Positions 1 through 64,000 of a DNA stretch of 64,000 nt are shown here, piece by piece; position 1 is the stretch's first letter, and every line of letters begins with the position of its first letter. Source of the DNA: Eledone cirrhosa (Eukaryota); assembly GCA_964016885.1 (NCBI GenBank), contig OZ024742.1:305846001-305910000 (forward strand). The letters run 5' to 3'. A program made the translations under genes and the position numbers. The notes beneath the pieces are model-generated. The model saw only the letters and a list, made by a program, of their open reading frames with translations. It searched no databases and had not been told where the DNA came from.

Positions 1-14269: not shown

Positions 14270-14600
14270 TAATGTTCAAGGAATTCGCTTCACAAACGTT
14301 AGGTGGTTCTGCGCTTGATCTTACTGCATGGCATCGTGAGCAAGTGACATATCCCATAGCCTCATGAAGACCTATGCGTTGTGAGTGAATTTGGGTAGAC
14401 GGAAACACTTTGGAACCCATTCGGATGGATTGCATCTGTAATTCAAAAGATCTGCCTTGGCTATGTCAGGATGAAACCCCTATGAAATATATTTAGAGTA
14501 CACGTGTATGTAAAATGTTCAGTCATTTTACTTTCGTTACATGAGGGTTGTGTTTATCGAAAAAACTGGAACACTCAACGTCCAAATCGATGGAGGTTTC
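14270..14600 (+). mobile_element. tRNA-derived SINE family B (second copy near 24380-24700)
   Basis: Shared caagtg...ccYatgcSttgtgagtgaatt...cggaaa block; the 24.4-kb copy has a GGTTCGATCCC B box. Confidence 0.6.
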
Positions 14601-15037
14601 ATTCCAATAAATAACAGCGTTAATATGATATAACAAGAATGACACTTTAACAACCTCTGTTTTATGATATATAATAAAGGCGTTTTCCACTCAAACTGTG
14701 GGCAAACGCCTTCATTATACATTTCCGATCATCAAACAGAAAAAAGATCCCAAAGAATACATGAACATAATCAACAACAGTACATTTTCGAATTAGACCT
14801 GAGATTGTTAAAACTTCCTTTGTCATATGCTTATTGTGGTTGATGTATTTCACCATTCAGCCCGTATTCAAATACAAAAAAGCAGAGAAGGCATAGAAAA
14901 GTACTACATTAAAGTGACCATTACTGTTGATGGAGTCGTAGGTTACTAGAGTGACACATGACGTGCTTTTAGCATTTTAAAGCTGGTGGAACTCATCCCC
15001 TCTCCAGGTCTTCACACAACTAATTTCCTCCACCGAG

Positions 15038-15182
<145 letters not shown>

Positions 15183-15719
15183 GAGCTAGAGAGCGATCGA
15201 ATGAGAGAGAGAGAGCTAGAGAGCGATCGAATGAGAGAGAGAGGTAGAAAGTAAGAGAGAAAAAGAAAGAATAAGGAAGTAAGACGAAATGAGAAAGCGT
15301 TATAGAGGAATCATCGACCGCAATAACGGTCTCGTTTGTTTTTATCAATCTCGAAATGTTAAAATGCACACTTGACCTCGGCCGGATTTAAACGCAGAGA
15401 CCCAGAAAGAATAAGACAAATCACTCCATATTACGGTGTCATGATTCTGCCATATAGCCGCCTTTAATAGGTCCAGAGGCACAGAAAAACACATTTTTAT
15501 TGATAATCCTTTCAAAATAATACTTCATAAAGGAAATGTACATTAAAATATATTCCCAGTAAAGTAAAATATATTGACATTAGGGTTAAACATAGGTTTA
15601 AATAGCAAAATATTCATGTAAGTAATATAATATAACTCATAATAATTTTCTTTTTCACACGTTAAACACAGATACTAAATCATTATCATCAGAAACTCTG
15701 TCATGAAGTCAAAGAGCAT

Positions 15720-15920
15720 ATCTATTTCAAAGAGCATATCTATATCACTTTTTACAATAACGGTACTCTCGCGTTATCATCAGCATTGCCTTTGTCTTCA
15801 TAGCTACTAAAGTACAAGATTCCTTCTGTGATGAATTGGTGTCCCGTCCAGGCTGGACAAAGTCCTCATGAAAATCTGGATAATCTCTGGATTTCGTCCA
15901 ACTCGTGAATGCACCTCCCC

Positions 15921-15968
<48 letters not shown>

Positions 15969-16950
15969 CTACTAAAGTAGAGAAACCTGATTCACAGAGA
16001 TATGTGGTGGAACATGCATATCTGAGGCTCACTGTGAATGTATGTGTAAATCCATCTAGATCTCAATACCATCTCTCACGAATTATTCTTTAAAGAGAAC
16101 AGATGATTGAAGATCAAGCAGTTTCTCTCCTGTTTCTCGCCAGCTTTTATCTCTGAGAGATCAGAGTTAAAATGTTTCAATATCGATCTTTCTGTAATTA
16201 TTAAATCTTCTGCAACATTGTCAGTGAAGTAATTCTTTAAGATATCCAAATGTGTTATGATGTCTTAATTTATTTTAGCTAATGCACTAGTCTCTTCTGA
16301 ACCGTTCTAATTCAAGTTTGGAAATTTGCACTTTTTAATGACGTCTTCGTGTTCATGTATGCAACTTTATCTGCAATGCTTTTATCGTTTCAATTGCTTC
16401 AACTATGATTACTAATTTCCCCAGTAGTTGAAGATATACTGTTCTATGAAGAGACAATGAATTTTGGATCTGAAAAATGCTCCTTCAGCAGCAGATCTCT
16501 GTCAGAACAAAAAAGCTCTATCTCAGTACGGCGAGTAGACATAATTCCAAGAGAGAACTATATTCAATGCTTAAAAATCATCGCACCATAAAAAGTTTGA
16601 GCCTGCTGTGATTCAATGATCGAACAAGAATAAAGTTAATAGTCACATCAATATTCTGAATATCAATTTTCAGATTTCCTGGATGAGTTTTCGCCGCTAA
16701 TGCTTATAAGAATAGGCTTTGTTATTTTATATATAAGTAGAGTGAAGGCTGCCCGAACTTCCCTCTTCATTTGAACTCCAACAGTATAACTTGAGTTTCC
16801 TTGTTTATTTCAAATAAAAAGTCGTCTATGTTACTCATTTTATCAACGCATTGACTTGTTTATTGCAGAGCTTCCCTCAAAATAAATTCATCGTTTATAC
16901 GACAATATTTGGGACGAGTTCTGGCAGTACCTAAATCTGATGCCAATTGG
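15720..16950 (-). mobile_element. Decayed hAT (Buster/Charlie-like) transposase
   Basis: hAT dimerisation motif STTYLCESGFSTLVA|MKTK, split by an insertion; the upstream region is heavily decayed. Confidence 0.65.
15803..15979 (+). mobile_element. Short retroposon with (CT)n tail and 12-bp target-site duplication, inserted in the hAT relic
   Basis: gctactaaagta at both 15803-15814 and 15968-15979; internal ctgtgatgaattggtgtcccgtccagg resembles a V-SINE domain. Confidence 0.75.
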
Positions 16951-18021
16951 GTAGGATGGCTTTATTAAGGGTTTCATTGCGCAAACAAAGAGCGGTTTGT
17001 GTGTCATCTAAAACTCCCGGTGTTTTATATATGTAAGCAATTAATGACACAATCGTTATTTGCTTTGTTTGTATCAATAAATTTAAGAATATATTAAAAT
17101 CGTCTACAATTAGAAGGGTAGGCCAAGATAAAGAATGGAAAAATTAAGCCAGGAAAATGAAAGAAATATAAAGGTTCTAAATAAGATGTAGAAACTGTGA
17201 GACTGTGTCACATTATATTATGTCTTCTCCCTCTTACATCAGAACGAATAGAGTTTTATTGATTTTGTCTGAAGATGATAAAAAATCTTCAAAATATAAT
17301 GACTCAAAAAACACTAAAACAAACTCTTGCTATCAGCATCAGCATTATCACTATACTAAAGAGCGACAATGTGTGAAAAAGAGAATGGTGTATGAAAACA
17401 TTACATAATCTTTGTAGTATTGCAAACAAAATACACAGCTCAGAAGAAAATATGTTTATAAATAGATTCACTCTGATTTATTTTGGGACTATAGATTTAT
17501 AATGTAATGGCTAATACTCACACGCACACACAATGCGAAATCAGAATTTCTACCTCTTTCCGATTTGGCAAATACAAATATGATATAGACTAAATCAGAG
17601 TATATATAGATAGCATCACAAGTTGTTATGTTGCCAATATATATCTTCCAACACTACGTAATATATGTACGAATCCTGTATAGAGATAGATGTATAATTT
17701 TCAATATAATATCTTTTGATACACTTCGTAGTGTATGTAACGGCGCCTACTATTTATTTAGAATATATAATATAACTATTCGAGATGATTTTTCGTCCGT
17801 CTGTCACACAAACAATATGATGTGAAAGAATGGCTCTGAAGCATTTATTTAGATATCACTGTATATAATTAGACACTAGCAGAATGGTCCAGTGATGCTT
17901 GGGATTTGCTCTAGAGTTCTTATATATTTGATATATATTTATCCTTATCGAACCTCGTGAAATAAATACGTTTGTTTATATTTTGTTATTGTGTATGTAA
18001 AAATATGTGTACACGAATATA

Positions 18022-18067
<46 letters not shown>

Positions 18068-18179
18068 TAACAGTTTAAAGTTTAAGCAAAGAATCGCTAC
18101 TTTCACCCTTAACCGGATCTTCTGAAACTAAAAAAATCAATCTGTGAACGCAGAAGTAAATATTTCGAAACATGTTACA

Positions 18180-18239
<60 letters not shown>

Positions 18240-18666
18240 TATATATATATATATATATATATACAGACACTATATATACATATATACACATACACACATA
18301 TAGCGTCATAATGTCGTAATGCAGACAACCAGACATACGCACAGATATTATAAGGGTGCAACGTTATATCTATGTATCTATCTAAAAAGAAAGACTAAGA
18401 ATTATAGAGAGAGAGATCGGTATATCCCGTAATGCGGTCACTAGAGCATTGAAAATTTGAAATTTTTTTTTGCTCAAAACACTCACAGTATCACAATCGG
18501 TTGGGTGGTTCTCGAGTTTTAGGGAGTCAGACAGACAGACAGACATTCTCTGTTTTAGATATATAGATGGAACAAACAAAGGATGTGGTGAAAATATTCT
18601 AAAGGGCCTAGAATGTTTCAATCCTGCCAGAAGGTTGCAATCACTGCTAACGTCTACTTTTCTATA

Positions 18667-18760
<94 letters not shown>

Positions 18761-18861
18761 TCTGTCCCTCTCTCTCTCTCTCTGTCCCTATCTTTCTCTC
18801 TCTCTCTCTCTCTCCCTCTCTCTCTCTATCTCTTTCTCTCTCTCTATCTATCTATCTCTCC

Positions 18862-18892
<31 letters not shown>

Positions 18893-18899
<7 letters not shown>

Positions 18900-19085
18900 C
18901 AAACAGCACGGACACTCTATCTCAAAATTATTTTTGAAAAGCATTTAGAAATGCGCAACCGGTAAAAACTTAAAAACTTTAAACCACAACTGAATACTAA
19001 CCCATACAATCACTAATACTCTTTTATTCCTAATTAAACCATTTTTCAACTGTGAACAATTTGTCAGCATTTTCTATTCCGTTTA

Positions 19086-19090
<5 letters not shown>
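18893..19090 (+). mobile_element. PLE 3'-end fragment in (TA)n with variant HHR; near-identical inverted copy at 51672-51869
   Basis: Direct sequence identity between the copies; TTGAAAA-GCATTT ag AAATGC-GCAAC CG GTA at 18934-18964. Confidence 0.75.
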
Positions 19091-19132
<42 letters not shown>

Positions 19133-19135
<3 letters not shown>

Positions 19136-19251
19136 TTATGTAATAAACAACATAATATAATTATTTACCAATGGTTTCTTGAAGACAGACGAGCTTGACA
19201 CTTATGAAACCATTGGTAAATAATTATCTTATGTTGTTTATTACATAACTA
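19133..19251. repeat. Inverted repeat (46-bp arms) with HHR-like motifs at the apex
   Basis: Arms 19133-19178 and 19206-19251; TTGAAGA...GAAAC CATTG GTA. Confidence 0.85.
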
Positions 19252-19694
19252 GAAAGCTCAGTAGCCGACATAGAACACTCTCTTTTCCTTTACCTTTCCT
19301 ACGGAAATACTTCATATATATATATATAATATACATAGTTCAAGAATATAAAAGGATAACAATATATAACCGCCTATTGAACGTTCAATACGTGGTTCTT
19401 AACCCGACGTTTTACTATACATATAGTATTCAGTTGTTTACAGCTACCTCTAGTGCTGAGATTGCTACAATTTTATAAAAATTCATATACACTTACCGTT
19501 TCAAACCTTTTCAATCAGTGTTTACATATAAATATATATATATATATATATAGTAATAATAATAAATTTGAAGACTAAAATCCAAAGAGGGCTCGATAAG
19601 GATAAATATATATAAAATATATAAGAACCGTAGAGCAAATATTTATTAAAATAACAGATTAAAGTTTTTGCTTAAACTTTAATCTGTTATTTTA

Positions 19695-19742
<48 letters not shown>

Positions 19743-19842
19743 GTAGGTCCCGGGTTGAGTCGGGGAAAACCACAGTAAGTAAGGTACTCAATACATGGCA
19801 GAGTAAATTTTTTTTATTTTATAGAAGGAGCTTCTACGTACT

Positions 19843-19895
19843 GAGCTTCCTGAAGATTTCATCTGAATGAAACAGTACTAGTCCTGTAGAATCTC
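19843..19895 (+). ncRNA. Type I hammerhead ribozyme
   Basis: gagcttc-CTGAAGA-tttc atct gaat-GAAAC AG tactagtc CT GTA-gaatctc; stems I-III present. Homologous to 50889-50939. Confidence 0.75.
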
Positions 19896-19905
19896 CTTCT
19901 ATAAA

Positions 19906-19953
<48 letters not shown>

Positions 19954-19955
<2 letters not shown>

Positions 19956-20138
19956 CGAAGGAAATGTGGTAAGGAACCAGGTGGACCATAACGCACCAAA
20001 GTACTCAATACTTAGGGTAGTAGAGTGGGTAATAGGAACGAGTAGGACCCCGACGGCTGAGCTCAAGCCGTTTCGACGGCTAATTCTGAATTAGCCGTCG
20101 AAACGGCTTGAGCTCAGCCGTCGGAGTCCTACTTCGTT

Positions 20139-20143
<5 letters not shown>
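19954..20143 (-). mobile_element. Short PLE-type element with a terminal palindrome (20032-20143) containing an HHR 3' half; second copy at 54511-54662
   Basis: GAAAC GGC ttgagctca GCC GTC motif; palindrome centred at 20087; (TA)n on both sides. Confidence 0.8.
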
Positions 20144-20175
<32 letters not shown>

Positions 20176-20269
20176 GGTAAGGTCGCTTGCATGCGTCCGT
20201 AGGCGGTATGCCGGTTGAGCACTCTACTATTTGTAATACGATGCATCACTGATTCTTCGTTTTCCATAT

Positions 20270-20302
<33 letters not shown>

Positions 20303-20538
20303 ATATATAATATATAAGAACATAGATTACTAACAAACTACCCAGTTACTTGGAAATTACATGTCATATTGGTTGGTGTCAAATTAACGCTACATTTGAT
20401 GCAGTAGGAAGAGTGTCTTAGCATTTTGGATTTTATTCCTTCATTGAAATATAGAATGAACGATAAAAAGAGAACGAGTGTAAGAAAAGGAGAAAATGGG
20501 GAAAAATGATATACATACAGATACACACGCACACACTC

Positions 20539-20569
<31 letters not shown>

Positions 20570-21069
20570 AAGAGGGGCGGAATAGATAGATATGATGGCT
20601 CTCCCTCTCCCCAAACCAACTTATAATTTATTTTTTAACTGGAGCTATTGATATATTGGTAGATATTTGGCCAAAGTGACGCGCATTTGGACAAAACTCA
20701 TATCCCAGTTGATGCAAAGAAAACGTCGTAAAAATACAGCCATATTTATGTCCGATAAATGGAGTTGTTTGACGTTACTGGGAAAACGAAAAAAAGAAAT
20801 CGGAATTTCTTGACATTCCGAAATATATTAAGAAAGTTAAAATAAATTCCATCTGACAATCGAAGTTAGAATAATTTTGAACATTCACCACAACCGCCTC
20901 CGCCATATCATCATTATTTTATCATCAACATCACCGTCGATACCAAAGACATCGTCATCATACTCCCCATGTCTCGTCCTTCCAATCATCAAAGACTAAC
21001 ACTGTTACCAGCCTGATAAACAATAACAAAACACCCACCCAAAGAACCTAATCAATGAAACAACAAGTA

Positions 21070-21245
21070 CGAGGGCAATCCCAAAAGTAAGGTCTCCTTG
21101 CGATATTGCAACTTTTCCGTTAAAATCCTGTGGATCGTGCTTCGGGAAACCTCAGGAACCAAAATGCAGAGAGCATCCAGAGTGATCTGCCGATCTTTAC
21201 GCATGTTTTCCTCGGAAGGAGACCTTACTTTTGGGATTGCCCTCG
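21070..21245. mobile_element. Tc1/mariner-type MITE with perfect 28-bp TIRs and TA TSD
   Basis: TA|cgagggcaatcccaaaagtaaggtctcc ... ggagaccttacttttgggattgccctcg|TA; an extra right TIR lies at 21436-21463. Confidence 0.85.
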
Positions 21246-22469
21246 TATATAATAACTGCGCGAAATTCGCACATGACGGTAGCGTTCAATGGGAGCTCCA
21301 TTCTCAACGGCTGCCAAGCCAAGATTGAGCATCTCAGCGAAGCGTGCGCGTGCTTGTTTGGGAGTGAAGGAAGCACCAATCACAACAGTGTTGCCAACAG
21401 CTGTACGAACAGTTTCTCTGCGTCCCCATCGCTTTGGAGACCTTACTTTTTGGATTACCCTCATATAAGGGCGATGACAACGATGACTACAATGACAATG
21501 AGGTCAATGACGAACGTGTTAATGACGACCACGATGAAGACAATGACCTGGCATTATCAGAACTTGTTTATACCAGTTAATAACGATAGTATTCAGGAGA
21601 CAAACGAATACTCAGCAGCATTATCAGTATTTTTCTTTAAAATATCTAACATTCTAGGATCTATGGCTTATTCTATCTTACCCTCATCTATTTGCCCAAG
21701 AAAAAACGGATGGTAACAACAACATAAAAAAACAAACACGACGGTGACAACAGCAAAGACAACGTAAATAGCAATAACATCAACAACAACCATGATGACA
21801 ATAACGACTGCACAACAGCAAAACATCATAACCACCATGACGACAACGACAACGGCAACAACAAAACTGTATCATATCAATAGCATCAACGAAAGAAAAA
21901 AGGAATAGAAGTATATATGTACATAATATTTGCTAAGATTTATATAAAAATAAACACCAACACAAACTAAAGGAAAAACAAATCAAGAAAGACATACAAT
22001 TACGAATAAAACCATCTATCACCCTCTTCCTACATATCAGACGCGTTGTAGAAAAATGTCTAAATCTGATGAACAATATTCGAGTTCAATGCTGGAAATG
22101 TGTTCAGATGTCGATTTTTTTACGATTGTGTTACGTAAAACGTTTGTTGACGCCCTTAGCATTGACGCTAACACCGATTCCTTTTAGAGATGCTTCAATT
22201 TACAAGAATTATCAGTAAATTTGCAAAGATATCTTCCACATACTCACATACTGGTCCATACATATATAAACACAGTAACATTCACGCACATACATTCGCA
22301 GAAGCCTGCGAGTTATCCACAAGCAGAAAGACGCTTTTACACATGTATTTACACAAAAGAGATACGCACACACACACACACTTACAGATAAATAGGTAGA
22401 TAGACAGATAAATAGATGGATAGATACATACAAACATTACAGAAACAATTAAATGCATACATATATATG

Positions 22470-22527
<58 letters not shown>

Positions 22528-22761
22528 AAATATACATATATATACACACGTACACACACATACACCCGTACGCGTACGCACACACCAACAAACAAACAAA
22601 CGCACACACACACACACAGATACACAAGCTTAATACCTATTGGCTATTTGCATTTCTTTTGCAAGGGAGAGAACCTGACGTTAATAAATGTGACACCTTA
22701 TGTTGCACTAATATTTAATCAAATTCTTTTATGTTTAATGTTTAACTACTACTACTACTAT

Positions 22762-22876
<115 letters not shown>

Positions 22877-22987
22877 GATGATGATGACGACGACGGCGCT
22901 GATGCTGATACAGCAGCAGCCTACTGAAAATAGCTCTACTAGACTCTACACATATTTCAAAATCTACTCTCAATACAATAGAAATAA

Positions 22988-23522
22988 TTGTTTCTACTTT
23001 TGGCACAAGGCCAGCAAATATCCAGTACATTACTGGTACTTTATTTTATCGACTTCGTAAGGATGAAAGGCAAAGTTAACCTCGGCGGGATTTAAACTCA
23101 GATCGTAAAGGGACGTAACTATGATGGAAAGCATGTCTGACCCTCTACCGATACTGCCAATTCACCAATGGTTTCCAATTTAGGGATACGATAAACAATT
23201 CGGGGTTGGGGAAAGTCGAATAAATCGACCCCAGTGTGTTACCAGCGCTTTATTTTACCGAACCCGTAAGGATGAAATACAAAGCTAACCTCGGCGGAGT
23301 TTGAACTCCGAAGGTAAAAGGACCTAACGCTATTCTGCAAAGCATGTTGTACGACGCTCTACCGATATTGACAATAATTGTTTCTACTTTAAAGCACAAG
23401 ACCAGCAATTTGAAGTGGAGGGGTAAGTCGATTAAATCGACCCCAAGGCATTACTAGTGCTTTATTTTATCGCCCCCGTAAGGATGAAAGGCAAAGCTAA
23501 CCTCGGCCGGATTTGAACTCAG
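22988..23522 (-). mobile_element. Three head-to-tail SINE family A copies
   Basis: Units at about 22988-23167, 23170-23372 and 23378-23522, each with cgtaaggatgaaa..caaagYtaacctcggc. Confidence 0.85.
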
Positions 23523-24965
23523 CTTATGCGACAGAAATAGTGAAACAATGGATCACCTTACCTCAGTCTTTACACATTAGCACCGTCTGATTACAAAAAG
23601 AAAAAAAACAGACATGACAGAGTTTTTGTTCTAGATACACTAACCATGAACATGGTAGCAACAACAATAAAAATAACTCATCACCCATGTCATGCTTAAG
23701 TAGCACACAGTTCCGTAGATGATAAAGTTATAAGAACTGGGCCCATCCGAATTATATGGAAACTCCTTACCTCCAATGATCTTGTCTAACACTGACACCA
23801 AAGAGGACTAGACTTGAATACAGTAGCTACAACAAGAATATTAACCACCTCTTATATGGACAATCTCAAGAGGCACGCTACTGAAACACAACTAGAAACA
23901 TTAACACCGATAGTACAGAGATTTACAAGATACCACAAGATATTATATCCGACTCTGTCAACTCATTGCCTTGCTAAAACTATGATTAATTCAATGTTAG
24001 TTTAGTTGATGGCGATGAGGGGGTCACGGGACAAACGACTGGAGGCATCGTGGATGTTCTGAAAAATATCGATTAACATCGATGAAATCACTACGAAGTA
24101 AACGGAAAATATAAAGAAAATGCTGAATGATATCTGTGTAAATAATGCATTAACTTATTAATGAAAGGTTACTGCTTTCTCCCTCATCTAAGCAATGTAT
24201 TAAAACCTTTTGCACTAATGGTCGATTAGCTTGGACGTGTAAATATATTAAAGATTTAATACTGCATCATCTTTCCCAGCACTGACTATCAACAAACTAC
24301 AGAAAATAAAATCGTATCTTTCAGACAAATGTTAAAACAGGAACAAGAATTTTGAATTTAATTCATACAAAATACGACCAAGGGTGTGTAAACCTGTTTC
24401 ACAATCATTAAGTCGCATGTGGTTCGATCCCACTGCAAGGCGTCTTTGCCAAGTGTCATTTACAATATCCTTCGATAGACCCATGCCTTGTGAGTGAAAT
24501 TTTCCTACCGGAAAATGTGTGAAAGACTGCCTGATTGACTGTACATGCAATTCAGAGAGACAGACATGTCACATACGGTATCTCGCTGAAACTTCCAAAG
24601 GCTTACGTTATCTTCATGAGCAGGCACATCCGTTGATCGAAGAAATTGAACACAGATCATTGAAGCCGACTGAGGTACATTCTAAACTATTGTATTGCTA
24701 GAAATATATATTGGATGAAGTGAAAATACTATAAACATATGATTGAATTCTTAATTTGCCACAAATAAAGCAGAGAAGACATGCATAGGCACAGGAGAAA
24801 TACATGTCTACACTACAGCTGTATATTACGCCAGACTCATTCCCTCATAAAAAGCTTACAAATCACATACACATAAAATCTGGAAAGACAATATCCCTCT
24901 ACGAAAGTAAATTTGAATACCAAAATGCTAGCAAATATAAGAAAATATATTCTCTAAACTATATG

Positions 24966-25192
24966 CTCTATAAACTATCCCAGAAAAATTCTCTATAAAC
25001 TATCCCAGAAAAATTTTCTATAAATAATCCCAGAAAAATTCTCTATAAACTATCTCAGAAAAATTCTCTATAAACTATCCCAGAAAAATTCTTTATAAAC
25101 TATCCCAGAAAAATTCTCTATAAATTATTCCAGAAAAATTCTTTATAAACAAACTATCCCAGAAAAATTTTCTATAAACTATCCCAGAAAAA
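24966..25192. repeat. Minisatellite, 25-bp unit, about 9 copies
   Basis: ctctataaactatcccagaaaaatt repeated. Confidence 0.95.
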
Positions 25193-25869
25193 TAAATAGG
25201 GCACTTAATAAAAACATTAATATCAATTCAATATGCAATCAAGACAATTACAGCATAGATAATTTAAAAAAAAAAAAATAAAAACAAAACGAAACTTTCA
25301 TCATGTGAATAAATAAATAACAAAACATAATAAAATCAAACTTTATTATACCTACAGAATACTGATCAATACGACACAGCAACACAAAAGAACATATGAA
25401 TAATAGGGAGTATGAAGTGAACGGAAAGTCGAATACATTGCCCAGTATTTAACTTGTACTTTATTTTATTGACCCTAAAATAAACGAAGGCAAAATTGAC
25501 ATAGAAAATGTGTACCAAAGATTGTAATATACAACGCTCTACCGATTCCACTAAGCCATATATATACTGATTATAAATCAAGCGTTGTAGGAACGGGGGA
25601 ACTTCGAAGTTGTTGCTCAATCTGCTAGAAATAGCAGCCAAATATACATCGGAACAGTCCGTCGTCTATAAAAAGATAAATACATAATGGTTAATGCAAT
25701 TTTAGAAACACCATACCAGAAAAAAATATAAAATATAAATATAATGATTGTCAGGACTTCTTTGATCATAAATCTGCTAGATCTAACTGATGGTATGGAG
25801 AGGAGAGACTAAACAACAGCCACAGCAACATTAATATTAATAATTCAGCTCTATTACTACTACTACAAT

Positions 25870-25911
<42 letters not shown>

Positions 25912-25990
25912 CACCAGCACTTCTACTACTACTATTATTACTAGTACTACTACCACCACCACCACCACCACCACCACCACCACCACCACC

Positions 25991-26061
<71 letters not shown>

Positions 26062-26264
26062 CAACGGTGTGGCGTGTATCCTTGTGGTAGCCTCTGCTGA
26101 CGTTATCTCCCACTTCGTCCAGTTCTATGATTCGTTAACATACCTGCCAGGCATGTCAGAAGTGACATCTAAGTTAGAAGACCAACACACTTAGAGAAAT
26201 TCAGCTTTCATCATTTTATTTATTTATTTATCTTTTATTTATTTATTTGTTCTCTCATTGATGG

Positions 26265-26295
<31 letters not shown>

Positions 26296-26771
26296 CTTCT
26301 TCTTCTTCTTCTTCTTCTTCTTCTCCCTCCTCTTCTTTCTTTAAAACCAAAGCACGCCGCTCTGGACAGGATGCCAATCAATGTCTACAGTCATGGCGAC
26401 AGAAGTGGCAAGCTTTCACGAAAACTTGCTTAGCTTCAAGCACCTCCGACCTCTTTCTTTTCTTTCATCCCTCTTTCCTTCTTTTTTTCTTTCTTCCTCT
26501 CTCGCGTCCTCTGCTTCCACATTACATACTGAAACGCAATTTAGTCTCTCTCTCATTACAATCCTAAATCTCTTTATTTCTCTGTCATTTTACATTGTGC
26601 TTTTCTTACTTTTTCTCCATCATTCAACTATTGATCGCACTCCCAGTCTTGTTTCTGCCTCTTTTCCATTTCCATGGTGTCCATTTCCGCGTGTTTCTCT
26701 CTGTGCATCGAAGTTTCTATTTCCTCTCACCTTGTCATATATTATTCCATCAATAACCTTATGGGTTATAC

Positions 26772-26912
26772 AAGGCGGTGATTTGGCAGAGTCGTTAGGG
26801 TGTTTTCGGTATGTTTCGGCTGCCTATGTTCTGGGTTCAAATCTCACAAGGGTCAAAATTGCCATTCATCCTTTCGGGGTCGATAAATAAAGAACCAGTC
26901 TTGTATTGGGGA
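26772..26912 (+). mobile_element. SINE family A, sense orientation
   Basis: A box TGGCAGAGTCG, B box GGTTCAAATC, then gccattcatcctttcggggtcgataaa. Confidence 0.8.
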
Positions 26913-29900
26913 GTAGATTCTTCCCTATGTCTCTTTATCACTTCATATCCCTGTTTCTTCTAGTCTGGGAGCAATTGGCTGTGTACACACCTGAAAACGA
27001 ACAGGCTCCGCTAGGTTTTATATGCCTCAAAGCTCGCCATGGTTTAAGATGTCGTGCATAACTAGTACCCAATCAGTCATAAAGGGCTTTTGTCTTACCT
27101 TAATATGTTATACACTTCTATATAATAAACATTACTACTATTATTTTGTATTATGTACCTCTCTTTTCTAAACTAATTATATTTCTACATTTTTCCTACA
27201 CCTGACTCGAAACTCACTCTAATATCTTCTCTCAAAATCTCTAGATTTTTCTATTTGAATTACCACATATCGAAACAAGATTCTTCTCGGTACGGTAGTC
27301 ATACAAATTGCTAGAAATAACAATTGAATACATAAAGCTGTCTCAAATAATTCCTCTTCAACAATATCGAACATGCAATAGAATACAATATGGCCCAGGC
27401 TACAAAACAATGCCACAATTAAGACGTGGTGGTTAGAGTTGGAATGAGTTATTCCCATAGGATGGGTTAAAAAACAACAACAAGAATAACAACAACAACA
27501 AAAACAATAATAATGTCCATTGTGTATTATTTACATATAGCACAGTTTGATCAAGGACAACCATTAACAACACCAAATATTAAATCTTTGTTTCGGACTT
27601 CACTAAAAGACTTCACTAAAAGACTTGCGAGGCCAAGGATATGTATAATTACCTCTATAGATAACCATGACAGAGATTATTGATGCATTTTAGAGAATGA
27701 AAATACATTTTAAATAAAACGGGACGAAAGTGCTTCATTCTAAGCCTATATATTGACAGTATTGTTCATAATGTAAGAATTGTGAGTGGAAAGATATATA
27801 CTATTTATCACTGACAGCGTCGTTAGATCGCAGGACAAAACGATTTGTAGTCTATTTTTAGTTCTACGAATTCTGATTTCAAATCAAGCTGCTTTTCATT
27901 TGTTTGATGGCAGCAAACTCTAGCATGTCAAGGCTGTAAATTGGCGGAATTGTGACTGCTGCTAGCCTAAATCTATTGATATATTTATTTAGCCTCTTCT
28001 CCTTCTGATGTGAAATCCTGCCGATGCTTACATGGATGACAGACTTAATATCTGATATGATATATCAGTACTATCTGGTTCTTGGGGACATTACCTGCAG
28101 TGTAATCACTCAACGTATCAGGATAGGTCCCCGATTTAACAATATCTTCCTCGGGGCTTTGTCATGTATTTCCTGATTAGAAAATAGAAGAAAAAATATA
28201 TTTGTTCAATTAGAACTATGCCTGTTTCAAATCAAACTATAAACAGCAAATTCAAAATGCTTGGTAATTATGACAAGACAATAACATATAGTTCATACTC
28301 AATGGAATTGTCAAGATATAATGTGGCTCGCATTGGACATGAGAGATTATGTCATTAATAACAGTGAATGACAGATTGACTATCAGTTACCTAATTGTTT
28401 CTATGACATCCCAGGCAGACATATTTGAACGTCAAAAGAGAAATATAAAAAAATTCTACAAAAATATGAATATGTATTTTTCATTTTTATTTTTTTTTTT
28501 TTTTCTGTCATTAAATTTTGGTTTTAAAACATGGTAAGGAAGTTTTTTAAACCTCGGAATAAATGATATATTAGTGTTGAAGAAGTGATAGAATTTCGCT
28601 GATTTGCTCAATGAATATTTCGACAGGAATTCGAGTCTTTTAAAAGGTTTCAAACTGCATGCACCGCTAAAATTGAACCAATTAAAACAACCATGAAAAG
28701 CTGATAAATTAAGAAACTATATCGATGCATATGAAGCCATCTAAAGAATATTTAGTTAAATATGAAAATTGAAACGAATGTTCCATCTTCAAATGACGTG
28801 CCTAGAAGATTCTCTCCTCATGATTTCACATTTTAAATGTAAAATATCACTAGACCTCCTGGTGAACTTTCCCTTAACATTCATTTTACTTTTATTTATT
28901 TATCAATTCATTTCTTTCTTTATTTAATTATTTACCATGCGTCATGAAATGAAATAATTCACAAATGATATAATTACGTAAGAAAAGACTATGCTGAGAA
29001 AAATATACTGGAACCAATGAGCTTTTTTTTCCCTCCAATACATTAATTTATTCATACAGAACAAGAAATAAGTTCTCAGATTTTCGAGAAAGTGAGCTGA
29101 TTACAATTCCTTCTCGAAACCTGTTTTCTTAAACGACACGATTAATGTTATCAAATGAAGGTCATATAATCTAATTCTTTCCTCCCTGTGAATATGTATT
29201 ATTGTTATAAAGGGTAGAGTTTATTGAGCCACAACGGAGTGGTCACCATCATATTGTAGTGAGAACAGCTTTTCGCTCATTTACTGGAGTGTCATCGACA
29301 CATTACTTGCCTGCCCCACAACTTTGTAGTCTGGTGGCTTTTTAAAACAATCTACTAATATAACATTCAATTCTATTATGAAAATGTAGCAGAGTTCATC
29401 TTTTACGGATCGAAATATCAATGTATGTACTAGAGACATCACACATCGGGTTACTCGAAGAAGAATAGTCAAATTTCTGTTCGAATAAAAGGGAGTTTCA
29501 ACAGGTTTTAAGACTACCCCACGTGAACCAAATATTAATCCTTCAAAAAACATAATGAATTAATACTCCGAGAAACGATTTTCAAAAGGATTCTTTTCTA
29601 CGAGCATAGCACCGATAATTTATATGGAAATAGTGATAACATATTTTGGTAACTATCACTTTCTTGGTATAAGTGACAATAAGCCAATTATTCAAAATAC
29701 AAGTGTGAGTTTTTATCCCATCCAAACCGTTAAAAACGAAGCACTTACTTTTAGCTATAACGCTAAAAAGATAATTTCCCTGATAGTCATCAACAATTAC
29801 TATATTCACTCTGCCCCCCCCCCCCAAAAAAAATAGCATTAGCATAAAAGTACTAATGCATACAAGAAGAAAAACGTAGAAAACCATGGGTAATTCATTG

Positions 29901-30989
29901 AAATATAAATTAGATTCGTCCATAAATTCGCGTTCGCTTCTGTAAAGTTTTCTAATTCAAGGGTAAAGTGGTCAGCTACGCATATGACATATTTGGGATG
30001 TGAAAGGCTGACCTAGATAGGCTTCATAGACAGGGATGGATCTAAACACAATAAATATTTTTAAGAATGAGATTGTGTTAAGAACATAGATTGTACAGGA
30101 AATAAAGGATCTAAGTGAAGATAATTGACTCTATAGAAACGTACAGCTACATCTAGGATCTTACCCCAGAACAGACAATATCGATTTCTATGTTGGGCAC
30201 GAGGTCACATATGTATGGGAGGGAGAGTACAGCCGATTAAATTAACCCCAATCTTTGAGTTGTAATGATTTTATCGATTTTGAAATGATGAAAGGCAAAG
30301 TCAACATTTATTTCCTATCCCTCCACATATTCTTCCCTTCACCACATTCACAGAATAGATAATAGGGATTGATTTCTGGCCAAATAAAAGGCCTCTTTAT
30401 GTGCACATGTGATATAACTGATTAAATCGCACGTCACGCTCCACCAAATGTGAATGATATTATCGCTCTTAAACCGATGAAAGAGAAACAAGATATTATT
30501 TTTGTACTCATTTGATACACAGACATTATGTAGAGTATGACATATATTTTAGTCTTTATTCATTGGCTAATATATGTGCCAAGTAATAAGTTCTTAAAAA
30601 CACAAGTAAACAACATTTATAAAACAATACACAGTGAATAAGTAGGAATAATGAACAAGCCATATATATTTCAAAATAACAAACCCCAATATCAACAACA
30701 GTTATAACATTGACTTGATTTTTTTTTTGTATAAAGGACTTCTTTTGCGATTAAATTGGAAACATTCAAATTATCCCTTTGATACTGCCAATGTATGAGG
30801 CTGAAGGACACACTCTTACAAAACGAACACTTGCTACTCAGGATATAGAAATGTTGGTTGGTGTATTTTATTCGTCTGTCACTACAATTGGCTGCTTTTT
30901 ATATGATACATATCGACATACTTCATTAACATTCAATCCATTTCTATATTTGTACGCTACACTTCATTAAACTACATTTGTACACTTTA

Positions 30990-31250
30990 GCTATTCACAA
31001 TACTACGCATGTATACCTCTATGTTTTCTGTTCACTTCATATTTCTACGCGTCTGTACACCTCTACGTTTTGTTCTACATTTCGCATTGGTGTGCGACCG
31101 TAAACCGCTCCACTATCTCTACATTTCACAATAATACGCGACTGTAGACCTCTACGTTTTCTCTACATTTCACATTTGTTCGCGATACTTTACTGTATTC
31201 CACTACACATCATTTGTCACCTTCGATACTTCTACACGTTTATAGTTTAC
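30990..31250. repeat. Degenerate ~50-bp tandem repeat
   Basis: Recurring cctctacgtttt..ctacatttcacat..cgcg.ctgta. Confidence 0.6.
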
Positions 31251-33047
31251 TGCATTTTACGTGTAAACTAGATATTTTGTTTCCTGAGAGCGGTGTTAAT
31301 TATTCGTTGTAGAGACAAGAATTTGGCTAAGCATGCTCTAGTGAGACAAAATGCATAAAAGATTGGTGTAGCAGATGAAAACGTTTAAGATCATAATAAT
31401 ATAAAGAGTAACAATAATTTTAATTGCAATTACAGTAAAGAGTTAACACAAAACAAGGGGAGTAAGTTTGCCATCATTAACAACAATAGCTACAGAAAAC
31501 TCATAAGACAGCGACTATTGGGAGAATTTGAGTAGAAAGCTAGATTCAGGATATATTCAAGTGAAAGAATATCTATGATACGAAGATGGGTAGATTACCT
31601 GCCGTTTGAAAACATGTTGGACCGTGAGAAAGGGGAAATTCTGAGATTTAAGTGGTGAAATTGTCAATAATGACGAGAGAAGACCATAAAACGGTCTTTT
31701 TTTTTTTTCATAGGTTATTGGTTATAATTTCACATTCATCTTAACCTTCACGGAAACGCGCGTACAGAGAAGAAAGAATGAAAAACAAAAAAATGACACA
31801 TAATTAAATAAAGAACAGAACTACAAAAATAAAAGACGAACAAGGGAGTAAATTAAGTAATTGTTTCTAATTTAGGCACACAACTAACAAGTACGGGAGA
31901 AGAAAATCGATTACATCAAACCCAGTACGTAAGTGAAACATTATCTTATCAACCGCGGAAGAATGAAAAAGCAAGATTGATCTCAGTGGGAATTGAACTA
32001 TATGACAGCTATACTAATTTTGCCTATTCACAATCCGGGGGAAATGAAATAATGAAAACTTTGGAAAGAGAAGAGAGGAACAATCTATACAACCTTGGAT
32101 AGGCTGTAGATCTCAGCTGTGTCCCCCCACGGAGATGGCCAAAGCATTACTTGGGAGAACAGCCAGAAAAACCCTCTTCATCAGTCATTAAGTTGAACTA
32201 AACATTAACATTTAGAAAGATCTCCAGAAAGAAATTCTTAAATTCTGCATTGAAATAAATCCGCTATTTCTATATTTTGTGTTCTATAATCTTTTTTGTC
32301 AATACATGTATTTTTTGTATTTTTTTTACTTTTAAACAATTCTTTTTTTGACATTTTTCTAATTCCTGAACAGTCTGCTTCAACTTTTTTTCCAATTTTC
32401 TTTATGTTGTTGAGACTAGTATTTTGATAGAATATTAAACTGATTTGGTAATCAATGCAGGAGTTTAGAATTTTTTCTTCTGTATAATTTTATCGATATT
32501 TGTGATTCTCATTTTGTCTGATTTCATCAATGACGGAGAAAGCTACGCAAAATTTCTTTATACATGATAAGATATTTCTATTAATCTTTGCCGTACTTTT
32601 CTTCTTTTTTTCAGAAAACAGGATTTTTAAAACATTATACTATCATTATTTATTTCAGACATTATCTTATCTTCGGTCACTGCCCCATCCCACAATTAGT
32701 ACTATGGGCTATAAGGCTCAAGCAGATTTAAGAGGATTCATTCGAGATCTTCAGAAATAGTGGTGATGAATTCTAAACTTACAGGAAATAAGGAAGACAC
32801 GAGTAGCTGGTTAATAAACTATCGAATCGACTCCGAAAGAATAAAAGACATCTTTGACCTTAGTGATATTTGAACTCAGGTTAGATTTAAATGCCGAATT
32901 CTATTTTCTCCAAAGATCTCATGGTTCTGTAAATCCATCACGTTTCACCGCATAATATATGAATGAATAATTAGGATACAAGCAAAGTAGAATTGGGTCA
33001 CTGGAAATAATAAATGTTTCAGAAAACCCCAAGCAGATGATGCTAAA

Positions 33048-33079
<32 letters not shown>

Positions 33080-33864
33080 AAAGGAACTGGAGGCGGAAAA
33101 TTAACGGTTACTAAAGAAGGGAACAAATGTTTTGAAAATGTTTTGAAAATGTTTCCCTTGTGAGAAGGAAGAGAAAATAGAAATAATAAATGAAACAATA
33201 AAATACGGCCGAACATAAAAATAATATGAGTGAACGGAAACCATGTAACAGTATAGAATTTCTAATATATTAGGATCATAAGAGAAAGCATCTGATAAGT
33301 AAAAGAAAACCTAATGACATTCGATTGCAAGAATACGGAAGAAAATGAAGGAAAACAAGAAAAAAAGCTATGAATAATACAAAAAGAAAATTCGAAAATC
33401 AATAATTCCACAATAAAAAACGATTGAGAAAAAATGGTATTATTTATGTATGCATAAATTGTATGGGGTGTAGCAAGCAAAAGTATAAAGGAAGCAAATA
33501 TAACAGAAATTATAATGACTTATATATTTAATATTTTCAGATGTTCAACACAACGAGAAACAATTCATATTATATGGAAAACAATTCATAGATATATTTC
33601 TGGATAACAAAAAATAAAAACACTGGTTTTCTATGTAAAAGGTGGTTGCTCAAATTGCTAGAAATAGCAACCATATCACCTTTAAACAATTTAAAAAGAA
33701 TGACCAACCCATAGGAAATTTAGTTTTAGATATGAAAACAACAACAAAAAACATACACACACAATGGAGTGGAATGGCTTTGACGATAGACACATTGAAT
33801 TAGAGAATACCTGAGTATACAGATATATACAGATTTAAATTAAACAGAAACATATATATATTTG

Positions 33865-34850
33865 TTGAAAATGGGGTAAAACAAGGATATAGGAGCACCT
33901 AAACTGTTTGCATTGTATTTCTCTATGGTTTACCATGTGGTATTCGAAGACTGCATAGATGGCATTTATATCATTCATCGTTTGGCAATCAAGTTATATC
34001 ACTTCAGATGGTTTACTGCCAAAACAAAGGTGTTCCCTACTTTATTACATGACGTTTTGTATACAGATGATTGTGGCATTCTTGCACATTCTGAAAGTGT
34101 CATGAAGCACATGTTGGATTCTCTTTCGGAAGCATGCAGACCATTGGGTCTCACAATCAGTCTGGCCAAGGCAGTTGTCATGTATCAACCTGCTCCGGGC
34201 AGGGATCGTACTGAGCCTACCATTTATGTGTTTGGTAAAACATTGAAGGTTTGGGATAACTGTGTGTATTTAGGCAGCACAGTTAACATGACAAATACGC
34301 ATGATTATGAAATCTCGTTACAACTAAAGAATTCAAGTGATTCTTTTGGTAAATTAGATGGGTGTCTCTGGTGCAGCGTGTGATTTTCGATGATACAAAG
34401 TTAAAGGCGTACAGAACATGTATATAGCCTTCATTGCTGTATACATGTAAAACTTGGGACACATACCAGCGAAATATAAAAATGCTTCAACATTTCCTCA
34501 ACATCGTCTTTGCCAAATACTCGGTATTAATTGGAATTCACATATCAGCGATGTTGGAGTGCTGGAATGAAGTTATTTTAAAAGTGTTGAATCTGTCATA
34601 ATTCAATATAGATTGTGCATGAGCAGCTGTGTTGTAAGAATGACAAAGTATCGTATTCCTAAGCAGTTACTATACAGGGAGTTATTTAAGGCATACCCCA
34701 AAACACAGATATGAAGATTACATCAAAAGTGTTTGAGGAATCAAAAATCCTAGTTAACTGGGAAGACATTACCTTAGATCGACCAACTTCGAGGAGAACA
34801 GTGTTTAATGGAAAACAAGAATTTCAAAGATTTCGTGTAGGGCACGAACA
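33865..34850 (+). pseudogene. RTE-clade LINE reverse transcriptase relic
   Basis: NGVKQG, LYTDDCGILAHSE, GLTISLAK..VMYQP, YLGST and RIPKQLLY motifs, with stops and frameshifts. Confidence 0.85.
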
Positions 34851-35261
34851 ATTAAAGACGACGTTCTGCGTAAGTGTCTTCATGATATTGTTTTACCTGA
34901 ATATTCAGATGCCACAAATGATTTTATGTTCAATGGTTGTGGGCGGATTATCCGCAGGAAAGCTGTAAAGCCGGTCAAAAAATTCATCATAGCAGTCATG
35001 TACATAATGTTGCCGATTATTGTCTTTTTGACATTCGTTCCTGTTGGAAGAATGAGAAACAATGTGTCTCGCCAGCGTCATTTAAAAACTCCCCAAAACA
35101 AAACAAGGAACCAGATTTTAAATAATGATCATCACTAAACCTTATGGAGAGAGCAATGTAAATTCTTAGCAGGGCTAAAGAGTCATATTCGTATCACCCG
35201 CGTGTGAGAGAGGATTCTGTTGGTGGCAATTCTTGAAATCGAGATACAGCCATCATGAGAA

Positions 35262-35640
35262 AATGAGTTTTTTTTTAATAAAAAAAACGAGATGTCCTCC
35301 ACGGGTAAAAGTATAAGAAAAATAAATCGAAAATGCAGCTGGAGTTTTTTTAAGAATATTTATATATTTCCTTTGCCAGTTTCACATTTCTTATGCTTTT
35401 GAAAAGTAGAATTGAAATGGAGGGTTTGTGGTTCGTCTCGCCGCTGGTTCGTGTTCGAAAGTTCTTGGTGTTTTTTGGTGTTTTTTTGTTTTTTTTAGAT
35501 GATTTGATTGGTTGATGACTGTCACGAAAATAAGCACAATAAATTTCGCGCCAGTTCACGTTCCAAAGTTCTTATTGTATTTGCCATAAAAAATGTGACT
35601 AAAATTGTTGTTATGTTATAAGTGTAATTTGGTAGGTTGA
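35262..35640 (-). mobile_element. Older copy of the Neptune-type PLE 3' UTR (homologous to 54685-55080)
   Basis: Shared aaatcgaaaatgcaRctggag and gagggtYtgtggtt blocks; decayed HHR near 35370-35407. Confidence 0.7.
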
Positions 35641-36122
35641 TGACTGTAGTCGTCTGTTAGTTCATCCCTATATTTCATCCACAAGGACAGAGGATCACGA
35701 ATACAGCTGGAAGAATAGATAATGCCTGCCTGAAATGTGGACGAAATTACTTTAAATTACTTCAAAAAACAACTTTCTTCTGTGAAGAAACACAACTACT
35801 GCTACCTTCTCTTACCACCAAATTTTGAGCAAGAAGAATGAAAGGACATTTACAGCAAACATTTGATTTTAATTTTAAATCCTTAGTTTTTAACTCTTTT
35901 TAATTTTTATTTCAACACTCACCATTTGATAAGATGGATTTTAATAATACATCGAAACCGGTAATTCTTCATATACTTTATATGCATTATAAAACTTTTT
36001 TGTAAAAAGAATTGTCCCTCGCATTTTTTTAAGTAATGTTATCTTTTCAAAAATGTCACTTTGACGAATCAAAAAAGAAAAACAGACCCTTAAATATATT
36101 TTCCGTGCTATTTCCAACTTCA

Positions 36123-36209
<87 letters not shown>

Positions 36210-38080
36210 AAGAGAGAGTGTGTGAGTGAGAGAAAGCAAGCGAGTAAAAGAGAGAGAGATAGAGAAATAGATAGAAATGTGATGGAGAGAAACACGACAT
36301 GCTGTTAAGAAATAAAAGATTGTTCTGATATAACTGACATTAGGATTTAATGATGTTATTGTTGCATTTTTGCTGTTGTAGAAGTTCCGGATCTACACTG
36401 TAAGGAAAAATAATAAAATATGACTGTCAATTAGAGATTTCGTGGACAACGTCAACTTGCATTTTTTAGTGTCATTTTTTATTTCGATGTTTTAAATTAT
36501 AATTTCATTTTCTTTATAATAATCGACATTAATATGTATTTTGTTGCGTATGTAATATTATTTTCTTCCTTTAACAGATATTTTAATATGTAGTTATACA
36601 TGTTAGTCGATATTTTCTAAGTATCGTCTTGATTCATTTATATCTGCGAAATCTTGATGAACATTTAAGTAAACATTCGTTATGTTGTGAATGATTGTAA
36701 ATATATAATAATGTAAGTGTATTGTCTCTTTCTTTTTTTTGTTACTTCCTTCTATCTCCTTCTCGCGGTTTTGTACGCATTTTTTTCTCTCTATCTTTAA
36801 AACACCCACACCCACAATCATACACACACACACTCACACACACGCACACTCACTCATACACACACTCTCTCTGTACTCCGACCCATATCTATCATAGTTG
36901 CTCCTCTCTCTCTTTATCTCTGCCTCTCCCCTTCCACATAAACTCACACCGAGACACCTTCATGGTATTCTACTACAACCCTTTGGAAACTAACCTTACA
37001 CATTTATTTTCTTCTAGACATTCTATTTAGATTCGCCTCGATAAATAAACAAAGTGTTCAAACTACAGTTCATAATCAGAATAATTTTAAAATAGAATCA
37101 GCACCCGAATGAACAATTGTTCTATTAAAATAACATCAGAGTTCGCGAACATTTTTTCTGCTCACTGAGAGAATAATAACTGAATGTTACTTATAGTATA
37201 TAGAAACCCGGGCTGATCTAATTTGGTCTTCACAATTTGCTTAACGTTGCAGGCTATGTGAGTTAATTGATGAATAATGCAACTGAAATGGACCTCCATC
37301 GGCTTCGTTGATAAGTGGTCCAGTTGCCATTGACAGCTACTCACAAACTTTACGTGCAAGTGACTGAGTTTTTAATAGAAAAGTGCATACTCAATGTACT
37401 TTTCAGGGTGTTTCTGTCGGACACAGAATGTGACGAGGCTGGCCGATTGAATTACAGATACAGAGCTTACGATGCACTCCCAATCAGTTTCTGTTTATTC
37501 AATTTTCCTCCTGGCATGGATAAACCAGAGGTTATGATAAATGATACTTGCCCATGAAGCCCACAGTGCGAAGCGAACATGTTAACAGTTTGACCACGTT
37601 GTGTCCACATAATACAATAAAGATATTTGTTTAAAGGAACATTTGAAATGCGAAGCAAACCTTACTGGGGAGTCATTATAACAAACAAATAACTTAAACA
37701 AGCTGTGAAAAGTAAACAAATTGATTTCACTTCAGGTTGTCTCTCTCTGGTCAGAAACGTTGATCGAAATTACTGTTTTCAGGTATTTTTTCAACCGAAA
37801 TATTTTAACAGCTCTATTAGTCCCTCAACCTTCTCAGAGGGAGAGAAAGAGAGAGAGAGAGAGAAATAGGGGGAGAGAAAGAGAGAGAGAGAGAGGGAGG
37901 AAGAGAGGGGAAATGGGGAGAGGGGGAAGATAGAGGCCTGTAGTTTAAGAGCTTTGTTTACCTTTCTCTGTGACCCTAAGTTGTTTATATACTAAAACAC
38001 TTTTCCATCTAAATGAATTTATTTTCAGTAATACACACACACACATACACACACACAAACAAACACACACACACACACAT

Positions 38081-38114
<34 letters not shown>

Positions 38115-39094
38115 GTGTGTGGGTGTGTGGGTGGGTGTGGGTGTGTGTGTGTGTGTATTTACACATAACAATGCAGGCTTTTTTTAAACTTTCATAAAAT
38201 AGACGTCATACCGTTTGCTTTGTCTTCTATTTTCTCTTCTTACCATTCCTACACCTCAGTGTCAATGTTCTTTGTCCATATTATTCTTTTCCGGTTTTTC
38301 TATTTCTCTCCGTTCTATTTATTCTCCTTCGGCTAGGACTCTCCCTTCTTTGTCAGTTGATACAATTGGGATACGTTTACGTTTTTATTTGTATAACACG
38401 CCGAAAGGCATAACTTGACCTGTCTCTGTCTATACCTATTTTGCTACTTCCCAATATGAATTGGAATGAAAAGTATCGAGCTTAATGAACCGAAACTCTA
38501 GTGATTTCGAAAGGTAGACTGTCGAGATGGGAGTGTCCGTTTTCCCGCTGTTTCGTGCTGTGCGCCCCACACTATTTTGGTATATATGTAGCTGAGTGTT
38601 TAGAGAATTGGATTCGCAATCGTGATGTTGTGTGTTCGATTCCTGGACCGGGCGATGCGTTATGTCATTGAGCAAGGCACTTTATTTCATGTTGCCCCTA
38701 CTACCTGGATTTACGACCGATAGATAGTATTAGCAAATTGGAAAGACCAACGGAAACATTGTTACCTCGGTCCGATTCGACGAAAGTCAATCCATCCTTT
38801 ATATATATATATATATATATCATCATCAGCATCATCATCGTCGTCCAGGTCGTCTTCATCCTTATCATCACAATTGAACGGCTATTTTCCCAGCTAGGCC
38901 ACTATATTTTAACCTGTAATCCATGTTTCATTTCTGTTGCACTTCATTTCTCCCTCTCCATTCCCCGCCCCCCTCTCTCTCCCTCTCTCTCTCTCTTTCT
39001 GTCTGTGATATTTGAATCTACGATGGTTTGGCCTTACCTTATTCATATATATATATATATTTGCAAGTCAGTTGGATTCAAACTTCCACTGATT

Positions 39095-39252
<158 letters not shown>

Positions 39253-39343
39253 TATCTGTTTGTTAAAATAGTTAAATTACATTAATTCAGCAGTTAAACA
39301 AATAGGAATAATGAGGTTGTTACCAAAGAGCCAGAAGATTGAC

Positions 39344-40300
39344 AAGTTGACCCTAAATATGACTAATAGCTCTAGGAAAGCCATGAACAAGACAGCACCT
39401 TTTTAACTTTGATTTTGAAAGTAGGTTTGTAATTATTAATTATAATTATTATTAATTTTCATTTTTCCTTTGTCTCGGCGGCGTAGTTGGAGGAATCATA
39501 GACGGTGGTGATCCTGCTCTGAAGTTCGATCCTGGTCGGGAGTAAGTTTCCCGGTAAACCTTTTCAGTTTTTTTCAATGGGATGTAAAATAAAAACTGAA
39601 AAATATTGCAAGTACCTCTTGACCATGAATGAACTCAAGACCAGGATTTCTACCGTGTCTAGTACCTACCGATAGGCCAATGAGACAGCTACGAAAATCT
39701 TATGAAAATTCATACTTATAAACCTACTTTCAAAATGTTCAATACAATATCATGTGGTGTCGTTCATGACTTTCTTAATTTCATTGCTCCTATTTAAGGT
39801 CGACTTCTAAATAATTTGGGTGTTCCATAAACTACATTCTCTTCTTGTTTCTCATCTATCTAGACTATATTTTAACCTGAAATCCATGTTTCATTTCTGT
39901 TGCACCTCATCCCCCCTCTCTCTCTTTATCTCTGTGATATTTGAATCTACTAAGGCTATCTACGATAACTCTAGGAAAGCCATGACACACATTTTTTTAA
40001 CCTTGATTTTGAAAGTAGGTTTGTAATTATTACTTTTTACTATACTTTAGTAGTTGTCGCGGTGGCCGAGTCATAGACGGTGGTGAACCTGATCTGAAGT
40101 TCGATTCTGGTCACGAGTACGGTTCCCGGTAAACCTTTTCAGTTTTTTCCTATCGGATGTAAAATAAAAACTGAAAAGGATTATATGCATCTCTTGACCC
40201 CGATTGAACCTAGGACCAAGATCTTCAACGTCTATAGAACATACGACTAGGCCACTGTTGCAGCTACGGTAATCATTTGAAAATTCATACTTTAAACCTG
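39344..40300. mobile_element. Two tandem copies of a fold-back element carrying inverted tRNA-like units
   Basis: 39344-39806 is an imperfect palindrome (ttttgaaagtaggttt / aaacctactttcaaaa). Second copy at 39966-40300; 38898-39021 is also repeated at 39865-39950. Confidence 0.7.
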
Positions 40301-40721
40301 TCTCAGAGGCCTAGAGGGAAAATAGACGTTCAGTACTGAAGCAGCGTCACCTACCGCACTGGCCGGGGTACCATCTCGCTTATATATATTTCTGCGTTCT
40401 CCCAAGCGCATTCTATCATGACACCAGCACCAGGGAGTATGTAATGTCCCGTACTTATCTGGATGTTTCTCACAACCCTTTGTATTAAAGGGTTTCTACA
40501 GTTAGATGCCCTTCCTATTGCCAACCATTTTACAGCGTGTACTGGGTGTGATTCTCGTACAGATCCCCATCAAAAGTGAAGATGATGTGTTACAATAAGT
40601 CGTTATATTAAGTAAATGAAAATATATATACTCACTCGATACGAAAATTAGGCTGCTCAGCCGTTAATATGCATAAGGAAAGTATATACTTTCAAACGTT
40701 CAACCATCTGGCAGGAAGGCA

Positions 40722-40766
40722 TACGTTGCTGACGATAGCTAATAAGCTTGAAACTAGTACATCGTT
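40722..40766 (+). ncRNA. Minimal type I hammerhead ribozyme
   Basis: acgttg-CTGACGA-tAGCT aata AGCTt-GAAAC TA GTA-catcgt. Confidence 0.8.
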
Positions 40767-41038
40767 CCTGTGTCAGTGTTGAACAAAAAGGTGACGTGGT
40801 TGCCTAAACACTGTACGGCGTAATTCGGGCTGTTTGTTTGTTTACAAACAAACCGAACATTATAATAAATGTTCGGTAAACCGATACGTGCATATATATA
40901 TGTGTGCATGTATGTATATATATAGACATACTACTGTACGTCTGTATACATATATGTATGTACGTATACATATATACATACTTACATTTAAGTAACTGCG
41001 GTACTAAGAGTGTGAAATGAAATTTCGTTTCATTCTAT

Positions 41039-41076
<38 letters not shown>

Positions 41077-41116
41077 TTGTGTGCATGTGTATATATATAT
41101 ATATATATATGGTTGT

Positions 41117-41438
41117 GTCCAATGATGTTGACTTGTTCTTCTTTTTGATAAATATCATCTTGGTTAAGAGAGTGGGACTGGCTTTGTGCATTGCCTTTGC
41201 TCACGATAAAAGCTTCACGGCACACGCATTGCTTTGTATCTGGAGATCTCTCTGCACTTGTCGTCACATGGTACCATGTACACTATGTGTCAATAATTGT
41301 CACAAGTGTAGTGTTTGTGCCAGAGTTTTCAAGTCGCTGGCTGGACTAAAAAGTCACACTCGTTCAGCGCATCGATAGGGGTTCTCCTACATGGATATAA
41401 AGTAGTGGCCGTACTCGAAAACGAGTTGGCAGCCACCA
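41117..41438 (+). mobile_element. 5'-truncated copy of the RTE-derived non-autonomous element
   Basis: Reverse complement of 44061-44390; encodes HKCSVCARVFKSLAGLKSHTRSAH (C2H2-like LINE C-terminus). Confidence 0.8.
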
Positions 41439-42239
41439 TATATATATATGCCTCCTTAACCTCTGTATTAACTTGCCCATTATTTTGCTACTTTCTTAAT
41501 GTTGTCTTATACATGTATGTTATTGACGATGAGAAAGCTAGACAACCCTCTCATCTAATATAGACCACACAAATCTCACTACAGTGATAAATTCTTCATC
41601 TGTCAGATAATAACCGACTCTTACGGCCACCTGACCTACATTGTTTAAAGACACCCGCTTATCTTTACACTAGGTATAATACACACCACGACAGCTTTTA
41701 CATGTCAATTTTATACATCTGCCTCATGTCAACTAGTTTTACACGCTAAAATCGTAGATATACTATACTTCCCACCTAGATTGATGTTGTGATTATTTCA
41801 AATGATTTATTGCTAGCATTGTTGATATTGTTGTCATTGTTCTGACTGAGTGCCATTACTACTACATATAGTAGCCATGCCTGTATATTATTTTCATTCT
41901 CATAAGCTCCGATGAACTGACTGGTTATGACTTTGTATTGGCGATCGAGTAACGTGAAAATAAGTGGATAGCGATCTCTAGACCTACCAGTTCAGAGAAA
42001 CAATTGTCAACAATGAGATTAGAAACCTTTTTTGTATAGCAAACCGTGTCACTCTTCTTTCCTGATTTATTATTACTCCAAGTGTTTACAACATAGGAAT
42101 TACAGCGTACTCGCAGCATCACTATGGAAACGCATTGTTGAGTCAAGCTTAGCCAAGCGTTGATATTATCCACTACACGGAGTACCATAACTGGACTACA
42201 CCTAAGTGGACTACCTATAACAATAATTTGTTACCCCGT

Positions 42240-42288
<49 letters not shown>

Positions 42289-42723
42289 ATGATGTTAAAT
42301 AAATAGAAACTATATTTATAAAACCATATTTATTCTATTAAATATATTTCAAGGGTACAAAAACTTTGGTACGCTCTCATCAGATATAACACAAAGTTTT
42401 TTTTAATAAATATTGACATAACCAGGAAAGAAGAACTTAACAGTTTAAGTTTTTCCTTTTGCTTATATATATATATATACTTAAGGTAAATATTGATGCA
42501 ATTCAATTCAAGCACTCAACGTACTCATTCCGCATAGGAGTGACGGAGTGAATAGCGAATAAGGAAAAGCGAAGTAGTTCCAGATGTTCAACTCCTTTAA
42601 TAATAATGCTGCGACATCATCAGATAGCTTGTTATATAATAAGGTAATGTTTCCGAGGCAATCCAATTTGAATCGACATGGGAGCGGATGGAGTGTGTGC
42701 TCTTGGGTTCTTCATCCGTTCCC

Positions 42724-42796
<73 letters not shown>

Positions 42797-43976
42797 CACA
42801 AATTTAAATAACTGTGAAAACCATACATTAGAATGATTAAAAAGCAAATCAAGATTGCTAAGATGACATGAGAATATTGCCTTAATAATCCAAAATATTT
42901 TCGGGTTTTAAAACCCATTATCAAGGGAGTTCCCAATGAAAGACTTCAAAGATCGATCGATTTGACTTGCTTGTTTGGAGAGCAGATTTAATTTAAATAA
43001 AATAAAAAGACGTTAAAATCTGAAACGTATGATATATGCATATGTGTGCGTGGATGTAAGTGTGCTTAGGGGCATGTTTGTATGTGTATGCAGGGATGGT
43101 CCGGAGTGAGCTTACATTAATGCACACTCATACAAGTTGCATTTGCGAGCCATCACAGTCACAGAAAAAGATTTTGTAAGGAATTGCAGTCGCAGAGAGA
43201 CAAAAGAATTTTCAAAGAAATTATCATTAATATAATTACAAATAGCACCAGTTTCAGCAACGTGTACTGAATTTATGAACACCAATTTGATTTTTAGTAT
43301 TCCAGTAGATAGAACCTAAAGGAGGGTGTTAGGAGAAGAACTGAGTAGCGAGAAACAGAATAAATTTCACTAATAAATGAAATTTACACAGTGCATTGTG
43401 TTCTTTTCCAATATTACAACTGTAGACTAATACACACTTACAGGCGCTCACGCACACACACACACACACGGGCGCGCGCGCGCGCGTGTGTGTGTGTATT
43501 CGAATGATACGTAAATGTATACGCTTACATATATATATATATATATATAAACACATATATATATATAAATATATATATATATAAATATATATATAAATAT
43601 ATATATATAAATATATATATATATAAATATATATATATATTAGAAAGTAAGTCCATAGAATCATTTGATAAAATATATACAGTATATCTCCTCCCAATCA
43701 GCATAATTAACCACACAAAAAAATCAATTAAACGAGGCTATAAGTTTAAAATGTACCTATGAAGAAACAGTAGATAAATAAATGATAGCTATTTTATCTG
43801 CGATCAACAGCCACAGAAGATTTACCTAGTATTTCTAATAGCCCGTAGAGATTGATTAGACATATAGCTAACCATACACAATTAGGTACAAAATCAAAGT
43901 TAGAAGAAAAAAAGTACATACATATACCAAAATAATGTTTCAATATATATATATTATATATATATACACACACACA

Positions 43977-44060
<84 letters not shown>

Positions 44061-44063
<3 letters not shown>

Positions 44064-44671
44064 TGGCTGCCAACTCGTTTTCGAGTACGGCCACTACTTT
44101 ATATCCATGTAGGAGAACCCCTACCGATGCGCTGAACGAGTGTGACTTTTTAGTCGAGCCAGCGACTTGAAAACTCTGGTACAAACACTACACTTGTGAC
44201 AATTACTGACACATAGTGCTGGGCCCATGGTACCATGTGACGACAAGTGCAGAGAGATCTCCAGATATAAAGCAATGCCTGTGCCGTGAAGCTTTTATAG
44301 TGAGCAAAGGCACTGCACAAAGCCAGTCCCACTCTCTTAACCAAGATGATATTTACCAAAAAGAAGAACAAGTCAACATCATTGGATACCATCAGGGTTG
44401 CAGGTGTTATATCAGAGTTTTCCTTCTCCTAGAATTCTGCCTTGACAAAGGCTAAGGGGTCATCTCTCCCGGTGATTTTGGATGGCCATTGACTCTTAAG
44501 AGCTCCTTTGCCCTTTGACAGGTTTTGTTTTTAGTCCTGCAGGATGTCCAAAGTCACCCTCCTCACCAAGAAACCTTGGTGGGGTTGCCAGTTTAGTCGC
44601 CAACGACCCGACCATGGGACAGGTTGTACTGGGATACATGTTACCAGTAGCACCAACTGGTGACCTGACAT
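44061..44671 (-). mobile_element. ~610-bp non-autonomous RTE-derived retroposon in (TA)n
   Basis: RTE 5'UTR-type motif CTAGGAGAAGGAAAACTCTGA joined to an RTE-type 3' end; near-identical full copy at 58621-59230. Confidence 0.8.
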
Positions 44672-44684
44672 ACTATATATATAT

Positions 44685-44974
44685 ATTAATAAAAGGAATG
44701 CCAACTTTCTCTGATTTATTCGTTTTATTTACAATCCTTTAAAATTATAATGGTATTAGAATGAAATAGTATGGTAGAATACTAAATGTTAAGTGTTAAT
44801 TGACTGTCACCACAGAATATGAACCTGAAGATTGCGAAAGGATAAACGTACTTGTTCAATTAACACTTAACATTTAATATTCTACTATACTATTTCATTC
44901 TAATACCATTATAATTTTAAAGGATTGTAAATAAAACGAGTAAATCAGACAAAGTTGGAATTCCTTTTATTAAT
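44685..44974. repeat. Inverted repeat (119-bp arms) with a decayed HHR in the loop
   Basis: Arms 44685-44803 and 44856-44974; loop contains gaac-CTGAAGA-ttgc gaaa ggat-AAAC GTA..gttc. Confidence 0.9.
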
Positions 44975-45004
44975 ATAATCTTCTATACATAATCATACAC
45001 ACCC

Positions 45005-45059
<55 letters not shown>

Positions 45060-45929
45060 TATGTGTGTGTGTGTGTATATATATATATACACACACACAA
45101 TCTGCCCAAAAAATGCAGGTACAACAATGCAGTGAGTAGTTACATATTGCAGCATAGGATGTGACATTTTGGTGACATTTTGACATTCAAGCCGTTCCCC
45201 TAAGTAAAAAGGAATCACGAACATAAGAAATAGGAAAAAAAATCGAGAATGAAATATAAATATTATAGATACCTAATCATATACACACATATATATACGA
45301 ACACACTATACTAATACAATGCTAATACAATACGAACACACTATACTAATACTACACGCACGCATACACACACATATATATATATATATATATGCATGTA
45401 TATATGTATAAATGTATAAATGTATATATATATATATATTTATGTCTGGATGTTTGGATTTATGTGAATGTATTTACGCGTGTATGAGTGTGTATTAACT
45501 AAAAGTGCATATTATAATATAATAAGAAAAACATATTCTCGAGTGGAAAAAATAGCTGTTCACTATGACAGAAGTGTAATTAAATGTCATTATAATTTTT
45601 AGGAAATGTTTTCGTTTGTGATTCGCCAGTTAAACGAAAAGAGAAAAAATTATTGTCTTTGCTTATCAATAAGACTATCTATATTTAAATTCATCACCAC
45701 CACCGCCACCATCACCACCACCACCACCAACACCATTATCATCATCATCAACATCATCAATAGCAACGACCCAATAAAAAAATAATATATTAACAGTAAT
45801 TATAATAATGATGCATTTATTCACCACAATGGGTTTACCTTAAAAAAACATTAGGCCAACACAGGACGAATATTTGTATGCACATGTGTATGTGTTTCGG
45901 TGTATGGGTTCTGTGTATAAACACGTTTA

Positions 45930-47000
45930 ATAATAATAAAAGAAATGTAGCAATTAAAAAATATTAAGGAGATGTTTAAGGGCTGAGCATGGAGAAAAGT
46001 CGATAAAACTACGGGTGCCCTGATCTCTAGGGAAAGTGCACTGTTCCAGTTGTCCTCCTATTTACGAGCGCATACTTAGAGCAGGTTCATTCACTCGAGC
46101 TACGTTTGCCTTTCTCACCCATCTTTCAACAAACTGGCTGAAAGGCAGCATTTCCCTTTCCACCCCGATTTCCCTCTTCAAGTGGAACCTGAAAAAGTTC
46201 CTCGAGGCTTCACCGAAGAGGAAATTGCTTGTCATTAAACCTTTCAGAAGTAGCCACTCTATAACTACGTTTGCCATGGTCACCAGACAGATAAAACAGA
46301 CTACGCTTCTTGGCTAAAGGAAGGAGGACGGGCGATTTTCACAATGAACTCAGCTGATAGCCGGATTCATTTGACACGTGACAGCATGTGTTCGACATAA
46401 ATCCACAAGTCAGCATTGCAGGATGGTTTGATCGCTCTGTGCATATCTCGGACGGGTCCGGCTGACGGCACTCCAATGCCTGTAGAGTTTATGTCGAACT
46501 GGCAAAACTCCCCGGTAGCACTGCTCTGGCAAGGATTTCTGGAAATTATCCATGGGCGCTGTACCGAAAATTCTTCCGTAAAGAATTATTAGTTCATTTT
46601 CGTGCTTATCTCGGACAGCTCCTGCCTGTACAGTGTTCGTCGATTCCTAGATTTTCCCCAAGAATGACGTCGCTTATATACATCACAAACCCTCTATAGA
46701 ACACTAAGGTGAAGTTTCCACCGATGGTACTGACCATTTCACTTCCTTCCAGGATGACGCAGGCTAGGATCCACCGGATGGCTAATTCTGGTGTATATAA
46801 AATGCAAATATTACAATTTTGCTCGTTTTAGAGGGGACCAAAGAGTACACCTTTACAACGGCCTAGCGTTTGAAAAACAGAAATACACCCACTAACTGAT
46901 TGTTCCTCAACACGTGTTGGATGTCTGGCATCAAGCTCTTCAGAATTGTCTCCACGTAGGATGGTGGTGCCAGCTCCGGCTTTTCGGACTTAATGCTAAT
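45930..47000 (-). mobile_element. L1/Tx1-type LINE 3' fragment
   Basis: FFRFHLKREIGVEREMLPFSQFVERWVRKANVARV resembles a Tx1/L1 ORF2 C-terminus; local GC content is higher than the flanks. Confidence 0.6.
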
Positions 47001-48474
47001 ACATGTGTAGGTGAAAGATTTTGTTTCTATGTTGCTGCCAACACCCCAGACAGAACACTTATGTTGGTCCAGATTTTCTCAGCTGTAACAAGTTTGGCTG
47101 TATAAGCGAAACATCCTCTCTCCTTATAATGTCTATGTGGTACAATTCCAGTTTTTGCAGCTGATGTAGAGAAATGTAATTTTGTTGTTGAATTTGCCGT
47201 GATTGTTGTTGCTGATGTTGATGTCATTGTTGTTGTAGCTGTTGTTGTTCTTGTTTTCATCATTGGTGTTGCTGCTCTTGTTGTTGTTGTTGGTGTTGAT
47301 GATATCGTTGTTGTTGTTGCTGGTGGTAGTGGTGTTGGTTTTGTTCTACAATTTGTTGTTGGAAACAGGTTTGTTGGTAGTTTTTCTTTTGATTACAAGC
47401 AGCTTTATTTCACTAACGGTGTTGTTTTGCTGACGCTGTTGCAATTAATATTTGCACAATTTTCTCTTGCTGTAAGAAACCGTATTAATTCGGTTTTGTT
47501 CGTATTTTTCCGCCATCGTCTGTTTGTTGACACGCTACCGTCCATTTTCTCTCTCCCCTCTGTTGGTTTACAGTTACGGAATGACCTCGTGATTACGAGG
47601 AATCCATACTTATATTCAAGATTATTTTTGTTCAACTGTTTGACACTCCTCTAGGGGTGTCTTTTCAAACACAACTACTCTACCTGCTACAAGTACGTTT
47701 ACTTACCTAATCTTTTATTAAGTTTAAAACTCAAATAATAGCTTCGAAAAAGTAAAACAAAGTATCAAATACCTTTGGTATATTTGGAGCCGAAGCGAAG
47801 CATGTCTATAGAGAAACATGGGCAGCAAGAGCAAGGAGATTTGGATTAAGCCTGCTGAAGAGGAATGTTATTGTTATTAGTTTAATCCTGGTATGGCTGA
47901 GGATGAGAATGAATTTGATGAATGCCTCAGAAAAAAGAATACCAATGAATATGAGAAGGGTAGATAGAAGGTTGATAATTGAAATTACCATTTAGATAAA
48001 TGCTGTCATATAAAAACACATCCAGAGAGAAGACATAACGCAAACTAGTAATCTTATCTGAACTGTTGCACTGCTTGTAGAGAAGCAAATGCGACTACCA
48101 AACGCCAAGTAAGGCAAAAGAACGATGTTGGAAAACTCGCATTGAAAATGCCATAATGTGGTTAAGGCAGGATCTAAGTAAAATTAAACAATGGTTTACA
48201 GGAAAGTGGTAAAATGATAAAACGCCTGATCAGAATAGTGGATTGTTTGTTTTTCTGAAAGAATACGCTCAATGATGGAGACTAAGTTGTGTATTGTCAG
48301 AAATAGAGGAGAAGTTATGCCATGTAGCTTAATGCTGTGAGCTGTGATCAATATATAGAGTTGATAACTTTGCCTATTATGTTTATTAAAAAAATGATTA
48401 AGATATAGATATAGGTGTCTGGGTAGTCGGTAGGTGAATGGCAAAATATTCAACCTGCGACGTAATCTTCCTCG

Positions 48475-48800
48475 ATCCACAGGCAACCTGATATTTTCAA
48501 TCTTTCCCACCCCAGGCAACCCCATATTTTATATCACTCCCACCCCAATCAACCTCATATTTTCAATCTTTCCCACCCAAGGCAACCTCATATTTTCAAT
48601 TCCCACACCAAGCATTTTATATCATTCCCACCCGTGGCAACCGCATATTTTCAAATTTTCCCACCCCAGGCATCCTGATATTTTATATCACTCCCATCCC
48701 AGGCAACCTCATATTTTATATCACTCCTACCCCAGGAAACCTCATATTTTCAATCATTCCCACCCGAGGGTGCCTCATATTTTCAGTCTTCCCACCCCTT
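48475..48800. repeat. Minisatellite, ~32-33-bp unit, about 10 copies
   Basis: cccaccccaggcaacctcatattttYaWWcWYt repeated. Confidence 0.9.
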
Positions 48801-49224
48801 ACATACCTCGATCCTGTTTATCCAGGCTTTGTGTCATCATTCTAAACCTTTTTAACAGGAGTTTGTCACTAATTCTAATGTTATACGATGCTTGTCGAAT
48901 GAACAAAACACTTCACTGTTTGAATTTAAACAATTTACAAAAACGTTTGTTGGTTAGCAGTTAACGCAGCAAATTATTTACTGCCTCGTCAAAATCGGTA
49001 ATATTAAGTGATCAAAACAATCGATTTTTCTAAAAAATTATCTTAAAACCTCATCAAAAGAAATCAATAATGTTAAATAAGTGTTTCATATATAGACTGA
49101 TAACACTAATGTATTAAATAAAGACAACTATGGTAATATCAATACGATCACAGATGTCTCTATCTCTTGTCTCTGCCTATACATTTGTGTCCCTTTCTTT
49201 GGGTAATGTGCAGAGTAACATTAA

Positions 49225-49269
<45 letters not shown>

Positions 49270-50729
49270 AGTTAACGAGATACCATTTAAGGTAAACCCT
49301 ATTGTACAGTCGACCACGTTAATTTTCACTCAATTACTATATATATATATCACAAAAAAAGAAGAGAATCAGTGTTGCGACGAATGGAATTTATTGGACA
49401 TATTACAATCGTTTCTCTGGCGACCAGCTTGAGGCCCGATCGATGTGATGATCGAACCTGACTCTGAAAATCGCAAGGTCCTCAGATACGTATTGATTCT
49501 ACGAAGCAGATTTTCTTAATGTCCTTTTACGTTGATATCCTTCGCTTAGATCCTGTTGTTGTCATCGATATTTCTAGCCACTCATAGTTGTCCACTATTT
49601 GGTTCTTTTCATTCTCCACCTGTCAATCAAAGTTGTTTCTTAGATCGGAATTACTACTGTAGTAGGTGAGGGGTTGTATGCTCGAACTGCTGGCGGTCCC
49701 TTGGCGTCTTCTCTGTCTGTAGGCGCCCTCGCCCACACCGATCACGCAGACACCCGCAACTGTATTATATGCGATAATCACCGTAAATATAATGCTTGGA
49801 GGACATTTTTAAAACAAATTAGAAAAATATTTAGCATAACGTTTCAAGAACACAGCCTCAGAATACCTTAAAGCATACATATTTCAGAAAGAAAAAAAAA
49901 CACTGTACAAAGAACGTTTTTAAATGAATGCTTGGAACAGCCTTTAAAAAAAAAGGTTATTTCGAAGGTATTTTTGATAAACGTGTATAGTTAAAACGCT
50001 GCACATATATACTCAGATGAAAAAAAGAAAGATCTACCCATAGGCATTCATACCCTCACACAGACATGTTCCTACAAATACATCCACCCAGACATGTGTA
50101 CACACGTGCGCAATCATATGATTCCAGTTCCTCAGAAGAATAACAACACAACCAGGAGATGGACATATCGATGTATTAACGGAGTAAAACACACTTCAAT
50201 AACACCAGTTCGGACTGCCTGAAGAGGTCACAACCAATGATGGCTGTCGATGAAATATATATATAGCAGTATATCTATAATTTATAATAAACGAAGCCAC
50301 ATTTTACATATTTGACTTAATTATTTTACATTACTCCGGAGTAAACAAACCAACATGCGTACTCCGTCGAGTGCTCCATATGCATACTTGGGTGTCGGTA
50401 AACAACCAACATATACTCAAAATATATATTTATTTATATATTCTTTATAATGAACGAGGAAAAGAAGAATCAATACATAGGGTAGAATATGATTATATAT
50501 TTATTTGGATGTCCCGTATGCAGTTATGTAAATTTCCCGTTTACACGCTTGTACATGTATATATGTGTTTGTATGTATGTATTAATATATTCAGGCATGG
50601 TTGTGTGCGTACGTGTGTGTGCCTTAGAACATGTTTACTTATACACCCCTTTAAAAAGAACTCCTGGGCACAATAACAAGTAAGAAAAGACGCAAATATA
50701 TACGCAAAGACACACACACACACACACAC

Positions 50730-50806
<77 letters not shown>

Positions 50807-50888
50807 GTTATTCCGGGTTGAATCGGAGGTAACCACAGTAGGTAAGGTACTCAATACATAGCAGAGTATAACAGTTTTAATATAGATG

Positions 50889-50939
50889 AGATTCTACAGG
50901 ACTAGAACTGTTTCATTCATTAGAAATCATCAGGAATCT
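50889..50939 (-). ncRNA. Type I hammerhead ribozyme in a PLE-type 3' end (element terminus near 50806)
   Basis: Minus strand: agattc-CTGATGA-tttc taat gaat-GAAAC AG ttctagtc CT GTA-gaatct; perfect 6-bp stem I. Confidence 0.85.
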
Positions 50940-51671
50940 GGGTATCAAAAAATAAATATGGTATTTATAGGTCTCTACAAGTGGTAGGAGAGGGTGGGGA
51001 GTGGGATGGGTGCAGGTCATTGGTTGATAGAAAAGGGAGTTCATTAAAAGCTAATTCTACAAAGCTATAGTTAATTTTTATTTATATTTATTTATGTTTT
51101 TAGAGTAACAAAGGCAGACAGAATTCTATAAACAGGTTCCGGATGGCATACCATTCCTTGTCAATAAGTTTCTCTTAAGCTAACAGATGTCTATAAAATC
51201 AGTGGGAGGTCAGTCATGCTCGATAGAATTAAAGAAAAGGGAGATTCTCTAAAAGCTAAAGTCATTAAGGTTCTACTAAGTGACAAAGGTCTAGGGAATT
51301 CTGCAGACAGATTCAAAATACTGAGTGCATATCTTACTATTATCTTCGAACTTCTCTTAAACTAATCAACAATATGCCAAAATCAACAGACACATTCACA
51401 AAAAAACAAAAAAACAAAAAAACAAAAAAACAGACAAACAAAAAAACACACATAAAAAACAAAAAAACACACATACTCACTCACACACTTACGCGCAACC
51501 ATAAACACACACACAAACACATATACACACATAAAAACACACACACATATATAAAGAATATATAAATATATATAAATATACATTCATGTACACACACATA
51601 CATACACACATACATACATACATACATATATATATATATGTATATATGTATACACATATATATATATATAT

Positions 51672-52150
51672 ATTGGTAAACGGAATAGAAAATGCTGACA
51701 AATTGTTCACAGTTGAAAAATGGTTTAATTAGGAATAAAAGAGTATTAGTGATTGTATGGGTTAGTATTCAGTTGTGGTTTTAAGTTTTTAAGTTTTTAC
51801 CGGTTGCGCATTTCTAAATGCTTTTCAAAAATAATTTTGAGATAGAGTGTCCGTGCTGTTTGCTCTGATCTGATTAGTTTTGGGAATTCTACCTGTTTTT
51901 ATGTTAAAAAAATGGCTCCAGCGTTATTTTTGTGTTGTAAAAATGCTTGTGGTCAAAACAATTTTGATTGGTCGGTAGAAGTCATGTGAATGTAAAAAGT
52001 TGATTTTGCGCCAAGACTGTTTTTATGTTAAAATGTTAGAAAAGTGGCTCCAGCAAAAATTATGGTCAAAACAATTTTGATTGGTCGGTAGAGGTCATGT
52101 GGATAAAAAATTGGTTTTGCGCCAAGATTGAGAAATGACTCTTTCACAAC
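51672..52150 (-). mobile_element. PLE 3' UTR fragment (U3-A8 HHR family)
   Basis: Matches 18893-19090; the upstream part is homologous to 54850-55200. Confidence 0.75.
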
Positions 52151-52152
52151 AA

Positions 52153-52206
<54 letters not shown>

Positions 52207-52275
52207 TAGTAGTAGTAAGGTGTTCGATGCTGCGACAATAGCCACCAGCGATGTGTGTCAAATGGCTATTAAGAT

Positions 52276-52319
<44 letters not shown>

Positions 52320-52405
52320 ACATACACACAGCAGAGTCATTCGAAGGTCAAAAGATATTTTTCAGCTTTTGTCTTATACGGAGAAGTGCGTGTGTGTGTG
52401 TGTGT

Positions 52406-53109
52406 GTTCAATATTCCTTGTCTGGCTTTCTGGAGAATAGAGGAAAGGTGTTTCCTCAAAAACCAGTATGACTCTAAAAACCGGTTTGTCTGTGTGTTTA
52501 CATACAGAATAGCTGGATACTCACAGTAAAGTAACCAGTGAAAGACTTGGTACATCTACATATGTATACGTGTGTGTATTCATATGCATACTAGTATTTC
52601 AGTATGCATATGTAGATGTACATTTTTAACTTAATTGTTTAAGCGTCAGTCATACAAAAGTGAGTTACAAACGAAACGAAATTTAATTTCGTTTCGTTAT
52701 TTGTTTTTATCGTCTCCGTTGAACCGGTACGTACTCACACTCTATGCAAATTAGTCTGCCCACTACTAATTTTCAATTTTCATAGAAAAAGCATATAACG
52801 ATATGTGCTTTTACGATTCTCCAGAAAGGCCGGTAGATAGGTAAATATTGCTGATGAGTTGTAACAACAACGAAACTAGTTCAATATTCCTTGTCTGGCT
52901 TTCTGGAGAATAGAGGAAAGGTGTTTCCTCAAAAACCAGTATGACTCTAAAAACCGGTTTGTCTGTGTGTTTACATACAGAATAGCTGGATACTCACAGT
53001 AAAGTAACCAGTGAAAGACTTGGTACATCTACATATGTATACGTGTGTGTATTCATATGCATACTAGTATTTCAGTATGCATATGTAGATGTACATTTTT
53101 AACTTAATT
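52406..53109 (+). mobile_element. Retrozyme-like element: 473-nt unit plus 231-bp direct repeat, no ORF
   Basis: 52406-52636 matches 52879-53109 (offset 473), with the HHR at the junction. Confidence 0.85.
52844..52888 (+). ncRNA. Minimal type I hammerhead ribozyme
   Basis: aatattg-CTGATGA-GTTG taacaa CAAC-GAAAC TA GTT-caatatt; perfect 7-bp stem I; predicted cleavage after 52881. Confidence 0.9.
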
Positions 53110-53800
53110 ATATATATATATATATTGTTAAATTATATGCCTATAAAGAAAACATTATATTATTGTAACATTTATATTGTTTGTGCAAATTAACCGGAGA
53201 TTATCTATTATATAATTATATAGTTTATTATATATTTTATGCTTACTTTTAATCATTTATTCTTCATTTTATACTGTAAATATTATATGTATTATATTTT
53301 CAATTTTATTTTCATTTGTATTTTTATTTTTATTTTAATTTAATTTAATTTTATTTTATTTTATTTTATTTTATTATTACTATTATTATTTATATTTAAA
53401 CTCTTAATAAGGGTTAGTTTGTGCTTCTATTGATGGAAATGTGTATTGATATATATGTATATATGTGTACATATGTATATATATATATATATGTATATTG
53501 GGCCTTTTAACATTATTATTATTATCATCATTATTAATTATATTATATTATATTATATTATATTATATTATATTATATTATATTATATATAGTACAATAA
53601 TTCCCGCTCTATATCACCACCTCTGTTTTAGCTCTAGTTTTTGCATTGGAAATGTTACTTACTTCCTTAGCAATTTTCACTTGATAATTTTTTAATTGAT
53701 AATTTTTACCCGTTTATTTTCCTATGATTTAATCTATGTACACTTCATATTCTTCTGAGTTTTCGGCTTGTATTGGCTGATAGTGCTTCTTATAGCTTTA

Positions 53801-53846
53801 ATTGCCCTGATGAGTCCTTAATAGGACGAAACATTGTTGGCTAATA
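53801..53846 (+). ncRNA. Minimal type I hammerhead ribozyme
   Basis: gcc-CTGATGA-GTCC ttaata GGAC-GAAAC att GTT-ggc; about 150 bp upstream of (TA)n. Confidence 0.88.
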
Positions 53847-53988
53847 AAGACTTTTGATGTATTGAAGGATTCTTTGGGTTTTTTTCATAATTCTTCGGCT
53901 CTGTTTAATTACATTGAGCTATACCTTTACTGTCATTTCTATAATACGATGAGGGTGTTTAACTCCAACACACTCTAGTATTTCAATT

Positions 53989-54079
<91 letters not shown>

Positions 54080-54091
54080 ATATATATATAT

Positions 54092-54467
54092 ATTTATTCA
54101 TTGAACCTTGTTTAACTTTTAAATATATATATATTTAAAACTTAAACAAGGTTCAATGAATAAATCAAAGAATGAGTTTTACAATAGATTGGAAGCACTC
54201 GACTGTTATGGTTTTCCAGAGTTATTAATATTGATTCAAAATATTAACAAAATAGATAGATAGTCTTGTGATCAAGTATATTTTTTTATACATATTTCAG
54301 AGGTACTGAGTTAAGTTCAACAGTCTTAACCATCTACGATGTCAGGGTATGTCATCATCTTATTTTATCTGATGAGGACGTACCTTTGAAGTTAACTCAA
54401 TACCTCTGAAATATGTATAATAAAATATACTTGATCACAAGAATATCTATTTTGTTAAGATTTTGAA

Positions 54468-54470
<3 letters not shown>
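54092..54470. repeat. Element with two inverted repeats (54092-54165 and 54234-54468)
   Basis: The first is centred on a (TA)n; the second has ~85-bp arms with CTGATGAG (54369-54376) in its loop. Confidence 0.85.
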
Positions 54471-54515
<45 letters not shown>

Positions 54516-54684
54516 AACCAGTAAGACCCCGACAGCTGAGCTCAAGCCGTTTCGACGGCTAATTCTGGTCTTACTGGTTCCTATTACCCACTCTACTACC
54601 TCAAGTATTGAGTACTTTGGTGCGTTATGGTCCACCTGGTTCCTTACCACATTTCCTTCGTTATATATATATATATATATATTA

Positions 54685-55731
54685 GAAAGTGAGGTTTTTT
54701 TTACAAATTGAAAAATAACCGAGGTGTCCTACACGAGTGAAAGTATAAAGAAAAAGAGATGAAATCGAAAATGCAACTGGAGTCTTATTTTAAAAAAAAT
54801 ATATATATATTTATTTGGTTCCTTTACCGGTTTCGCAGTTCTTCTGCTTTTCAAAAGGTGAGTTGAGATGGAGGGTCTGTGGTTTTTCTCACATCTGGTT
54901 GGTCTCTGAATGTTACTTGTTTTATATGGAAAAAGTGGCTCGAAATGCCAGGTTTTTCGAGAAGTAATTTCATTGGTTTGTCAATAATTATAATAAATTT
55001 CGCGCCAGTTCGCGTTACAATAGTTCTTCAAATAAGAGGGGGGTTGTCACAGGTTGTTTTTTCATATATGAGTGTTTGAATTTCTTTTTACTTGTAAAAA
55101 GGGGCCCATGAAGGCTTTTTTTTTGGTTGGTTATAAATGAAATTTTGCTGTCACGTGAACAAGTTTTCATTAAATTTTCGTGCCCTTATTTGGAAATCCA
55201 TTCTGTAGCCTTTTTAGAGAATTTTATGATAAGTGAAAGATAATGGTCAAGAGAAAGGGATGGGAGAATTGTTCTGGTTCAGTGAATGTGGTTAGTTCGC
55301 TGGGGTGTCAGAATTGAGATTTTCTATTGAATAAAGAAAGTAAAGATATGTATGATAAATTTGTGTGCTTGTGTGTGTGTGCGTGTGTGTGTGTGTGTGT
55401 GTGTTGTGTGCGTGTGTGTGTGTTGTGTGTGTGTCTGAATTTCTTTACTTAAAAAAAAGGTGGCTCACGAAGGCTTTTTTTAATAAACGTGATTTGATTG
55501 GTTATAAATGAAATTTGGCTGTCACGTGAATAAGTTTTCATTACATTTTCGCGACCTATTTGGAAATCTATTCTGTAGCCTTTATAGAGAATGTTATGAC
55601 AAGGGAAAGATAGTGGTCAAGAGAAATGGGATTGGGAGAATTGTTCTGGTTCAGTGAATATGGTTAGTTCGCTGGGGTGTCAGAGTTCAGATTTTCTATT
55701 GAAGTAAAGATATGTATGTTTATTTGTGTGC

Positions 55732-55776
<45 letters not shown>

Positions 55777-56950
55777 TATTGGAAGATGATTCTATTAGTA
55801 GAAATGGGGGAGGGAGTTGTGGGTGTGGGGGTTGTTATGTGTGTGTATGGGTGTTATGTGTGTGGAAGTATGGTTAGCAAGTCAAGATGAAGAGAATATA
55901 TATATATATTGTGTGTGTGTGTGTAGGAAAATGATTCCTTTAGTAGGAATATTTTTGAATGAACATATTTTCCTTACTTAATCGTATTTGTTCTGTGGTA
56001 TTGTCAGTGCAAACGTATGTTAAGGTTTATTTAGTTCGGGTTTTTATTTTCTAAAGTAGGTGTTATGTGTGTGTGTGTGTATGTCATATTATGGTGTTGA
56101 CATAATGTATATTAAACCATATTTAATGCTGGTCTATATTTTTGAATAAACATATTTTCCTTATTTATTCGTGTTTGTTCTGTTGTATTGTTAACGCAAA
56201 GTTAAAATGGGAAGACTTGGAATGTGGGTGTCTTATTACTTGCGCAAATGTCTAGATGTGCACTTAGTGGTATCTGTCTCGAGGTTGGATCTCGTAATTG
56301 TTGGCGATGAACTGTCATTCTGTTTCTGAGTGTGAGTTTAGTTTGTCCTATATAATCTTCATTGCATCCTTTACATTTAATGGCATAAATTAGATTTTTT
56401 GATGAGCAAGTGAAGTAATTTTTTACAGTAAAAGTTTGTCCTGATTTAAATGTATACGTGTTGCCTTCAATGGGGTGAGTGCAGGTTCCACAATTAGAGC
56501 GACCACATTTTTTGATACTTGGTTGTTGGTTTGTGGTAGGTAATTTGGCATTGGTGTGTAATGTTTTCAGTGATTTTGGTTGTCTTTTGCTTTTGATTAT
56601 TTTGTGTGTTTCAAGGGCTTTTTTCATTCTTGGGTTTCATTTTAGTAGTGGGATGTTCTTGTGAATAGTGTTGTAAGCTTCCGCATTTCTTGGGTTGTGT
56701 GTTGAGATATATGATAGAATATTGGACGTACCTTGAATTTGTTTCTGTTTCCGTAATTCATCAGTGCCTATTGCTTTAGCCCTTTCTATTCCATTATTTA
56801 TTAGTAATAGTGGGTACTCTCTCTCGAGTAGAATTTCCTTTAATTCTTGAAGTCTTTTATTTCGCGTTTCATAATTGGAGACAATTGTGCAAATTCTTCT
56901 TGCTAGGTTAAAAGAAATGTTCGTCTTCGTGTGCATTGGATGGTTGGAGG

Positions 56951-56952
<2 letters not shown>
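54685..56952 (-). mobile_element. Neptune-type Penelope-like element, 5'-truncated (thumb, Cys-rich linker, GIY-YIG, long 3' UTR with an internal ~360-bp duplication)
   Basis: SNHPMHTKTNISFNLARRICTI..EYP..; KCGRSNCGTC; NLIYAIKCKGCNEDYIGQTKLTLRNRMTVH; premature stops; (TA)n at both ends. Confidence 0.9.
54821..54858 (-). ncRNA. Hammerhead ribozyme with U3-A8 core variant
   Basis: Minus strand: CCTT-TTGAAAA-GCAG aagaa CTGC-GAAAC CG GTA-AAGG. Confidence 0.75.
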
Positions 56953-57013
<61 letters not shown>

Positions 57014-57017
<4 letters not shown>

Positions 57018-57322
57018 ATACTTTGGGAGGGTCATGTTGCCAATAAGAAACACACGCACCAGTTGCTTTCACTTCAATTTATTATATATTTATAAATTTA
57101 TAAATTTATAAATTTCTGGTTGGTTGGTTGGTTCCACAACCAGATAGTTGTTTATATATAGTCATAGTTCTTTCGTCACACTCTCTGTGACCTCTTCAGT
57201 GACTGGGGATTCCTTTCTTTGTTTCTGTGCCTCTCCTTTGTTCTGTCCTACGCCATTTTGTTTCTGTGTTCACACAGTGCGTGTGTTTCTTATTGTCAAC
57301 ATGACCCTCCCAAAGCATAACA
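57014..57322. mobile_element. Short element with ~46-bp terminal inverted repeats in (TA)n
   Basis: tgttatactttgggagggtcatgttgccaataagaaacacacgcac versus gtgcgtgtgtttcttattgtcaacatgaccctcccaaagcataaca. Confidence 0.75.
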
Positions 57323-57364
<42 letters not shown>

Positions 57365-57859
57365 CTCGTCCCATGGACTGAGTGCTCTACCACTACGGAT
57401 ATTACCTTCCAGTGTTCTACCTCTCTCTCTATATATATATATGCATTCATATGTATGAGCTTGTGTCTAATAATTTATTTATACATGTTTCCATACGTTG
57501 TATATGCGTAGTATATGTGTACATGTTTGCAAATTGGTGATTTCTGACATTTATGTATCAATATGAGACAGAAAGAAAACTTCTGCTCCTGTCAACGCGA
57601 AAGTTATTGTAGCAAAACTCATCCATATTACATAATCTTCCAATCGTCTTACAGTTGTCCATTTCTTCCTTCTTATTTGTCATTTTTCTTTGTTTATTTG
57701 CTTTCTTATAATCCATTGTTCACTATTTTTCTTCTGTATATTTTGTTTTCTTTTTATATTATATTTATATTTCTATTTGTTATTCTTGTTGTCTGTGCAT
57801 TTTTTTTTTGTTCTTTTGTATATAATTTGCCCTCCTTCGAAGACCCTTCACCTCTTCCT

Positions 57860-57934
<75 letters not shown>

Positions 57935-58620
57935 ATGCTGCTGCTGCTGATGATGATGATGGTGATGATGATGATGTTGATGCTGCTACTGGTGTCAACA
58001 TTACCGCTATTGCAGCTAGCAACTTTATTATCTAATGTCATCTAGTGCAAATAGTGGTGAATGTCAGAAACATGTCAACCAGTAACATACGGACCACAGC
58101 GATTACAGACGCTGTCATCACTACAACTAACACTGGCACCACCACCTCAAAGATCACAACCATCAACAACAACTACCTTACCACCATAAACACTACAACG
58201 AAGAGGACGACAACGAGTAATAGCACCTCTCCTGCACCTCTCTGCCGCATATGTATATATAGGTGCACACAAGTGTAGAATCTAGTAGATGTGTAGCATG
58301 CCCAGGTAGCACATTACCTCGCAGAGAATTCAATTTAATAGGGATACTAATAAATCTTTAGGATTTGAATACTAAAGTGACGTTTGAATTCAGAACGCAG
58401 CAAATTATGGGAGGAGATACCAAACGACAGCTCTTTCGAGGCTTTAACAATTTGGGAGTACAATGTTTTGGATTGGTACTTTATTTATAGACAACCGACA
58501 AGAAAGCAGGATTTAAAATAACATAAACCATGCAATCCAGGGTTATTTAGACGCTGCAAATCACCTGAAACATACATACATACATACATACATACATACA
58601 TACATACATACATACATACA

Positions 58621-59230
58621 TGGTGGCTGCCAACTCGTTTTCGAGTACGGCCACTACTTTATATCCATGTAGGAGAACCCCTACGATGCGCTGAACGAGT
58701 GTGACTTTTTAGTCCAGCCAGCGACTTGAAAACTCTGGTACAAACACTACACTTGTGACAATTATTGACACATAGTGCTGTGCCCATGGTACCATGTGAC
58801 GACAAGTGCAGAGAGATCTCCAGATATAAAGCAATGCCTGTGCCGTGAAGCTTTTATAGTGAGCAAAGGCACTGCACAAAGCCAGTCCCACTCTCTTAAC
58901 CAAGATGATATTTACCAAAACAAAGAACAAGTCAACATCATTGGATACCATCAGGGTTGCAGGTGTTATATCAGAGTTTTCCTTCTCCTATAATTCTTGC
59001 TTGACAAAGGCGAAGGGGTCATCTCTCCCAGTTATTTTGGATGGCCATTGACTCTTAAGAGCTCCTTTGCCTTTTGACAGGTTTTGTTTTTAGTCCTGCA
59101 GGATGTCCAAAGTCACCCTCCTCACCAAGAAACCTTGGTGGGGTTGCCAGTTTAGTCGCCAACGACCCGACCATGAGACAGGTTGTACTGAAATACATGT
59201 TACCAGTAGCACCAAGTGGTGACCTGACAT
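58621..59230 (-). mobile_element. RTE-derived non-autonomous retroposon in (TACA)n
   Basis: Near-identical to 44061-44671. Confidence 0.85.
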
Positions 59231-59280
59231 AATACATACATACATACATACATACATACATACATACATACATACATACA

Positions 59281-59310
<30 letters not shown>

Positions 59311-59311
<1 letters not shown>

Positions 59312-59722
59312 TAAAGCACAACCGACCTGGTATTATTTTTGGGGGACCTCATATTAAAAACGTGCTCTGTTGTAGAGATCAGCTGTCCACTTGATCTCAA
59401 CGTTGTAAGAAAAATAATAGAGAAGGAGGATATCTACGGATCTTTGATGAGGAGTTTACAGATACAGTATCCATCATACCCATTATTATTGGATCTACAA
59501 GTTATATACCAACCCGCTTGGGCCAAAGTATAACTGAACTTGGATTTATGGACAAAGAACGCAGCTATCTAATACATAGATTGCAAATGGCTGCAATAGC
59601 TGGCACCTTCAAAATTTGCAAAACATTCTTGCGATTCAAGGGATGACAATTTCTTTTCTTTTACAACCTTGCCACGAGGAAGGTGACTGGTCAAAAATGT
59701 ATTCGAAATTAAGAGAAAAAGA
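59311..59722 (+). mobile_element. 3' fragment of a restriction-like-endonuclease LINE (R4/Dong-like) in (TACA)n
   Basis: KHNRP..KTCSVVEISCPLDLNVVRKIIEKEDIYG..PIIIGSTSYIP..KICKTFL* (RLE-type motif with frameshifts). Confidence 0.7.
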
Positions 59723-60171
59723 AACATACATATATACATACATACATATAGCTACCTTCATACATACATACATATATTAGTGCAAATATGTAAGTTCACG
59801 TTCTTGCATGTATGTATGCATGTATGTGTGTATATCCTAGTCCCATTAGAGGAAAATATATTCATAATTGTGATTCCTGTATTATAGCTATTTTCCTAAC
59901 AGCGGCTATAACATCGATATTATACACATATACGTACACATACATACATAAGCTCCCAGATCATATGCTCACGTATATTGAGGCATAGAGAATTATATAA
60001 TATATATTAAGTACTAATTCACCCAACAGACCCGCACATACCCACAAATACATTCAGTTATTGATATACATATTTAAAATATTACAAACTCCGTGCCCTC
60101 CCATATGCATAGAAGCAGACGCAAAGACACACATTCACACATACATCATACATATTTGCATGTATACATAC

Positions 60172-62167
60172 TAGAGTGTGCCATAAAAAGTAAGGTCACA
60201 ATACTAACGCTCCCTGTGTATTCTCCCATTATAAATGCCCCAATTGGTAAAATAAAACATTGCCTATATCATGGTGATTATAGTGGAAAGTGTGATTATG
60301 TTGCATGAAATCATGAAAATGTGAAACCAAATATGACCATACAATAATTGTTTATTCTATTAATCCATTATATTTAGTAAACCAGCTTTGAATATAAAGG
60401 CGTACAAGGAAGAAACAAGTTCAGTTAAGTTAACTCCAGTCATACTTTTTTCAGAGTTTCTTTTTCGAAATCCGGGACCTTGCGACGATGTGCTTCGACT
60501 ACTTGAAGAAAACACTGCTTCTCCTTCTCGTTCTTGGTGATGGCAACAAAATCAGTTATCAACTTGACTGCTCTCTCCGCCAGATCGTTGACTACCTTGA
60601 TATTGTGAACAACAGCACAGGCATTTTGATATGACGCTTGTGATGACCAAGTTGCAGGTGACAGCTCAAGTCAAGTATCGTCGAGACCAAGGAGATCGAA
60701 CAGAAGCCTTGATTTCTTCCCAACTAGACGAGGCAGCTTCGTGGACGACTTCAACTCGTGAAATACTGGAGCACCACGGTCGAGAGGCCCAGATGTTTTC
60801 TTTTTGACAAGACGTTTGGCTATTTGTTTCTTCTCGGACTCTTGGACCCGACTTGAAAACAGCGCTAGCGGAATGGCTTCCTCCGTCAGGTACCCAAGAT
60901 GCCTGCTCAGAGCAGTAGTGGCTGCCTGCGATAGATCTCTGTCAACCTTACTGTACTGTGTCAACTCCACGTAGAATTGAAGGTCATTGGATGGTGCATC
61001 AGTACACTTGACTGCTGTCAGCCAGTATCGCACGTAGAACAGAGCATTGAACATACAGATCCGGCGCAACTTTTCCATTTTAGCTTGATCGTAATTGAGT
61101 CGCTCACCAAATACATACATCTTTGCACTATAGATGATTGTGGACATCCACCGAGCATTATGATGTGGACCAGGCAGCATCCAATGAATTCAACGAGGAC
61201 GGGTGACACCAAGCAAGATCAACATCAACTCGGCACATTCTCGGTAGACATCCCGTAGAAGTGAACTCATTTCCCCATCGTCGGATGTCAGCAAATCTTG
61301 GGGGAACTTGATGTTCTCAGAACACAGATGCTTCAGTCTCCGGTCGACAATGTTCAATGTTTTAAAGTTGATCTTGTCCGTGAGTGACACCCAATCTTTT
61401 TTGAACTGCTTGAACACTGGGGGTGTCTGGACTGGACATTGCTCCGAATAGTTGTTGCCACACTGCACACAAGATACGCTCCATGAATGGTGCCGACAAG
61501 CAAAATAAAACATCTTTTTGTTGAGCATCTCTTCTAGTTTCACACAGGTACTATTTCTCCATCCAGAACTCGAAGCAGTTGTGTCGAAGACCAAGCCCAC
61601 CACAGACCCATCAACATTCCAATCTTTAACAAGATCAAATGATGCTTTGGCCTGGGTGGTTCCAGTGCCATCAGGAATTATGGGAACACCGAGGAGTTTA
61701 CCTTCTCTGAAGTCCGGAGTGCCAGCAACTAGCACACCTAGCCTCTCGTGGTCACCAGGAATTATTTTGCCATCCCAATGCAAGGTAACAAAGTCTGGTA
61801 CAGCAAATTGTTCCTTTATGTGTTCAGTCCCCAGAGTTCTGATCTTTTCATGTTTTTCATAGGACCCTCTTTCAGATAGAAGAAATATCTTAGAACATCC
61901 CCCTCTGTTGGTATTTATTTTAGTGAAAAGGAAGTAAAATATTGCCCCAGGAGCCATATTTCTAGATCATCACAACGGAGCTACAACTAGGCCCACTGGT
62001 TTCCGCCATTATTCTGCCAATTTGCAACGATTAGGCAATGCGTACATTAGTCTGAAATAATCAAAATAACATTATAAATTGATAATATACAAAATTGCAT
62101 GAGATAATGCATAGGGAGCTAAGAAAAAAAGACTTTTGTGTAAAATGTGGGATTCTGGAACACCCTA
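60172..62167 (-). mobile_element. hATm-like DNA transposon with a frameshifted transposase (~60400-61860)
   Basis: LHWDGK, FDTTASSSG, ACRHH, HNARWM, GYLTEE and NDLAERAVKL motifs. Imperfect TIRs TAGAGTGTGCCATAA / TAGGGTGTTCCAGAA. Flanks atacatac / atagacac are a possible decayed 8-bp TSD. Confidence 0.75.
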
Positions 62168-63634
62168 ATAGACACACGCATACAACCAAATGCTATAAGG
62201 AACATACGTATTGAGAGATATTCGTTTAAAATATGCAGAATCTCGGTAAGATAATAGTAAAACTGCACATACAGGGTGACAAAATATAATGTATACACAC
62301 TTTGATTACCTGTACAGGCAATATTTATTAGAATGCTGTTGAAGTATGTATACAAATAAGTAAGTGACATAGTCACTACTTTAAAACTTATAGCGACTGG
62401 TCTTCTAAATGTTTTTAATTAAACATACAGTATATTGCCAAATATACTAGACATACATTACATCATCTGTGATTTTAAGGTACTGATTGAGTCCAAAGGT
62501 TGACATTTTCCATGACAGCTCACACTTGATCATTCCTCTACCATCGTTTTGTCTAGGGGGATAAAGGGGATCTACAACACAAAACGACAATTGTAATTAA
62601 ATTAAATATAAGCCATAATCCATTTCTTTGTTAATATAGTTAATACATTAAGACAATTAATGCTTTTCTGCGCGACTTAAGGCTCACCTTGTATTATAAT
62701 AGGTTGGCTCCTTCTTCTTCTTCTTCTTCTTCTTCTTCTTCTTCTTCTTCTTCTTCTTCTTCTTCTCCTCCTCCTCCTCCTCCTCCTCCTCCTTTGCCCA
62801 CTTATTCCTGAGAGGGGGGGGGGTCATGTGGTAAGAATCCTCAAACACTCCTTCCAGTGGGTTCTGTCAAAAGCAACCGTCTCCAAAGATACTGTCATGC
62901 CTCAGGGAAGATTTATCTTTGACAAGAGAACTGACCTTATTTGCAAGTATTTTAACCAAGTCCCAGTGTTTCTCTTTTTCTGCCATACGTCTAGATCGCC
63001 CTCTCAGTTTCTCTATGATTATACCTTAAAAATAATAAATATTGATTCTACCGTAGGAATAAGATCTCATCATTTATTGGGTTAGGGGTATAATCTATTA
63101 TTTCGTGCCAAATATTTCACTGATATTCTACATAAACAGAAAGAAAGGAAGAGATTATGATGCTGTCAAAATGTCACATTGCGAAAATCTAGTTAACAAA
63201 ATGGCCATTGATGCAGCAGTTGTTAAACCTTCTAAGCCTCTCGCAATAAACAAAGCCAAAGACGAGAGAAAATAACATTTGCTTCATTTATAAAAAACTT
63301 CCATATTAGCTAAAGCTAATAGATGTGCTGGAGTAGAAAAAAAGGTGTCAAGTTGGCAGGAAACAAATCTAAGAGACATCTAGGAAGAAAATATGGGTAC
63401 TGTGATAACCAAAAGCATTGCAAATATATAGGAAAGGTCTACTTTATGGGGAAGTGAGGGAGTTTCTTGTTGAGGCTGGCTCCCTAACACCAAACAAAAA
63501 TGTTATGAAGTGGTAAGAAACCAGGTATGGGTTAAGAACAGTTTTGATAAAAATGCTTGCCCAGAAGAGATTTAAGAAGTAAGATAATCAGGTAACTGGC
63601 TATAGATCACTTAATATAGTAACTAATTCACATG

Positions 63635-63880
63635 CCTTAATGGTTAGATCGTTGGGCTTACAATCGAGAGGTTGTGAGTTCGATTCTCGGACCGGCCTTT
63701 GCGTTGTGTTCTTGAGCAAGACACTTTATTGCACATTGCTTCAGTTCACACAGCTATAAAAATGAGTTGTGACGTCACTGGTCCCAAGCTCTATCGGTCT
63801 TTGTCTACAACATTGGTGACGTGGAGAGCGGATAACGGTATGCATGGGCGACTGCTGGTCTTCCACAAACTGTGTCTGGA
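63635..63880 (+). mobile_element. tRNA-derived CORE-like SINE (related copy at 38585-38700)
   Basis: tggttag head, B box GAGTTCGATTCTC, then gtgttcttgagcaagacactttatt. Confidence 0.75.
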
Positions 63881-64000
63881 AAGAAGTTCTACAGTAATGT
63901 CTAACAGCTATCACTCTCTTTTAATTGAAATGCATTTCAGTTTCGTTTTAATTGCTAGAAAAGGGACACTACAAAAACCCAAGAAGTCTACAGCAAAACA

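Follow-up and report, generated by a model that had tools for sequence, protein, structure and literature searches.

Locus and motif

The window (the whole stretch of Eledone cirrhosa DNA that was analyzed, 64,000 nucleotides) is AT-rich (about 33% GC) and microsatellite-rich and holds many transposon remnants. At 54821-54858 of its minus strand, a minimal type I hammerhead with a U3-A8 core can be read directly from the letters. Its parts are as follows.

54821-54858, minus strand: type I hammerhead motif, the sole copy of four with every core position intact
54858-54855 and 54824-54821, minus strand: 5' and 3' arms of stem I (4 bp)
54854-54848, minus strand: core positions 3 to 9, UUGAAAA (U3 at 54854, A8 at 54849)
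54847-54835, minus strand: stem II, four Watson-Crick pairs and a 5-nt loop
54834-54832, minus strand: G12-A13-A14
54831-54826, minus strand: 6-nt stem III palindrome ACCGGU (self-duplex, -8.3 kcal/mol), predicted to pair between copies
54825, minus strand: A17

We compared the motif with the type I pattern (U4, G5, A6, A9, G12, A13, A14, A15.1-U16.1, and H17). It forms a three-way junction that ends in stem I and has no core mismatch; the predicted cut site lies on the minus strand between A17 (54825) and 54824. An earlier note on this DNA had described a TTGAAAA core, paired stems I and II, and an ACCGGT stem III, all of which are borne out, on the minus strand. Its statement that positions 3 and 8 form a Watson-Crick pair also holds, in that U3-A8 occurs in 4/4 copies of the family; the support is complementarity alone, as the pair is invariant here. 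On its sequence, 54821-54858 is a genuine hammerhead-ribozyme motif.

Chance expectation and database searches

A strict descriptor matched one U3-A8 motif in the 64-kb window and none in 300 block-wise dinucleotide shuffles, while a loose descriptor gave two matches in the window and seven over 300 shuffles. The second loose match, at 33143 (+), is without family and probably arose by chance. U3-A8-like matches at 30695 (-) and 33111 (+) were rejected as probable chance as well. The descriptors were drawn up after the motif had been seen, and five core types were scanned. A relaxed scan (up to two core mismatches) returned nine matches in the window: four with no mismatch, four with one (0.23 expected), and one with two (0.39 expected). 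The zero-mismatch set consists of the 54.8-kb motif and three canonical C3-G8 motifs (at 52851, 53807, and 57199); G3-C8, A3-U8, and U3-G8 cores had no zero-mismatch match in the window.

These counts bear on whether the motif is a chance match in AT-rich repeat DNA. The motif is short, the descriptor is post hoc, and relaxed descriptors yield 0.2 to 0.4 random matches per window at one to two core mismatches. However, zero-mismatch matches average just 0.01 per shuffled window, and the 3' end of a Penelope-like element (PLE) is the expected place for such motifs. We regard the likelihood of a chance match as negligible.

Rfam (E ≤ 1; RF00163, clan CL00010) did not report 54821-54858. At this threshold there were 131 matches in the window, nearly all of them microsatellite artefacts, and two hammerhead matches elsewhere. 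Two of the three canonical motifs in the window were reported below the gathering score, and the third (57160-57204) was missed. Because this canonical hammerhead was missed too, the failure at 54.8 kb is not attributable to U3-A8 alone. GTDB genomes contained no match to the motif pattern and 67 pattern matches to the PLE protein, none confirmed; both results are expected for a eukaryotic element and are uninformative.

The probable Neptune-type element around the motif

Upstream of the motif on the same strand lies a broken PLE coding region. The parts of the element are listed in sense-strand order, after the insertion as a whole.

54682-56953, minus strand: probable single 5'-truncated Neptune-type insertion, for which we infer continuity; the sense strand is A-rich from ORF to motif
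56112-56954, minus strand: PLE ORF relic, C-terminal 280 codons, with two internal in-frame stops
55949-56013, minus strand: incomplete tandem copy of the end of the ORF (87.7% over 65 bp)
55896-55909: 14-nt TA run between the ORF part and the motif part
55069-55777, minus strand: two tandem ~350-bp putative 3' UTR units (55428-55777 and 55069-55415; 84.6% identical)
54682-54820, minus strand: ~140-bp tail from the motif to the terminal TA run

The coding relic that the earlier note placed at 56.1-56.95 kb was confirmed at 56112-56954 (-). It encodes the RT C-terminus, a CX4CX2C linker, and a GIY-YIG domain with CCHH; at 71% identity, it aligns with residues 493-772 of a complete, unnamed RT-EN protein. 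The GIY-YIG domain (PF01541; E = 9e-7) is C-terminal to the RT, an arrangement that rules out Naiad. In an alignment of eight proteins (the relic and 7 of 14 PLE relatives), linker residues C150/C155/C158 and CCHH residues C194/C197/H216/H233 are invariant (8/8). By-eye comparison of the 24-aa spacer matches it to the Neptune rows, unlike Nematis or Poseidon. The relic, from which the RT core is absent, is thus Neptune-type as judged by linker, CCHH, and spacer.

The insertion is bounded by TA runs at 54662-54681 and 56954-57013. After the ORF stop come the partial ORF-end duplicate, the 14-nt TA run, the two ~350-bp units, the motif, the tail, and the terminal TA run. The motif lies 1.25 kb downstream of the ORF relic on the same strand, and no other hammerhead was found on the minus strand between the ORF stop and 54854. 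Neither tandem unit contains one, unlike the units of non-LTR retrozymes, in which every tandem repeat carries a hammerhead. Across the TA run, ORF-adjacent sequence matches sequence before the tandem units at 36/43 positions (0/500 shuffles), a match that CA repeats inflate. Unit 1 matches the four-copy family profile (E = 5.7e-6); direct alignment of the tandem units to upstream segments was significant in only 1/4.

The linkage of ORF and motif is seen in one of four copies and spans the 14-nt TA run. The motif-bearing 1.2 kb could instead be a non-autonomous element of its own that entered the same TA hot spot, in which case it would not be the 3' UTR of this ORF. This arrangement would suit the TA run at 55896-55909 that divides the two parts, a region that is a pile of independent PLE-type inserts, and the three other copies, which are without an adjacent ORF. 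It would not explain the shared strand, the continuous A-rich composition, or the common sequence flanking the TA run, and it would leave the relic without the 3' hammerhead that canonical EN+ PLEs are described as carrying (PMC8557442). We consider two separate elements improbable. The ORF relic and the motif probably belong to the same insertion, and the earlier placement of the motif in the 3' UTR of a Neptune-type relic is most likely correct given the shared strand, the 36/43 match, and the lack of an intervening hammerhead.

Other copies of the family

Three further copies of the motif were found in the window.

51795-51831, minus strand: sister-subfamily copy with U3-A8, C13 (51806), a 5-bp stem II, and a 3-bp stem I
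18931-18967, plus strand: second sister-subfamily copy with U3-A8 and C13 (18956)
35371-35406, minus strand: decayed copy with U3 and A8 kept, C5, C16.1, and a broken palindrome

The 51.8-kb copy lies within a 5'-truncated insert of about 51672-52156 and the 18.9-kb copy within ~195 bp of inserted sequence flanked by TA runs 18865-18894 and 19089-19132. Inserts 18896-19090 and 51672-51866 are identical at 194/195 bases; the two insertions are oppositely oriented and reach different points at their 5' ends. We infer that a single C13-bearing source gave rise to both insertions recently; given their near identity, the two copies count as one lineage and not as two confirmations. Both share the heptamer and the palindrome of the 54.8-kb motif but have GCAA in place of GAAA (positions 12 to 15), and their stem I consists of only three U-A pairs with a predicted probability of 0.02 or less. 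The earlier note had assigned them the same core, which is right for the heptamer and palindrome and wrong for C13 and the 3-bp stem I. An A at position 13 is needed for hammerhead cleavage according to classical mutagenesis. The alternative that GCAA reflects an insertion and not C13 was rejected on inspection, as it leaves no canonical 15.1-16.1 pair.

The decayed copy that had been noticed near 35.4 kb was found as described, in a remnant of about 35255-35597, with G5 and U16.1 lost. U3, A8, and A17 are present in 4/4 copies (three lineages), while the complete core occurs in 1/4 (54.8 kb only). The other three depart from the type I pattern, and their altered cores are predicted to be inactive. 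Searching the window with a four-copy profile retrieved no further motif-bearing member, nor did the window yield a family member with C3-G8. The variant had been called fixed in its family. The lack of a C3-G8 relative in the window agrees with this, but the sample is just three lineages within 64 kb. All four copies end 120-170 bp past the motif and differ in 5' extent; three of them end at a TA run, and the 35-kb copy does not.

Conservation between lineages

Across the three lineages, 30/33 pair cells are kept, compared with 20-52% in slid controls. Two stem pairs changed on both sides, but 53/500 shuffles (three lineages) do likewise; the covariation is therefore not significant. Identity between the 54.8- and 51.8-kb lineages is 77% in the motif, 65% in the 80 nt upstream (P = 0.21 versus the motif), and 49% in the 120 nt downstream (P = 0.003 versus the motif). 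Upstream flanks are 58-65% alike between lineages. The argument that the motif is a conserved island is accordingly valid against the downstream flank only. These comparisons at most suggest structural selection on the motif. The ~40-80 nt directly upstream of the motif (54859-54940 (-) and equivalents) are conserved between lineages as well as the motif is, possibly as a promoter or protein-binding signal.

Comparison with known hammerheads and PLEs

Natural U3-A8 covariation was reported in 2011 by Perreault et al., who termed such covariants compensatory and noted that they had earlier been shown active in vitro (PMC3088659). In 2014, Cervera and de la Pena first met U3-A8 in a Cercyon PLE, a type that their own descriptor had missed, and counted about 1,300 U3-A8 matches in S. 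mansoni (PMC4209133). The core is thus not new, having been published in PLE hammerheads (PMC4209133) and before that in other natural hammerheads (PMC3088659). The hammerheads of Perreault et al. share the core covariation with the present motif; no PLE link is stated in the available text of that paper (PMC3088659). The 56-row alignment of Cervera and de la Pena has two U3-A8 rows, one of them with the UUGAAAA heptamer, and one U3-G8 row. In the available version of this alignment, no row combines U3 with A17 and no cephalopod is included; hammerheads in Neptune elements are listed, and solitary copies are described as the norm for truncated PLEs (PMC4209133).

The closest parallel is with S. 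mansoni Sm3/Sm4, which are likewise U3-A8 PLE type I motifs missed by a standard descriptor. The S. mansoni(4) row has the same core heptamer, and the S. mansoni copies are mostly solitary and heterogeneous (PMC4209133). Unlike these, the motif here accompanies a Neptune-type ORF, has no extra base between 9 and 10.1, and has a 6-nt palindromic stem III, whereas theirs is the shortest form. It also has A17, while the two published U3-A8 rows have G17 and U17 (PMC4209133). PLE hammerheads of Drosophila, rotifer, shrimp, and mosquito resemble it in their short stems I and II, palindromic stem III, and dimer architecture, but their rows are C3-G8 (PMC4209133). Minimal PLE motifs are without the loop I/loop II tertiary contact of fast natural hammerheads.

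The element resembles EN+ PLEs of the Neptune clade (PMC8557442) in its C-terminal GIY-YIG domain with CCHH, its CX2-5CxxC-type linker, its long spacer, its TA-run flanks, and its probable 3' hammerhead. It differs in having a long 3' region with tandem units. Neptune is paraphyletic in Craig et al. (PMC8557442). Anolis Poseidon PAc also carries a PLE hammerhead and is a model for protein-assisted cleavage: cleavage depended on the protein, and insertion in vitro still took place with catalytic mutants. In contrast to the motif here, PAc has a C3-G8 core, belongs to another clade, and has a hammerhead that overlaps the start codon (PMC11167929).

We found no literature report of U3-A8 in a Neptune element, although the survey of Lunse et al. 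(2017) may already contain the type. In the available text of the octopus/Penelope hammerhead literature, no report on this motif was found. With this variant, the published core covariation extends to a second PLE clade and probably to a new host, and U3-A8 belongs in hammerhead search descriptors.

Predicted folding and proposed mechanism

In the energy model, closing stem III in the monomer is unfavorable (+0.7 versus -4.7 kcal/mol with stem III open). The minimum-energy homodimer is a double hammerhead at -20.3 kcal/mol, compared with -12.8 kcal/mol (2 x -6.4) for two monomers. This predicted difference of 7.5 kcal/mol is accompanied by inter-strand stem III probabilities of 0.92-1.00. The short palindromic stem III at 54.8 kb is thus predicted to favor the dimer, as in minimal, dimeric PLE motifs. 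Monomer stability is unexceptional (z = -0.94), and the stem I probability drops to 0.04-0.05 with 50-100 nt of flank. No extended stem I was predicted with 20-100 nt flanks, and no loop I/loop II contact is evident. No other intact copy is present that could act as a tandem partner; on the same strand, the closest member of the family lies 3 kb away, carries C13, and has a stem I arm that matches poorly. A 54.8/51.8-kb heterodimer was rejected by inspection, as the stem I arms match at two positions.

A U3-A17 pair, which would extend stem I over the cut site, is predicted with probabilities of 0.56 in the monomer and 0.46 in the dimer. This trap is modeled as worth 1.4 kcal/mol for two pairs and is nearly absent from the C13 subfamily (P = 0.02). 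Variants with C or U at position 17 are predicted to lose stem I. A C3-G8 version of this scaffold is predicted to misfold, with the stem II probability falling from 0.83 to 0.22; in silico, the C3/G8 version folds into another hairpin and was therefore discarded as a clean control.

One explanation for these predictions is a regulated gate, in which U3 together with A17 is a selected off-switch and their pair locks the cut site until dimerization or RT-EN binding. U3, A8, and A17 occur together in 4/4 copies, U3 is found with A17 in 0/56 of the published representative rows (PMC4209133), and the predicted 3-17 pairing is more probable in the monomer than in the dimer. A precedent exists in the C3-G17 trap, by which G17 variants are slowed 8- to 100-fold (PMC3884650). 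However, the lock is modeled at just 1.4 kcal/mol for two pairs, survives in the dimer, and is missing from the C13 subfamily. Common ancestry accounts for the co-occurrence of the three bases, and the energy model leaves out the tertiary core. We therefore hold a selected gate to be highly unlikely.

We favor, with somewhat better than even confidence, a reading in which the U3-A8 hammerhead is the 3'-end (pseudo-LTR) ribozyme of a Neptune-type PLE family, with predicted cleavage that is slow, confined to paired motifs, and likely protein-assisted. Two motifs in a tandem element transcript would anneal through the palindromic stem III into a double hammerhead in which U3-A8 substitutes for C3-G8. 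G12 and the 2'-OH of residue 8 would then cut after A17 and trim the precursor. In hammerhead catalysis, G12 serves as the base and residue 8 contributes its 2'-OH as the acid, roles that are compatible with A8 (PMC6155905). The competing U3-A17 pair would hide the cut site about half the time, and the element's own protein likely assists. The dimer model is accepted for the motifs of PLEs, in which cleavage is weak even in the dimer (PMC4209133, PMC6765202).

The earlier note had treated U-A as a compensatory swap. This holds for pairing, but neutrality is not a given: when one type III hammerhead was scanned pairwise, G3-C8 alone restored activity at the 3-8 pair (PMC9901934). Slow cleavage would be expected from the U3-A17 trap, the weakness of PLE dimers, and the conflicting 3-8 rescue reports. 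Because there is no intact partner and the ORF is broken, the 54.8-kb copy is likely inert at its present locus. Cleavage is likely dispensable for a single insertion round, which would explain the recent copying of the C13 subfamily.

Vestigial and two-state readings

Alternatively, the ribozyme may be vestigial, with cleavage lost long ago, U3 and A8 the product of AT-ward drift or early decay, and the motif inherited along with the 3' end. Three of the four copies are defective, the youngest pair included, and the recently copied subfamily has C13 and a 3-bp stem I with a probability of about 0 in context. Both core changes are toward A/T in a window of ~33% GC, and catalysis was dispensable in vitro for another PLE (PMC11167929). 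Nevertheless, the 54.8-kb copy retains all other core positions although the lineages are only 58-65% alike upstream, and the two changed stem pairs are compensatory. Furthermore, two random core changes would land on positions 3 and 8 about 1 time in 78 (simple arithmetic, before ascertainment). We consider long-standing loss of cleavage unlikely, while giving it appreciable weight.

A two-state family is a more speculative reading that we rate as rather doubtful. The older U3-A8/A17 branch would be self-locked and opened by dimerization or protein, while the young, mobile C13 branch would have dropped catalysis and kept stem II and the palindrome as a dimerization or recognition signal. If true, the family would amount to a natural experiment, in vivo, on the need for cleavage by PLE hammerheads; what hammerheads do in EN+ PLEs has been described as not yet clear (PMC8557442). 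Independently of this reading, a 99.5%-identical insertion pair with a defective-looking core hints that cleavage is unneeded for copying in vivo. Two copies constitute no more than a lead, and the hint agrees with the in vitro result for Anolis (PMC11167929).

Neighboring elements

Within the 6 kb at 51600-57600, four families are represented by at least five hammerhead motifs, and several palindromic inserts are also present. The inserts are mostly bounded by TA runs, and the region is an insertion hot spot. The canonical C3-G8 hammerhead at 57160-57204 (-) has a 5-bp stem I, an extra base after position 9, and a 6-bp stem II. It lies within a TA-flanked inverted-repeat insert (~57014-57323) directly upstream of the Neptune relic that likely represents another PLE family. 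A second canonical hammerhead, at 52844-52888 (+), has a 7-bp stem I and a palindromic stem III (Rfam HH9, 38.6 bits). Its repeat units, 52406-52636 and 52879-53109, share 231 identical bases and appear to be a very young retrozyme-like or PLE tandem. A third, at 53804-53841 (+; Rfam Hammerhead_1, 29.1 bits), is followed by AATAAA and resembles the 3' end of a third PLE remnant. A self-inverted repeat at 54228-54474, which has a relative at 42239-42389, contains a weak match to the canonical core (54361-54427). A MITE-like palindromic repeat of ~150-200 bp with a GC-rich inner hairpin occurs at 54483-54682 and 19934-20171 (copies 80% alike).

Other remnants are spread over the rest of the window. 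A second PLE-like remnant at 7039-8180 spans the window's only N gap (7112-7311) and shows a weak RT match (7372-7617) and, on the opposite strand, endonuclease-like ORFs (7663-8180). A LINE-type RT remnant (PF00078) lies at 33880-35138 (+). Repeat copies at 41016-41449, 44021-44686, and 58581-59245 are 94-95% identical and end in a C2H2-finger-coding LINE tail. Finally, broken transposase-like ORFs at 60671-61966 (-) have many uncharacterized animal relatives (Cc8K15.2-like; one named transposase), with named matches in arthropods, a cnidarian, and a frog.
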